64,000 nt of DNA from an uncultured Solirubrobacterales bacterium (lineage in GTDB: Bacteria > Actinomycetota > Thermoleophilia > Solirubrobacterales > Solirubrobacteraceae). The stretch lies in assembly GCA_963709225.1 (NCBI GenBank), contig CAVPVM010000002.1, positions 527,168 through 591,167 on the forward strand. Direction: 5' to 3'. The position numbers were made by a program, and so were the translations under genes. Of the stretch, positions 1-64,000 are shown piece by piece; the first letter of the stretch is position 1; each line of letters starts with the position of its first letter. The notes beneath the pieces are model-generated. The model had not been told where the DNA came from. It saw only the letters and a list, made by a program, of their open reading frames with translations, and did not search any database.

Positions 1-1349
1 ACGCGCCGGCGGTGCTGCTGGTCTCCTTCGTGCCGATCCTCTTCATCTCGGCCGCCTATCGCTACCTGAACCTCGCCGACCCCGACGCCGGGACCAGCTT
101 CGCCTGGGGCACCCGTGCACTTGGCCCTCACATGGGCTGGATCAACGGCTGGGCGATCTTCCTCGCCGACGTGATCGTGATGGCATCGCTGTCGGAGATC
201 GCGTCGGTCTACACCTTCCAGCTCGTCGGCTGGACGTCGGCCTCTACCTCGACGCCGGCGATCATCGTCGGCTCCGTGGTCTGGATCGTTCTGATGACCT
301 GGATCTGCTACCGCGGCATCGAGCTCTCGGCGCGCATCCAGGCGCTGCTGCTCTCAACCGAGTGCCTGATCCTCGTGCTCTTCTCGATCGTCGCGCTGGT
401 GGACGTCTACAGCGGCAACCACGGGACGTTCAAGCCGGAGTTCAGCTGGTTCAACCCGTTCGCGCTCGGGACGACGCCACTGCTCGGGGGGATCCTGCTC
501 GGCATCTTCATCTACTGGGGCTGGGACTCGGGGGTGGCGGTCAACGAGGAATCGGAGAACCCGGCCGAGGGGCCGGGGCGCGCCGCCGTGCTCTCGACGG
601 TCCTGCTCGTGCTGATCTACATCCTGGTGGCGACGGCGGCCCAAGCCGACGCCGGAACGCACTTCCTCTCCAGCAACGAGGCCGACGTGCTGAGCCCGCT
701 CGGGACACGCGTGTTCGGCTCCGGGATCCTGCAGAAGTTCCTGCTCTTCTCGGTGCTGACGTCGGCCTCGGCGTCCACACAGACGACGATCCTGCCGACG
801 GCGCGCACGACGATCTCGATGGCCAGCTGGGGCGCGCTGCCGAAGGCCTTTGCGCGCGTGCACCCGCGCTTCCTCACGCCGAGCTTCTCTACCCTGATGA
901 TGGGTGGCGTCTCGATTGTCTGGACGGTCGGACTCCTGCTGACCTCGTCCCCGACCGACGTGCTGGGGGACTCGATCACGGGGCTCGGCTTCGCGATCCT
1001 CTTCTACTACGGCTTCACGGGGCTCTTCTGCGTCGTCTACTACCGCCGCGAGCTGTTCAAGAGCTGGCACCGCGCGCTGCTCGTCGGCCTCGTGCCGTTG
1101 ATCGGCTTCGTCGCGATGGCCTACATCTTCATCAAGGACTTCATCACCGTCAACACACCCGGCTACAACCTCACGCCACCGATCCTCGGCATCCAGACGC
1201 CGATCGTGATCGGCATCGGCGGGCTGCTGCTCGGTCTCGTGGTGATGGTCATACAGTGGATCTACATGCCGGACTTCTTCAGGCGCAAGCCGCAGACCGC
1301 CGACCCGAAGATCCTCGAAGAACACCTCGCGCCGGCCTCCGTTCCGTGA
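1..1349 (+). CDS. APC-family amino acid permease (5' end truncated by window edge)
   Basis: ORF 12..1349 is very hydrophobic with many TM segments (FVPILFISAAYRYLN, GWINGWAIFLADV, GILLGIFIYWGWDSG), typical of APC/amino-acid-polyamine transporters. The frame is open to base 1. Confidence 0.85.
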   Translation, partial: APAVLLVSFVPILFISAAYRYLNLADPDAGTSFAWGTRALGPHMGWINGWAIFLADVIVMASLSEIASVYTFQLVGWTSASTSTPAIIVGSVVWIVLMTWICYRGIELSARIQALLLSTECLILVLFSIVALVDVYSGNHGTFKPEFSWFNPFALGTTPLLGGILLGIFIYWGWDSGVAVNEESENPAEGPGRAAVLSTVLLVLIYILVATAAQADAGTHFLSSNEADVLSPLGTRVFGSGILQKFLLFSVLTSASASTQTTILPTARTTISMASWGALPKAFARVHPRFLTPSFSTLMMGGVSIVWTVGLLLTSSPTDVLGDSITGLGFAILFYYGFTGLFCVVYYRRELFKSWHRALLVGLVPLIGFVAMAYIFIKDFITVNTPGYNLTPPILGIQTPIVIGIGGLLLGLVVMVIQWIYMPDFFRRKPQTADPKILEEHLAPASVP

Positions 1350-1804
1350 TCGCGCGCGTCACGCGCGACGACCTCGACGACCTGCTGCCGCTGATGCGCG
1401 GCTACTGCGACTTCTACGAGGTCGCGCCGAGCGACGCGCAGCTGCGCGCGCTGTCGCTGACGCTGATCGCGAACCCGGACACGAGCGGCATCCAGCTGAT
1501 CGCCCGCAGCGACGACACCGATCGCCGCGCGGTCGGCTTCGCCACCCTCTACTGGACCTTCTCGACGCTCGCCGCCTCGGCGATCGGGCTGATGAACGAC
1601 CTCTACGTCGACCCCGCGGTCCGCGCCGGCGGCATCGGGCGCGCGCTGATCGAGGCCTGCGAGGCGGAGTGCGCCGCGCGCGGCCTGCCGGTGCTCGAAT
1701 GGGAGACGGCGCCCGGCAACGCGACGGCACAGGCGCTCTACGACAAGCTCGGAGCGCAACGCTCCGAGTGGATCGCCTACACGCTGGCGGTCAGGACACG
1801 CTGA
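1346..1804 (+). CDS. GNAT family N-acetyltransferase
   Basis: GTG at 1346 overlaps the permease stop (GTGA). Acetyl-CoA binding signature is LYVDPAVRAGGIGRALIEACE; the tail is NATAQALYDKLG. Confidence 0.8.
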   Translation: MIARVTRDDLDDLLPLMRGYCDFYEVAPSDAQLRALSLTLIANPDTSGIQLIARSDDTDRRAVGFATLYWTFSTLAASAIGLMNDLYVDPAVRAGGIGRALIEACEAECAARGLPVLEWETAPGNATAQALYDKLGAQRSEWIAYTLAVRTR

Positions 1805-2258
1805 GCACGGTGTAGGCGCGCGTCCCGCGCGGCAGCGTGATCTGCGCGTGCCCGCCGACCGCCAGCCCGAGCAGCCCGCGCGCGACCGGCGACTCGATCG
1901 AGATCTTCCCCTCCGCCGGCGCGGCGGTCTGCGAGCTGACGATCTCGAAGCGCTGCTCGCGCCCCTCCTCGTCGCGCACCGTCACGACCGAGCCGAACCC
2001 GATCACGCCGCCGTCGCCGCCGACGCTCTCGACGACCTTCGCGCGGGTCAGCCGCTCGCGCAGCTGGAGGATCTTGGTCTCCAGGTGCGCCTGGTCGTTC
2101 TTGGCGTCGTGGTACTCGGAGTTCTCCTTCAGGTCGCCCCACTCGCGCGCGGTCTTGATCCGTGCCGCCATCGCCCGGCGCCCCTCACCCTCGAGCGCCG
2201 CCAGCTCGGCCACGAGCGCCTCGTGGTCGGCGGCCGTCATCAGAGTGCTCTCGTCCAT
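1791..2258 (-). CDS. greA: transcription elongation factor GreA
   Basis: 155 aa from MDESTLMTAADHEAL, with GDLKENSEYHDAKNDQAHLETKILQLRERL and the C-terminal FKBP-like domain. The upstream part of ORF 1791..2744 is Arg-rich junk. Confidence 0.9.
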   Translation of the reverse strand: MDESTLMTAADHEALVAELAALEGEGRRAMAARIKTAREWGDLKENSEYHDAKNDQAHLETKILQLRERLTRAKVVESVGGDGGVIGFGSVVTVRDEEGREQRFEIVSSQTAAPAEGKISIESPVARGLLGLAVGGHAQITLPRGTRAYTVLSVS

Positions 2259-2411
2259 CGCCAAGGAGCCTAGCGGCTCGCGCGCTCGGCGCGAGGGTCG
2301 GCGCGCTCGACCCGAGGGCTCGCGCGCCCGCCGCGAGGACCGGCGCGCTCGCCGCGAAACCGAACCGCTCGACCCGACCGCGCGCCCGCCCGCCCGCGTA
2401 TCCTGCCGGCG

Positions 2412-3308
<897 letters not shown>

Positions 3309-3380
3309 CGCGAGCCGCGAGCAGCCGAGCGCCGCGCGCACGGACGCCCGCGCGGCTCCAGCTCTCCCCGCGACCGGGCT

Positions 3381-4217
3381 CTAGCCCTCGGCGTCGTCCA
3401 GGCGCGGCAGCACGACGAGCGGGCAGGGCGCGTTGCTCGCGAGGTGAGTCGCCACGCCGCCGAACATCAGCCGGCTGATCGGGCCGTAGCCGCGCGATCC
3501 GACGACCAGCAGATCGACCTCCTCGCCGAAGCTCGCGAGCTCCTCGCCGGCCCAGCCCAGCACGACCTTGCCCTCGACGCCGTCGAGCTTGGCGAGCGCG
3601 GCACGCGCCTCGTCGAGCTCCTCCGCGTAGTCCGCCTCATCGGCGGTGCGCAGCAGGCCCGCGACGGCCGATGGCTCGACCACCGTCATCACGCTCACCG
3701 AGGCGCCGTGGATCGCGGCCAGCTCGCGGGCGAGCGCGAGCGCCGCCTCACATTCCGGCGTGCCGTCGTAGCCGACGCCGATCTTCGCGATCGTCCCGGC
3801 GGCGTCCCCGTGTCCGAGCGGCGCGACCGCGACGGCGCAGGGGGCGCCGACCAGCGCGGCGCGCGTGATGTCGCCGACGAGCACCCGTCCGACGAGGCTC
3901 TGCGCGCTCGAGCCGACGACGAGCAGGTCGGCCTCGCGCGTCTCCGCCAGGTAGTGCAGGCCGCGCCCAACCGAGGACGCCGTGATGTCGATCAGCTCGG
4001 CGTCCACGCCGGCCGCGGCACGAGCCTCCTCGAGCAGCGCCATCGACTCCGCGTGCTGGGCCGGCCCGTAGGCGCCGCTCGCGCCGCGGTAGGGCGTCAG
4101 CTGATAGACATGGGCAAGGCCCAGTTCACCGTCCTGCGCGACCAGCAGCTTGGCGAGCGCGACCGCGTCCCGACCACTCGGGCCGCCGTCAACTCCCACG
4201 ATCACATGGCGGAACAT
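3381..4217 (-). CDS. universal stress protein, tandem Usp domains
   Basis: MFRHVIVGVDGGPSG start with a GGGAG RBS just upstream. There are two Usp repeats, and the C-terminal ATP motif is VVGSRGYGPISRLMFGGVATHLASNAPCPLVVL. Confidence 0.85.
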   Translation of the reverse strand: MFRHVIVGVDGGPSGRDAVALAKLLVAQDGELGLAHVYQLTPYRGASGAYGPAQHAESMALLEEARAAAGVDAELIDITASSVGRGLHYLAETREADLLVVGSSAQSLVGRVLVGDITRAALVGAPCAVAVAPLGHGDAAGTIAKIGVGYDGTPECEAALALARELAAIHGASVSVMTVVEPSAVAGLLRTADEADYAEELDEARAALAKLDGVEGKVVLGWAGEELASFGEEVDLLVVGSRGYGPISRLMFGGVATHLASNAPCPLVVLPRLDDAEG

Positions 4218-4356
4218 CGCTCCCACTTTCGCTTGGATCACGGCACTCTAATTGAGAACCCAGCGGCCGGCATCGCGGGACGGGTGCCCGCCCGTTGCGG
4301 ACGATCACGGATGCGCGCGGCCGGCGCGCGAGCGCGCTTGCGCTAGCCTGCGGCCC

Positions 4357-5172
4357 GTGTCCACGGTCTCCACGACGTCCCCGGCGCCCTCCCCTGTGCG
4401 GCGCGTGCGCCGGCTGGAGCCCGCCGCGATGGCGGGCGTGATGACGCGCGACGTCGTCCTCTTCGGCCGCTACTGGAAGGCGACGACGTTCTCCTCCGTC
4501 GTCCAGCCGACGATCTATCTGCTGGCGTTCGCCGCCGGGATCGGCGCACTGGTCACCAGGGTCGGCCACCACAGCTACCTCGACTACGTCGCGACGGGCG
4601 TCGTGGCGACCGCCGTGCTGTTCTCCTCGGCCTTCCCGGGGATGTTCAACACGTTCGTGCGCTGGCGCTTCCAGCGCACCTACGAGGCGATGCTCGCCGC
4701 GCCGGTCGACGTCGAGGAGCTGGTCACGGCCGAGGTCCTGTGGATCGCGATGCGCGCCGGCGTCTACGGCCTCGCGCCGATCCTGGTCGGCATCGTCTTC
4801 GGGCTGCCCCCCGAGGCGGGCATGCTGCTGGTCGTGCCGATCGGCTTCCTGACGGGCTTCGGCTTCGCCGCCTTCGGCGTGCTGCTCGCCGCGATCGCCA
4901 AGACGATCGACAACTTCAACTACGTCACGAGCGCCGTGCTGACGCCGATGTTCCTGGTCGCCGGCACCTTCTTCCCGGTCACCTCGCTGCCCGCCGGGAT
5001 CCGCGAGGCGGCGAAGTTCAATCCGCTGTACCACTGCGTGCAGCTGGTCCGCGACGCCTCGTTCGGCGAGCTCCAGCTGGCCGACCTCGCCCACGCCGGC
5101 GTGCTCGCGCTGTTCGCGGTCGTGATGTGGCGCCTCGCGATCTGGCGGCTGGGCAAGCGGCTGATCGACTGA
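4357..5172 (+). CDS. ABC-2 type transporter permease (NodJ/DrrB-like)
   Basis: Six-TM hydrophobic protein (FGRYWKATTFSSVVQPTIYLLAF ... LTPMFLVAGTFFP ... FNPLYHCVQL). The start is uncertain: GTG 4357 or ATG 4429. Confidence 0.8.
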   Translation: MSTVSTTSPAPSPVRRVRRLEPAAMAGVMTRDVVLFGRYWKATTFSSVVQPTIYLLAFAAGIGALVTRVGHHSYLDYVATGVVATAVLFSSAFPGMFNTFVRWRFQRTYEAMLAAPVDVEELVTAEVLWIAMRAGVYGLAPILVGIVFGLPPEAGMLLVVPIGFLTGFGFAAFGVLLAAIAKTIDNFNYVTSAVLTPMFLVAGTFFPVTSLPAGIREAAKFNPLYHCVQLVRDASFGELQLADLAHAGVLALFAVVMWRLAIWRLGKRLID

Positions 5173-5181
5173 TTCGCAGTT

Positions 5182-5273
5182 CCAGCTGGGTGCACCCCGT
5201 TCGGGGCACAGGCATGCACCCGGCTGGGAAACGGCGCATGCGCCGTTTCGCGGGACGGTGCATGCACCGTCCC
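5182..5273. repeat. cluster of three tandem palindromic (REP-like) elements with GCATGC core
   Basis: Perfect 22-nt palindromes gaaacggcGCATGCgccgtttc (5228-5249) and gggacggtGCATGCaccgtccc (5252-5273). They are preceded by an interrupted copy, ccagctgggtgca...tgcacccggctgg (5182-5227). The cluster sits between convergent stops at 5172 and 5289. Confidence 0.75.
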
Positions 5274-5288
5274 GAACAACCCCTCTGA

Positions 5289-6101
5289 CTAGAGCCCGTA
5301 CGGGTGACGCAGCACGAAGCCGGGATTCGCCGGGCGCAGCGGGCGCCAGCGGGGGCCCTGCTGATTCGACGGGTCGTCGGCGGTGCTGGTGTCCAGGCGC
5401 AGGCCGGCGATGTCGAGGTAGGCGTGGCCGGCATTGGTGAGGATCGTCATCCACTCGCCCTGGCCGCTTGCGCCCCAACTCTCGAACTGGCCGGAGTCGA
5501 GCGGCTTGCGCAGCAGAGCCCCGCCGTGCAGCGCGTAGGAGACGGTGCCGGAGCAGTCGTAACCGTAGGACTTGAAGGAGGCGTGGCCGCCGCCGTATAC
5601 GTAGGGCCGTCCGATGATCTGGTTGGCCGCCCAGATGATGCGGTCGACGACCAGCGGCGCCTCCTCGGGAGCGGCGGCGATCCCGTTCACGATCTCGGCG
5701 GTCGCGCCGGGCACGACGAGGTGCGGCAGGCCCGGGATGCCGGCGACCGTGCCGCCGCTGACGTCGGCGGCCTGCGTCTGCGGGATGTAGGGGGTCAGCT
5801 CGCCCGTCGGGGCTTCGACGAAGACCGGGCCGTCGTAGGCGAGGCTGGGCGACTGGCCCTTGGCGAGGGTGATCGGCGCGAGCGGAGCGGTGAGCGCACT
5901 CTCCGGTGTGGCCGCACCGGCCGTTCCGGTCGTACCGGTCGTGCCGGTGGCGCCAGTCGCGCCGGTCGGGCCGATGTTCACGGGTGCGGTGGCGCCGCCA
6001 ACTGCAGTTCCGCTGGGAGGGGCCTCGGCAGCGGCCTCGGCGGCGAAGGCCCCCAATGCCAGCAATGCACTCCCCAGCGTGCAGACGTGACGCAGCCGCA
6101 C
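5289..6101 (-). CDS. secreted NlpC/P60 family cell-wall peptidase
   Basis: GTG start and signal peptide (LGSALLALGAFAAEA). Catalytic region GRPYVYGGGHASFKSYGYDCSGTVSYAL. Contains a Gly-X-Y tract. Confidence 0.85.
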   Translation of the reverse strand: MRLRHVCTLGSALLALGAFAAEAAAEAPPSGTAVGGATAPVNIGPTGATGATGTTGTTGTAGAATPESALTAPLAPITLAKGQSPSLAYDGPVFVEAPTGELTPYIPQTQAADVSGGTVAGIPGLPHLVVPGATAEIVNGIAAAPEEAPLVVDRIIWAANQIIGRPYVYGGGHASFKSYGYDCSGTVSYALHGGALLRKPLDSGQFESWGASGQGEWMTILTNAGHAYLDIAGLRLDTSTADDPSNQQGPRWRPLRPANPGFVLRHPYGL

Positions 6102-6114
6102 ATCGACCTCTCTC

Positions 6115-6245
6115 TGAAGCCTGCCGGGTTAGCTGACGGGCTCGCGCTGAAAGAGCAGCGCGTCTCGCGGGACCACCGCGAAATTCGCCCCAACAACTTG
6201 GTTCCCCGGTTCCCTGGCTTCTGGCCAGGGATTCGGCGTGTGGCG
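6115..6245 (-). promoter_or_regulatory. ydaO/yuaA-type (c-di-AMP) riboswitch in the NlpC/P60 leader
   Basis: The minus-strand leader reads GCCGAAUCC-hairpin-GGGGAACCAAG-UUGUU-GGGGCGAAUUUC-long hairpin-CCCGUCAGCUAACCCGGCAGGC. This matches the conserved ydaO blocks AAUC, GGGGACCCA, GGGGUGAAUC and CCGUCAGCUAACC, with closing helix GCCG/CGGC. It ends about 15 nt before the GAGAGAGG RBS and the GTG at 6101. Confidence 0.8.
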
Positions 6246-6407
6246 GCAATCTAGCACTCTGGACCGATGGGTGGGGAAATTTGCGCTCCCCGATGCCTAA
6301 AAGCCGCAAATTGCCCGATCGCGTCAGTGAGACGCCGCAACCGAGCCGCGCGGACGGGGCAATACGATGCGCTCTGGCCGGGGGCAACGCACGAAAAGGA
6401 GACGCCG

Positions 6408-7172
6408 ATGTGCCATGAGCTGGATTCTGAGCCGCCGATTCCGGCGATCGCCGGGGCCGCGATCTCGCACGAGGATCTCGTGCTCGAGGCCGCGGACGGC
6501 AATCGCTTCGCCGCCTTCCTCGCCACGCCCGATGAGCCCTCGGCCGTCGGCATCGTGATCCTCCCCGACGTCCGCGGGCTCTACCACTTCTACGAGGAGC
6601 TGGCGCTGCGCTTCGCCGAGCGTGGCGACGCGGCCCTCGCGATCGACTACTTCGGCCGCACGGCCGGCGTCGCCAAGCGCGACGAGAGCTTCGACGCGAT
6701 GGAGCACACGGCGCAGACGACGCCGGAGGGCGTGCAGGCCGACATCGCCGCGGCGGTCGCCTACCTGCGCTCGCCGGCCGGCGGCTCGCGTCGTGCGATC
6801 TTCACCGTCGGCTTCTGCTTTGGCGGCGCCAACTCCTGGCTCGCCGCCGCGGGCGGGCACGGCCTCGCGGGCGCCGTCGGCTTCTACGGCATGCCGGGAC
6901 CGCGCGGTGAGCGGCCGGGCCCGATCGATGCGGCCGCGCGAATCGCCGCTCCGATCCTGGCGCTCCAGGGGGGCGCGGACGCGCACATCACGGCCGAGAT
7001 CAACGAGGCCTTCGACGCGGCGCTCGCCGCCGCCGGCGTCGAGCACGAGGTCGTGACCTTCGACGGAGCACCGCACAGCTTCTTCGACCGCCGCCACGAG
7101 GAGTTCCAGGCCGCGTCCGACGAGGCCTGGCAGCGCACGCTCGACTTCATCGACGCCCACAGCGGCGCCTGA
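6408..7172 (+). CDS. dienelactone hydrolase family protein
   Basis: AAAAGGAG RBS before ATG 6408. Nucleophile motif GFCFGG; C-terminal FDGAPHSF. Confidence 0.85.
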   Translation: MCHELDSEPPIPAIAGAAISHEDLVLEAADGNRFAAFLATPDEPSAVGIVILPDVRGLYHFYEELALRFAERGDAALAIDYFGRTAGVAKRDESFDAMEHTAQTTPEGVQADIAAAVAYLRSPAGGSRRAIFTVGFCFGGANSWLAAAGGHGLAGAVGFYGMPGPRGERPGPIDAAARIAAPILALQGGADAHITAEINEAFDAALAAAGVEHEVVTFDGAPHSFFDRRHEEFQAASDEAWQRTLDFIDAHSGA

Positions 7173-7355
7173 GCGGCCGGGTCGAGGCGCGCAGCGCGCC
7201 GGGCGGGGGCGTGACAGACGCCCTCGCCGAATCGATTGAGGGGCGCCGGCGGGGGCTCTCAGCGTTCTCCCAGCCTGCGCGCAGGCCGCCCCTAGGAACC
7301 GCCCCGATCATCCGTGTCGCAAGCGCAAACCGCACGACGCGAGAACGGAGCCCCG

Positions 7356-9482
7356 ATGAGCACGATCCAGTCACTCGACACCGCGCCGGCGATCGGCACC
7401 CGCTGGCGCCTGCGGGCGCGCGACGCCGCAGGCGAGGCTCGCTGGGTGCGCCCGGCGCTGATCACCCTGCTGGTGCTGACCGCCGTCGCCTACCTGTGGA
7501 ACGTCGGCGCGTCCGGAGATGCCAACAGCTTCTACGCCGCCGCCGTGCAGGCCGGGACGCGCAGCTGGAAGGCCTTCTTCTTCGGCTCGCTGGACTCCTC
7601 GTCATTCATCACGACCGACAAGACGCCGGCCTCGATCTGGGTGATGGCGCTGTCGGGGCGGATCTTCGGCTTCAGCAGCTGGAGCATGCTCGTGCCGCAG
7701 GCGCTCGAGGGCGTCGCCGCGGTGTGGCTGCTGTTCGCCGCGGTCAGGCGCTGGTTCGGCCCGGTCGCCGGTCTCGCCGCCGGGGCGATGCTCGCGCTCA
7801 CGCCGGTTGCGGCGCTGATGTTCCGCTTCAACAACCCCGACGCGCTGCTGGTCGCGGCGCTGGTCGCGGCCGCCTACTGCCTGACCCGGGCGCTCGAGGC
7901 GGCGCGCACCCGCTGGCTCGTTGCGGCCGGTGCGCTGATCGGCTTCGCGTTCCTGGCCAAGATGGGACAGGCCTTCCTCGTGCTTCCCGCGTTCGGTCTG
8001 GTCTACCTGCTCGCCGCGCCGACCACCCTGCGGCGGCGGATCAGCGGCCTGCTCGCCGGCTTCGCGACGATGATCGTCGCCGGCGGCTGGTGGGTCGCGA
8101 TCGTGGCCCTGTTGCCGGCAAGCTCGCGACCGTACATCGACGGCTCGCCCGACAACAACATCTTCAACCTGATCTTCGGCTACAACGGCTTCCAGCGGCT
8201 GTTCGGCGGCGGCGGAGGGCCCGGCGGCGGAGGTGGCGGCGGCAGCAACTTCAGCGGCGCGACCGGCACGCTGCGCCTCTTCAACTACCTGATGGGCGGT
8301 CAGGCCTCCTGGCTGCTGCCCGCGGCGCTGATCGCGCTCGCGGCCGGGCTGTGGCTGACGCGCCGCGCACCGCGCACCGACCGCACGCGGGCGGCCCTGC
8401 TTCTGTGGGGCGGCTGGCTGCTCGTGACGGCTGCGGTCTTCAGCTACTCCTCGGGCGTCATCCACACCTACTACACGGTCGCGCTCGCCCCGGCGATCGC
8501 GGCGCTGGTGGCGATCGGCGGCGTCCAGCTGTGGCGGCGGCGTGAGTCGCTCGCGGCGCGCCTGACCGCCGCCGCGGCCGTCGCGGTCACGGGTGGCTGG
8601 TCGTTCGCGCTGCTCGACCGCACACCCGACTGGCAACCGTGGGTGCGAGTACTGGTCGCGGCCGCGACGGTGATCGCGGTGGGCGTCCTGATCGCCGGGC
8701 CCTCGCTGGCTCGCTTCGGGCGTCGCGCCGGGGTCGTCGCGATCGCGGCTGTCGCGATCGCCCTGCTCGGTGGACCGGCCGCGTACGCGCTGCAGACGAT
8801 CAGCACCACCCACAGCGGCTCGATCCCCTCGGCGGGACCGACGGTCGCCGGCACCGGCGGCGGCCCGGGCGGCCTCGGCGGTGGCCCCGGCACCGGCGCG
8901 CGCACCGGCGGATCCGCGACCGGCCAGAGCCTCTTCGGCCCGGGCGCCGGCCCGGGAACCTCGGGGACCCCGCCGCAGGGCGCCGCAGGGCGCGCGGGCG
9001 CTCTGCCCGAGGGCGGCCCGCCCGCCGGGACGGCAGCTGGACCCGCGGGCGCGGGCGCTGCCGGCGGCTTCCCCGGCGCAGCGTCCGCCGGCGGCGCGCG
9101 GCTCGGCGCTGGTGGCGGCGGGAGCGCGACGGTCAGCAGCACGCTCGTCAGGGCACTGGAATCGGACGCGTCCTCCTACCGCTGGGTGGCCGCGACGATG
9201 GGCTCGACCAACGCGGCGACCTATGAGCTGGCCAGCGGCGGAGAGCCCGTGATGGCGATCGGCGGCTTCAACAACAACGGCGGCCTGCTCAGCCTCGCGC
9301 AGTTCATCCGCTACGTGAAGGCCGGCGACATCCACTACTACATCGCCTCCGGCGGCGGCGGCGGTGCCGGGCCGAACGGCGGCACGGCCTCCTCGAGCAC
9401 CGACGAGATCTCGAGCTGGGTCGCCGCGCACTACAGCGCGGAGACGATCGGCGGCGTCACCGTCTACGACCTCACGAAGTAG
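7356..9482 (+). CDS. glycosyltransferase family 39 (ArnT/PMT-like) membrane protein with Gly/Pro-rich linker and C-terminal domain
   Basis: N-terminal motif SFYAAAVQAGTRSWKAFFFGSLDSSSFITTDKTPASIWVMAL and many TM helices. Low-complexity G/P/A tract, then a soluble C-terminal domain. Confidence 0.85.
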   Translation: MSTIQSLDTAPAIGTRWRLRARDAAGEARWVRPALITLLVLTAVAYLWNVGASGDANSFYAAAVQAGTRSWKAFFFGSLDSSSFITTDKTPASIWVMALSGRIFGFSSWSMLVPQALEGVAAVWLLFAAVRRWFGPVAGLAAGAMLALTPVAALMFRFNNPDALLVAALVAAAYCLTRALEAARTRWLVAAGALIGFAFLAKMGQAFLVLPAFGLVYLLAAPTTLRRRISGLLAGFATMIVAGGWWVAIVALLPASSRPYIDGSPDNNIFNLIFGYNGFQRLFGGGGGPGGGGGGGSNFSGATGTLRLFNYLMGGQASWLLPAALIALAAGLWLTRRAPRTDRTRAALLLWGGWLLVTAAVFSYSSGVIHTYYTVALAPAIAALVAIGGVQLWRRRESLAARLTAAAAVAVTGGWSFALLDRTPDWQPWVRVLVAAATVIAVGVLIAGPSLARFGRRAGVVAIAAVAIALLGGPAAYALQTISTTHSGSIPSAGPTVAGTGGGPGGLGGGPGTGARTGGSATGQSLFGPGAGPGTSGTPPQGAAGRAGALPEGGPPAGTAAGPAGAGAAGGFPGAASAGGARLGAGGGGSATVSSTLVRALESDASSYRWVAATMGSTNAATYELASGGEPVMAIGGFNNNGGLLSLAQFIRYVKAGDIHYYIASGGGGGAGPNGGTASSSTDEISSWVAAHYSAETIGGVTVYDLTK

Positions 9483-9494
9483 GCACACGGCGGA

Positions 9495-9527
9495 CCACCT
9501 CCCGGTGCAGCATCGACCGGGAGGTGG
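9495..9527 (+). terminator. putative intrinsic terminator hairpin after the GT39 gene
   Basis: Perfect 11-bp stem ccacctcccgg/ccgggaggtgg with an 11-nt loop, 13 nt after the stop. There is no U-tract. Confidence 0.45.
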
Positions 9528-9612
9528 AGGCCGTGGCGCGCCCGAACCGGGCGGCCGTGCCCCGCCTGGGCCGGGCGGCGGTCACCGTGCAGGTCCTAGA
9601 CTCGGCATCACA

Positions 9613-11022
9613 GTGATCGCGGCCGAGTCCTCACAGGCGCGCCACCGTTCGAGCAGTCTCTGGCTCGACCGCTTCGACGGCTCACTCTCACCGCGCCCGG
9701 CACTCGCCGGGGACCTCCAGTGCGACGTCGCGATCGTCGGCGCCGGGTTCACGGGCCTGTGGACCGCCTACCACCTCGCGACGCTGCAACCCGACCTGCG
9801 AGTCGTGGTGATCGAGCGCGAGATAGCCGGCCACGGCGCGTCCGGGCGAAACGGCGGCTGGGCGATCGGCGGCCTCTCCGGCACCCCCACGGCCTACGGC
9901 TGCGCGCCCGGCGACGAGCGCATCGCGCGGGCGCTGCGCGCGACCCACGAGGCGATCGATCAGATCGGCGCGATCGCCGCCCGCGAAGGCATCGACTGCG
10001 ACTTCGTCAAGGCAGGTGCGCTGACGCTCGCGACCAGCGCACCCCAGTGGCGCCGCCTGCAGGCCCGCGACGCCGACGCCGCCGCGGCGGCCGGCCACGG
10101 CGACTCCGACGGAGCGCTGCTGTCGGCCGCGGACGCCGGCGAGCTGGTCGCCGGCGTCCCCCGGCTGCACGGAGGGCGCTTCACGCCGCACGCGGCGCGG
10201 ATCGACCCCGCCCGCCTGGTGCGCGGACTCGCCGAGGCCTGCGAGCGCCGGGGCGTGACGATCCACGAGCAGACCGCCGCCAGCGCCATCGAGCGCGGCC
10301 GCGTGCGCACCACCCACGGTGTCGTCTCGGCCGAAGCGGTGATTCGTGCAACCGAGTCCTACACGACGCAGCTGCGCGGTGAACGCCTGCGTTACCTGCC
10401 GCTCTACTCGCTGATGATCGCCACCGCGCCGCTCGATCCGTCGGCGTGGGAGGAGCTGCGCTGGCGCGACGGGCTGCTCGTCGACGACCGCCACCACCTC
10501 TTCTTCTACGCCCAGCGCACCTCCGACGGACGGATCGCGATCGGCGGCCGCGGCGCCCCCTACCGGCTGGCCCGCCCGATCGACCCGGCCAACGAGCGCA
10601 ACGAGGGCGTGCGGGCGCGACTCGTTGCGACGATCGCACGAACCTTCCCGGCCGCCGCCACCGCTGAGATAACCCACCACTGGGGAGGCCCGCTCGCCGC
10701 GCCGCGCGACTGGAGCATGAGCGTGAACTTCGACCGCACAACCGGCGTCGGCTCGGCCGGCGGCTACACCGGTCACGGCGTCGCCGCCGCCCAGATCGCC
10801 GGCGCGACGCTCGCCGATCTCGTGCTCAGCCGCGACAGCGACCTCGTCACGCTGCCGTGGGTCGGGCACCGCAGCCGTCGCTGGGAGCCCGAGCCGCTGC
10901 GCTTCCTCGCCTCCCGCGCAATCGTCGGGACGCTCGGCGCGGCCGACCGCCGCGAGGACCGGACCGGGCGCCCCGACCCGCGTGTGCGGTTGCTGCGACC
11001 GTTCCTGCCGCCGGCGCACTGA
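9613..11022 (+). CDS. FAD-dependent oxidoreductase (DAO family)
   Basis: GTG 9613; dinucleotide fold DVAIVGAGFTGLWTAYHL; ASGRNGG motif. Confidence 0.8.
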   Translation: MIAAESSQARHRSSSLWLDRFDGSLSPRPALAGDLQCDVAIVGAGFTGLWTAYHLATLQPDLRVVVIEREIAGHGASGRNGGWAIGGLSGTPTAYGCAPGDERIARALRATHEAIDQIGAIAAREGIDCDFVKAGALTLATSAPQWRRLQARDADAAAAAGHGDSDGALLSAADAGELVAGVPRLHGGRFTPHAARIDPARLVRGLAEACERRGVTIHEQTAASAIERGRVRTTHGVVSAEAVIRATESYTTQLRGERLRYLPLYSLMIATAPLDPSAWEELRWRDGLLVDDRHHLFFYAQRTSDGRIAIGGRGAPYRLARPIDPANERNEGVRARLVATIARTFPAAATAEITHHWGGPLAAPRDWSMSVNFDRTTGVGSAGGYTGHGVAAAQIAGATLADLVLSRDSDLVTLPWVGHRSRRWEPEPLRFLASRAIVGTLGAADRREDRTGRPDPRVRLLRPFLPPAH

Positions 11023-11048
11023 GCGCCCCGCGCGAGCCGGAACCCCGC

Positions 11049-12302
11049 TCAGCCGACGCGAGCCGCGACCGCGCCGAGCCCGAGCGCCGCGGCCTCCGCG
11101 TGCAGCCACTCGCGGGCGTCGGGGTGGGCGGCGCACTCGATGATCAGGCGCGCCTGGGCGCGCTGGCTGCGCCCGAAGATCTGCGCCGCGCCCTGCTCGG
11201 TGATCACCGCCGAGTGCTGGAAGGAGGTGACCGGGTCGCGCAGCACCGGCACGATCGTCGAGCTGTCGCTCTTCTCGTGCCATGAGCGCAGGGCGATGAT
11301 CGCGTGCCCGCCCGGTGAGTGCAGCGCGCCGACGGTGAAGTCGGGCTGACCGCCGAAGCCTGAGTAGAGGCGGCCGTTGATGTGGCTCGCGCCGGCCTGG
11401 TCGCGCAGGTCGACGGCGAGCGCGCTGTTGACCGAGACCATCCGCCGGTGCGCGGCGATCCGCGCCGGGTCGTTGGTCGTCTCGGTGCGGGCCATCCGCA
11501 CCCGCGGGTTCTGCGCGACCCACTCGTAGAACTCGGGCGAGCCGAACAGGAACGAGCAGACGATCGGCGTCGCCGTCTCGAGCGCGCCGTGGCGATCGAG
11601 CTCCATCACGCCGTCGCTGATCATCTCCGACCAGATCGCCAGTCCGCGGCGCGGCGCGAGCGCGCGGAGCGTCGCGTCGGGGATCTGGCCGATGCCGAGC
11701 TGGAGCGTCGACTCGTCCTCGATCAGCTCGGCGACGAGCTCGGCGATCCGCTCGGCGTGCTCGTCGCGGGCGACGGCCGCGGGCGAGCCGAGCTCCTCCT
11801 CGACCTCGACCGCGAGGTCGATCAGCTCCTCGTCGAGCTCGCTGTCACCGAAGGTGTAGGGCATCCGCGGGTTCAGCTGCGCGACGACCAGGCCGCCGCG
11901 GGCGCGCACGCGCTCGACCGCCGCGACGAGCACGTTGACCTCGATCCCCAGCGACACCCTCCCCGCGCGCGGCATGGAGGTGTGCAGCAGCACGACGTCG
12001 GGCGCCCGGATCGTCGCGAACAGGCGCGGCACGAGCGACAGGCGCATCGGCAGGTAGTCGAGCCGGTCGCCCGCGGTCCGCATCCCCGGACCGACGAACG
12101 GCGTTTCGAAGATCACGCCCTCGCGCGCCGGCAGCGGCGCCGGCGCCGCGAGCATGAACAGGCGGTAGCGCTCGACCGAGCGCTCGAGAACTTCGAGCAG
12201 GCCCCGCGGCGCTGCGTGGTTGCCGCTCGCGACGACGCGCGGCTGATCGAGCGCGAGCGCTCGCAGCGCCTGCTCCAGCTGCTCGGTCGAGACCACCCTC
12301 AT
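11049..12302 (-). CDS. acetyl-CoA hydrolase/transferase family protein
   Basis: Family-typical blocks LQLGIGQIPDA, GFGGQPDF and EHSAVITEQG-like (FQHSAVITEQGAA). Confidence 0.8.
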   Translation of the reverse strand: MRVVSTEQLEQALRALALDQPRVVASGNHAAPRGLLEVLERSVERYRLFMLAAPAPLPAREGVIFETPFVGPGMRTAGDRLDYLPMRLSLVPRLFATIRAPDVVLLHTSMPRAGRVSLGIEVNVLVAAVERVRARGGLVVAQLNPRMPYTFGDSELDEELIDLAVEVEEELGSPAAVARDEHAERIAELVAELIEDESTLQLGIGQIPDATLRALAPRRGLAIWSEMISDGVMELDRHGALETATPIVCSFLFGSPEFYEWVAQNPRVRMARTETTNDPARIAAHRRMVSVNSALAVDLRDQAGASHINGRLYSGFGGQPDFTVGALHSPGGHAIIALRSWHEKSDSSTIVPVLRDPVTSFQHSAVITEQGAAQIFGRSQRAQARLIIECAAHPDAREWLHAEAAALGLGAVAARVG

Positions 12303-12454
12303 GCGACCGGCTCCAGCGGCATGGTCGAGACCAGCTGCGTCCGCTCCCGACAGCGGCGCCCGCTCGGGCGCGCGGACGTGAGCGCCGCCTGCTTCGCGGG
12401 GCTCACGCGCGCTCTACCCTGCCGGTCGTGCCGCTCAGCGCGACCCGGCATCGC

Positions 12455-13579
<1,125 letters not shown>

Positions 13580-13659
13580 TCATGCGTATCAACTACTGAC
13601 CCGCTTCCGTGCGGACTGCGGTAGCCGCGCCCGCCGCCACAGGGTTGACTGTGGATCGC

Positions 13660-14250
13660 ATGTTCCAGGTCCGAATCCACGGCCGCGGCGGCCAGGGCGT
13701 CGTCACAGCGGCCGAGATGCTGTCGGTGGCCGCGTTCAACGAGGGCCGCCACGCGCAGGCCTTCCCGAGCTTCGGCTCCGAACGCACCGGCGCGCCGGTC
13801 GTCTCGTTCTGCCGGATCGACGATCGCGAGATCCGCGTGCGCGAGCCGATCATGGAACCGGACGCGCTGATCATCCAGGACCCGACGCTGCTGCACCAGG
13901 TCGATCTCTTCGGCGGCCTTCGCCCCGACGGCTTCATCCTGATCAACAGCGCCAAGAGCTTCGACGACCTCGGGCTCGCCGAGTTCGTCGCGCCGTTTCG
14001 CCACGAGCGGCTGCTGACCGTCCCGGCCGGCGACCTCGCGCGCGAGCACACCGGGCGTCCGGTGCCCAACGCCGCGCTGCTGGGCGGCTTTGCCGCGCTC
14101 AGCGGGCTGATCTCCATGGACTCGCTGGCGGCGGCGATCCGCGAGCGCTTCGAAGGCCCCGTCGGCGAGGGCAACGTCGCGGCCGCACAGGCCGCGCACG
14201 CCTGGGTCAGGGACGAGCTGAGGGAGCTGAGCGGTGCTGCGGCAGGTTGA
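13660..14250 (+). CDS. pyruvate/2-oxoacid:ferredoxin oxidoreductase, gamma subunit
   Basis: MFQVRIHGRGGQGVVTAAEML ... FPSFGSERTGAPV, the canonical gamma-subunit start. Confidence 0.85.
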   Translation: MFQVRIHGRGGQGVVTAAEMLSVAAFNEGRHAQAFPSFGSERTGAPVVSFCRIDDREIRVREPIMEPDALIIQDPTLLHQVDLFGGLRPDGFILINSAKSFDDLGLAEFVAPFRHERLLTVPAGDLAREHTGRPVPNAALLGGFAALSGLISMDSLAAAIRERFEGPVGEGNVAAAQAAHAWVRDELRELSGAAAG

Positions 14251-15487
14251 GGGCTCGCGCGCGGTGGCCGAGGCGGTGGCGATGTGCCGCCCCGAGGTGA
14301 TCTGCGCCTACCCGATATCGCCCCAGACGCACATCGTCGAGAACCTCTCGCAGATCGTCAAGGCCGGCGAGCTCGCGCCGTGCGAGTTCGTCAACGTCGA
14401 GTCGGAGTTCGCCGCGATGTCGGTCGCGATCGGCGCTTCGGCGACCGGCGCGCGCGCCTACACGGCGACCGCGAGCCAGGGCCTCCTGTACATGGTGGAG
14501 GCGCTCTTCAACGCCTCCGGCCTCGGCCTGCCGATCGTGATGACGGTGGCCAACCGCGCGATCGGCGCGCCGATCAACATCTGGAACGACCACTCCGACT
14601 CGATGTCACAACGCGACTGCGGCTGGATCCAGCTCTACGCGGAGACCAACCAGGAGGCGCTCGACCTGCACATCCAGGCCTTCCGCCTGGCCGAGGAGCT
14701 CTCGACGCCGGTGATGGTCTGCATGGACGGCTTCATCCTGACCCACGCCGTCGAGCGCATCGACATCCCCGACCAGGCGACCGTCGACGCCTACCTGCCG
14801 CCGTTTGTGCCGCGCCAGGTGCTCGACCCCGACGAGCCGATCTCGATCGGCGCGATGGTCGGGCCCGAGGCGTTCATGGAGGTCAAGTACCTCGCCCACG
14901 CCAAGCAGATGCAGGCGCTCGAGCTGATCCCCGAGATCGCCGCCGACTTCGCCGCGGCCTTCGGGCGCGAGTCGGGCGGCCTGATCCACAGCTACCGAAG
15001 CGAGGACGCCGAGACGATCGTCGTCGCGCTCGGCTCCGTGCTCGGCACGATCCAGGACACGATCGACGAGCTGCGCGAGGAGGGCATGAGCATCGGCGCC
15101 GTCGGGATCACGTCGTTTCGCCCGTTCCCGCTCGACGCGCTGCGCGCCGCGCTCGGCCACGCGGAGCGCGTGGTCGTGCTCGAGAAGGCGCTCGCCGTCG
15201 GCATCGGCGGGATCGTCACCGCGAACGTGCGGATGGCGCTCACCGGGATCACGCTGCACGGCTACACCGTGATCGCGGGGCTCGGCGGGCGACCGATCAC
15301 CAAGGCGTCGCTCCGCGAGCTTTTCCTCGAGGCCGCCGACGATGCGCTCGAACCGCTCACGTTCCTCGACATGGACTGGGAGATCGTCAACCGCGAGCTG
15401 GCCCGCATGGCCTCCTCGCGCCGCTCGGGGCCCAGCGCCGAGAACATGCTGCGCGACAGCGGCCCGGTCGCCGCGGGACCGGTGTGA
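14234..15487 (+). CDS. pyruvate/2-oxoacid:ferredoxin oxidoreductase, alpha subunit
   Basis: GSRAVAEAVAMCRPEVICAYPISPQT ... ESEFAAMSVAIGASATGARAYTATASQGL. Confidence 0.9.
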   Translation: MLRQVEGSRAVAEAVAMCRPEVICAYPISPQTHIVENLSQIVKAGELAPCEFVNVESEFAAMSVAIGASATGARAYTATASQGLLYMVEALFNASGLGLPIVMTVANRAIGAPINIWNDHSDSMSQRDCGWIQLYAETNQEALDLHIQAFRLAEELSTPVMVCMDGFILTHAVERIDIPDQATVDAYLPPFVPRQVLDPDEPISIGAMVGPEAFMEVKYLAHAKQMQALELIPEIAADFAAAFGRESGGLIHSYRSEDAETIVVALGSVLGTIQDTIDELREEGMSIGAVGITSFRPFPLDALRAALGHAERVVVLEKALAVGIGGIVTANVRMALTGITLHGYTVIAGLGGRPITKASLRELFLEAADDALEPLTFLDMDWEIVNRELARMASSRRSGPSAENMLRDSGPVAAGPV

Positions 15488-15489
15488 CG

Positions 15490-16512
15490 ATGGCCGCGCC
15501 GACGACCGTCCGCTTCTACCAGACCGGCAGCTTCGCGGTCGGCAACCGGCTGCTCGATCCCGAGCAGCGCTCGGTCCAGGCCGGCGAGGCGCGGACCAAC
15601 TCGATCACCTGCGGCCATCGCGCCTGCCAGGGCTGCGGCGAGGCGCTCGGCGCCCGCTACGCGCTGGACGCCGCGATGCGCGCGACCGGCGGCCAGATGA
15701 TCGCCGCCAACGCGACGGGCTGCCTGGAGGTCTTCTCGACCCCCTACCCCGAGACCTCGTGGCGGATCGCCTGGATCCACTCGCTGTTCGGCAACGCCCC
15801 GGCGGTCTCCACCGGGATCGCCGCCGCGCTGCGGGCCAAGGGTCGCAACGAGGTCCGAGTCGTCGGCCAGGGCGGCGACGGCGGCACCGTCGACATCGGT
15901 TTCGCCTGCCTCTCGGGGATGTTCGAGCGCAACGACGACGTGCTCTACATCTGCTACGACAACGAGGCCTACATGAACACCGGCGTGCAGCGCTCCGGCG
16001 CGACGCCGCCCGCGGCGCGGACCGCGACGACGCAGGCCGTCGGACCGGAGCCCGGCAACGTCTTCGGCCAGGGCAAGAGCGCGCCGCTGATCGCGATGGC
16101 GCACGAGATCCCCTACGTCGCGACCGCCACGGTCGCCGAGCTGCGCGACCTCGAGGCGAAGGTGACGACGGCGATGGAGATCCGCGGCGCCCGCTATCTG
16201 CACGTCTTCGTCCCCTGCCCGCTCGGCTGGGGATCGGACTCCGGCGACACGATCAAGATCGCGCGGCTGGCCAAGGAGACCGGCATCTTCCCGGTGTTCG
16301 AGGCCCGCGACGGCGAGGTCACCGGCGTCTCCAAGATCCGCCGCCAGCGCCCGGTCGAGGACTACCTGTGCCTGCAGAAGCGCTTCGCGCACCTGTTCAA
16401 GCCGCAGCCGCGCCCCGACGTGATCGCCCGCATCCAGGCCGGCGCCGACCGCAACATCCGCCGCTTCGGCCTGCTGGACAACGACGAGTCGATCAACGGG
16501 GCGCCGGCGTGA
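15490..16512 (+). CDS. pyruvate/2-oxoacid:ferredoxin oxidoreductase, beta (TPP-binding) subunit
   Basis: CQGCGEAL, TPP motif GDGGTVDIGFACLSGMFERNDDVLYICYDNEAYMNTG. Confidence 0.9.
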   Translation: MAAPTTVRFYQTGSFAVGNRLLDPEQRSVQAGEARTNSITCGHRACQGCGEALGARYALDAAMRATGGQMIAANATGCLEVFSTPYPETSWRIAWIHSLFGNAPAVSTGIAAALRAKGRNEVRVVGQGGDGGTVDIGFACLSGMFERNDDVLYICYDNEAYMNTGVQRSGATPPAARTATTQAVGPEPGNVFGQGKSAPLIAMAHEIPYVATATVAELRDLEAKVTTAMEIRGARYLHVFVPCPLGWGSDSGDTIKIARLAKETGIFPVFEARDGEVTGVSKIRRQRPVEDYLCLQKRFAHLFKPQPRPDVIARIQAGADRNIRRFGLLDNDESINGAPA

Positions 16513-18167
16513 CCCAGACCGACCCGCAGCTGATCCAGATCGACTCCAAGCCGTTCGCGATAACCCTCGAGCCCGGCTCGAGCCTCGCCAACAAGACCGG
16601 CTCCTGGCGCGACAAGCGCCCCGTCTACGTACACCGGCTGCCGCCCTGCAACCACGGCTGCCCGGCCGGCGAGAACATCCAGCAGTGGCTCTACCACGCC
16701 GAGTCCGGCGACTACGAGGCGGCGTGGCGCGAGTTGGTCAAGGACAACCCGCTCCCGGCCACGATGGGGCGCGTCTGCTACCACCCCTGCGAGACCGCCT
16801 GCAACCGCGCGCAGGTGGACGAGGCCGTCGGCATCCACGGCGTCGAGCGCTTCCTCGGCGACGAGGCGATCCGCCAGGGCTGGGCGCTCGAGAACGAGCA
16901 CGCCCCGACCGGCAAGCGCGTGCTGGTCGTCGGCGCCGGCCCCTCCGGCCTCTCCGCCGCCTACCAGCTGGCGCGCCGCGGCCACGAGGTGACGATCCGC
17001 GAGGCCGGCCCGATGGCGGGCGGCATGATGCGCTTCGGCATCCCGCGCTACCGCCTGCCGCGCGACATCCTCGACGCCGAGATCAAGCGGATCCTCGACC
17101 TCGGCGTGAAGCTCGAGTGCGACGCCAAGGTCACCGACATCCTCGTGACGATGGCGGAGGGCGGCTTCGACGCCGCATTCCTCGCGGTTGGCGCCCACAT
17201 CGGCAAGCGCGCCTACATCCCAGCCGGCGAGGCGGCCCACATCCTTGACGCCGTGTCGCTGCTGCGCGACATGGAGGGCGAGGCGCCGCCGCTGCTCGGA
17301 CGCCGCGTCGTGATCTACGGCGGCGGCAACACGGCGATGGACGCCGCCCGTACAGCCAAGCGCCTGGGCGCGAGCGAGGCGATCGTCGTCTACCGGCGAA
17401 ACCGCGACAAGATGCCGGCCCACGACTTCGAGGTGCAGGAGGCGATCGAAGAGGGCGTGATGATGAAGTGGCTCTCGACGATCAAGCACGTCGAGGGCGG
17501 CAGGATGCTGCTCGAGAAGATGGAGCTCGACGAGACCGGCTTCCCCCAGCCGACCGGCGAGACCGAGGAGCTCGAGGCCGACTCGCTGGTGCTGGCGCTC
17601 GGCCAGGACGCCGACCTGTCGCTGCTCGACAACGTGCCTGGCCTGCAGATCGAGGACGGCGTGGTCGTCGTCGACGAGCGGATGATGACCGGCCACGAGG
17701 GGATCTTCGCCGGCGGCGACATGGTGCCCGCCGAGCGCACCGTCACGGTCGGGATCGGCCACGGCAAGCAGGCGGCGCGCAACATCGACACCTGGCTGCG
17801 CGGCGAGCGCTTCGTCCACGCGCCGGTGCCCGAGCTCGCGGACTTCGACCGGCTGAACACCTGGTACTACTCGGACGCCCCGAGGACGGTCGCGCCGCAG
17901 CTCGACCTGATCCGCCGCCAGGGCAGCTTCGACGAGGTCACGCTCGCTCTCGACGAGACCAACGCGCTGTTCGAGGCGCGCCGCTGCCTGAGCTGCGGCA
18001 ACTGCTTCGGCTGCGACAACTGCTACGGCGTCTGCCCCGACAACGCCGTCCTGAAGGTCGACGATGCGGACGGCTACGCATTCGACCTCGACTACTGCAA
18101 GGGCTGCGGCATCTGCGTCGCCGAGTGCCCGTGCGGCGCGATCGAGATGGTCCCGGAGGAGTCCTGA
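16509..18167 (+). CDS. fusion protein: PorD-like N-terminus + GltD-like NAD(P)H flavoprotein + C-terminal 2x[4Fe-4S] ferredoxin domain
   Basis: GTGA overlap with the beta subunit. EPGSSLANKTGSWRDKRPVY is delta-subunit-like. The GltD-like module carries CNHGCPAGENIQQW, VLVVGAGPSGLSAAYQLARRGH and VVIYGGGNTAMDAART. The protein ends with CLSCGNCFGCDNCYGVCP and CKGCGICVAECP. Confidence 0.85.
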   Translation: MTQTDPQLIQIDSKPFAITLEPGSSLANKTGSWRDKRPVYVHRLPPCNHGCPAGENIQQWLYHAESGDYEAAWRELVKDNPLPATMGRVCYHPCETACNRAQVDEAVGIHGVERFLGDEAIRQGWALENEHAPTGKRVLVVGAGPSGLSAAYQLARRGHEVTIREAGPMAGGMMRFGIPRYRLPRDILDAEIKRILDLGVKLECDAKVTDILVTMAEGGFDAAFLAVGAHIGKRAYIPAGEAAHILDAVSLLRDMEGEAPPLLGRRVVIYGGGNTAMDAARTAKRLGASEAIVVYRRNRDKMPAHDFEVQEAIEEGVMMKWLSTIKHVEGGRMLLEKMELDETGFPQPTGETEELEADSLVLALGQDADLSLLDNVPGLQIEDGVVVVDERMMTGHEGIFAGGDMVPAERTVTVGIGHGKQAARNIDTWLRGERFVHAPVPELADFDRLNTWYYSDAPRTVAPQLDLIRRQGSFDEVTLALDETNALFEARRCLSCGNCFGCDNCYGVCPDNAVLKVDDADGYAFDLDYCKGCGICVAECPCGAIEMVPEES

Positions 18168-18181
18168 GCTTTCCGTTGTTC

Positions 18182-18252
18182 GGATCGGCGCATGCGCCGA
18201 TCCGCGGGACGGCGCATGCGCCGTCCCGCCGGGTGGTGCATGCACCACCCGG
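18182..18252. repeat. second cluster of three tandem GCATGC-core palindromes (REP-like)
   Basis: ggatcggcGCATGCgccgatcc (18182-18203), gggacggcGCATGCgccgtccc (18206-18227), ccgggtggtGCATGCaccacccgg (18229-18252). The cluster sits between convergent stops at 18167 and 18274. Confidence 0.75.
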
Positions 18253-18273
18253 AAAACCTCCTGAATCTCGCCT

Positions 18274-19083
18274 TCAGTGCGCTGGCGGCAGCGCCAGCAC
18301 CGAGCAGGAGTCGTGCGTGACCCGGCGGCTGACGCTGTTGAAGGCGTGAAGACCGCCGAGGCGGCGACTCCCAATCACCAAAATCGTCGCCTTGGTGCTC
18401 CTGACCGCCGAGAGGATCACGGGCGCGGGGTGCCCCGGCACGATCAACGAGTCGCTCGAGTGCAGCTGCGAGAGCGACTTGACCTGCGCCTGGATGCGGT
18501 GGGGGTGCATCCGCGACTCGGGGCCGAGGGCGTGCACGAGGGTGATCGGCGCGTCCTGGTCGAGCGCCAGGGAGGCGGCCATCGAGACGATCTCGTCCGA
18601 CCCCTCGAGGCCGTCGCTCGCCACCATCAGCCGCCGGCCCTGGAGCGGCGGTTTGAACGATGCGCGCACGAACAGCGTCGGTGTCGTGAAGTGCCGCAGC
18701 GTGACCGACGAGACGCCGCCGACCAGCATGTCGCCGAACCATGAGGTCGCCGGCCCGCCGAGCGCCAGCAGGTCGAATCCGGCCGCGCGTTCGAGGATCA
18801 CCTTGACCGGCGGGTGGCCCGGGTCGATCAGCGTGGCCGCCGGCACGCCGGCGTCATCGGCGATCCGCCGGGCGCGGTCCAGCACGCGCGAGACGCGGGC
18901 GGGGCCGATCGCCGCCGTCGCATGGACCCCCGAGCCCGCGGCGGCCGTGACCGCCAGCAGCGTGAGCGAGCCCTCCGGCCCGGCGAGGCAGGCGGCCATC
19001 CGCACCGCCGCCGTGCTCGCACGCGTCCCGTCGACGGCGCAGAGGATGTTTGCGAACAGGGGGGCGCGAGCGGGTCCCGGCAT
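18274..19083 (-). CDS. universal stress protein, tandem Usp domains
   Basis: From MPGPARAPLFANILCAVDGT. There are two Usp repeats, and the C-terminal motif is VIGSRRLGGLHAFNSVSRRVTHDSCSVLAL. Confidence 0.8.
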   Translation of the reverse strand: MPGPARAPLFANILCAVDGTRASTAAVRMAACLAGPEGSLTLLAVTAAAGSGVHATAAIGPARVSRVLDRARRIADDAGVPAATLIDPGHPPVKVILERAAGFDLLALGGPATSWFGDMLVGGVSSVTLRHFTTPTLFVRASFKPPLQGRRLMVASDGLEGSDEIVSMAASLALDQDAPITLVHALGPESRMHPHRIQAQVKSLSQLHSSDSLIVPGHPAPVILSAVRSTKATILVIGSRRLGGLHAFNSVSRRVTHDSCSVLALPPAH

Positions 19084-19393
19084 CGAAGCTACATTACAAG
19101 CGAACCGCGGGGCGGCACATCCCGCGCGAGGTCGGCTGTGCGCGCGCCAGCTACGCGGCCGCACGGGTGCAAACTACGCATGGCGGCGGCGGGTGCCCAC
19201 GGATGCGGCGCTCCGTGCGGGTCTGCAACATGCTCAGGCGATACGCGCCGCGCTCCTGGCAATGCGCGCGTCGGGGCTAACTCTCTCGCGGGCGGCGCGC
19301 GCCCCCGCCCTGTAACCGCGCGCCGCTCAGCCCTCCGCGAGCGGCGTGTCCGCGCAGGGCCCGCGCTTCGCGAGCGTTTTGACCGCGGGCCGC

Positions 19394-20983
19394 TCAGCCC
19401 TCCGCGAGATCGCGGCGCCGGAAGCCGGCGAGCGCGGCCAGCGCGGCGGCCACGCCGATCGCGAGCATGACCAGCGCGGCGCCGAGCCGAAACGGCTCCG
19501 CCGGTACGAGCCCGACGTGCGCGAACGGGGTCAGCCCGACCAGCCAGCCGGGGGCGCCGAGCAGCGAGCCGACCAGCTGCCAGAGAAACGCCACGCTGAC
19601 CAGGCCGTAGGCGATCGCGGCGCTCGCCCGCGGCGCGAGGGCGTAGGCCAGCGCCGCGATGCCGAGGAACAGGAGCGCCGTCGGCAGGCAGTTGGCGCCC
19701 GCCTCGAGCATCCGCGGGAGCGAGACGTGCACGCCCGCCGAGGTGGCCCCCAGCCAGGCCAGCAGCCCCGCCGTTAGCGAGATCGCCACCGCGGCCCCGG
19801 TGGCGAGCGCGAGCCTCACGCCGAGCCAGCCGGCGCGGGCGACCGGTAGGACGAGCAGCGTCTCGAGCCGCTGGTCGGCCTCCTCGTGCCTCGCGGCGGA
19901 GACCTGCGCGCAGGCGAACAGGCTGACCGCGAGCACGAAGAAGATGAAGACGAACGACAGGTAGCCGGCCGGCGTCGTGATCTGACCGGCGCCGAGCTTC
20001 GCGATCTCGCGCTCGATGCTCTTGGAGATGCCGGCCGAGGAGATGCTGTCGGAGAGCACCCCCAGGATCACCGCGAACACGCCGGCCCCGAGCAGCCACG
20101 CCGCCAGGCCGCCGATCTCCCCCCGGAGCGCCTGTACGCCCGGAGAGGACAGCAGCGCCAGGCGCGGGCGGGCGCTGTCGCGGGCCGGCAGCAGGCCGGT
20201 GCCGATGTCGCGCCGGGCCGCGATCCGCGCCGCGGCGCCGAGCAGAAGCAAGCTCGCGACGAGCGGCAGCAGGAGCACGAGCGGCCGCGCGCCGGCGAAG
20301 GGGCGCAGCTCCTCGGCCCAGCCGAGCGGCGTGGCCCAGCGCAGCCAGCCGAGGCCGCCCACTGTGTCGGCGATGACACGCAGCAGGAACAGCAGCCCCA
20401 CCACCGCGCCGCCCAGCTCGAGCGCGCCGCGGCGGCTCGGGGCCAGCTGGCTCGCGAGCGCACCGACACCCGTGCAGACGGGGACGACCGAGACCGTGGC
20501 GAGCGCCAGGTAGGCCGAGCCGCCGGCCGGCAGGCCGCCCGCAACGAAGCCCGCGAACTCGGCCAGCCAGAGGATCGCGGCGCCCGCCGCGATCGCAACC
20601 AGCGGCGCGAGGAAGGCCGTGCGGCGCGAGAGGGTCCCGGCGGCGATCAGCTCCGTGCGGCCAGCCTCCTCCTCTGCGCGCAGTGCGCGGACGGCCGCCA
20701 GCAGGCCGAACGCGGCGGTGGCGATCGCCAGCGTGCCGCCGACCCGCCAGGCGCTGTAGCCGCTGACGCTCAGCAGGTCGTGCGGCTCACCGTAGAACAG
20801 GCGCAACGCCCTGTCATCGCCGAAGCTGCGGGCGAAAGCCAGGCGTCCCGACCGCGACGGGTAGGCGTGGCGGTAGCCGACCGGCTGGATGTAGGCGTAG
20901 GCGGCGAAGACGCAGGCGAAGGAGATCGTGCGCACGCGCGCGTCGCGGAAGGCGCGACACGCGAGTGCGCTAGCCGCCGCCAT
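19394..20983 (-). CDS. large ABC exporter permease (12-TM, polyketide-exporter-like COG3559 type)
   Basis: 529-aa hydrophobic protein that overlaps the upstream ATPase gene by 14 nt. Confidence 0.75.
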   Translation of the reverse strand: MAAASALACRAFRDARVRTISFACVFAAYAYIQPVGYRHAYPSRSGRLAFARSFGDDRALRLFYGEPHDLLSVSGYSAWRVGGTLAIATAAFGLLAAVRALRAEEEAGRTELIAAGTLSRRTAFLAPLVAIAAGAAILWLAEFAGFVAGGLPAGGSAYLALATVSVVPVCTGVGALASQLAPSRRGALELGGAVVGLLFLLRVIADTVGGLGWLRWATPLGWAEELRPFAGARPLVLLLPLVASLLLLGAAARIAARRDIGTGLLPARDSARPRLALLSSPGVQALRGEIGGLAAWLLGAGVFAVILGVLSDSISSAGISKSIEREIAKLGAGQITTPAGYLSFVFIFFVLAVSLFACAQVSAARHEEADQRLETLLVLPVARAGWLGVRLALATGAAVAISLTAGLLAWLGATSAGVHVSLPRMLEAGANCLPTALLFLGIAALAYALAPRASAAIAYGLVSVAFLWQLVGSLLGAPGWLVGLTPFAHVGLVPAEPFRLGAALVMLAIGVAAALAALAGFRRRDLAEG

Positions 20984-21875
20984 CGCCGCCGCCGCCTGAG
21001 CCGTCGTAGTGGTGCAGGAAGATCTCCTCGAGCGAGGGCTCGCGGCTCTGCAGGGTCAGCGGGTGATGGTTCGCGAGCGCGCCGAGCAGGGCGTCGAGGT
21101 TGGCGGTGACCTCGAAGCGCAGCGTGCTGGGACCGCTCGGTGTGACGGTGACACCCTCGAGGCGCTCGAGCCTCGGTGGGCTGCCGGCGAAGGTCACGTC
21201 GATCACCTGCGCGTGAAGGTGGCGAAGCTCCGCCAGCGTGCCCGAGTCCACCAGGCGTCCGGTGCGGAGGATGCCGACGCGATCGCAGAGCGCCTCGACC
21301 TCGCTGAGGATGTGTGACGAGAGGAAGACCGTCTGACCGCGCTCCTTGGCCTCGGTCACGCTCTGGCGGAAGGCGACCTCCATCAGCGGATCCAGCCCGC
21401 TCGTGGGCTCGTCGAGGATCAGCAGCTCGGCGCGGCTCGCGAGCGCGGCGACGAGCGACACCTTCTGGCGGTTGCCCTTCGAGAGCGCGCGGATCTTCTT
21501 GTTGGTCTCCAGAGCGAAGCGCTCGATCAGCAGATCGCGGTAGCCGGCGTCGGTGCCGCCGCGAACGCGCGCGAGGAACTCGAGCGTCTCCGCCGCCGTC
21601 AGCGCGGGCCACAGCGCCGGCTCGCCGGCGACGTAGGCGACCCGGCGGTGCGCGCTCACCGGGTCGCGCCAGCTGTCGATCCCGAACAGCTGCGAGCGGC
21701 CGGCGCTCGGCCGGTGCAGGCCGAGCAGCAGCCGGATCGTCGTCGTCTTGCCGGAGCCGTTCGGCCCGAGGTAGCCGTAGGTCTCGCCGGCGGCGACGCG
21801 CAGGTCGAGCGAGTCGAGCGCGAGCGTGTCGCCGTAGCGCTTGGTCAGGCTCTCGGCCCGGATCGCGTCGGTCAC
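20970..21875 (-). CDS. ABC transporter ATP-binding protein
   Basis: GTG 21875 (VTDAIRAESLTKRYG), Walker A GPNGSGKTT, signature LSKGNRQK, Walker B LLILDEPTSGLD. Confidence 0.85.
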   Translation of the reverse strand: MTDAIRAESLTKRYGDTLALDSLDLRVAAGETYGYLGPNGSGKTTTIRLLLGLHRPSAGRSQLFGIDSWRDPVSAHRRVAYVAGEPALWPALTAAETLEFLARVRGGTDAGYRDLLIERFALETNKKIRALSKGNRQKVSLVAALASRAELLILDEPTSGLDPLMEVAFRQSVTEAKERGQTVFLSSHILSEVEALCDRVGILRTGRLVDSGTLAELRHLHAQVIDVTFAGSPPRLERLEGVTVTPSGPSTLRFEVTANLDALLGALANHHPLTLQSREPSLEEIFLHHYDGSGGGGDGGG

Positions 21876-22051
21876 GAGCGGGCCTCGCCTGTAGCGGACA
21901 TCCTGTGCCAGCGTAGGGCAAGGCGAGCTGCGGTGCGGGTATCCGTAGTCCCCCGCACGCGGGGGGCGGGCACCTCCCGATGCGCCCGCGCGAGCGGCGC
22001 CTATCGTTGGTGAATGGTCAAGAGCGACGCGTTTGGACCGCGTCATACGCC

Positions 22052-22783
22052 ATGGCTGCCACAGCGATGAGCTCACCGGTCGCGACCGGGCACCAAGGCC
22101 GCAACGCGCTGCCTGAGCCGCGGCACGAGCGCACGAACGGCGGCGCCGGCGCGCACGCGGCGGCGATCCGCGTCGCTTTGGCCGACGACCGCGCGCTCGT
22201 GCGCCAGGGCCTTCGGATGCTGCTCGGATCGCAGGAGGGAATCGAGGTGATGCCGGGCGGCGGCGACGTATCGTCACTCGGCCAGGTGGCCGTCCACCAT
22301 CCCGATGTGCTCGTGCTCGACCTGGGCCTGCCCGGCCGCTCGGCGATCACCGCAATCACGCGCCTGCGCGAACGCGCCCCCGACACGCAGATCGTCGTGC
22401 TGACAGGCCTGCGCGAGCCGACCTTCGCGCAACGGACCGGAGCCGCCGGCGCGCTGGGCTTCGTCGCGAAGGAGTCGGCGGAGCGCGACCTCCCGCAGGC
22501 GGTGCGCGCCGCCGCACGGGGCGAGCCCTTCGTCAGCGCCAGCGTCGCGAGCGGCATGGACGCGACGCGGCGGTCATTCGCCGAGGACCGCCTGACGGCG
22601 CGCGAGATCGAGGTTCTGCGGCTGATCGCCCTGGGTCACACCAGCGCGGAGGTCGCGCGCATGCTCGCGCTCTCGCCGCGCACCGTCGAGACGCACCGCG
22701 CGCGAATCCACAAGAAGCTCGGGCTCGCGACGCGCGCCGAGCTCGTCAGCTACGCGCTGCGGCGACGCCTGCTTCGCGCCTGA
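22052..22783 (+). CDS. LuxR/NarL-family response regulator
   Basis: Receiver (VALADDRALVRQGL, DVLVLDLGLPG) plus HTH LTAREIEVLRLIALGHTSAEVARMLALSPRTVETHR. The start is uncertain (22052 or 22067). Confidence 0.8.
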   Translation: MAATAMSSPVATGHQGRNALPEPRHERTNGGAGAHAAAIRVALADDRALVRQGLRMLLGSQEGIEVMPGGGDVSSLGQVAVHHPDVLVLDLGLPGRSAITAITRLRERAPDTQIVVLTGLREPTFAQRTGAAGALGFVAKESAERDLPQAVRAAARGEPFVSASVASGMDATRRSFAEDRLTAREIEVLRLIALGHTSAEVARMLALSPRTVETHRARIHKKLGLATRAELVSYALRRRLLRA

Positions 22784-23028
22784 GGAGAGGGTCCTGCCAC
22801 CGGCGTCCGGGGGGCGCCGGTGGGAGCGGCATCTTCGAGACCCGGCGCATCGCGGTCAGCGCCCTGAACGTGTCTTGGCACCAGCCACCGCTGGCGCGGA
22901 CGCCGGCGCCGTCGCATGGAAATCTCACCGCTTTGCGGTAGGCGAGCCGGTCGCTCCGGCGCCGATACGTTCGACAGCGGAAGGGCCCTCGGTCACCGCG
23001 GGTGACGGCCCCACTCCAGCCACGCGAG

Positions 23029-24216
23029 ATGAGCGACCACGACATCAAGACCAGCCAGATCGTCATCGCCGGCGCGGCGCATGCGTGCGAGCTCGAGCAG
23101 ATCCTCGCCCTCGACGGCTACGCGCACGTCTGCAGGCGCACCTCCATCGAGGAGGTGCGGACGCTGTGCCGGGAGATGCGCGCGGACCTGCTGCTGCTCG
23201 AGCCGCGGCTCGGCGAATGTGACGGGTTCGAGCTGATCGAGCAGCTGGCGCCCGAGATCCGCGCCAGCCGCCCAGGCGTCATCGTCGTCAGCTCGGCGGG
23301 CGAGCCCGACCCGCAGCGGATGCGCGCGCTCGCCGGCGGGGTTCGCGACTTCATTGGGCTGCCGATCGACGCCCGCGACGTCAGCCTGCGCATCCGCAAT
23401 GCACTGACAGCCGGCAGGCTCGAGGCCGAGCTTACCGCGAGCAGAGCGGCACTCGCCCGCTCGACCCGCGAGCGTGACGGCGCGCTGGCGCGCGCCCACT
23501 GCGAGGTGCTGTCTCACCTCGGCGCCGCCGCCGAGCTCCGCGACGACGACACCGGCGAGCACACCGCACGCGTCGGACGCACGGCGGCGGCGATCGCCGC
23601 CGTCTACGGCCTCGAGGCCGACACCGTGCAGATCCTGGCCGCCGCCGCACCGCTGCACGACATCGGCAAGATCGGGATCCCGGACCAGATCCTGCTCAAG
23701 CGCGGCCCGCTGACGCGGATTGAGGCGCAGGTCATGCGCACGCACACCGAGATCGGAGCCGCGATCCTTTCCGACAGCGACGTCCCCGAAATACGCATGG
23801 CGCGGGCGATCGCGCTCCGCCACCACGAGCGATGGGACGGCAGCGGCTATCCGGACGGCCTGTCCGGCGTCTCGATTCCGTTCGCCGCGCGGATCGTCGC
23901 GATCGCCGACGTGTTCGACGCGCTGGTCTTCCCGCGGCCCTATGCGGACGCCTGGAGCGTCGCCGCGGCCGTCAGCGAGATCGCCTCCCAGCGCGGCCGC
24001 CAGTTCGACGCCCATCTGACCGACGCCTTCATGCGACTCGACCACGAGCCGCTGCGCAAACCGATCGCCGTGCGCGGCGCCGCCGCGGCGCGGCTCAGGT
24101 CCGCCATGTTCAGCGCGGCGGGCGAGGCGCGCCCCGGCGAGGTTGCTTCGATGGGCTCCCGCGCGAGTGGTGCGCGACCGCCGGTCGCCGTTCTCTTGCC
24201 AGGACGGCCGCGATGA
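23029..24216 (+). CDS. HD-GYP domain protein with degenerate (pseudo-)receiver domain
   Basis: HD-GYP motifs PLHDIGKIGIP and HHERWDGSGYPDG. The N-terminal REC-like fold lacks the DD pair (IVIAGAAH). It has Glu at the acceptor position (DLLLLEPRLGECDG) and Leu in place of the conserved Lys (DFIGLPI). Confidence 0.85.
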   Translation: MSDHDIKTSQIVIAGAAHACELEQILALDGYAHVCRRTSIEEVRTLCREMRADLLLLEPRLGECDGFELIEQLAPEIRASRPGVIVVSSAGEPDPQRMRALAGGVRDFIGLPIDARDVSLRIRNALTAGRLEAELTASRAALARSTRERDGALARAHCEVLSHLGAAAELRDDDTGEHTARVGRTAAAIAAVYGLEADTVQILAAAAPLHDIGKIGIPDQILLKRGPLTRIEAQVMRTHTEIGAAILSDSDVPEIRMARAIALRHHERWDGSGYPDGLSGVSIPFAARIVAIADVFDALVFPRPYADAWSVAAAVSEIASQRGRQFDAHLTDAFMRLDHEPLRKPIAVRGAAAARLRSAMFSAAGEARPGEVASMGSRASGARPPVAVLLPGRPR

Positions 24217-24257
24217 TGCGATCCTTCCCCTACGCCGATAAGAGGGAGAGTCCCGAT

Positions 24258-24908
24258 ATGAGGACGATTGCCGCGTCCGACACCGTCGCGCACGATGAGA
24301 TCGAGGTGATCGTGATCGACGATCACCTCGGGATGCGAAAGGGCCTCGAGCTTCTGCTGCGCCAGGAGGGGCTGCGCGTCGCCGGCGTCGCCGGCGCGCT
24401 CGAGGAGGCGCGCGCGCTGCTCGCACGCCGCCGCCACGACGTCGCCCTGGTCGACATCCACCTGGGCGCCGACAATGCGCTCGGACTCGTGGAGGAACGG
24501 CTGCGCAGCGATCCGCAGGCTGCGATCGTCCTCTACACCGGCTACGCCGAGGGCCTCGCCGACGCGGCCCGAATCGGGGCGCGCGGCTTCGTGCTGAAGT
24601 CCTCGCCGGCGGCGCACCTGATCGCCGCGCTGAGGATCGTCGCCCACGGCGGCCATTACGTCGACCCGAATCTCGCCGTCGCGCTGGCCGAGAATGCGAG
24701 CACCGCGCGGCTGTCGGTGCTTAGCCCGCGCGAGATGCAGATCCTCGATCTGCTCGCGGACGGCCTCAACGGCCAGGCGATCGCCAAGCACCTCTTCCTC
24801 TCGCCGGAGACCGTGCGCACGCACGTGCGCAACGCCACGACCAAGCTCGGAGCGCACACCCGCGTGCAGGCCGTGGCGCTTGTCGTCGGCGGGCGCGCCG
24901 GCCGCTGA
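24258..24908 (+). CDS. NarL-family response regulator
   Basis: AGAGGGAGAG RBS. VIVIDDHLGMRKGL, DVALVDIHLG; HTH LSPREMQILDLLADGLNGQAIAKHLFLSPETVRTH. Confidence 0.85.
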   Translation: MRTIAASDTVAHDEIEVIVIDDHLGMRKGLELLLRQEGLRVAGVAGALEEARALLARRRHDVALVDIHLGADNALGLVEERLRSDPQAAIVLYTGYAEGLADAARIGARGFVLKSSPAAHLIAALRIVAHGGHYVDPNLAVALAENASTARLSVLSPREMQILDLLADGLNGQAIAKHLFLSPETVRTHVRNATTKLGAHTRVQAVALVVGGRAGR

Positions 24909-24962
24909 GCTGGGCGTCGAATCTCAGGCTGCGGGGCAGGCCGCCCAGCCGGGCGTCGAGCC

Positions 24963-26030
24963 TCACTCGCCGTGCGTGCGGCGAACCGCGTCGATGTGGT
25001 CGAACGTCGCCCGCATCGCGTCGAGCACCTCGGGCTCGAACTGGCGTCCGCGTTCGGCCTCCATCATGTCGACGGCAAGGCCGACCGGGAAGGCCGGGCG
25101 GTAGATGCGGTCGCTGGTCAGCGCGTCGAAGACATCGGCCACCGCCGCGATCCTCCCCTCGAGCGGGATCTCCTCGGCGGCGATGCCGTGAGGGTATCCC
25201 CCGCCGTCCCAGCGCTCGTGGTGGGTCAGCGCGATCGTCGCCGCGAGTCGCAGCAGCTCCGTGTCGGAGTCCGCCAGAAGGCGGTGGCCCATCTCGGCGT
25301 GCGTTTTCATCACATCGAATTCCGCAACGGTCAGCTTGCCCGGCTTCAGCAGGATGCGATCGGGGATCGCAACCTTGCCGACGTCGTGCAGTTCGCTCGC
25401 GATCCGCATCCGCTCGCAGTGCTCTTCGGACAACCCGAGCTGGAGCGCGAGCAACTCGCAGTAGCGGCCCATCCTGAGCATGTGCTGTCCGGTCTCCTCG
25501 TCGCGGAACTCGGCGAGCCTGACGAGCCGGCGGATGCCATCGCTCTGAAAGGCATTCTCGACATCGGGCGAGAGCCCGCTCGAGTCGATCGCACGTCGCA
25601 GCGCGCCCGCCACCTCATCGCCGCTTCCCTCCAGCCGCTCGAAGCGACGTCGCAACTGGGTTTCTCGGCGGCGTCGGTGCAGCGCGTTGGTGACGTTGAT
25701 CAGCAGCTCGCCGGCGCGGACCGGCTTGACGAGGTAACCATAGGCGCCCAGCTCGATCGCGCTGGTGGCGAGACCGAGGTCGTCCTCGCCCGTGACCATC
25801 ATCACGGCCATCGTCGGATGCTCGATGCGCAGGTCGGCGAGCAGCTCCATGCCCGACTCGCCCGGCAGGTTGACGTCGAGCAGCGCGATCTCGAAGTTGT
25901 CGGCGGCCAGCGCCTCGCGCGCCGCGTCGGCGTCGGGTGCGAGCGTGCACTCGTAACCCTGCGCGGTGAGCACGCGCCGCGCCCACGAGCGCAGCGCGGC
26001 ATCATCGTCGACGATCAGCAGACCGCCCAC
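24963..26030 (-). CDS. response regulator with HD-GYP phosphodiesterase output (RpfG-like)
   Basis: Canonical receiver (LLIVDDDAALR, IALLDVNLPGESG, GYLVKPV) plus ELHDVGKVAIP and HHERWDGGGYPHG. Confidence 0.9.
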   Translation of the reverse strand: MGGLLIVDDDAALRSWARRVLTAQGYECTLAPDADAAREALAADNFEIALLDVNLPGESGMELLADLRIEHPTMAVMMVTGEDDLGLATSAIELGAYGYLVKPVRAGELLINVTNALHRRRRETQLRRRFERLEGSGDEVAGALRRAIDSSGLSPDVENAFQSDGIRRLVRLAEFRDEETGQHMLRMGRYCELLALQLGLSEEHCERMRIASELHDVGKVAIPDRILLKPGKLTVAEFDVMKTHAEMGHRLLADSDTELLRLAATIALTHHERWDGGGYPHGIAAEEIPLEGRIAAVADVFDALTSDRIYRPAFPVGLAVDMMEAERGRQFEPEVLDAMRATFDHIDAVRRTHGE

Positions 26031-26035
26031 GGCGC

Positions 26036-27628
26036 CTACCCCCGGCCCCGAGCGGCCGCGATTCGCGCGAGCAGCTCGTGCGCGGTGAACGGCTTGTCGA
26101 TGAGGTCCGCGGCGCTGATCGCCATCCCGCTTTCCACCATCGGCCCGGCAAAGCCGGACATGAAGAGGACCTGGACCTCGGGCCTCTGCGCGCGCAGCTC
26201 GACGGCGAGCTGATTGCCCCTCATGCCCGGCATGACCACGTCGGTGAGCAGCAGCTCGATGTCGCCCTCGTGCGCGCTCGCCAGCTTGAGCGCGGCCGCA
26301 CCGCTTGGCGCCGGGAGAACGTGGTAGCCGGCGCGCGTCAGCAGCCGCCGCGTCGCCTCCAGCAGCGGCTCCTCGTCCTCCACGAGCAGGATCGTCTCAA
26401 CCCCCTGGGCGGAGGCTTCGACCGGCGCCGGCGGCCCGGACCGCACCTCCTCCTGAACCACTGGGAACAGCGCCGTGAACGTCGTGCCGACGCCCGGTTC
26501 GGAGTAGAACTGCGCGCGGCCGTGCGCCTGTCTGACCATCCCGAACACGACGGCGAGGCCGAGCCCGGTGCCCTCTCCGACCGGCTTGGTCGTGAAGAAT
26601 GGCTCGAACACGCGCGCCACGACATCCCTGGACATCCCGCCGCCGGTGTCCGAGACACGCAGGCGGACATGCGGCCCGGGTAGCAGTTCGGGTCGTACGG
26701 CAGCGTAGTCGGCGTCGATGTCGATGTTGGCTGTCTCGATTCGCAGGATTCCGCCGTCGGGCATCGCGTCACGGCTGTTGACCGCCAGGTTGACGAGCGC
26801 GTGCTCCACCTGTGAGGGGTCGGCGTGGATCATGTGAAGATCCTCTTCGAGCGCCACCACCAACTCGATCTGCTCACCGAGCGTACGGCGCAGCAGCTCG
26901 GCGATGTCGCCGACCGCCGCCCCGAGGTCCATCGGCACCGGCGTGGCGATGCTCTGCCGCGAGAAGGCGAGTAGCTGATGGGTCAGCCGCGCGGCCCGCT
27001 CGGCCGCGGTCCGGATCTCCGCAAGGTCCTCGGCCATTGAAGCCCAGCGCTCGTCGGGGTAGGTGCGCTGCGCGACCTCGAGATCCCCCGCGATCAGCGC
27101 CGCGTAGTTGATCACGATCGCGAGGATGTTGTTGAAGTCGTGGGAGATGCCGGCGGCCAGCTGGCCAACGCTCTCGAGCCGCTGCGCGTTGTAGAGACGG
27201 CCGTGCTGTCGCAAGCGCTCATCGGATGCGAGGCTGGACTCCGGGACCTCGTCACCCTCAAGCCGTGCGGCGATGTCGCGGTCGATCGAGAACGCGTCGA
27301 GGACGCGGCCGTGCTCGTCGCGCCGGGCGGCCCAGCGGCTTTCGATCGTGAGCTCATGCCCGTCCCTGTGGTGTTGGACGAGGACGCCTTGCCACTGCCC
27401 CGTGTCGGCGAGCGTCTCGATGATCTCGAGCAGCGGCATCGGGAAGTGCGTCGAGAAGAGCTCGGCGGGCCGGCGACCGAGCGCCTCCTTGCGCGTGTAT
27501 CCGTAAAGGGCGGTCGCCGCGCGGTTCCAGGCGATGATGTGCCGGTCGGCATCCCAGCCGACGATCGCGTCCGGCAGAAGCTCGAGCAGGCTGTCGTGAT
27601 CCGTGTTGCCAGCCGGCAGGTCAGTCAT
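26036..27628 (-). CDS. soluble PAS-containing hybrid sensor histidine kinase (PAS-HisKA-HATPase-REC)
   Basis: PAS (IIAWNRAATALYGYTRKEALG), H-box GISHDFNNILAIV, G-boxes DTGGGM and GTGLGLAVV, C-terminal REC (ILLVEDEEPL, LLLTDVVMPGMRG, DKPF). No TM segment is visible. It ends 5 nt from the HD-GYP regulator gene. Confidence 0.9.
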   Translation of the reverse strand: MTDLPAGNTDHDSLLELLPDAIVGWDADRHIIAWNRAATALYGYTRKEALGRRPAELFSTHFPMPLLEIIETLADTGQWQGVLVQHHRDGHELTIESRWAARRDEHGRVLDAFSIDRDIAARLEGDEVPESSLASDERLRQHGRLYNAQRLESVGQLAAGISHDFNNILAIVINYAALIAGDLEVAQRTYPDERWASMAEDLAEIRTAAERAARLTHQLLAFSRQSIATPVPMDLGAAVGDIAELLRRTLGEQIELVVALEEDLHMIHADPSQVEHALVNLAVNSRDAMPDGGILRIETANIDIDADYAAVRPELLPGPHVRLRVSDTGGGMSRDVVARVFEPFFTTKPVGEGTGLGLAVVFGMVRQAHGRAQFYSEPGVGTTFTALFPVVQEEVRSGPPAPVEASAQGVETILLVEDEEPLLEATRRLLTRAGYHVLPAPSGAAALKLASAHEGDIELLLTDVVMPGMRGNQLAVELRAQRPEVQVLFMSGFAGPMVESGMAISAADLIDKPFTAHELLARIAAARGRG

Positions 27629-28061
27629 GTGGCGCCGACGCGTCCTTGGTCCGGGGGGTTGCAAGAATCATCACATGGTGGAGCACTCGGCGCCTCAGCG
27701 CCGTCGATGGCCTCGAGCGATCGTTGGCCGCTTCGCCTTCCGCTCTACCGGGCGGCTTGCCCCAGTCCTGACGCGGGAGGCGCTCGATTTCGACGCCCGC
27801 CACGGCTGAGGACCGATTGCCAAGTCCATCGGCCTCCGCCGCGGGCAGGAGGCTCCCCGAAACGCGGTAGCGCGAAAAACGCGGTCCTCCCCCCTCGCCG
27901 GAGCGGCATCGGGGACGCCGGGGCGATCGATGCTGTCGCCAGGGCGGGGCCGTAGCGCGATCGGCGCCGGAAGGCGCCGCCTCAAAATCCTTCGCCACCG
28001 TGTCACGCGGGCGGCCGAGCGCCTTGACAATCCGGTCAAGAGGTCTAGCGTGACCAAGATC

Positions 28062-29972
<1,911 letters not shown>

Positions 29973-30087
29973 GGTAGCGCGGTTTGCGTCATGTGCACAC
30001 GGGTCGTGGGAAGCCCACGACCCGTTGAGGCGCCTGCCGCCCGTTAGGGTAGGCGAGCCGGGGTAACCCGACCACCCCTTCGCATTA

Positions 30088-30116
30088 TTGATCGCATTTT
30101 GCGCTAGTGCTAGTCT
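30088..30116 (+). promoter_or_regulatory. candidate sigma-70-type promoter for the GAF-REC gene
   Basis: TTGATC-N17-TAGTCT lies in the only AT-rich patch of the 349-bp intergenic region. It would give a leader of about 200 nt. Confidence 0.3.
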
Positions 30117-30320
30117 GATTCGGCACGAACCCTTCGGGGGATCTGGGCGAAGGCGCCGGCGAAGTCGGGGAAGGACAGCGCTGGCGTGGTCGGACGAGGG
30201 CGCGGGAAGCCGCGCCCTCGCGGAAGGGGGCGAACCCCACATGATCCGCGTTGCCGCCGTTGCGCTGAGCCGTAGGGGAAGCGCTCGGCCGGACCACGAG
30301 GGGAAGGGACGGCTCCGCTG

Positions 30321-31286
30321 ATGGCGCCGTTCTACGCAGCCGGCCCTGGGCACCCGCGGCGCCTGCTGGAGATCGCGCGCGAGGTTCTCTCCGATCCGGA
30401 GCCGGAGTCGATCTACGCCCGGATTCTCGAGGCCGCGCGCGAGCTCACCGGCGCGCGCTACGCGGCGCTCGGCGTGCTGAACGAGCAGCGCAACGGGCTC
30501 GAGCGGCTGCGCACAGCGGGCGTGGATGATGCGACGCACCGCGCGATCGGCGACCTGCCGCGAGGTCGTGGGGTCCTCGGCATGCTGGTCGTCGATCCGC
30601 GCCCGCTTCGGATCGATCAGCTGAGCGGCCACGAGGCGAGCTACGGCTTCCCGCCCGGCCATCCGGTGATGCGAACCTTCCTGGGGGTCCCGGTCCGCGT
30701 CCGTGGCGAGATCTGGGGCAGCCTGTATCTCGCCGATAAGCGCGGCGGCTTCGACGAGGCCGACGAGGAGGTCGCGGTCGTGATCGCGGACTGGGCCGCG
30801 ACCACGGTCGCGATGGAGCGCTCGCAGCGCGGCGGCGGCGGCCGCCGCTGGCGCGACCGCACCGGCGACGCACTGTCGGGGCTCTCCGGGAGCGAGAGCG
30901 AAGGCGCGACGCCCGGCACGCTGCTGCTCGTCGAGGACGAGCCGGCGCTGCAGACGCTGATCGCCACCGTGCTCGAGGAGCAGGGCTACGTCGTGCTCGC
31001 CGCGGGCAACGGCCTTGACGCGATCGCGATCGGCGAACGTCACGACGGGAGAATCGACCTGCTGCTGACCGACGTCGTGCTCCCCGGCCTGTCCGGCCCC
31101 GAACTGGCTGGGCGGATGCTCACGCTGCGACCCGGGCTCGAGGTTCTCTTCATGTCGGGCTACAACGACAGCCGGCTGCTCACCCGCGGCGTGGAGCAGT
31201 CCAAGGTCAACCTGCTGGTGAAGCCGTTCACGCCCGAACAGCTGATCGCACGGGTGCGAACGCTGGCTGCGCAGCTGCCCGCCTGA
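30321..31286 (+). CDS. GAF domain - receiver domain protein
   Basis: GAF (ILEAARELTGARYAALGVL ... FLGVPVRVRGEIWGSLYLADK) followed by a REC (LLLVEDEPAL, LLLTDVVLPGLSG, VKPF). There is no output domain. Confidence 0.85.
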   Translation: MAPFYAAGPGHPRRLLEIAREVLSDPEPESIYARILEAARELTGARYAALGVLNEQRNGLERLRTAGVDDATHRAIGDLPRGRGVLGMLVVDPRPLRIDQLSGHEASYGFPPGHPVMRTFLGVPVRVRGEIWGSLYLADKRGGFDEADEEVAVVIADWAATTVAMERSQRGGGGRRWRDRTGDALSGLSGSESEGATPGTLLLVEDEPALQTLIATVLEEQGYVVLAAGNGLDAIAIGERHDGRIDLLLTDVVLPGLSGPELAGRMLTLRPGLEVLFMSGYNDSRLLTRGVEQSKVNLLVKPFTPEQLIARVRTLAAQLPA

Positions 31287-31318
31287 GGGCGCCGGCGGGG
31301 CGCGCCGGCGCGCGCGGC

Positions 31319-31443
31319 GCGGCGGTGCGGCGGTGCGATTTCGGCCCTCAGCGCGCGGCGGTGCGGCGGTGCGATTTCGGCCCTCAGCGCGAAGCCGTGC
31401 GGCGGGCGATTTCGGCCCTCAGCGCGAAGCGGTGCGGCGACGC
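31319..31443. repeat. tandem direct repeat, about 3.5 copies of a 35-36-bp unit
   Basis: The unit gcggcggtgcggcggtgcgatttcggccctcagcgc occurs at 31319-31354 and again, identical, at 31355-31390. A diverged copy lies at 31391-31425, followed by a partial copy. Copy 3 contains the stop codon (31419-31421) of the GGDEF-EAL gene. Confidence 0.8.
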
Positions 31444-33209
31444 TCGGCGCTGGAGCCGGCGCCGAGTGGGTCCCCGCCGAGCGTGGCGCCCCCCAACGAG
31501 GCGATCTCGGTGGCCTTCAGAGGCGGCGCGAACGCGAAGCCCTGCCCCTCGTCGCACTCCATCGCGACGAGCCCCTCGAGCTGACCGTCGGTCTCGATGC
31601 CTTCGCCGACGACCGTCATCCCGAGCGCATGGGCCATGGCCGTAACCGCGGCGATGATCTTGCGGTCGCGCGAGCCGCTGCCGAGGCGGGCGATGAAGCT
31701 GCGGTCGATCTTGAGGATGTCGGCACGCAGTCGCTGGAGGTGTGCGAGCGTCGAGTAGCCGGTGCCGAAGTCGTCGAGCGCGAGCCGCACCCCCAGGTTC
31801 GAGAGCGACTCGAGCACGCGGTTCGCGTCGTCGAGCTCGCCGATCAGCGCGGTCTCGGTGATCTCCAGGCACAGGCGCGACGGCGCGATCGCATTGCGCT
31901 CGAGTGCCGCCGCCACGCGATCGACGAGGCCGCGGTCACGCAGCTGGCGTCCCGAGACGTTGACCGAGATGACGAAGTCGCCGGCGACCTCTCCGGCGGC
32001 AGCCCATGCGGCCAGCTGCCGGCAGGCTTCGTCGAGCACGAAGGTGTCGATCGAGGCGATCAGGCCGCGCTCCTCGGCCAGCGGGATGAAGTCGGCGGGC
32101 GGAATGACGCCGCGCTGGGGATGCAGCCAACGAACCAGCGCCTCGGCGCCGGTCAGAGCGCCGTCCTCCAGGCGGAACAGCGGTTGGTAGAGCACGAACA
32201 GCTCGGCGCGCTCGATCGCGCCGGCCAGCTCGACGGCGAGGCCGGCACGCGAGGAGGAGTGCGGATGCGCGTCCGCGTCGAAGACCTCGAAGCCGTCGCG
32301 GCCGGCCCGCTTGGCGCCGTACATCGCGACATCGGCGCGGCGCAGAAGCTCGCCCGGATCAAGCAGCGGGTCGTCGGTAACGACAACGCCGATGCTCCCG
32401 GTCACACGAAGGTCGCGGCCGTCGAGCTGCAGCGGCGCGCGCATTGCGTTGGCGATCCGATCGCAGATCAGGCGCACGTCGGCGTCCTCGTGCAGGTAGG
32501 AGAGCAGCAGCACGAACTCGTCGCCACCCAGGCGGGCGACCGTATCGGTGCGCCGGGCGACGTCGCTCAGGCGCCGCGCCACTTCGACCAGCACGCGGTC
32601 CCCCGCGGCGTGGCCGAAGGCGTCGTTGACGTCCTTGAAGTCGTCGAGGTCCACGAACATCAGGCCGACACGCCCGGGACGGCGTTCCAGCGCGACGAGC
32701 GACTGCTGGAGGCGGTCCATCAGCGCCACGCGGTTGGGCAGGCCCGTGACCGCGTCGTGCAGCGCCTGCTGGACGAGCGCCTGCTCGGCGTCGATCTGCG
32801 CGGTGACGTCGCGGGCGATGCCCCAGGTGCCGATGATCTCGCCGCGCTCGTTGCGCAGTGGCAGCTTGGTCGTCGAGACCCACGCGTCCGGGCGGTCGCG
32901 GAAGGTCTCCCGCTCGACCTTGGCGACGACGGGCTTGCCCGTCGCGATGATCCGCCGCTCGTCCTCGAACGCTGCGGCGGCGTGCGGGCGGCTGAAGATG
33001 TCGAAGTCAGTCCGGCCGATCACCTGATCGAGCGTCAGGCCGGGCGCGACGCCCGACAGCCAGCCCGCGCTGACGGCGAGGAAGCGGCTCTCGCGGTCCT
33101 TGAAGAAGACGCGCTCCTCGGAGCTCGCCAGCAGGTTGCGCATGCAGGCCAGCTCGAACTCCTGCGAGAGGGCGAGATTCACCTGCGGTTGGGGTTTCGA
33201 TTGGTCCAC
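31419..33209 (-). CDS. PAS-GGDEF-EAL protein (c-di-GMP turnover)
   Basis: PAS, intact GGDEF (RLGGDEFVLL) and intact EAL (GAEALVRW, DDFGTGYS, EGIETDGQ). Start taken as GTG 33209. The ORF part upstream of it is antisense to ppdK and rejected. Confidence 0.85.
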   Translation of the reverse strand: MDQSKPQPQVNLALSQEFELACMRNLLASSEERVFFKDRESRFLAVSAGWLSGVAPGLTLDQVIGRTDFDIFSRPHAAAAFEDERRIIATGKPVVAKVERETFRDRPDAWVSTTKLPLRNERGEIIGTWGIARDVTAQIDAEQALVQQALHDAVTGLPNRVALMDRLQQSLVALERRPGRVGLMFVDLDDFKDVNDAFGHAAGDRVLVEVARRLSDVARRTDTVARLGGDEFVLLLSYLHEDADVRLICDRIANAMRAPLQLDGRDLRVTGSIGVVVTDDPLLDPGELLRRADVAMYGAKRAGRDGFEVFDADAHPHSSSRAGLAVELAGAIERAELFVLYQPLFRLEDGALTGAEALVRWLHPQRGVIPPADFIPLAEERGLIASIDTFVLDEACRQLAAWAAAGEVAGDFVISVNVSGRQLRDRGLVDRVAAALERNAIAPSRLCLEITETALIGELDDANRVLESLSNLGVRLALDDFGTGYSTLAHLQRLRADILKIDRSFIARLGSGSRDRKIIAAVTAMAHALGMTVVGEGIETDGQLEGLVAMECDEGQGFAFAPPLKATEIASLGGATLGGDPLGAGSSAERRRTASR

Positions 33210-33381
33210 CAGTTGACCCCCAGGGGGCAGAGCGTCACGCGTGTTATCGGCGCGCGCGCGTAGAAAGGTGAGCGATCGCAGGGGCGCGCCTAAACCAGAC
33301 GCCGAGCCGCCTGTCGGGCTCGCCAGAGCGCGCTGGGACGCGCGCGTACTACGCCACGACCAACCGTGCGGAGATATACCG

Positions 33382-36117
33382 ATGGCGCGCCGCCCGCCTG
33401 ATGCGAGCCTCCGTGACGTGAGCAGCACCGCGATCCCGACCGGGTCCGAGACCCAGACAGCGACCGACCTCGCGCCGACCGATTCGGCGCCCAAGTACGT
33501 ATTCGACTTTGCCGAGGGCTCGCGCGACATGCGTGACCTGCTCGGCGGCAAGGGCGCGAACATCTGCGAGATGACGCGGCTGCTGGGAGCGGACCTCGTC
33601 CCCGCCGGCTTCGTGATCACGAGCGAGGCGTGCGTGATCCACATGAGCACCGGCGAGGAGCCGCCCGAGCTCGCGCCCCAGGTTGATGCCGCGTTGGAGC
33701 GCCTCCAGGGATATGTCGGGCGCCGCTTCGGCGACGCCGACGATCCGCTGCTGCTGTCGGTGCGCTCGGGCTCGCGCGAGTCGATGCCGGGCATGATGGA
33801 CACCGTCCTGAACCTCGGGCTCAACGACCGCTCCGTTGAGGGGCTGGCGCGGGCCACCGGTAACGACCGCTTCGCCTGGGACTGCTACCGGCGCTTCGTG
33901 CAGATGTTCTCCAACGTCGTGCACGGCGTCTCGGGCGAGCACATCGAGGACGAGATCGCCGAAGTCAAGGCGCGCCACGGCGTGCACTTGGACACCGAGC
34001 TCGATGTCGACGCGCTGCGCGAGCTGACCGAGATCTTCAAGCGCGACTTTGAGCGCCAGACCGGCGAGCCCTTCCCACAGGATCCCGCCGTCCAGCTCGA
34101 ACAGGCGATCCTCGCCGTGTTCGACTCCTGGAGCGGCGCGCGCGCCGTTTCCTACCGGCGGATCAACCACATCCCCGACGACTGGGGAACGGCGGTCAAC
34201 GTGCAGCAGATGGTGTTCGGCAACAAGGGTGAGGACTCGGGCTCCGGCGTGGCGTTCAGCCGCGACGAGGTGACCGGCGGACCCGAGCCGTCCGGCGACT
34301 TCCTGATCAACGCCCAGGGCGAGGACGTCGTCTCCGGCGTGCGAAACGCGCAGGAGCTGGCTGAGCTGCGCGACGTGATGCCTGAGGCCTACGCCCAGCT
34401 GACGAGCATCCTGCGCAAGCTCGAGGGTCACTACGGCGACATCCAGGACACCGAGTTCACGATCGAGGAGGGGCGTCTGTACATGCTTCAGACGCGCAAC
34501 GCCAAGCGCCCGGCGCAGGCCGCCGTTCGCTTCGCCGTGGACGCCGTCGCCGAGGAACTGCTGACCAAGGCACAGGCGATCGCGACGATCGACGCCTCCT
34601 CGCTCGACGCGCTGCTGCACCCAACCTTCGATCCGAAGACGCACTACAAGGTGCTGACGCGCGGCGTCGCCGCCTCCCCCGGCGCCGCCAAGGGCACGAT
34701 CGTGTTCAACGCGCCCGCGGCCGTCGCGGCCGGCGAGGCGGGCCACCACGTCGTGCTGGTGCGCCCGTTCACCGAGGCCGAGGACGTCGCCGGCTTCTTC
34801 GCGGCGCAGGGCATTCTCACGAGCGAGGGCGGCAAGGCTTCGCACGCGGCGCTCGTCGCCCGCGGGATGGGCCGTCCGTGCGTGTGCGGGGCGAGCGCGC
34901 TCGACATCGACCTCGCAGCGGGCACCGTCACCGTTGGCGACGTGGTCCTGCACGAGGGCGATCTGATCGCGATCAACGGCTCCACGGGCGACATCACGAT
35001 CGACGACGTCGCGCTGGTGGAGCCGGAGATGGACCCCAACTTCCAGACCGTGCTGGGCTGGGCCGACGAGCTCCGCACGCTCGGCGTGCGAGCCAATGCG
35101 GACGTGCCCGAGGACGCCCGGCGCGCTCGCGCGTTCGGCGCCGAGGGAATCGGCCTGTGCCGCACCGAGCACATGTTCATGGCGGCCGACCGCCAGCCGA
35201 AGATGCGCGCGATGATCATGGCCTCGGCGGAGGCCGACCGACGGGCTGCGCTGGCTGCGCTGCTTCCGCTCCAACAGGCCGACTTCGAGGGCCTGTTCGA
35301 TGCGATGGAGGGCCTGCCGGTAACGATCCGGCTGCTCGATCCGCCGCTGCACGAGTTTCTGCCGAGCCAGATCGACCTGCTCGACGATCTCCGCGAGGCG
35401 CATGAGAACGACCCCGCCGCCGTCCCCGAGCTCGAGCGCACGCTGAAGCGCGTGCAGGAGCTGGCGGAGACCAACCCGATGCTCGGCACGCGCGGATGCC
35501 GGCTCGGAATCCTCTACCCAGAGGTCTACGAGATGCAGGTCGCGGCGATCATGCGCGCGGCTCGCGCCGTGCGCGAGCGCAGCGGGCGGGCGCCTCACAC
35601 CGAGGTGATGATCCCGCTGGTCAACTACGAGGGCGAGCTCACCCTGATGCGCGAACTGGTCGTCCGGATCGCTGAGCAGGAGGGCATGCACGAGGGCGCC
35701 GACTACAGCGTCGGCACGATGATCGAGCTGCCGCGGGCCTGCGTCGTCGCCGACCACCTGGCCGAGCACGCCGACTTCTTCTCCTTCGGCACCAACGACC
35801 TCACCCAGACCGCGCTCGGCTTCTCGCGCGACGACATCGAACGCACGATCATCGTGCGCTACGTCAACGAGCACATCGTCCCCTGCTCCCCGTTCGAGAC
35901 GATCGACCGCGAGGGCGTCGGCGCATTCGTGCGGATGGCCGTCGCGAAGGGCCGCTCGGCCAACCCCGATCTCCACATCGGGGTCTGTGGCGAGCACGGC
36001 GGCGACCCCGACTCGATCGAGTTCTTCGCGCAGGCCGGACTCGACTACGTCTCCTGCTCGCCGTTCCGCGTGCCGGTCGCGCGCGTGGCCGCCGCTCAGG
36101 CAGCCGGCAGGAGCTGA
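33382..36117 (+). CDS. ppdK: pyruvate, phosphate dikinase
   Basis: GGKGANICEM, phospho-His loop TSEGGKASHAALVARGMGRPCVCG, GLCRTEHMF, C-terminal PEP-utilising domain. Confidence 0.95.
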   Translation: MARRPPDASLRDVSSTAIPTGSETQTATDLAPTDSAPKYVFDFAEGSRDMRDLLGGKGANICEMTRLLGADLVPAGFVITSEACVIHMSTGEEPPELAPQVDAALERLQGYVGRRFGDADDPLLLSVRSGSRESMPGMMDTVLNLGLNDRSVEGLARATGNDRFAWDCYRRFVQMFSNVVHGVSGEHIEDEIAEVKARHGVHLDTELDVDALRELTEIFKRDFERQTGEPFPQDPAVQLEQAILAVFDSWSGARAVSYRRINHIPDDWGTAVNVQQMVFGNKGEDSGSGVAFSRDEVTGGPEPSGDFLINAQGEDVVSGVRNAQELAELRDVMPEAYAQLTSILRKLEGHYGDIQDTEFTIEEGRLYMLQTRNAKRPAQAAVRFAVDAVAEELLTKAQAIATIDASSLDALLHPTFDPKTHYKVLTRGVAASPGAAKGTIVFNAPAAVAAGEAGHHVVLVRPFTEAEDVAGFFAAQGILTSEGGKASHAALVARGMGRPCVCGASALDIDLAAGTVTVGDVVLHEGDLIAINGSTGDITIDDVALVEPEMDPNFQTVLGWADELRTLGVRANADVPEDARRARAFGAEGIGLCRTEHMFMAADRQPKMRAMIMASAEADRRAALAALLPLQQADFEGLFDAMEGLPVTIRLLDPPLHEFLPSQIDLLDDLREAHENDPAAVPELERTLKRVQELAETNPMLGTRGCRLGILYPEVYEMQVAAIMRAARAVRERSGRAPHTEVMIPLVNYEGELTLMRELVVRIAEQEGMHEGADYSVGTMIELPRACVVADHLAEHADFFSFGTNDLTQTALGFSRDDIERTIIVRYVNEHIVPCSPFETIDREGVGAFVRMAVAKGRSANPDLHIGVCGEHGGDPDSIEFFAQAGLDYVSCSPFRVPVARVAAAQAAGRS

Positions 36118-36296
36118 TCGCGGAGCCGGCCGGGCCCGTATGGCCTGGCCGCGCTGGGGAGGGCAACGGTACGCCGATGTCCCCGTCACAGCCGGGAGCA
36201 GTATTCGTCGCCGTCCCGAGCCCGTCTCGACGCCACGGACTACCGCATTGAGGGTAGTCCCGGCGCCACCGGCGACCGATGCCTTGGCAAGAGACG

Positions 36297-36761
36297 ATGA
36301 GCGCCAATCCCAACCCCCAAGCAGCGGTCGCCTTCGAGGCCCGCCCCTCCATCGTGTTCGCCGACGACGACGAGTTCATGCGCTGTCTGCTCGGCATCCA
36401 ACTCCAGCACGCTTTCGACTTCACCGGCATGGCGTCGAACGCTGACGAGGCGATCGCTGTCGTCCGAGCGAAGCGGCCGGACCTCGCGGTTCTCGATGTG
36501 GACATGCCGGGCGGCGGTGCGCGCCGGGCCACCGACGAGATCCGGCGCTGCTCGCCCGAGACGGCGATCGTGATCCTCTCCGGTGACGAAACGCACGAGA
36601 CGGTTGTGGAGCTCCTGCTGCACGGCGCCGAGGCCTACCTGCGCAAGGGCATGGATGGCGCGGCACTCGCCAAGCAGCTGATGTTCGCGATCGAAGGGCA
36701 TCGCCACCGACGTGCTGCAGTCGAGGCGGAGCGCATCGTCGCGGCGCCCGGCAGCGTTTGA
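36297..36761 (+). CDS. single-domain (CheY-like) response regulator
   Basis: IVFADDDEFMR, DLAVLDVDMPGGG, YLRKG. There is no output domain. Confidence 0.7.
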   Translation: MSANPNPQAAVAFEARPSIVFADDDEFMRCLLGIQLQHAFDFTGMASNADEAIAVVRAKRPDLAVLDVDMPGGGARRATDEIRRCSPETAIVILSGDETHETVVELLLHGAEAYLRKGMDGAALAKQLMFAIEGHRHRRAAVEAERIVAAPGSV

Positions 36762-36878
36762 CCCCGCGTAGGCGCGGCAACTGCAGCGCGGGGCACGAGG
36801 CCCCGGGGTTCCGTCGTCGCCGACGTTCAGGCTGACGCGAAACGCCACCACCAACCAGGACCAAACGGAGGCTATGGG

Positions 36879-37244
36879 GTGGGCCGAGAGCAAAGCCGGG
36901 CCCGAGACGGATTGGGCGCACTGCGAGCGAGGTTCGCCGCTCGAGGCGTCCGGGGAGCCGGCGCCGGGAGTCCCGACAGCGCCGTGCCCGCGGACGCGTG
37001 GGCGACGCTGCACGACGGCACGACCAAGCCGGCGTCCCGGCTCGTCAAGGGCGACGTCGTGGTCGTGTCAGCCGGCGGGATGATCCCCGCCGATGGCATC
37101 GTGATCGAGGGAGTCGCGATGGTCGAGGAGTCGGGCATCACCGGCGAGTCCGCCCCGGTGATTCGTGAGTCCGGGACCGAGCGCAGCGCCGTCAGCGCCG
37201 GCACGCACGTCCTCACCAGCCAGCTCGTGATCGCGATCACCTGA
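36879..37244 (+). pseudogene. kdpB: kdpB (K+-transporting P-type ATPase B chain) fragment
   Basis: [67 protein letters not shown] matches only the actuator-domain segment (roughly residues 130-210) of a protein of about 680 aa. There are no flanking kdpA/kdpC genes, and the upstream part is out of frame. Confidence 0.75.
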
Positions 37245-37337
37245 CGTGGCTGCCCGCTCCGTCCGAGGCCGGTGCAGAGTCGACAGCGAGGCCGCGGGGG
37301 TCGCCTCGACGCCCTGTTCGGGGTAGGATCGGCGACT

Positions 37338-37757
37338 GTGAGCGCGTCGCCCGTTGACGACTGGCTTGGAGCGATTGACAGACGCGATCTCGACGCTGCG
37401 ATGGCCATGGTCTCGCCCGACTGCCGGCTTCTGGTCGTCGACGGACGCCGCGCCGAGGGCTCGGAAGCGGTGCGAGCTCTGCTTGCGACCTATTTAGCCG
37501 CGGTGCGATCGAGCGCCCATCACATCACCGCGCAATGGCACCAGGACGGCGTCTGGATAGCTGAAGTCGAAGCCGACTACGAGTTGATCGACCGTCTGCG
37601 CATCACCGCACGCCCCCGCGCGTTCGTGATCCGAGAGGGGACGCACGGTTTTGCCGATATCCGGGTCTACGGAGCGCACGAACAACCGCTCACGGAGCAC
37701 GCGGCGGGCGGTGAGAAGGGGATGCATCTCGGCGGGCACCTGGTTCCGCCGCTGTGA
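37338..37757 (+). CDS. SnoaL/NTF2-like fold protein
   Basis: About 140 aa. WLGAIDRRDLDAAMAMVSPDCRL pattern is typical of SnoaL-like domains. GTG start. Confidence 0.55.
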   Translation: MSASPVDDWLGAIDRRDLDAAMAMVSPDCRLLVVDGRRAEGSEAVRALLATYLAAVRSSAHHITAQWHQDGVWIAEVEADYELIDRLRITARPRAFVIREGTHGFADIRVYGAHEQPLTEHAAGGEKGMHLGGHLVPPL

Positions 37758-37967
37758 TCGGGCGGCGGCGACGTCGGGGACCGACGCGTGCGCAGCGCGA
37801 GTGATCGTTTTCGGCGCCGTCGACCGGGGTCGGGCTGCTGCGCTGGTCGCCGCGGCGTTCCGAGGAGACCGCCAACGCTCAGCTGCCGCGGTTGACGCCA
37901 TCCACGTTGCGGCATCGACGTCCCGGAACACTTAGACGACAATCCTTCTCCAGCGAAAGGACCTGCC

Positions 37968-38891
37968 ATGCAAGCAGTGACCGTTCGGGACCGCGATTCC
38001 GGCGTCGGTGGCCTTTCCCTGACGGATATTCCCTACCCCCGCGCCGGCCAGAACGACGTCATCGTGCGCGTGCACGCTGCGGGGTTCACGCCCGGCGAGC
38101 TGAACTGGCCGACAACATGGGTCGACCGCGCGGGGCACGACCGGACGCCGAGCGTCCCCGGTCACGAGCTTTCCGGTGTTGTCGCTGAATTGGGTTACGG
38201 AACGACGGGCCTGAGCGTCGGCCAGCGGGTACTCGGGGTGATCGACTGGGCCCGTGACGGCTCGCTTGCCGAGTACGCCGCCGTGGAGGCCCGCAACCTC
38301 GCTCCGCTTCCAGCTGACGTCGATTACACCGTGGCCGCGGCTGTGCCGATCTCCGGGCTGACAGCGTGGCAGGGGCTGATCGACCACGCTCGCCTCAGGA
38401 CAGGCCAGACGGTCCTGATCCACGGCGCCGCGGGTGGTGTCGGTTCGATCGCTGTGCAGCTCGCGCGCGAGGTGGGGGCTGTGGTGATCGGCACCGGCCG
38501 AGCGGCGGACCGCGATACGGCCCTGGGTTTGGGAGTGAGCGCCTTCCTGGACCTGCAGGCCGACAAACTGGAAGACGCCGGCGAAGTTGACGTGGTGTTC
38601 GACGTGATTGGCGGTGAGATCCTCGACCGTTCGGCTGCGCTCGTGCGCGCCGGCGGCACGCTCGTCACAATCGCCAGGGTACCCACCGTTCAGCCAAAGG
38701 ATGGGCGCGCCGTCTTCTTCGTCGTCGAACCCGACCGCTCCCGGCTCGCGGACCTCGTGCAACGGCTCAGGGACGGACGGCTCAAGCCGATCGTCGGAGC
38801 AGTACGACCGCTCGCCGAAGCGCCTGCCGCGTTCGCCCCCGACCGGCGCACCCCCGGAAAGACGATCATCCGCGTAATTGAGGGCGAATAG
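37968..38891 (+). CDS. NADPH:quinone oxidoreductase-like medium-chain dehydrogenase/reductase
   Basis: GHELSGVV and cofactor loop IHGAAGGVGSIAVQLA. Confidence 0.85.
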   Translation: MQAVTVRDRDSGVGGLSLTDIPYPRAGQNDVIVRVHAAGFTPGELNWPTTWVDRAGHDRTPSVPGHELSGVVAELGYGTTGLSVGQRVLGVIDWARDGSLAEYAAVEARNLAPLPADVDYTVAAAVPISGLTAWQGLIDHARLRTGQTVLIHGAAGGVGSIAVQLAREVGAVVIGTGRAADRDTALGLGVSAFLDLQADKLEDAGEVDVVFDVIGGEILDRSAALVRAGGTLVTIARVPTVQPKDGRAVFFVVEPDRSRLADLVQRLRDGRLKPIVGAVRPLAEAPAAFAPDRRTPGKTIIRVIEGE

Positions 38892-39004
38892 CCGGCGTTC
38901 GGCCCAACACATGCACCGATCTCGCGGCGCGTCGGGGTCGCCGCGAGGACCTGCCGCTTCTCGACCCCACGCGCTACCCTGGCATCCGATGATGGAGCGG
39001 GTCG

Positions 39005-39232
39005 ATGCGCGCAGAGCATGAGGTCAGCGTCCGGGTGATCAGCCCGGAAGAGGCCGTTGACGACGTCGCCGAGTTCTGGCTCGGCGACGAGCTGCTCGGC
39101 CTCACCCGCCTCGAAGACGGCGAGCTGGTCTTGAGAATCGAACCGCGCGCCGACGGCGCCGCCGTCGTCGTCAACGCGCACAGCCTGGCTGCCGCGTTGG
39201 CGCAGGCAAAGGCACTGCTGCAGTCGTACTGA
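39005..39232 (+). CDS. small hypothetical protein (75 aa)
   Basis: Acidic, non-repetitive composition unlike the GC-artefact ORFs. No family recognised. Confidence 0.4.
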   Translation: MRAEHEVSVRVISPEEAVDDVAEFWLGDELLGLTRLEDGELVLRIEPRADGAAVVVNAHSLAAALAQAKALLQSY

Positions 39233-39357
39233 GCAAGCGTCGAATCGCGCTCGGCACGCCTCCAATCGGAGCGCGCGCAACAGCCAGTGTCAGCGCCAAC
39301 TCGTCATCGGCGCCCCCCGACATCGAGCGGCGCCGGCCCGAGCTGTCGCGGGAAGCG

Positions 39358-39750
39358 TCACGCGAGAACCTTTGCCTTCGCGCGATCGAACTCCTCATCT
39401 GTCAGCACTCCGCGGTCCCGGAGCTCGGCGATCTTGTCAAGGTCATCCGCTGTGCCACCTGATTTTGGCGCGCGCGTGAACTGGCGGAACGCTTCGTACT
39501 GTGAGCGGTCTTCCGCCTGGTGCTCGTGCAGCGTGTGCCCGCGCACGATCAGGTAGCCCAGCACGCCGATCAGCGGGAAGACGAAGATGAAAAGCAGCCA
39601 TAGCGCCTTCGCCCAATTGGAGAGGTCGTGGCTGCGGAAGATGTCAAATACCACGCCGATTGCGATCCAAATCCAGAGGAAGAGGAAGCCGAGCTCGAGG
39701 ACTGTGAGCAGCCCATCTCCGAAGGTGTAGGTGGAAGCGGCGAGCGGCAT
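39358..39750 (-). CDS. membrane protein with PLD-nuclease N-terminal (PLDc_N) and SHOCT domains
   Basis: Two TM helices with WAKALWLLFIFVFPLIGVLGYL. C-terminal SHOCT motif LDKIAELRDRGVLTDEEFDRAKAKVL. Confidence 0.75.
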   Translation of the reverse strand: MPLAASTYTFGDGLLTVLELGFLFLWIWIAIGVVFDIFRSHDLSNWAKALWLLFIFVFPLIGVLGYLIVRGHTLHEHQAEDRSQYEAFRQFTRAPKSGGTADDLDKIAELRDRGVLTDEEFDRAKAKVLA

Positions 39751-39853
39751 TGTTGTCCTTTCGCTCAGGGATCTTCATGTCGACGATGATGAGGCGGCCA
39801 CGCCCGCCATCACTGCCCACCGCCTGCGCGGCGCTGTCTCACAGGCGTCGCCA

Positions 39854-40285
39854 TCAAGACGGGGGACGCCAGCCTCTGGCGAGCGTCGTCTGGCCCACCT
39901 CGATCACGTAGCCGTCAGGATCGCGGATGTAGCACCGGATCTCTGCGGCGTGCTGCTTGGGCGGCGTCAGGAAGTGGGCCCCCCGGGCGCTCCACTCGGA
40001 GTACACGGCCTGGATATCTGCGACCCGGATGTTGAGAAAGCTGCTCACCCGATCCGGGTCGGATGGAGTCTCGAGCGTGACGGTCGGCTTGTCGTCGGTC
40101 GGACCTCCTCCGACGTTGATGATGATCCAGCTGTTGGCCAGCGCCACGTACGTCACCCCGTCATCCCCTTCGCCCGAGATGACGGTTCTGCCGCCAAGCA
40201 CCTCGGTGTAGAAGCGGCGAGACCGCTCCACGTCATCGGAAACGATGAAATGGCCGAGAACCATCTCCTGATCGACCGTGCTCAT
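39854..40285 (-). CDS. VOC/glyoxalase-bleomycin resistance family protein
   Basis: LGHFIVSDDVERSRRFYTEVLGG ... IRDPDGYVIEV. Confidence 0.8.
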   Translation of the reverse strand: MSTVDQEMVLGHFIVSDDVERSRRFYTEVLGGRTVISGEGDDGVTYVALANSWIIINVGGGPTDDKPTVTLETPSDPDRVSSFLNIRVADIQAVYSEWSARGAHFLTPPKQHAAEIRCYIRDPDGYVIEVGQTTLARGWRPPS

Positions 40286-40533
40286 GAGCACCTCCGTCGT
40301 TGGAATGGTTTGATGCTGCCGCCCCGGGGCCCGCGTCGCGCCCGTGTACCCCCCGGTCCGCTACCCGGGGCCCCTGCCTCCAGGTGATGCTCCGGACGCG
40401 AACGCACGTTGGGCTTTTGGTTGGCGGACGAGAACGACTTTGAACACCTGCACACGGGAGCGCCTGAGAAAGTACGCCACGGGCTTGCTTCCCCGTCGTG
40501 GCCGACCACCAGCGACCGTCGACCGCGATGCGG

Positions 40534-41244
40534 TCAATGTCCGGCGGCTTGGCCGCCGTCGATGTGGAGTGTTTCGCCGGTGACGAACGTGGCCCGCTCC
40601 AGGTACAGGATGCCGTCGACAACATCGGCGACCGTGCCTGTGCGCCCGAGCGGGTGGACCCTGGCGAGTCCGGCGTACTCCCCGGGCGGGTGCATCGGCG
40701 TTTCGATCACGCCGAGCGAGACCGCGTTCACCCGCACATTGTGCGCCGCGTACTCGATCGCGAGCGACCGCGTGACGGCGTCGAGTCCGCCTTTGGTCAG
40801 TGAGGCGAGCGCCGAGGGCGAGTCGCTTCTCGCGTGATCGACGAGGCTGGTCGAGACGTTGACGACGTGCCCTGTGCCCCGCCTCTTCATCTCCCGGATC
40901 GCGCGCTGGGTGATATGGAAGAACCCGGTCAGGTTGACCGCGATCATCGCTTCGTAGTCCTCAACGGTGTACTCGGTGAAGGGCTTGCCGATGAAGATCC
41001 CCGCGTTGTTGACGAGAGTGTCGATCCGGCCGAACCGGTCGAGCGCGCAGGCGACGATGCGGTCGGCCGTCTCGGGCTCGGCGATGTCACCGGGGACGGT
41101 AACGAAATCCGCCTCGTCGGCGGCCTCGATCGTCAGGGCCGTTCCGATCACTGCATATCCCGCTTTGCGAAAGGCGGACGTGAGGCCGGCCCCAATGCCC
41201 CTGGAAGAACCCGTGACCACTGCGACCTTCGGTGGGTCGGTCAC
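40534..41244 (-). CDS. SDR family oxidoreductase
   Basis: VAVVTGSSRGIG, NNAG, and the S...K region. GTG 41244 follows a GAGAGG RBS; the alternative is TTG 41268. Confidence 0.85.
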   Translation of the reverse strand: MTDPPKVAVVTGSSRGIGAGLTSAFRKAGYAVIGTALTIEAADEADFVTVPGDIAEPETADRIVACALDRFGRIDTLVNNAGIFIGKPFTEYTVEDYEAMIAVNLTGFFHITQRAIREMKRRGTGHVVNVSTSLVDHARSDSPSALASLTKGGLDAVTRSLAIEYAAHNVRVNAVSLGVIETPMHPPGEYAGLARVHPLGRTGTVADVVDGILYLERATFVTGETLHIDGGQAAGH

Positions 41245-41257
41245 TGCCTGAAACCTC

Positions 41258-42031
41258 TCACCCGACAAGGTGGGTCTCGTAGATCACGCCGCCCGGCTGC
41301 CGGCCCGCGACGCTGATGAAGACGCCCTTGTTGAGCCAGTCGAGCTCCCTTGAGGCCGTTGCGATCCGCGTCGACGTGCGAAACGTGTATTCGCTCGCAT
41401 CGACGTCATCCCCGCGGGACAGGCGGCTGAGCACCTCGGGGCTTCCGTGGCGGATGCCGTGCGACTGAACATAGAGGACGTCCCCGGAGTCCGTCTCCAG
41501 CACGTACCGGATGTCACCGAGCACCGTCCCGTCAGGCAGCACGGTCTGCCAGTCGGCGCTTGCTACGCCGACCAGCGTCCCGGCGATCTCGGGCCCGCTG
41601 AACAGTCCTGCGGTCAGAGGCACGATCCGCAGATGGCCCGTGGCGGTTTCGCCGATCTCGATCGGCTGTCCGAGCGTCGCCTCGAGCCGGTAAACGGCGG
41701 TGATCTGGGGTCTCGGTAGCTCGGCACCGGACGCAGGCGCAGCGATCGGGTCGTTGGAGTGTGGCTCCAGGGGCGTAACGGTGACCTTCATCCAATTGCT
41801 CAGCGGCAGGGCGCCGAGCAGGCCGTCCAGTTCCTCCTGGCTGCGCGCCCGGTAGATCCCGACGGCGCGGCTCTGGCCGGATGCGGCGCTGATCTTCCAC
41901 AGCCGCACGAGGTGCCCTCGACGCGCCAACCCGGCGGCGGCTGCCGCCTCAGCCCGTTCGCGCTCCCTCACCTCGGCCTCGCGCGTCCCTTCCGGGACCG
42001 TCACATCGAACTCAACGAGAAACTCCATCAT
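41258..42031 (-). CDS. fusion of muconolactone delta-isomerase-like domain and DUF3237 (UPF0311) domain
   Basis: The N-terminal 95 aa (MMEFLVEFDVTVPEGT ... LPLSNWMKVTVTPLEPH) are MIase-like. The C-terminal part (IEIGETATGHLRIVPLTAGLFSGPEIAGTL ... SEYTFRTSTRIAT) matches the DUF3237 pattern. Confidence 0.7.
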   Translation of the reverse strand: MMEFLVEFDVTVPEGTREAEVRERERAEAAAAAGLARRGHLVRLWKISAASGQSRAVGIYRARSQEELDGLLGALPLSNWMKVTVTPLEPHSNDPIAAPASGAELPRPQITAVYRLEATLGQPIEIGETATGHLRIVPLTAGLFSGPEIAGTLVGVASADWQTVLPDGTVLGDIRYVLETDSGDVLYVQSHGIRHGSPEVLSRLSRGDDVDASEYTFRTSTRIATASRELDWLNKGVFISVAGRQPGGVIYETHLVG

Positions 42032-42074
42032 CCATGTCCTTTGCGTGATGCGCGCCTCAGCGCCCCACCCGCGG

Positions 42075-42752
42075 TTATTCGCGGCCGCCGCCAAACAGTT
42101 CAAGTAGAAGCAGGAAGACGTTGAAGATGTCGAGAAAGATCCCGGCCGCGATCGCAACCGAACTGGCGGCATCCGCGCGGCGCAGGCGGTTGAAGTCGAC
42201 CACCGTGAATCCGCCGAAGATCACGAGCCCGAGCACCGAGTAAATGATGTCGTAGCTCGGGATCGTGACGAAGATTCCCACGATCCCGAACGCGATCAGC
42301 GCAAGGAGCGCCCAGAACAGCAGGCGCGTCCACGATGAGAGGTCCTGCTTCGTCGCGTACCCAAGCGTCCCCAGCGCGCCTACAAACAGGGCGGTCGTTC
42401 CGGCGGCGTCCCAAAGCGCCCCCGGTCGTGCCTGCGCGTAGCTCGCCAGTACCGGGGCGACCGCCAGCCCAATCGTCGCGCCGAGGCCGAACAGCAACCC
42501 GATCGCGAGTTGCTCATGACCGCGCGACGCAGCGAGGTTGAGGCCCACGACACAGGCGAGCGCGCCAATGAAAAACGCGATTCCAACGCCGCCCGGGAGA
42601 TTTCGCCCGACGTAGGCGCCCAACGCCGTACACCCGACTGTGAGCGCGACCAGGCCCATAACCTGCGCAAAAACGCTGCGCACGCCACTGTCAGCGAAGG
42701 CCCGATTGCCGACCGCGAGCGTCTGATCTCCGGACCCAAAGTGTGTGCCCAT
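42075..42752 (-). CDS. Bax inhibitor-1/YccA family membrane protein
   Basis: GAGGAGG RBS, seven TM segments, charged C-terminal tail LLLLELFGGGRE. Confidence 0.8.
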   Translation of the reverse strand: MGTHFGSGDQTLAVGNRAFADSGVRSVFAQVMGLVALTVGCTALGAYVGRNLPGGVGIAFFIGALACVVGLNLAASRGHEQLAIGLLFGLGATIGLAVAPVLASYAQARPGALWDAAGTTALFVGALGTLGYATKQDLSSWTRLLFWALLALIAFGIVGIFVTIPSYDIIYSVLGLVIFGGFTVVDFNRLRRADAASSVAIAAGIFLDIFNVFLLLLELFGGGRE

Positions 42753-42912
42753 GTTGTCGCCTCCTCGGCTCGTTGCTGCAAGACAGACCTGTGCAACCTG
42801 GGACAGCGTCGCCGCCCCCAGCACTCATCGCGCCCGTCGCACTCCCTGGTCGCCACCCCCGGGGGACGACGGAGCTCGCTGTGTGTAGCGGGAGCCGCGG
42901 AACGCGTTGCTG

Positions 42913-43107
42913 CTATGCCGACAGCGCCCGGACCGCGTGGATCGCGATTTCGCCGAAGCGCCGCGTCGCAATCTCCTCATCATCCAGGGCGCGAGAAAAC
43001 GCTGCGAATGCGCTGCTGCGATCTGCCGCGGTGACCGCGCTGCCCCACCGTCGGTAGGCAGCATCCAGCTCACCTGAATGCTCCCGCCACGTTATGTACC
43101 GATCCAT
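42913..43107 (-). CDS. small hypothetical protein (64 aa)
   Basis: MDRYITWREHSGELDAAYRRW... Same strand as its neighbours. No family recognised. Confidence 0.35.
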   Translation of the reverse strand: MDRYITWREHSGELDAAYRRWGSAVTAADRSSAFAAFSRALDDEEIATRRFGEIAIHAVRALSA

Positions 43108-43168
43108 GAAGCTGTCGACAACCGCCGACCTACCCGGCAAGGTCGCGCGGGCCCGGGGCTTGCGCGCG

Positions 43169-43420
43169 CTACGCATCGGCGCTCACCGAGTGGCCCATCG
43201 CCAAAGTCACGTGGCGATGCTCGAGTTCAGCGAGCGAGCGCGTGAGTCGGACGTTCTCGACCCGCAGGCGAGCCGCCTCGCGCCGAGCGCTCGCCAAGTC
43301 GTGGGCGAGCGCCGGAAGGACCACCTGCAACCTGTTGAGCCGATCGAGGAGCGCACGCTCCGCCCATGTTGCATACGCGCCGTCAGGCTCGGCTCGATTT
43401 GGATCAGTCGCGCTCACCAT
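43169..43420 (-). CDS. small coiled-coil hypothetical protein (83 aa)
   Basis: Heptad-like segment LASARREAARLRVENVRLTRSLAELE. Lies downstream of the LAL regulator on the same strand. Confidence 0.4.
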   Translation of the reverse strand: MVSATDPNRAEPDGAYATWAERALLDRLNRLQVVLPALAHDLASARREAARLRVENVRLTRSLAELEHRHVTLAMGHSVSADA

Positions 43421-43730
43421 GCCTCACTTTCTGTCGTCGCGGCGCGTCTTACAGGAGCACTCACACGCCGCCCAGCCGCTCACCAAGGCGGTCAACGGCG
43501 CGCATCAAGACACCGTTATCGCGCCGAGGCTCATTGAGTGAATCGTGTGTTGGTGTCCGGCCACTCTCCTGCGCGCGGAGAACCGTCGCGCCTGTTGAAA
43601 GCCCTGGTCGGTCCCTGGTCGGGCGGATCCGCGTGACCGCCCAGGCGGGGCACTCGACCGGCGGCAATCCGAGCGCCGGGGAGCCGGCCGGCTTGGGCCA
43701 GGTTTCAGGCCCGCCCGCCGGCCGCCACCG

Positions 43731-46613
43731 TCACGCGACGAGCGTCATGCGCTGCGCATTTGGCAGCGTGCCTGGCAGCTCCTTACGCGAGCTGATGCCG
43801 AGCTTGGCGAAGACCTTCCGCAGGTGCCACTCGACAGTGCGCGGGCTGAGGAACAGCTGGCCGCCGATCTCGGGGTTGGAGCGACCCTCGCTTGCCAGCC
43901 TTGCGATCTGCTCCTCCTGCGCGGTGAGCTCGTCGCGCGTCTCGACGCTGCGCTTGCGGACCGTCTCGCCGGTCGCCAGCAGCTCACGCCGGGCGCGCTC
44001 GGCGAACCCGTCAATGCCCATCGCAGTCAGCATCTCGTGGGCGGTCCTGAGGTGCCCGCGCGCCTCTACCCGCCGACGCTCGCGGCGCAGCCACTCGCCA
44101 TAGAGAAGATGGGTTCGAGCAAGTTCCGCGCGGATGCGGGTTCGACGGAGCCGCTCGACCGCCTCGCCGTAGAGGCGATCGGCGGCGTCGCCGTCGCTGA
44201 GGAGCGCGCGCGAGCGCGCTTCGATGCCCAGCGCCCAGTCGCTCCCGCTGGCACGTGCGCGCTCCGAGAGGCGCCGTAATGTAGGCGTGGCCCGCTCGGG
44301 CTTCCCGGCTCGCACGGCCGCCTCGACGAGCTCCGCCATCGACCAGGTCGCCCAGCCGAACTCGCGATGCTGCTCGCACGCCCGTTCCGCGACGACGAGC
44401 GCCTCGTTGTAGCGACCCAGTCCGTTGTAGAGGACGGCGCTGGCCCATTCGGAGGCACTCAGCCAACTCCCCTCGCCGCGATCGATCATCTCGTCCATCG
44501 AGGTCGCAATCAGGTGTGTGACCTCGCGTTCACGTCCGCACCAAGCCGCAATTGAAAGGGACGCGTACCGCCCGATCGGCTTTCCGACCACCCGAGCGAT
44601 TGCCTCCGCCTCGGAAGCCATCGAACACGCGACAGAGAGGTCACCCGCCAACACTCGCAGCGCCGCCGCCGACATCAGAGCAACCGGTAGCACGTCGAGG
44701 GCGCCCGCCTCACGGGCGATCCCCACCAGCCTGGTGGACAGTCGCAGCCAGCTCTCGTCATCCCACAGTTCCGGCGCCACGCTGCACACCAGCGGGAGCA
44801 CGAGCGACGTTTCGTCGGTCGACATCTCGCACTCGCAGAACGCGCTCACCGCCGTCTTCAGCAGCGGGGCACCGGCTGCGTGCCCCTCGGTGGTCATGAT
44901 CGCCAGGCCCTCCACCAGCAGATCGGCTGCACCTGCGGACGGCGCTGTCGCCCATGCGAAGCGCGCAGCCCTCCCGACGTCGACGATGCCGCCGGCGCGC
45001 CGCGCAAGACGCCCGGCAGCAAGTGCCGCCGAGAACGCGTCGCCGTAGGTCGCACGAGCAAGCGCGAGATCCATCGCCTCGAGGCGCTTGGCGGCGTCGA
45101 GCATCAGTCGCGGCGCGTCACGACCCTGACCCGAGTCGGCTGCGATCTGGGCGCGCAACAGCTTGGCGCGCGCGCGTTGAAGCTCATCGAGGGGCGCAGC
45201 ATCGGCGATGGTCAGCATTCGCAGCGCCACATCGGTTGCCCCGATCCGAGCCTTGGCCTGCGCAGCCGCGAGGGCGCGCTCGCCCCGACGCACCGCATCG
45301 GGCGTGCGCTCGGCAGCCATTCTCTGGAATGCCGCCGCGGCCGCGATACCGCCCCGGGCCCGTGCCCGCCCCGCCGAACGATCGAGTTCGGCTGCGACGT
45401 CCTCGTCGAGCCCTGGGGTCGCGAGCGCACGATGCCACGCCCGCCGCTCGGGATCCAGCTCGGCGTCGGCCACCTCGGCCAACGCGCGGTGCACAATCTG
45501 GCGCTCCCGTGGCGACGCGGCCCGGTAAACCGCTGAGCGCGCGAGCGGATGACAGAACTGCACCTGTCCGCCGAACTCGGCGATCCCGGCTGCCGCCGCC
45601 GCGTCGCCCGCGTCGGCGTCTATCTCCAGCAGCTCGGCCGCGCGCCAGATCGCGAGCGGATCCAACACCGGCTCGGCGGCGGCGGTCAGCAGTAGCAGCC
45701 GCGACGCGGACGGAAGCAACGAGAGCCGCTGCCGGAAGCTCTCCTCCAGCCTGCCTGGGAGACCCGGATGGTCAATCAGCCCAAAGCCTCCGGCCAGCTC
45801 CTCGGGCGTTCGGCCGCGCGACAGCTCCAGCAGCGCCAGCGGGTTGCCGCGCGTTTCAGCGACGATGCGCTCCAGCACGCGCTCGTCGAGCGGACCGGTC
45901 ACAACGGATCGCAATAGCGCCCGCGCGTCGCTCTCGGTCAAGCCGCCGACAACGAGCTCGGGCAGGTCGGCGAGATCACGACTGTCGCCGTCCGTGCCCA
46001 CGCTAAAGACGATCGCGACCGGCTCGGCGGCGAGGCGGCGGATCGCGAAGGCCAGAGCCTGGGTCGACTCGCGATCGAGCAAGTGGGCATCGTCGACGGT
46101 GCAGATAAGCGGCCGCTCCTCGGCAACCCACGACAGCAGGCTCAGAACCGCCAGACCGACGAGGAACCGATCGGGGGCGGCGGCATCGAGGATGCCAAAC
46201 GCCGTTCCGAGCGCGTCACGCTGTGGGCCGGGCAACGCGCCGAGCCGATGCAGAAACGGCGCGCACAGCTGGTGGAGGCCCGCGAAAGCGAGCCGCATCT
46301 CCGACTCGACGCCGGAGACACGCGCCACGCGGCAGCCATGAGCACGCTCCACCAGGTAGTCAAGCAGCGCGGTCTTGCCCACTCCGGGGTCGCCGCGCAC
46401 GACCAACATCTGACTCTGGCCGCTCCGCACGTTCGCCAGGATGGCGTCAAGCGCTTCGCACTCGTTGCGACGGCCCCGCAGCTTGGGCTGGGCCGTGCAC
46501 CGCGGACTTGGCCGCAATCCCCCGTGCGGCGTAAACGGCGCCGGTGCGGACTCAACGTCCGAGCCGAACAGGACATCGTGGTGATCAACAACGCCGAGAC
46601 TCCCGACAGTCAT
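43731..46613 (-). CDS. large ATP-binding LuxR-family regulator (LAL/MalT-like: AAA-TPR-HTH)
   Basis: Walker A GDPGVGKTALL, Walker B ICTVDDAHLLD, a long helical repeat region, and C-terminal HTH LTAQEEQIARLASEGRSNPEIGGQLFLSPRTVEWHLRKVF. Confidence 0.9.
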   Translation of the reverse strand: MTVGSLGVVDHHDVLFGSDVESAPAPFTPHGGLRPSPRCTAQPKLRGRRNECEALDAILANVRSGQSQMLVVRGDPGVGKTALLDYLVERAHGCRVARVSGVESEMRLAFAGLHQLCAPFLHRLGALPGPQRDALGTAFGILDAAAPDRFLVGLAVLSLLSWVAEERPLICTVDDAHLLDRESTQALAFAIRRLAAEPVAIVFSVGTDGDSRDLADLPELVVGGLTESDARALLRSVVTGPLDERVLERIVAETRGNPLALLELSRGRTPEELAGGFGLIDHPGLPGRLEESFRQRLSLLPSASRLLLLTAAAEPVLDPLAIWRAAELLEIDADAGDAAAAAGIAEFGGQVQFCHPLARSAVYRAASPRERQIVHRALAEVADAELDPERRAWHRALATPGLDEDVAAELDRSAGRARARGGIAAAAAFQRMAAERTPDAVRRGERALAAAQAKARIGATDVALRMLTIADAAPLDELQRARAKLLRAQIAADSGQGRDAPRLMLDAAKRLEAMDLALARATYGDAFSAALAAGRLARRAGGIVDVGRAARFAWATAPSAGAADLLVEGLAIMTTEGHAAGAPLLKTAVSAFCECEMSTDETSLVLPLVCSVAPELWDDESWLRLSTRLVGIAREAGALDVLPVALMSAAALRVLAGDLSVACSMASEAEAIARVVGKPIGRYASLSIAAWCGREREVTHLIATSMDEMIDRGEGSWLSASEWASAVLYNGLGRYNEALVVAERACEQHREFGWATWSMAELVEAAVRAGKPERATPTLRRLSERARASGSDWALGIEARSRALLSDGDAADRLYGEAVERLRRTRIRAELARTHLLYGEWLRRERRRVEARGHLRTAHEMLTAMGIDGFAERARRELLATGETVRKRSVETRDELTAQEEQIARLASEGRSNPEIGGQLFLSPRTVEWHLRKVFAKLGISSRKELPGTLPNAQRMTLVA

Positions 46614-47126
46614 GTTCCGCTCCTCTATGAGGTCACCCAGGCCGTGGACTACCCGCGCAGTCGCGCCGAGGCGGTTGTCCTCGCACGGTCTGGCCGCGCT
46701 GGCCGCGCCCTCGCGTGCTCACCGCTGTGCTCCAACGCCACCCGCGCCGACTCGCGATCGAGCCACTCCGCATCGGCGACCGGTGTCCGCGAGAATCTGT
46801 GACTCTGTGGCGCCTCCGGCCCGGCGCAGCGTCGTTCGTGACCCCGCCGCTAGCGTGCCCTCCGGGTCTGCCTCAACGCCCCGTGCCATGCTGCGAGTGT
46901 TCTCTTGTGCCGGGCTCGCGACAATGCCGCAGCCTGCATCGTCCTGGTGCGGCTGCCCCGTGCCCGAGGCGGGCCAACCCGAGTGCCACCCGCGCCGGGG
47001 AACGGCCGGCACCGCGGCGAGCGAGCTCAAGCGGCTGTTCCGCGCCGCGCATGGCGCGATCCCACTGCGGCGCTCTGGTTTGCGGGCCGGCCGACGCGTA
47101 CTGCACGCGTGTCGTAGCGTAAGGCC

Positions 47127-47789
47127 ATGAACGCTGGCGGAGGGCTGCGTGTGGTCGTCGGCGAGGATCAACCGATCACACGCCAGGGCCTTGTCAGCGT
47201 GCTCGCGGAGAGTGGGTTCGACGTCGCCGGCGTGGCCGGCGATGCAACCGAACTGATCCGTAAGTCGCGGGCGCACCGGCCGCACGTCGTCATCACCGAC
47301 ATTCGGATGCCGCCGGGCAATGCCGACGACGGGTTCCGCGCGGCGCTGCAGATACGCGCGGAGCAGCCTGAGGTCGGCGTGCTCATCTTTTCGCAGTACC
47401 TCGAGGCCGGCTACGCCCTCGACCTTGTCGGCGAACGCGCCGCCGGCGTGGGCTATCTGCTCAAGGAGCGGGTTGGCGATCTGTCGTTCTTCACGGACGC
47501 CGTCCTGCGCGTCGCGCGCGGCGGCTCGGCGCTCGATCCCGAGGTGGTCCAGGCGATGGTCGGGCGCCCACGCGTGCGGGGGCCGCTGACCGAGCTGACG
47601 CCGCGCGAGCGTGAGGTGCTCGCACTGATCGCGGAGGGACGCTCAAACATCGCCATCGCCGAGCGCTTGACGGTGACCGTCGGTGCCGTCGAGCGCCACG
47701 TGACGAACATCTTCGACAGACTGGGCCTGCGGTCGGCGCCTGAGGATCATCGGCGTGTGCTGGCCGTGCTCGAGTACCTGAAGAACTGA
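47127..47789 (+). CDS. NarL-family response regulator
   Basis: VVVGEDQPITRQGL, VVITDIRMPP; HTH LTPREREVLALIAEGRSNIAIAERL. Confidence 0.9.
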   Translation: MNAGGGLRVVVGEDQPITRQGLVSVLAESGFDVAGVAGDATELIRKSRAHRPHVVITDIRMPPGNADDGFRAALQIRAEQPEVGVLIFSQYLEAGYALDLVGERAAGVGYLLKERVGDLSFFTDAVLRVARGGSALDPEVVQAMVGRPRVRGPLTELTPREREVLALIAEGRSNIAIAERLTVTVGAVERHVTNIFDRLGLRSAPEDHRRVLAVLEYLKN

Positions 47790-47871
47790 TTGCTGGGGAT
47801 AGCCCCATTGCCGAGGCGACGCCGAGAGCCGATGCTGTGGGGGTGCGTCCTTTGTTGCCATCGTGTAAAGC

Positions 47872-48231
47872 ATGCAGACCTCCGTCCTGATCGTCGACGA
47901 TGACCCGGGATTCGGACGCGCGGCGGCAGAGGTGCTTACCGCGCGCGGGTATCGGGTGCTCGGGCAGGCCACGAGCGTCGCGGACGCGCTGACGAAGTGC
48001 GATCAACTTGATCCCGACGCGGTGCTCGTTGACGTGAGACTGCCGGACGGCGATGGCGTTTCACTCGCCGAGCAACTGCACGCTCGCCCGCACGCGCCGA
48101 TGGTCCTGCTTACGTCGACCGACCGCAAGGCCGTCTTGCCGGAGACCTTGCGTCTGAGCGGGGCAAACGGATTCGTCCCCAAGACACGTCTCGCGGACTG
48201 CGACATGGACCAGTTCCTCCGCAGGCGCTGA
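47872..48231 (+). CDS. single-domain response regulator
   Basis: VLIVDDDPGF, AVLVDVRLPDGDG, GFVPK. Confidence 0.8.
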   Translation: MQTSVLIVDDDPGFGRAAAEVLTARGYRVLGQATSVADALTKCDQLDPDAVLVDVRLPDGDGVSLAEQLHARPHAPMVLLTSTDRKAVLPETLRLSGANGFVPKTRLADCDMDQFLRRR

Positions 48232-48243
48232 GAGCGTGTCGTG

Positions 48244-49332
48244 TCAGCCGGGCAGGGGTATGCGTGCGGTCAGTGTCGTGCCGGCGCCGCGGCCGGGGCT
48301 TGTCAGTTCGAGCCTGCCGTCGAGCGCGGAAACCCGGTCTCCCAGACCGACCAGTCCGGTCCCCGCTGAATCCAGTGTCGCTCCGCCGACGCCATCGTCG
48401 CGGACCTCGATCGTCAGTTCGTCGTCGCGGGCCGACACGCTTACCCAGGCTTCGCTCGCCGCCGCGTGCTTGATGACGTTTGTGAGAGCCTCCGAGCAGA
48501 AGAAGTAGGCGATCACCGCGATCACGGGCGAGAGCTCGACGTTGGCGACATCCAGCGACACCGGGATCGGCATCCGGGCTGCCAGCGAATCGAGCGCAGC
48601 CGGGAGACCTCGGTCCGTGAGGATTGCCGGGTGAATCCCGGCTGCGAGCCGCCGCAGGTTCTCGATCCCGGCCTCCGCCTCAGCGCACGCGACATCGAGT
48701 AGCTCTCGCGCGCGCTCCCGCTCCGACGACCACTTCTGCTGCGCGAGCTGAAGGTTGATCAGCGTGTTGACGAACTGCTGTTGGGCGCCGTCGTGAATGT
48801 CCCTGGTGATCTGCTCGCGCGCGGCGTAGCCGGCTTCGATCACCCGGCGCTGCGCCGCCCTGAGGTCATGCGCGGCTTGGAGGCGATCGGTGATGTCCCG
48901 CACGAAGGCGGTGAACCCGGGTCCCGACGGCGATTCGACGCGAGTGACGGTCAGCTCGGCTGGGAACAGGCTTCCATCGGCGCGCATCGCGCTCAGCTCC
49001 ACCCTGCGATCGAGGATCCTCGACTCCCCCGTCGCGAGGTGTCGCCGCAAACCGCGGCGGTGGGCGTCCCGTAGTGCGGGCGGCATGATCAGTTCGGCGA
49101 GGTCTCGACCGATCGCCTCATCGCGGCTGTAGCCGAACGTGCGCTCGGCCGACGAATTGAAATAGGACACGCGGCCGCGATCGTCGATGCTTATCACGCA
49201 GTCGAGCGCGGCATCCAGCACTGCTCGCTCGCGCGCGTCGGGGGCTGCGCTCGGGGTTCCCACGTCACCATCGGCAGCCGCCACTCGGCGCGATTCTACT
49301 ATCGGATTCCAGAATTCCCAGGCCCTGCGCAC
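48244..49332 (-). CDS. cytoplasmic PAS - HisKA_3 - HATPase sensor histidine kinase
   Basis: PAS (VISIDDRGRVSYFNSSAERTFGY), HisKA_3 H-box ITRDIHDGAQQQ, G-box DDGVGGA ... GTGLVGLGDRV. Confidence 0.85.
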   Translation of the reverse strand: MRRAWEFWNPIVESRRVAAADGDVGTPSAAPDARERAVLDAALDCVISIDDRGRVSYFNSSAERTFGYSRDEAIGRDLAELIMPPALRDAHRRGLRRHLATGESRILDRRVELSAMRADGSLFPAELTVTRVESPSGPGFTAFVRDITDRLQAAHDLRAAQRRVIEAGYAAREQITRDIHDGAQQQFVNTLINLQLAQQKWSSERERARELLDVACAEAEAGIENLRRLAAGIHPAILTDRGLPAALDSLAARMPIPVSLDVANVELSPVIAVIAYFFCSEALTNVIKHAAASEAWVSVSARDDELTIEVRDDGVGGATLDSAGTGLVGLGDRVSALDGRLELTSPGRGAGTTLTARIPLPG

Positions 49333-49504
49333 ACATCAGCAAGGTTCCGCGTCGCCTTGTCGACACGGGCGGCGGCCAGTGGCTCCACGGGCGCGAACTG
49401 CTCGCGAATACGCAAGCCTGCTGTTAGCCTGAACCCGGGGCCGCCGAACAGGATGGCACGCGTGCCTGGGTGAGCTCCGCGCCGCCACATCACGAAAGGA
49501 AAAG

Positions 49505-49831
49505 ATGTCCGCCTGCACCCATCTCGATCATGTACACGTCACGGAATTGCCTGCGGCGGTGGACGGATGCGTCGAATGCCTTGAGACCGGCGGGGTCTGG
49601 CTGCACCTGCGCATATGCCTAGAGTGCGGCCATGTCGGCTGCTGCGACGACTCGCCCAACCGTCACGCGACCGCGCACGCCCACACCACCGGGCATCCGA
49701 TCATCCGTTCGCTCGAGCCGGGCGAGACGTGGAGCTGGTGCTACGTCGACCAGCTCGTGTTGGACATCCCCGGCGTACACGGCTCGACGCGGATACCGCC
49801 GTCGCCCATGCTCACAGGGGGCTACGCCTGA
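49505..49831 (+). CDS. UBP-type zinc-finger domain protein
   Basis: C/H pattern CTHL ... CVEC ... ICLECGHVGCCDDSPNRHATAH ... GHP. Confidence 0.7.
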   Translation: MSACTHLDHVHVTELPAAVDGCVECLETGGVWLHLRICLECGHVGCCDDSPNRHATAHAHTTGHPIIRSLEPGETWSWCYVDQLVLDIPGVHGSTRIPPSPMLTGGYA

Positions 49832-49899
49832 GCTGCCTGACGCGCCCGCACGCCCGCACGTCGTTGACCTGGTGTGTCAGTCGATCCTCACGACCGCGC

Positions 49900-50658
49900 T
49901 CACTCCACCAACTGCTGGCCGCCGTCGATGGTGTACGTAGCCCCCGTGAGCGCGGTGTTGACCATGACGTGGACGGCGAGCGCGGCGACGTCAGCCGGTT
50001 CGACGACACGGCCGATCGGGAGGGTGGCGCGTAGCTGATCGCGGCGCTTCTCGATGTCGTCGCCGAGCAGCGATGCCGACAGCGGCGTGTCGATAAAACC
50101 TGCTTCGATCAGGTTGACGCGTACCGGCGCGACCTCAAGCGCCAGGTTCGCGACCAGCGCGGGGAGCGCGGCAGCAACCGTCGACACGCTTCCGCTTCCG
50201 GCGCTCGGGTGAGAGCCTTCGGTGGCGCTGATGTACACCAGCGTCCCTCCCGGTCTCACCTTGCCGGCGGCGTTGCGGGCGACATCGGTGGCGAGCAGGA
50301 TGCGGTCCCCGAGGGCGTCTCGCAGCTCGCCGGGCTTCATCCCCAGAAGACGCCCGTAGTGCGGTCTGCCCGCGGTGACCATCACGTGATCGATCGGCTT
50401 CGGAAGGCCCGCGAAGAACCGCTCGAGCGCCGACGGGTCATTCGCGTCGAACGCCGCGGTACTCAGCGCGCCCACCTCGAGCGCGGCACGCCGCAAGGCT
50501 TCGGGCTTTCGACCGGTAAGGATCACGTTGGCGCCCTCGGCACGTGCGCGGCGTGCGGTTTCCAGTCCCACGCCGGAGCTGCCGCCGACGATGACGACGG
50601 TCTGCCCGAGAAGCTCAGACTTGCGTTGGGCGGGGGGTGCTGTGACTGCGGTGGCCAT
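49900..50658 (-). CDS. SDR family oxidoreductase
   Basis: VVIVGGSSGVGLETA Rossmann motif; C-terminal TGATYTIDGG. Confidence 0.8.
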   Translation of the reverse strand: MATAVTAPPAQRKSELLGQTVVIVGGSSGVGLETARRARAEGANVILTGRKPEALRRAALEVGALSTAAFDANDPSALERFFAGLPKPIDHVMVTAGRPHYGRLLGMKPGELRDALGDRILLATDVARNAAGKVRPGGTLVYISATEGSHPSAGSGSVSTVAAALPALVANLALEVAPVRVNLIEAGFIDTPLSASLLGDDIEKRRDQLRATLPIGRVVEPADVAALAVHVMVNTALTGATYTIDGGQQLVE

Positions 50659-51104
50659 GGTTCCTCCGATAGGGATGGCGGTGCCACTCGCATGTTGCCC
50701 CGCACGCGCTGCGCTCGCGCCCGGGGAACACCCTGGGTCGCGTCCCCAGTCTCTGCCCGGTCGCGTCCCCGCTCTGTGCCGACAAAGCGGTCGGCGCAGC
50801 TCGCGTCTCGCGTGATCTGCGCGAGACTCCCGGCAAGACGGCGCTTCGACATCCCTCCCCCTGCCGTCCTTTCTTGTCGGCCACCGGCCGGATTCTGCGG
50901 AGCACGCCGAGCGACTGCGCGCCGCCGGCCTGGGACACGCCCACGGCCGCGACGCATTAAGCGATCACGGGCGCAGGAGTCCGCCGGCCAGGGCATCGAC
51001 CAGGGTTTCGCACGGGCGCGAGCGGCTGGGGAAAACGGGACAGTGTCGCCTCACCGAGATGCCGCAGCAGCGACCCTGACGCGTCGACACGCGAGGAGGA
51101 GCAG

Positions 51105-52349
51105 ATGGCTACGACGGAAGTTCCAACACACACGGACGCCGAGGACACGGACATCCGGCCGTTTGAGATCGGCTTCCCCGACGAGGATCTGGCCGACCTG
51201 CGCCGGCGGGTGAAAGCGACGCGGTGGCCCGAGCGCGAGACGGTCACCGACGACTCACAGGGCGTGCGGCTCGAGCTGATGCAGCAGCTCGCGCGCTACT
51301 GGGCGGAAGGGTACGACTGGCGCAGGTGCGAGGCGCAGTTGAACGCTCTGCCGAACTTCATAACCGAGATTGACGGGCTTGACATCCACTTCCTCCACGT
51401 TCGCTCGCAGCACGAGGACGCGCTACCGCTGATCGTGACGCACGGGTGGCCGGGGTCGATCATCGAGCAGCTGAAGATCATCGAACCGCTGACGAACCCA
51501 ACCGCTCATGGGGCGAGCGCGGCGGACGCATTCCATCTCGTGATTCCATCGCTCCCAGGTCACGGTTTCTCCGCGAAGCCGACCGCCACCGGGTGGGACC
51601 CGGTCCGTGTCGCGCGCGCCTGGCTCGTCCTGATGAAGCGCCTCGGCTACGCCCGATTCGTGGCCCAAGGCGGCGATTGGGGCGCGGCCGTCACACAGAC
51701 GATGGGCGCCCAGGCACCGCCAGAACTGCTCGGCATTCATTCGAACATGCCGGGTACCGCGCCAGCCGACCTTGTCAAGGGATTCGAGCGCAGCGACCCG
51801 CCCCCGGCCGATCTTTCCGGCGATGAGTTGCGCGCGTACCAGCAGCTGAGCAACTTCTACGCCAAGCACGTCGCGTACGCGCAGATCATGACGACCCGCC
51901 CCCAGACGCTGTACGGACTGGCGGACTCGCCGATCGACCTCGCCGCATTCTGCCTCGACCACGGCGACGGCACCGGCCAGCCCGGACTCGTGGAAAAGGT
52001 CCTCCAGGGGACCTACCAGAGCGACCTCACGCGAGACGACCTCCTGGACAACCTCACGCTCTACTGGCTGACCAATACCGGGGTCTCTGCAGCCCGTTTC
52101 TACTGGGAGAACAAGGCCGACTTCTTCGACGCCAAGAAGATCACGATCCCCTTCGCCATCAGCGTGTTCCCGGCCGAGCTCTACCAGGCTCCCCGAAGCT
52201 GGGCGGAACGCGCATACCCCAACAACCTCATCTACTTCAACGAGCTCGACCGAGGCGGCCACTTTGCGGCGTGGGAACAGCCGCAACTCTTCTCGGAAGA
52301 GATGCGTGCAGCGTTCCGTTCGCTGCGTGACAGGGAGGACGCGAAATGA
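51105..52349 (+). CDS. epoxide hydrolase (EHN N-terminal domain + alpha/beta hydrolase)
   Basis: [26 protein letters not shown], oxyanion HGWPGS, nucleophile GGDWGA. Confidence 0.9.
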
Positions 52350-53308
52350 CAAGCGCCACAGACACAGCCACGAGCAGTACCGAGACCGGCACGTCGTTTG
52401 GCCCGGTGCAGCAGATCGACGCCGGCCGGCTCAACGTCGGGTACGTAGAGATGGGGCCTGCTGATGGCACCGCTGTCGTGCTTCTGCACGGCTGGCCTTA
52501 CGACATTCACAGCTTCGTCGACGTGGCACCGTTGCTGGCTATGCAGGGCTATCGGGTGATCGTCCCGTACCTATGCGGTCACGGAACGACGCGCTTTCGC
52601 GCCGAAGACGCCGTCCGCAACGGTCAGCAGTCGGTTGTGGCCGTCGACGCCGTGGCGTTGATGGACGCCCTTGACATCGACGCGGCGATCGTCGCCGGGT
52701 TCGACTGGGGAGCACGCAGCGCCGACATCATCGCGGCGCTGTGGCCCGAGCGCTGCAGAGGCCTCGTTTCGGTCAGCGGCTATCTGATCGGCAACCAGGC
52801 GGCCGGCAAGCTGCCGCTGCCGCCAGAGGCCGAGCTGCAGTGGTGGTACCAGTACTACTTCGCGACCGAGCGCGGGCGGGCCGGTTACGACATGTACCGG
52901 CACGACTTCGCGAAACTGATCTGGCGCCTCGCGTCGCCAAAGTGGACCTTCGACGACGCGACCTTCGAGCGCAGCGCAGCGGCCTTCGACAACCCCGACC
53001 ACGTGGATATCGTCATCCACAACTATCGCTGGCGGCTGGGACTGGCCGAAGGCGAGGCGCAATACGCCGAGCTGGAGGACCGCCTCGCCACCGGTCCGGT
53101 CATCACTGCGCCCGCCATCACACTCGAGGGCGACGCGAACGGCGCCCCACATCTGGAGCCGAGCGCCTATGCCGGGAAGTTCGCGGGCAACTACTCACAC
53201 CGCACGATCGAAGGCGGCATCGGTCACAACCTACCCCAGGAAGCTCCACAAGCGTTCGCCCAAGCCGTAGTCGACGTCGACACCAACTCACGAAGGAGCT
53301 CTTCATGA
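52346..53308 (+). CDS. alpha/beta hydrolase (epoxide hydrolase/haloalkane dehalogenase-like)
   Basis: ATGA overlap with the upstream gene. LHGWPYD, GFDWGAR. Confidence 0.85.
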
Positions 53309-54067
53309 CAACGACCACTTCTGACTCTGCTCCGCTCACCGTGGTGCTCGTACACGGCGCGTTCACGGACGCGTCGAGCTGGAACGGCGTCATCGAACGA
53401 CTGCAGGCCGCCGGACAGAAGGTGACCGCGCCTGCGCACCCGCTGCGCGGCATTTCGGCTGACTCGGCCTACATCGCGTCGTTCATCGAGCAGATCCAGG
53501 GACCGGTCCTCGCCGTCGGCCACTCCTACGCCGGTGCGGTCATCTCGACCGCCGCCACAGCCGCGAGTAATGTCGTCGGCCTCGTCTTCGTCGCTGCCTT
53601 TGCGACCGACGAGGGTGAGCTCGTCGGCGACGTTGCGGCCACTTCCAAAGACGCGATCCTGTCAACGGCTCTGGTTACGCTGCGCTATCCCCTCGGGGCC
53701 AGGTCCGGGACGGCCGGGGAGCTGGTCGTCGATCCGGCGAAGTTTCGAGAGGTTGTCGCCGCCGACCTCCCCGCCGCGCAGACCGCCGTCATGGCCGCGA
53801 CGCAGCGCCCCATCTCGGAGCTGGCATTTTCGGAGCCGTGCGGTCCACCCGCTTGGAGGACTCTGCCCTTCCTGGGCAGTTGTCGCCACCCACGACAAAG
53901 CTGCCGGGACGGACCTGGTCCGCTCCCAGGCGGAACGCGCCGGCGCGACGATCACCGAGGTTGACGGCCCCCATGTCGTCATGATCTCGCAGCCTGACGC
54001 CGTCGCAGACGTGATCCTGACCGCGGCGGCCGCGGTTGGCCGCCAGCTCGCAGGCACGGCAGCCTGA
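53305..54067 (+). pseudogene. alpha/beta hydrolase interrupted by a +1 frameshift
   Basis: The N-terminal part (VLVHGAF, GHSYAG) is in the frame of ORF 52741..53964. The conserved C-terminal part (SWAVVATHDKAAG ... GPHVVMISQPD) is in the frame of ORF 53534..54067. The frames meet at cccttcc (53866-53872), where one T appears to be extra. Confidence 0.7.
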
Positions 54068-54069
54068 CC

Positions 54070-55065
54070 ATGACATCGACCAGGCCCGTGGTCGACCTGC
54101 CAGTAGAAGGTCGCCTGGCCCCGCTCGCGGGCGCCACGGGCTGGTTGAACTCGACGCCGCTCAGCGCGGAGCACCTGCTGGGGAACGTCGTGCTCGTGGA
54201 CTTCTGGACGTACACCTGTATCAACTGGCTGCGTACGCTCGCATACGTTCGCGCCTGGGCTGAGAAGTACGAGGACCGGGGCCTTGTCGTCGTCGGTGTG
54301 CACACGCCGGAGTTCCCGTTCGAGCGCGACCCGAGCAATGTCCGGACAGCTGTGATCGACATGAGGCTCGGGTATCCGATCGCGCTCGACAGTGACTACG
54401 CAGTCTGGCGTGCGTTCAACAACCACTACTGGCCTGCCGTCTACATCGCCGACTCACAGGGACGCATTCGCCATCACCAATTCGGTGAAGGCGGATACGA
54501 GGCGTGCGAACGGGTCATCCAGCTGCTGCTGCGCGAACGTGGCAGTGACGACGTCGACGACAAACTCGTAGCCGTCTCCCCAGACGGCTACGAGGCTCAG
54601 GCCGACTGGAGGAACCTCGAGTCCCCGGAAACCTATCTCGGCTACGACCAAACCCAAAGCTTCGCGTCTCCCGGTGGCGCCCGGCTCGACGAACCGCGCA
54701 CCTATGCCGCACCGGACTCGTTGCTGCTCAACGACTGGAGTCTGTCTGGCGATTGGACCGTCGGGCGGCGCGCAAGCGTTCTGAACGGCACGGACGGGCG
54801 AATCGCGTTCAGGTTCCATGCCCGCGACGTCAACCTCGTCGTGGGCATGGGCGCGCCAGGCGCCACCGCGCCGTTCCGGGTGCTGGTCGACGGCAGACCT
54901 CCCGGCGACTCGCACGGCCTCGATATCGACAGAGACGGCCAAGGCATGGCGATCCAGCCGCGGCTCTATCAACTCGTTCGTACGCGGGGCCCCGTCACCG
55001 AGCGTACGCTCGAGATCACCTTCCTCGCCTCCGGCGTCGAGGCTTATGTGTTCACCTTTGGCTAG
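54070..55065 (+). CDS. thioredoxin-fold/DipZ C-terminal-like redoxin domain protein
   Basis: VLVDFWTYTCINWLRTLAYVRAWAEKY ... VVGVHTPEFPFE ... NHYWPAVYI, plus a C-terminal beta-rich domain. The motif is CxxW rather than CxxC. Confidence 0.75.
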   Translation: MTSTRPVVDLPVEGRLAPLAGATGWLNSTPLSAEHLLGNVVLVDFWTYTCINWLRTLAYVRAWAEKYEDRGLVVVGVHTPEFPFERDPSNVRTAVIDMRLGYPIALDSDYAVWRAFNNHYWPAVYIADSQGRIRHHQFGEGGYEACERVIQLLLRERGSDDVDDKLVAVSPDGYEAQADWRNLESPETYLGYDQTQSFASPGGARLDEPRTYAAPDSLLLNDWSLSGDWTVGRRASVLNGTDGRIAFRFHARDVNLVVGMGAPGATAPFRVLVDGRPPGDSHGLDIDRDGQGMAIQPRLYQLVRTRGPVTERTLEITFLASGVEAYVFTFG

Positions 55066-55504
55066 ACAAGGCGCAGTAGCGCCATGGCGAGCCCGGTGCG
55101 CGCCAAGACCCGTGGCAGGCCAGGGAAGTCCCCGGCGCGACCGCAGGCGGAGTTGCGAGGCTGGCAGAGCGCTACGCCCAGTCGAGCAAGCAGACGAGCG
55201 ATCGAACGTCGCGAGGCTGTTCGACGCGGCTCGAACCTCCTGCATGCGTTCCGCCTCGGCCACCTTACGTTGAGCATTTGCGAGTCCGCTCAACCTTGCC
55301 GGCGGCGGTGTCGATCGTTGTGTAACGGGTCAGAACGGCGAGGCCTCTCGTCCGGTTTGCGGACCGGCAGCGTCGGCCGACCCCTTTCGCCGAACGGCGA
55401 AGCAGCTTTCCGCGGACATTTGCTCGCGTTATCAGACCCCTGCCACTGACCTTTGCGCCCGCCGCCCTGTCACCGGCGTTCCTGAAGAGAGCCGGAGACC
55501 AACC

Positions 55505-55729
55505 GTGACATTGACACTTCTCATAGTCGTGAACTTGGCGCTTGCTGCCGCGATCGTCGTGGTGCTTGCCTTCGTGATGACCTCGCTGGCGCGCTTGACA
55601 CGCGATCAGCCCGCAGCACCGCGATTTGGAGCGGTGCCGGCCGGCCTGCCCCGGGAGCCGGGTTTGGCACACGTCTCGCGTGCCCCACACTTGGTGCGTG
55701 CTCCGGCGCAAGCGGGTGTGCGCACGTGA
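55505..55729 (+). CDS. small putative membrane protein (74 aa)
   Basis: GTG start and one TM (LLIVVNLALAAAIVVVLAFVM). Its stop overlaps the start of the next gene. Confidence 0.35.
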   Translation: MTLTLLIVVNLALAAAIVVVLAFVMTSLARLTRDQPAAPRFGAVPAGLPREPGLAHVSRAPHLVRAPAQAGVRT

Positions 55730-56661
55730 CGGTGCTCGTCACAGGAGCATCCGGCTACATCGGCGGCCGACTGGTTTGCGAACTCCTCAAGCTCGGCGAA
55801 CCTGTCGGCGCCGTTGTCCGCGACACGGGCCGCGTCACCTTTGATCCGGGGGTGACGGTGTACCGAGCCGACATGCTCGACGGGGATTCGTTGCGTGCGA
55901 TCGATGGCGACTTTTCGACGGCTTACTACCTCGTACATTCAATGGGTCGCGGCAGCGATTCGGACTACGAGCAGCGCGATGTGACCGCCGCGTCGAATTT
56001 CGCGCGGTTCGCGACCGCTGCCGGCATCGACCGAGTCATCTACCTCGGCGGACTCGGCGATCGTCCCGGATCCAAACACTTGCGCTCGCGGCAGCGCGTC
56101 GGCGAGGTGTTGCGCGCGGAAGGACCGCCACTGACATGGTTTCGCGCGGGGATGGTGGTTGGCGCCGGCTCGGAGAGCTACCGAACGCTGCGTTCGCTTG
56201 TGGAGCGCTTGCCGGTCATGCTCGCACCGGCGTGGCTTTCCACCCCCACACAGGCGATCGGCATCGACGACGTGTTGCGCTATCTGATCGAGGCTCCGAG
56301 AATCCCCGAGACGCGTTCGCGCGAGATTCAGATCGGATCGGCCGAAATCCTCACATACGGCCAGATGCTCGACGGCATGTCCGACGCGCTCGGACTCCAC
56401 CGCCGCCCGCGCATCCCGGTACCGCTACTCACGCCGTGGCTTTCGTCCCACTGGATCGGCCTCGTTACACCGGTCGACACGGGCGTTGCGAGGCCCCTGA
56501 TCGAGGGGCTATCGACCGAGACGACCGTCACCGATCCGTCGGGAATGGCGCTCTTTGACTTCGCCCCACGATGCTTCGAGCAGGTGCTGCGCGCGGCAAT
56601 CCTCGAAGCCGGCGAGTCCCCGGCGGCCCGGACGACTCCAACAAACCGCGAACCGGGATGA
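55726..56661 (+). CDS. NmrA-like/atypical SDR NAD(P)H-binding protein
   Basis: VLVTGASGYIGGRL Rossmann motif; about 310 aa. Confidence 0.8.
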   Translation: MTVLVTGASGYIGGRLVCELLKLGEPVGAVVRDTGRVTFDPGVTVYRADMLDGDSLRAIDGDFSTAYYLVHSMGRGSDSDYEQRDVTAASNFARFATAAGIDRVIYLGGLGDRPGSKHLRSRQRVGEVLRAEGPPLTWFRAGMVVGAGSESYRTLRSLVERLPVMLAPAWLSTPTQAIGIDDVLRYLIEAPRIPETRSREIQIGSAEILTYGQMLDGMSDALGLHRRPRIPVPLLTPWLSSHWIGLVTPVDTGVARPLIEGLSTETTVTDPSGMALFDFAPRCFEQVLRAAILEAGESPAARTTPTNREPG

Positions 56662-56731
56662 TCCGAGACCTTTTTGGGACGTTGCGGCGTTTTGCGCAAA
56701 GAAAAGGCCCTGATTTACAGAGCCTTTCCAA

Positions 56732-56773
<42 letters not shown>

Positions 56774-58087
56774 ATGCCGATTCGGGAGTGCTGCCAGGTC
56801 CATTTGCAGGGATCTTCGTGCGCTGAGGTTCGCTCAGATACGTTCAGATTCGCGCAGTTCGCGACCTTTTTCGGGACCTAATGGCGCGAGCGCGGCGCCG
56901 CTCGATGAACAGGACGGTCCGCGATGCCGGCGCTCCGATTTGAGACGGGCGAGAGGCGGGCGCCGGCACTCGATCTGTCTACGTCCGGTCTCGCAGTGAC
57001 GCGTGACCACGACACCCAAACAGGGAACGTGTCGGCACTGCCGGATCGAGACGCGGGTGAGAGCGCCGATCTCCCCGCTGGGCTCGACGATGTGCTGGAT
57101 CGAGCGGGTCGTCTGCGCGGCGAGGCATCTGGGACGCAGCGAAGCCAGAAGCACCAGGTCGTGCCAACGTCGGAAGCGGTGACTGCCGGATCACGCGCCC
57201 CGCGCTCGACTGCGCGACGCCACCCCGACGCAACCGTCAATCACTCGGTGCTTGCGACCAGGCCGCGCAGCCATTCCTCGCCCGTGCCGAGACCGATCAG
57301 GTTAGCGGCACTGGCAATGGAACGGTGCTCGAATGGGATAGTGAAGTCGCGGGCTCTCGGCTCCGAGCTTCTGTACCGCGTTGAAGATCGCGACATGTTC
57401 GCTAGGCGGTCACGATCCATCTCGTTCTGCTTCGGCGCCGAGATGCCAACGCACCTTCGCGTCGTCGACTAGTTGTCGCTTAAGTCGTCGTGGGCGTCGT
57501 CGCTTGGTCCTCGTCGGCTCTCCATCGTCGCGGTCTGCGTACGGGGCCTTACGACTAGCAAAGAACCCGTCCGGGGACTGTGCAGCTGGACCGATCCGTC
57601 ATGGGCGGTTTGACATCGAGCGTGGCGGTCGGCAATGTCGGACTGGTCACTCCGGTCCAGGGGGCTGCGATGTCGAGGGCTCAGACGATGTCGGTTGGCT
57701 CAGGCGCCACGGCGCTTCTGCGCACCGGCCTCGGCACGGGCGCGCGGAGAATCGTGAGGGCGTCGCGCTGCATATCTCGATTCGCGTTAGCCGCGACTTA
57801 TCCCGATGTCGGGAGGTCCGGACGGGCGGTTTCAGCCACTGGCACCGATGCGTGTCGAAGGGTAGGCGCCCCCGCTCTATCACCGTCGCGGCTCTGCCAG
57901 GTACGCGTCACGGGTTCATGCGATGCGCCGACACGGACGGCGCCGCAATCTTTCCGAGGGTGCCGATCGGGGGGCGCCTCTGACTCGATGCGCTCGCGTC
58001 ACGGGTCCTGGCATCTAGACAACCATCCCGGCGCCGGGAGACGGCAGTCCTCAAACCTGCAGCGTCGAACGCTACTGATGTAGCAGC

Positions 58088-58720
58088 ATGACCGACGCGT
58101 ACAACAAGCGGACAATGACCGGCGGACGCGATCTTGAAGCGTTGCCACCACCGGCAGCCGATCGAGCCTCAGTTGCGACGTCTGCCGTTTCGTGGGCGCC
58201 GATTTGTGAACTGACGCCCCACCTGTGGATGGAATACGGACAGCGCTTGCGACGCCTGGGCCCTGGCGCGAACTGGTGGGTCGGCGATTGGATTCGCTAT
58301 GGCAACGCGCGGTACGGCGAACGCTACAAACTTGCTACCGAACTCACGGGCTACGACACCCAGACGCTCAGGAATTTTGCGTACGTTGCGTCTCGGTTCG
58401 ACACCGCGCGGCGCCGCACGGAGGTGTCCTGGAGCCACCACGCGGAAATCGCCGCGCTCGGGGCCGACGCCCAACGGCGCTGGCTGGACCGCGTGGTTGC
58501 AGAGCGACTATCGCTGAGGAATCTACGGCGTGAACTGCAGGCGGAACGCAACACTGCGCTGGGGGATTCGACCGCGCGGTGCGCTCCCGGACCACAGCGC
58601 GAGCCGGAATCGGCGACGACGTGCCCCACCTGCGGGCAGTCGATGCCCGGATTTCAGCGGGATAAAGGACGCCAGCGGAGCACGGATCAAACTAGATCCG
58701 AGGACGAGCCTCTTCGATGA
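58088..58720 (+). CDS. LmbU-family-like regulatory protein
   Basis: NWWVGDWIRYGNARYGERYKLATELTGYDTQTLRNFAYVASRFDTARRRTEVSWSHHAEIAAL matches the pattern I recall for LmbU-type regulators (WW.GDW..YG..Y, L.N...V...F...RR..L...HH.E.A.L). Confidence 0.6.
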   Translation: MTDAYNKRTMTGGRDLEALPPPAADRASVATSAVSWAPICELTPHLWMEYGQRLRRLGPGANWWVGDWIRYGNARYGERYKLATELTGYDTQTLRNFAYVASRFDTARRRTEVSWSHHAEIAALGADAQRRWLDRVVAERLSLRNLRRELQAERNTALGDSTARCAPGPQREPESATTCPTCGQSMPGFQRDKGRQRSTDQTRSEDEPLR

Positions 58721-58917
58721 GACGTTCGACTCAAGATGGCTGACACCTTGAAAGAACTTGCGCCCCCAAGACCCGCGACGACCACGGAAAACATGTTGCG
58801 GTTTGGGCTTCGTTCGGCGGGGCTCGCGCGTCGGCGACGATCAGCTCACGCGTCACAGATCTGGGCGTTGTGCCCCTATGTGTGTAGGGCCCCGCTGTCA
58901 GCTGGAACGAGGCCGAG

Positions 58918-59463
58918 TTGGCGTTGAGCAATGACGATGTGGAGCGCCTGTACCGCGCGCATGCGCGATCGCTGTTGGCGTTCCTTGCGCGTCGCGTGCT
59001 GGTAGCGGAGGTGGCTGTGGACTTGATGGCTGAGACGTTTGCGCAGGCGTATCGGGATCGCCGTCGTTGCCGCGCCAGCGACGACCAGGAGGCGTTGGCG
59101 TGGATCTTTGGTATCGCTCGCCATTGCCTGTCGGGGTACCTCCGTCAGGGTGCGGCCGAGCGGCGTGCGCTGCGCCGCCTCGGCGTCGAGCCTCGCGCGT
59201 TGCACGATTTCGAATACGACCGCATCGACGAACTCGCCGGCTTGCACGACATCGTCAGCGAGCTTCGTGACGCGTTCGACCAGTTGGACGACGAGCAGCG
59301 CGACGCGATCCGCCTGCGGGTGATCGAGGAGCGGCCCTACGCGGAGGTTGCGCGCGAGCTCGGGCTGAGCGAGCAGACCGCCCGCGCGCGGGTCAGCCGG
59401 GCCCTGCGTGTCCTGCGCGAGTCGCAGCCGATAGCTGAAAGGAGCGAGATGGATCATGTCTGA
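58918..59463 (+). CDS. ECF-type RNA polymerase sigma factor
   Basis: TTG start. Region 2 is LLAFLARRV ... DLMAETFAQAY. Region 4 is EQRDAIRLRVIEERPYAEVARELGLSEQTARARVSRALRVLRE. Confidence 0.85.
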   Translation: MALSNDDVERLYRAHARSLLAFLARRVLVAEVAVDLMAETFAQAYRDRRRCRASDDQEALAWIFGIARHCLSGYLRQGAAERRALRRLGVEPRALHDFEYDRIDELAGLHDIVSELRDAFDQLDDEQRDAIRLRVIEERPYAEVARELGLSEQTARARVSRALRVLRESQPIAERSEMDHV

Positions 59464-60355
59464 CGCAGCGTTTGGGGCGGAGCTGCCGATCGTCGATGAA
59501 GTCGGCGCCGCGCTGCATGCCGCGGCGGTCAAAGCAGACCAGGCCAGCCCCGCTCGTCGATCGCTTCGCGCGCTCGGGCGCTGGCGTCACGGTCCACTTG
59601 TCGTCGCGTTTCTTGTGACGGCGGCCTCAGGCACCATGGGCGGCCTCGCTCTGGCCGGCACGTTCAGTGGGACGACGATCAATCCCCAGGCCTGGGTCAA
59701 CGGGCAGCGCGTGACGCCCGAGCCGGCAGCCACGCCTGATCAGGCGGCCGCCCTGGCGATCCTCGAGCGCCCCCGTGTCGCCGCCGACGCGCTACCGCCC
59801 TATTACAGCATGGTCCTGCCGAACAGTCCGACCGGCGGCGGTGACGGCGTCAACATCGCACTCTCCCGCCGTGCATACGGGTTCAGTAATGGCGCCGCAG
59901 CCTGGGTGATACCCGGCAACGACGACACGGTCTGCCTGGTCGCAGCCAACGCCCAAGCAGTCGAGCAGGCAGACGAAACCGGACCGCTCACGCACATTTC
60001 CGGAGCAGCGGATTCGGTCAACTGCGAGCCGCTCGCGATCGTCGACAGCGGCTGGCCGCTGAGCTACAGCGTCGGCCCCGGCGACACCCCGGGCTTGTTC
60101 TTCACCGCAGGCATCGTCCCCAACGGCGTCCAGCACGTCACCGTCGGGACCTCATCGGGTCAGTCCGTCTCGCTTCCGGTTCACGACAACGTCTGGCTCG
60201 GAAACGTCGCGGGCGTGCCCGACACCGAGACGTTCAACGGACCTGATGGACCGGTAACCAGCGGAGACGTAACCAGCGCCGCACCCCGACAGAAGTCCCA
60301 GCGGCAGGGACCCGCCTCGAGGGCGAACGCTGCCGCGGCGTCTGCTACCCCCTGA
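59456..60355 (+). CDS. membrane-anchored protein, family A copy 1 (anti-sigma-like position)
   Basis: Overlaps the sigma gene by 8 nt. About 55 cytoplasmic aa and one TM (LVVAFLVTAASGTMGGLALAG). The external domain shares LAILERP, WVIPG..TVCLVA, NC and GIVPNGVQHVTV...LPVHDNVWLG with copies 2 and 3. Confidence 0.7.
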   Translation: MSDAAFGAELPIVDEVGAALHAAAVKADQASPARRSLRALGRWRHGPLVVAFLVTAASGTMGGLALAGTFSGTTINPQAWVNGQRVTPEPAATPDQAAALAILERPRVAADALPPYYSMVLPNSPTGGGDGVNIALSRRAYGFSNGAAAWVIPGNDDTVCLVAANAQAVEQADETGPLTHISGAADSVNCEPLAIVDSGWPLSYSVGPGDTPGLFFTAGIVPNGVQHVTVGTSSGQSVSLPVHDNVWLGNVAGVPDTETFNGPDGPVTSGDVTSAAPRQKSQRQGPASRANAAAASATP

Positions 60356-60754
60356 GGACGTGTCGCGACGCTCGACGGCCTCGCCGCGAAGACCTAGCAC
60401 AACAGCGCCACCGCGTGCCCAAGTGCCGCAGCAGCGCGCGATCAGACGACAACTGGCGTCGCGTCTGCGCTCACCGCGCAAAACATTCGCCCCGTGCGTC
60501 CGGTCGGCGCCTACCAAAACACGTCGCCGTTAGTGCTCCGTCGGCACAGCCGCCGCGTCGCGCTCGCTTGACTCCACTTTGCGCCTTTCCGGCACGCGTC
60601 GTAATGCCCGCAACTGGCCGGCGATGTGAGGTAACGTCCCGATGCCGGAAGCAGTGTGAACACCATGTTGCTCGGTTTGACGTGCGACGTCCGCTCCTCT
60701 TACATATAACCACTCATAGACGTAGAACGCGTATATCCTTAGCGAGGTGACTAG

Positions 60755-61213
60755 ATGCATGCAAATCACAAGCCGCCGCAACGAACCTTTCGCAGACTAA
60801 CTGCGCTCCTGAGCGCAGCAGCCGCGCTAGCAGGCGGCGTCTTGTTTCTTACGCTCGCGCCCGCAGCTGAAGCTAACAGTGGCTGGGATTTTTGCCTCGC
60901 ATACCCATTGTCCCCGGGGACGACCTGCTGGAGCAGCGTATTCGGAACCGAGTACACAGTGTACGAGACGGAAGGATGGGACGCCAACGGGTCCGGGGCC
61001 GGAAACTGTAACGGCATCGGCCTGGCCGGCTACGGCAATGGAACAAGCAGCTGGGCGACATATGCGTGCATTGGTGACGGCACCGGCTACGACGCGGTGT
61101 ACGACACGGGTCTAGCTTGGCAAGGTGGCGGCTACTTCTTTGTGCACGACCACAGCGGTACGAAATCAAGCGATTTCACCGGCTGGATGTACTGGAGTGG
61201 ACCGCAACCGTGA
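60755..61213 (+). CDS. small secreted Trp/Gly/Tyr-rich four-Cys protein, family B copy 1
   Basis: GAGGTG RBS. Signal peptide with an RR (TFRRLTALLSAAAALAGGVLFLTLAPAAEA). The mature protein of about 112 aa has 4 Cys and 7 Trp and ends in GWMYWSGPQP. Confidence 0.7.
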   Translation: MHANHKPPQRTFRRLTALLSAAAALAGGVLFLTLAPAAEANSGWDFCLAYPLSPGTTCWSSVFGTEYTVYETEGWDANGSGAGNCNGIGLAGYGNGTSSWATYACIGDGTGYDAVYDTGLAWQGGGYFFVHDHSGTKSSDFTGWMYWSGPQP

Positions 61214-61287
61214 TGCGCGCACTAGCTTTCCGAGGTCCTACGCAGCACCGCAACGTGTCTACGCAAGAAGGGTGTGGGTGTTAGCCA

Positions 61288-61998
61288 ATGGTTCGTTTTC
61301 AAACGTGCGCCGGGTTTTGCGGCCGGCGCAAGCGCACGGTTTTTGCAGTAAGCATCGCCGCAAGCTTGGCCGGACTAGGCGCTACTGTCGCCGTTGCGGC
61401 TCGAGCGAGTAGCTCAACGCCAACGGCGTCAACCAGCGTTGCCGCCAACGACAACGGCGCGTGGGGGCAGGGAGTAGCGTCATCTCCCGATGCGGCAGAT
61501 GCTGCGGCGTTTGCCATTCTAACCCGTCCGGCCGCGGCTTCGGACGCTGTGCCGGCAGACGAGTCGGTCGGGCTACCAGAGGGCTCGTTCGTTGGACTGT
61601 TCGGAGCAAATCTGGAGCTGTCTCGGGCAGCAACGGGCTTTACGAGCGGCGGCGCATGGGTCGTGCCGGGCAGTGGAGCCATGTGTCTCGTAGCCGACAG
61701 CATGTACGCCCCCGGCGCAAGCCTTCGAACACTTGAAGGTGGAGCGGCTTGTGTGACGGATGCGCGTGCGCTTCGAGGAGGACTTGAGTTCACGGTTCAC
61801 AACGAGGACAACGCCGGGTACGAAACGCTGGCAGGACTCGTGCCGAATGGGGTCCAGCAGGTCACGGCGGAACTAGGCGGCGGCGAAACAGTCCAACTTC
61901 CTGTGTTCGACAACGTGTATTTAGGACATATCGCGGGAGCGGCAAGCGCTGTTACGTTTACCGACGCAAGCGGCACAACCATCACTCAATCGACGTAA
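61288..61998 (+). CDS. membrane-anchored protein, family A copy 2
   Basis: TM FAVSIAASLAGLGATVAVAA. Shares FAILTRP, WVVPGSGAMCLVA, AC and GLVPNGVQQVTA...LPVFDNVYLG. Confidence 0.7.
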   Translation: MVRFQTCAGFCGRRKRTVFAVSIAASLAGLGATVAVAARASSSTPTASTSVAANDNGAWGQGVASSPDAADAAAFAILTRPAAASDAVPADESVGLPEGSFVGLFGANLELSRAATGFTSGGAWVVPGSGAMCLVADSMYAPGASLRTLEGGAACVTDARALRGGLEFTVHNEDNAGYETLAGLVPNGVQQVTAELGGGETVQLPVFDNVYLGHIAGAASAVTFTDASGTTITQST

Positions 61999-62077
61999 AC
62001 CGCCAACCCTTTGCGCAGCAGCAACTCGCACCGTGGCTTGCGGCTAAGCGTCACGTAATGGAAGGAACAGGCTCGTA

Positions 62078-62611
62078 ATGCACAGACACTTACCCAACCG
62101 TCGCACCGCCGGCGCGCAGCGTGGCTTGCATAAGCTTCGACATGCGGGCGCAGCGATGGTGACCACGTGCTTCGTTTTGCTGGGTCTTGCTGTGATACCT
62201 ACGCTAGCAAGCGCGTATACGTATAATGACACCTGGGAAGTAAACGCCACCAATTTTGAATCCAACGGTAATGTGCTGTTTAGCGATCCCTGCGTCGGCG
62301 GCGACAGTTTTGCTAACTACTACGTGGGCTCGTCGTGCCAGTGGGGCGGAGCCGCATGGCAGTATCACAACTGGACGGCTGGAGAGGTCGAACAGCTTTC
62401 CACGCGGTCTATCGAGGGGCTTGGACTCGCGGTCAGCAAGAGCAACCTATCCGAACCGTGGTCGACGTGGTTTCCGGAAAGCGGACAGTACGACACGCTT
62501 TTTTCTACGGTGCCCGGTAGCTACGACCCGGACAACGTCGCAGTTGGAGTGGAGTGGCTTTGCGGCTCTGGATGCGGAAGCGATCTACTTTGGGGATGGT
62601 CGGGGCAATGA
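62078..62611 (+). CDS. small secreted Trp/Gly-rich four-Cys protein, family B copy 2
   Basis: GGAAGGA RBS and signal peptide ending TLASA. The mature protein of about 130 aa has 4 Cys and 9 Trp and ends in LLWGWSGQ. Confidence 0.7.
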   Translation: MHRHLPNRRTAGAQRGLHKLRHAGAAMVTTCFVLLGLAVIPTLASAYTYNDTWEVNATNFESNGNVLFSDPCVGGDSFANYYVGSSCQWGGAAWQYHNWTAGEVEQLSTRSIEGLGLAVSKSNLSEPWSTWFPESGQYDTLFSTVPGSYDPDNVAVGVEWLCGSGCGSDLLWGWSGQ

Positions 62612-63324
62612 TCAGAGGCAAGGTTTTCTTTCGACGTCTTTCAGATCACCCGCGCCGCCTTGCGAGTTTTCGCCGAATTCTGGCCATTGCAGTTCCTTGT
62701 GGAGGACTAGCAGTGGGCGTTGTTGTCCATGCCGCGGCAGCGACCGCTCCGCATAGCGACCAAGGCCGCGCTGGACATTCGACGCGCAAGGCGGCCATCG
62801 GCATGGACGCTTACCCTCAACAGGCGAGTCTGTTTCTTGCGCTGCGCCAGCCGGCTAGCACTCCAGCTCCGTCATTGATGGCGCTTGCGGAGGAAATGGC
62901 CGCAGCGGACGGACAGTCGCCGTCACCCTCAGGGCTTCAGCCGACTCTATTGAGAATGGTTTACGCGGACGGAGACACGATCAGCGACATTCTGCCGACG
63001 ACTCGCGGCGTATGCCTGGTCGCCGTGGTCGGCGGAGCCGGTATCGGAGCATGCGCGTCAACAGCTACAGCCGCGCAGAACGGAATTGTGGTGCAGCAAA
63101 ACGACGGCCAGAGCAGCGTTGTTGTCGGCGTACTTCCAGATGGCGCGACTGATGCGACCATCGAGATCTCGGGCGGTAGTGAGTTGGCGGTTTCTCTGAA
63201 CTCGGAAAACGGCTTTGCGATGCCGGTTGACCAACCAAAGGCATTCGCTTACAGCGATGACGGATCGGTGCACACGGTCGACCTCGAATCTTCGTCAGTG
63301 GCCACGAGTGCGCAGCAGGGTTAG
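62608..63324 (+). CDS. membrane-anchored protein, family A copy 3
   Basis: ATGA overlap with B copy 2. TM ILAIAVPCGGLAVGVVV. Shares LFLALRQP, GVCLVAV, AC and GVLPDGATDATI...AVSLNSENGF. Confidence 0.65.
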   Translation: MIRGKVFFRRLSDHPRRLASFRRILAIAVPCGGLAVGVVVHAAAATAPHSDQGRAGHSTRKAAIGMDAYPQQASLFLALRQPASTPAPSLMALAEEMAAADGQSPSPSGLQPTLLRMVYADGDTISDILPTTRGVCLVAVVGGAGIGACASTATAAQNGIVVQQNDGQSSVVVGVLPDGATDATIEISGGSELAVSLNSENGFAMPVDQPKAFAYSDDGSVHTVDLESSSVATSAQQG

Positions 63325-63554
63325 GGTGGCGGCGGAGGGTAGGGAAGCCGTTGCTCGGCGCACTTGGTTGCACGCGGCGCCTGGCAGTCTCACCGTCTTC
63401 GCGTCGCGGCGGCTGGGGGGCTACTTAGGTGGCGCGCAGTGAGACAGTGGACGCTTTCGGTAGGCTTCAGCTACGCATCGGAGATGCTTTGTGCTGCTGG
63501 CGCCTCCGAAGGCCGCGAGCACATTGCACCAATGCGGACTAGAGGCTTTACATC

Positions 63555-64000
63555 ATGTTTGTTTCGCGGACAAAGCAGCTGGACGGACGACCTGCGGGAC
63601 CCATCTTGAGCGATTTGTCTGGCGACGCGGCGACCCAGTTGACCGAGGCGCAGCGGCTCAAGCGGCGCCGCCGCCGGGTGGGTTTTGGCGCGGTCGTCGC
63701 GGTCCTCGTGACGGGACTCCTGGTGTACGCGCTGGGCTTTCAAGCCGGGCCTAAGAAGACATCGGACTCGGCGGGCAGCGCGGGGGTAGCTAGATCCACC
63801 CAGACGCTGGCGCAGTGTGCCGAGACGTGGAACCAGGCCCCGCTCGGCAACGGACGCTCGCTCGCGAACGCGGCAGCCGGCGACGGCCCGGACGCATTGA
63901 TGTTCGCGTCCAGCGATGGCGTTTGCGGCGTTGCGTTTCCTTCGAGCGTGTCCGCAGCCACAGGGTTAGTTGCCGTCTTCGTGAGCGAGGTTGGCGGCGA
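63555..64000 (+). CDS. membrane-anchored hypothetical protein (3' end beyond window)
   Basis: Hand translation from ATG 63555 is open to the window end: MFVSRTKQLDGRPAG ... KRRRRRVGFGAVVAVLVTGLLVYALGF ... DALMFASSDGVCGVAF. It is not in the supplied track because no stop falls inside the window. Confidence 0.5.
   Translation, partial: MFVSRTKQLDGRPAGPILSDLSGDAATQLTEAQRLKRRRRRVGFGAVVAVLVTGLLVYALGFQAGPKKTSDSAGSAGVARSTQTLAQCAETWNQAPLGNGRSLANAAAGDGPDALMFASSDGVCGVAFPSSVSAATGLVAVFVSEVGG

Follow-up and report, generated by a model that had tools for sequence, protein, structure and literature searches.

A candidate ECF sigma/anti-sigma module with an undescribed extracytoplasmic domain, beside sigma-free copies of this domain paired with small secreted proteins

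Near the end of the window (the whole stretch of DNA that was analysed, 64,000 nucleotides long), a sigma factor gene is followed by genes that alternate between membrane proteins (A) and small secreted proteins (B). The question raised by this locus is whether the A protein encoded next to the sigma factor could be its anti-sigma factor, and how the further A copies and their B neighbours are to be understood.

Results

Layout of the cassette and its position in a mobile element

The gene order on the + strand proposed in an earlier, sequence-only reading (sigma, A1, B1, A2, B2, A3 and another anchored protein) agrees with the coordinates of the open reading frames. Direct reading of the sequence also gives the two overlaps that had been described, being 8 nt between the sigma gene and A1, and ATGA between B2 and A3, with the start of A3 on the stop codon of B2. 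The last, membrane-anchored ORF (63606-64000, + strand, assigned from the ORF reading) continues past the end of the window; its full length of 319 aa is known from an identical contig (L009, 6788-7747). This protein is outside family A and family B, and it has no match in Pfam, PADLOC or PHROGs.

The GC content of the cassette is 0.62-0.66, as compared with 0.70-0.75 further left in the window, in line with the low-GC island that had been suspected. The island reading is further supported by a 42-nt 3' fragment of a tRNA-Met gene (56732-56773, - strand), extending from the anticodon loop (CAT) to the discriminator base, at which neither ARAGORN nor Rfam finds a complete tRNA, and by the homology to the related contigs L007 and L008, which breaks at 56770-56777, exactly at this fragment. 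The fragment is probably the remnant of an attachment site, marking the left edge of an integrated element, and these features place the cassette at the edge of a tRNA-Met-integrated element. Between the fragment and the sigma gene lies a gene for an LmbU-family transcriptional regulator (58088-58720, + strand; NCBIfam NF038070, E 1.9e-36, 125.6 bits with a cut-off of 125). The same 210-aa gene is present just 5' of the sigma gene in L007-L012, which are near-identical copies of the element; it is regarded as a conserved neighbour, for which a part in the sigma/A module is not claimed.

The sigma factor and its promoter

The sigma gene (58918-59463, + strand) encodes a protein of 181 aa, without a C-terminal extension, that matches the Pfam families Sigma70_r2 (2.8e-7), r4_2 (6.7e-14) and r4 (2.2e-12) as well as TIGR02937 (61.6 bits, with a cut-off of 42.9), and whose best solved relative is SigL (E 1.3e-5). 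The protein is classified by sequence as an ECF (group 4) sigma-70 factor.

A candidate ECF-type promoter precedes the gene (58852-58885, + strand). Its -35 element, GTCACA, is at 58852-58857; a clear CGT -10 element is not seen at the usual spacing in the window, and the -10 element is uncertain. When considering 24 distinct related sigma genes, GTCACA is found 5' of 16 (mean 0.59 and maximum 4 in shuffles), and the strict bipartite motif 5' of seven, with 0.044 expected. The consensus in these relatives is G-GTCACA-N16/17-CGT(T/C/A). The start codons of the related sigma genes are located 25-32 nt past GTCACA, which points to leaderless transcripts, and the presence of a conserved candidate promoter 5' of the sigma gene is consistent with autoregulation.

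The proposal that the whole cassette is under a dedicated sigma factor is not borne out, as the conserved motif is absent 5' of the B genes: in the window there is no copy 5' of B1 or A2, and a GTCACG site 28 nt before the start codon of B2 is too close to that start codon to be a fit promoter for it. In addition, B-A pairs stand 5' of the sigma promoter in four loci (L017, L018, L025 and L027), and one B-A pair (L039) has no sigma gene inside 4 kb. This suggests that B-A pairs can work without the sigma module.

Family A has a well-defined ectodomain and two N-terminal forms

Family A comprises at least 1519 clusters (50% identity) at E<=1e-3 and has no match in Pfam, NCBIfam, PADLOC or PHROGs. 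The description of the family as unassignable is therefore right when considering current libraries; it does not hold in the sense of an oddity, since the family is large and extends beyond this island. A1, A2 and A3 do form one family, as had been proposed. A1 and A2 align in BLASTP at 4e-25, and A2 (61288-61998, + strand), a short-N member, matches the family profile at 9.9e-62. A3 (62608-63324, + strand) is a divergent short-N member, whose pairwise BLASTP similarity to family A copies is marginal (6e-4) and whose match to the family profile is at 9e-29. Each of the three proteins has one hydrophobic segment, starting at residue 48 (A1), 18 (A2) and 24 (A3), and the two conserved cysteines that had been pointed out are nearly invariant in 139 family members.

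The ectodomain, found with the family profile in A1, A2 and A3, is about 170 aa long and is characterized by the blocks F..LRRP...D..P, GAN..LARRA, AWVVPG.G..CL, the second cysteine, AGLVPDGV and V(H)DNVY. The AlphaFold2 model of A2 residues 52-236 (pLDDT 94.7, pTM 0.90) consists of helical elements followed by beta strands. No neighbour of this model is found in the PDB or BFVD, and its C-terminal part has weak matches to Ig/FN3-like domains. The predicted fold and the nearly invariant cysteine pair would fit an exported binding domain.

The N-termini are bimodal, with 79 short and 43 long ones among 157 family representatives. A conserved helix motif of 14-18 residues is limited to the long-N class; this motif is present in the long-N copies, which are adjacent to sigma genes, and is missing from the other copies, including A2 and A3. 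In A2, a 17-residue N-terminus precedes a signal-anchor or signal peptide, which is followed by the A ectodomain. In a tree without bootstrap support, A2 clusters with other B-linked copies, A3 is on a divergent branch, and the sigma-linked and B-linked ectodomains are mostly in separate clades. Such separate clades suggest that the sensor role and the B-linked role are old, rather than the result of local duplication.

A1 is a candidate anti-sigma factor

A1 (59456-60355, + strand; long-N class, family profile match 1.1e-62) is encoded next to the sigma gene, co-oriented and overlapping with it. Its cytoplasmic N-terminus of 47 residues contains the conserved helix ELPIVDEVGAALHAAAV and is followed by a single TM segment and the A ectodomain. 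The anti-sigma position that had been noted for A1 is a recurrent feature, as an A gene adjoins or overlaps the 3' end of an ECF sigma gene in 21 non-redundant cases, in which 30-55 residues separate the sigma stop codon from the TM segment. Even a distant member (L038) has the sigma-A arrangement with the same 8-nt overlap.

The cytoplasmic part of A1 has no Pfam or NCBIfam match at E<=1, no Pfam anti-sigma domain is detected in 76 family A members or in 28 N-terminal segments, and a profile of the 28 N-termini has no solved relative in the PDB. It was correctly observed that A1 has no HxxxCxxC zinc motif; there is no cysteine in its N-terminus. Class I anti-sigma domains have roughly 80-90 residues. 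The assignment of A1 to this class, including the ZAS proteins, is rejected when considering its 47-residue cytoplasmic part, the lack of a match to a four-helix domain (zf-HC2, RskA) and the missing HxxxCxxC motif. By its position and topology, A1 is probably an anti-sigma factor, a candidate outside the known anti-sigma classes.

It is also conceivable that A1 is a co-transcribed envelope protein, that all A and B proteins are structural or adhesive surface cargo of the mobile element, and that the sigma factor is regulated otherwise. This would agree with the very short cytoplasmic part of A1, without a match to a known anti-sigma domain, with the weak Ig/FN3-like matches of the C-terminal part of the A model, and with the promoter signature, which equals that of ECF41, a group working without an anti-sigma factor (PMC3426412). 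Nevertheless, we consider it unlikely, as the sigma factor (181 aa) lacks a C-terminal regulatory extension like that of ECF41 and the conserved N-terminal helix is limited to sigma-adjacent A copies. Moreover, up to five sigma genes are found per 10 kb array, of which three in L019 precede a family A gene, and L030 has three sigma-A pairs; these arrangements behave like paralogous regulator pairs.

B genes are paired with, and sometimes fused to, family A genes

B1 (60755-61213, + strand) is a secreted protein of 152 aa that matches the B1-type profile at 1.3e-47; its signal peptide ends at AEA, with NSG following, and its mature part has about 112 aa and four cysteines. B2 (62078-62611, + strand) is a secreted, Cys/Trp-rich protein of 177 aa in the corresponding position, without detectable homology to B1. 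The earlier counts of four cysteines and seven or nine tryptophans in the mature parts of B1 and B2 are correct, and the two proteins are alike in position, size, secretion signal and composition. Their proposed membership of one family fails, as BLASTP aligns the signal-peptide region only (E 0.017). Homology is not detected either with a profile of ten B1-type sequences, which gives B2 a score of -1.1 bits (shuffled controls reach 9.3), or by a profile-profile comparison (probability 0.1%). The B1-type consensus after the signal peptide, SGDFC..L.PG.TCWG...ETE.W...G.G.C.G...W..AC.GD..GYD.VYC...C...G..VHDHS....FTGW..WSG, is present in B1 and absent from B2. B2 is known only in close relatives of the element (P0004, L013/L014), and a third type of small protein is encoded separately in L039 and fused to A in P0124, with 43% identity. 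B1, B2 and the ten B1-type sequences have no match in Pfam, NCBIfam, PADLOC or PHROGs. When compared by sequence, there are at least three B types, without detectable relation to each other.

The reading of B-then-A as a functional pair is supported by gene order and by natural fusions. In eight non-redundant loci outside the window (L001, L013, L020, L023, L024, L025, L027 and L033), every short-N A gene has a B1-type gene directly 5', and the two genes often overlap as TAATG or ATGA, the 4-nt overlap being usual. Members of the B1-type family are always encoded 5' of a short-N A gene or fused to A, the fusions being in five clusters (P0014, P0034, P0076, P0094 and P0138), and B1 is 49% identical to the N-terminal domain of the fusion P0014. 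In L017 and L018, which are long short-read or JGI contigs, a B1-type-A fusion is located directly 5' of a sigma-A pair. The predicted structure of the B domain of a B-A fusion has a pLDDT below 50, and a B-A interface is for this reason not visible in the model.

Small, secreted, Cys-rich proteins of at least three unrelatable sequence types, translationally coupled to a 3' membrane protein gene and travelling with the module on integrative elements, would also suit a toxin or bacteriocin (B) with its membrane immunity protein (short-N A), A1 being a toxin-sensing anti-sigma factor that induces immunity. This reading is quite improbable when considering that natural B-A fusions exist in six clusters and for two B types, since a toxin would hardly be expected to be joined for good to the protein that gives immunity to it. 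In addition, Pfam, NCBIfam and PADLOC give no match to lactococcin-972 or to other families of bacteriocins, toxins or immunity proteins, and there are no adjacent export or processing genes.

Of roughly twenty distinct loci, about eleven have a B-A unit next to a sigma-A pair. This proximity, the domain common to the sensor and the free A copies, and the ties of B to short-N A by gene coupling and fusion could all be accounted for by a partner switch outside the cell, in which the short-N A proteins are decoys, binding B in competition with the A1 ectodomain, and the balance between B and decoy sets the sigma activity. A B protein fused to A is, however, not freely exchangeable, the lineages of the sigma-linked and B-linked ectodomains, which are old and distinct, may differ in partner, and a B-A unit is missing from the vicinity of many sigma-A pairs (L016, L019, L026, L028 and L030). 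We find such a switch rather improbable.

Discussion

The explanation that we favour, with moderate confidence, is an ECF sigma/anti-sigma module with an undescribed extracytoplasmic sensor domain, A, located beside two sigma-free A copies that are each paired with a small secreted B protein of the disulfide type. The cassette seems to be a new variation on a signalling module well known in bacteria, rather than a system of a new kind. A1 would be a single-pass protein whose short cytoplasmic N-terminal helix keeps the sigma factor inactive at the membrane, with the A ectodomain as the sensor. On release, the sigma factor would transcribe its own operon from the GTCACA-N16/17-CGT promoter, the motif being that of the relatives. 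A2 and A3 would be ectodomains that lack the putative sigma-binding helix and are either exported or anchored at the external side of the membrane. Each may form a complex outside the cytoplasm with the small protein whose gene is directly 5', as suggested by the translational coupling and by the natural B-A fusions. The least secure step is that A1 may sense B, or whatever the B-A unit binds; it is the most economical link, because the A domain is common to the sensor and the B-A units.

A bolder version, to which we give a small chance, is that soil Actinomycetota have an extracytoplasmic signalling system, not recognised before, that is built around the A domain. Here, fast-diversifying secreted B proteins and free or anchored A proteins would be ligand-receptor or ligand-decoy pairs. 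An anti-sigma factor carrying the A domain, with a sigma-binding region of a new, minimal type made of one helix, would read these pairs through a partner switch outside the cell, and tRNA-integrating elements would often spread the system.

Family A is a large domain family without a Pfam or NCBIfam model, which has a confident predicted structure with nothing alike in the PDB or BFVD. In the Solirubrobacterales, a soil order with almost no experimental genetics, gene order links the family to ECF sigma factors. The present analysis delimits the A domain and offers a diagnostic by which sensor copies can be told from free ones. It also yields a candidate for a minimal sigma-binding helix, a promoter motif conserved in relatives and a B partner family linked to A via natural fusions. 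If the anti-sigma role of A1 is true, the classification of ECF regulators would be extended by one more type of short anti-sigma region and by a sensor domain not described before.

Comparison with known systems

The arrangement of a two-domain ECF sigma factor with an overlapping 3' gene for an N-in, single-pass protein with an extracytoplasmic domain is shared with SigW-RsiW, SigK-RskA and RpoE-RseA, as is the conserved candidate promoter 5' of the sigma gene. The differences from the classical anti-sigma factors concern the cytoplasmic segment of the A proteins, which has 30-55 residues and one conserved helix, without a zinc motif or Pfam anti-sigma match, and the ectodomain, which has no relative in Pfam, the PDB or BFVD. 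[quoted passage not shown] There is no sequence similarity to these domains, and the long-N copies of family A have one clearly conserved helix.

The promoter TGTCACA-n16-CGTC has been described as specific to the ECF41 group, whose members have a C-terminal regulatory extension, no anti-sigma factor and COE gene neighbours (PMC3426412). It is nearly the same as the GGTCACA-N16/17-CGT(T/C/A) signature of the relatives of the window sigma factor. In contrast to ECF41, the window sigma factor ends just past region 4, lacking the extension of about 100 residues, and it is followed by a membrane protein gene, without a COE neighbour. Here, the promoter signature of a group that is reported to do without an anti-sigma factor is found beside a sigma factor with a membrane partner, which raises the question of how the evolution of promoter specificity was separated from that of regulation in these groups.

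In SigI-RsgI of Clostridium thermocellum, the sensing modules of RsgI belong to the types of module that the regulated enzymes carry. In both systems, the sensor module of the (here putative) anti-sigma factor is also present in separately encoded extracellular proteins, so that one external partner could be recognised by sensor and effectors alike. SigI-RsgI differs in having another sigma family and unrelated domains, and the sigma-free A copies are only putative regulon members. By analogy, sensing of B, or of the ligand of the B-A unit, by A1 would resemble the RsgI mechanism in that the sensor and its partner proteins share the same kind of domain.

Gene organization and the sigma factor

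The cassette is best interpreted as an ECF sigma/anti-sigma pair whose sensor domain is new, accompanied by two extracytoplasmic B-A units that share this domain. The + strand gene map of the sequence-only reading agrees with the ORF listing and its translation: the gene of the ECF sigma factor (58918-59463, 181 aa, with a TTG start) is followed by A1 (59456-60355, 299 aa), B1 (60755-61213, 152 aa), A2 (61288-61998, 236 aa), B2 (62078-62611, 177 aa), A3 (62608-63324, 238 aa) and a further ORF for an anchored protein, which starts at 63606, exceeds the window end and, as read in contig L009, which is identical, has a full length of 319 aa. The family A proteins (A1-A3) are predicted single-pass membrane proteins with an ectodomain of about 170 aa, and B1 and B2 are small secreted proteins rich in cysteine and tryptophan. 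The 8-nt overlap between the sigma gene and A1 and the ATGA overlap joining B2 and A3 are visible in the sequence itself. The sigma factor has the Sigma70_r2 and r4 domains and passes the threshold of the NCBIfam sigma70-ECF superfamily; its closest solved relative is SigL, with an E value of only 1.3e-5.

Directly 5' of the sigma gene lies a gene of an LmbU-family transcriptional regulator (58088-58720; NCBIfam NF038070, barely over the cut-off), preceded by two small ORFs having no family match (56924-57472 and 57580-58083), and all three are kept in near-identical copies of the element. The 400-nt gap between A1 and B1 (60356-60754) is non-coding, and neither a promoter nor a terminator nor an RNA family is recognisable in it. 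At the corresponding place, the related locus L013 has an IS110 fragment along with two small ORFs. Downstream of the cassette, in the same element, contig L009 encodes a rhomboid-domain protein (9011-9397) and an M48-family peptidase (10056-10697), about 2.2 and 3.3 kb past the window end. For membrane proteases of the rhomboid and M48 types, an anti-sigma factor would in principle be a possible substrate.

Family A is large and unannotated

In pairwise comparison, the alignment of A1 with A2 has an E value of 4e-25, and A3, whose pairwise similarity is marginal (6e-4), matches the family profile at 9e-29. An exhaustive profile search, covering 1.84 billion cluster representatives, yields 1519 proteins with E≤1e-3, of which 245 reach E≤1e-10, and a word-indexed homologue search finds 3-6 proteins per query. 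No meaningful match is obtained in Pfam, NCBIfam, PADLOC or PHROGs for A1-A3 or for the downstream anchored protein, nor does Pfam give a meaningful domain in 76 sampled family members, and nothing is found with the family profile among the PDB sequences. Family A is a genuine and large family that lacks annotation.

The AlphaFold2 model of the A2 ectodomain, calculated with a 139-sequence alignment, is of very high confidence (pLDDT 94.7, pTM 0.90) and shows short helices and, after them, about ten strands. When this model is compared by Foldseek with the PDB and BFVD, there is no match at E≤0.001 (top TM-score about 0.29 and 0.27), the absence of structural relatives being among solved and viral structures, respectively. 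Two cysteines are nearly invariant in the family, which is consistent with an exported, disulfide-bonded domain. A scan of viral contigs gave no relative, and the possibility that the cassette is phage-borne was therefore dropped. The literature search on Solirubrobacter and Conexibacter returned nothing relevant to the module.

Two forms of family A and the link with the sigma factor

Family A occurs in two forms, as seen from the position of the first hydrophobic segment, which starts at or before residue 28 in 79 of the 157 cluster representatives (short-N), whereas almost all of 43 others (long-N) have its start within residues 33-77; P0008 and P0119, which fall beyond this range, are fragments or mis-started calls. 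The long-N form, to which A1 belongs, has a conserved N-terminal amphipathic motif, DF(L/F)DRLG.EL.RA or LPI(V/I)(D/E)E(I/L)G.AL..AA, with an Arg-rich stretch after it. The A1 version is ELPIVDEVGAALHAAAV. None of 28 N-terminal segments matches Pfam, and their profile finds no solved protein in the PDB.

In the fetched loci, an ECF sigma gene precedes A in 21 non-redundant cases, the transmembrane segment beginning 90-165 nt after the sigma stop codon, and a B1-type gene (the family around B1) precedes A in nine, where this distance is mostly 5-51 nt. An ECF sigma gene, with the identical 8-nt overlap, is likewise found before P0152, a distant long-N member. In a neighbour-joining tree of the ectodomains, calculated with no bootstrap, most sigma-linked copies, including A1, fall in one clade, and most B-linked copies, including A2, are found elsewhere. 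A purely structural role of the A and B proteins is weakened by the confinement of the N-terminal helix to the sigma-adjacent A copies. This cytoplasmic helix of A1 would bind the sigma factor.

In contig L019 (1-9727), five ECF sigma genes are present in less than 10 kb, three of which have behind them a gene that matches the A profile; contig L030 (1-6044) has three sigma-A pairs in tandem. These arrays indicate that the pair has undergone strong expansion by paralogy in some genomes, where the family thus also has a general regulatory character.

The B proteins and their pairing with short-N A

The proposal that B1 and B2 form one family does not hold, since B2 has no detectable kinship to B1. 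The BLASTP alignment of the two is confined to the signal-peptide region, B2 scores below shuffled sequences with the B1-type profile, and hhalign of the B1-type family against B2 gives a probability of 0.1%. B1 itself is a member of a coherent family (alignment A11). Neither B1 nor B2 has a meaningful match in Pfam, NCBIfam, PADLOC or PHROGs, ten B1-type members have none in Pfam, and nothing is found with the B profile among the PDB sequences.

When the loci are searched with a profile built from B1-type sequences only, a B gene is found directly 5' of each short-N A in L001, L013, L020, L023, L024, L025, L027 and L033, and TAATG or ATGA overlaps are common at these junctions. In five representatives (P0014, P0034, P0076, P0094 and P0138), the B1-type domain and the A ectodomain are fused in one protein and no transmembrane segment separates them; on long contigs, the fusions P0076 (in L018) and P0138 (in L017) lie immediately 5' of a sigma-A pair. 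L039 (1949-2368) encodes a small secreted Cys/Trp-rich protein of a third type, having the motif WYCG.LKG.GNWCG, directly 5' of the short-N A protein P0150 and with a 4-nt overlap. The N-terminal domain (residues 1-130) of another fusion, P0124, shares 43% identity with this third type. Taken together, the profile, fusion and third-type findings give the rule that short-N A pairs with a small secreted Cys/aromatic-rich protein. As judged by sequence comparison, these partners are of at least three mutually unrelatable types, two of which are also fused to A.

The fusions argue strongly for a joint action of B and A outside the cytoplasm, where the two would form a complex. The AlphaFold2 model of the natural fusion P0014 has its B part below pLDDT 50, with neither a B fold nor an interface. 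A toxin-immunity relationship of B and A is weakened by the existence of these fusions and by the absence of toxin family matches in Pfam, NCBIfam and PADLOC.

A VHDHS motif at about residues 127-134 of mature B1 is conserved in most B1-type sequences of alignment A11, and three fusion proteins replace it with EDNS, EDAS or GNNS; it is possibly a metal- or ligand-binding site, although a non-universal one. Contig L007 is 99.5% identical to the window. At 5183-6478, 7016-7600 and 7968-9044 it has a 431-aa A1, a frameshifted A2 (P0002) and a read-through ORF with the appearance of a B2-A3 fusion, which occur together and were discarded as fusion evidence. These anomalies are most likely assembly indel errors or decaying copies (pseudogenes).

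Candidate promoter of the sigma gene

GTCACA is found 5' of 16 of the 24 distinct related sigma genes, as compared with a mean of 0.59 and a maximum of 4 in shuffled sequences. At most of these sites (L016-L037), CGT(T/C/A) follows 16-17 nt later and the start codon 25-32 nt after GTCACA, and this distance suggests leaderless transcripts for most of the related sigma genes. For the sigma gene of the window, GTCACA is at 58852-58857, with no clear -10 element and a leader of about 35-40 nt.

The suggestion that the B-A units are under this dedicated sigma factor is unproven, given where the motif and the units are found. The motif scan does not find the sigma promoter upstream of B1 or A2, and the GTCACG located 28 nt 5' of the B2 start codon is too near to be a promoter of that start. 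A crude bipartite k-mer search gives no common promoter before B1, A2, B2 and the last ORF, the motif scan gives no convincing site there, and a generic scan for sigma-70 promoters and terminators is at background level. In L017, L018, L025 and L027 the B-A unit lies 5' of the sigma promoter, and in L039 there are zero sigma genes within 4 kb of the B-A pair. It is possible that the B-A units and A1 cross-talk.

The cassette as cargo of integrated elements

The low GC content noted from the sequence is confirmed: it is 0.62-0.66 at the cassette, as compared with 0.70-0.75 in more leftward parts of the window. On the - strand, positions 56732-56773 (42 nt) carry the 3' part of a tRNA-Met gene, extending from the anticodon loop to the acceptor end; neither a complete tRNA nor an RNA family is detected in this region by ARAGORN and Rfam. 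In the near-identical contigs L007 and L008, the homology to the window breaks at 56770-56777, and an integrase gene is on the other side. This coincidence of tRNA fragment and homology break, together with the integrase gene, bears out the proposal of an island, and the fragment probably represents the site of attachment, at which an integrated element has its left edge. Alternatively, the L007/L008 junction could derive from a circle formed on excision, from a tandem copy or from another insertion.

In L001, the cassette comes after a TrwC relaxase gene, in an element that has an integrase gene and a tRNA-Leu at its end; the cassette of L018 likewise borders on genes of an integrase and of tRNA-Leu. 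With the context of L007/L008, these arrangements identify the cassette as a recurrent cargo of tRNA-integrating elements. The three loci found in the genome collection by a narrow peptide-pattern scan are all in Solirubrobacterales MAGs, and these relatives, with the high GC content, suggest that the window belongs to this order as well.

Comparison with known systems

The cassette does not represent a system of a new type; its significance lies in family A, a large "dark" sensor family for which the experimental route is clear. Three structural classes of anti-sigma domains have been described (PMC6101532), of which the two-helix domains of class II are nearest in length to the A1-type N-terminal segment. 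The sigma promoter, GGTCACA-N16/17-CGT, is near-identical to TGTCACA-n16-CGTC, a signature reported to be specific to ECF41 (PMC3426412). The sigma factors studied here differ from ECF41 in being without a C-terminal extension and in having a membrane partner.
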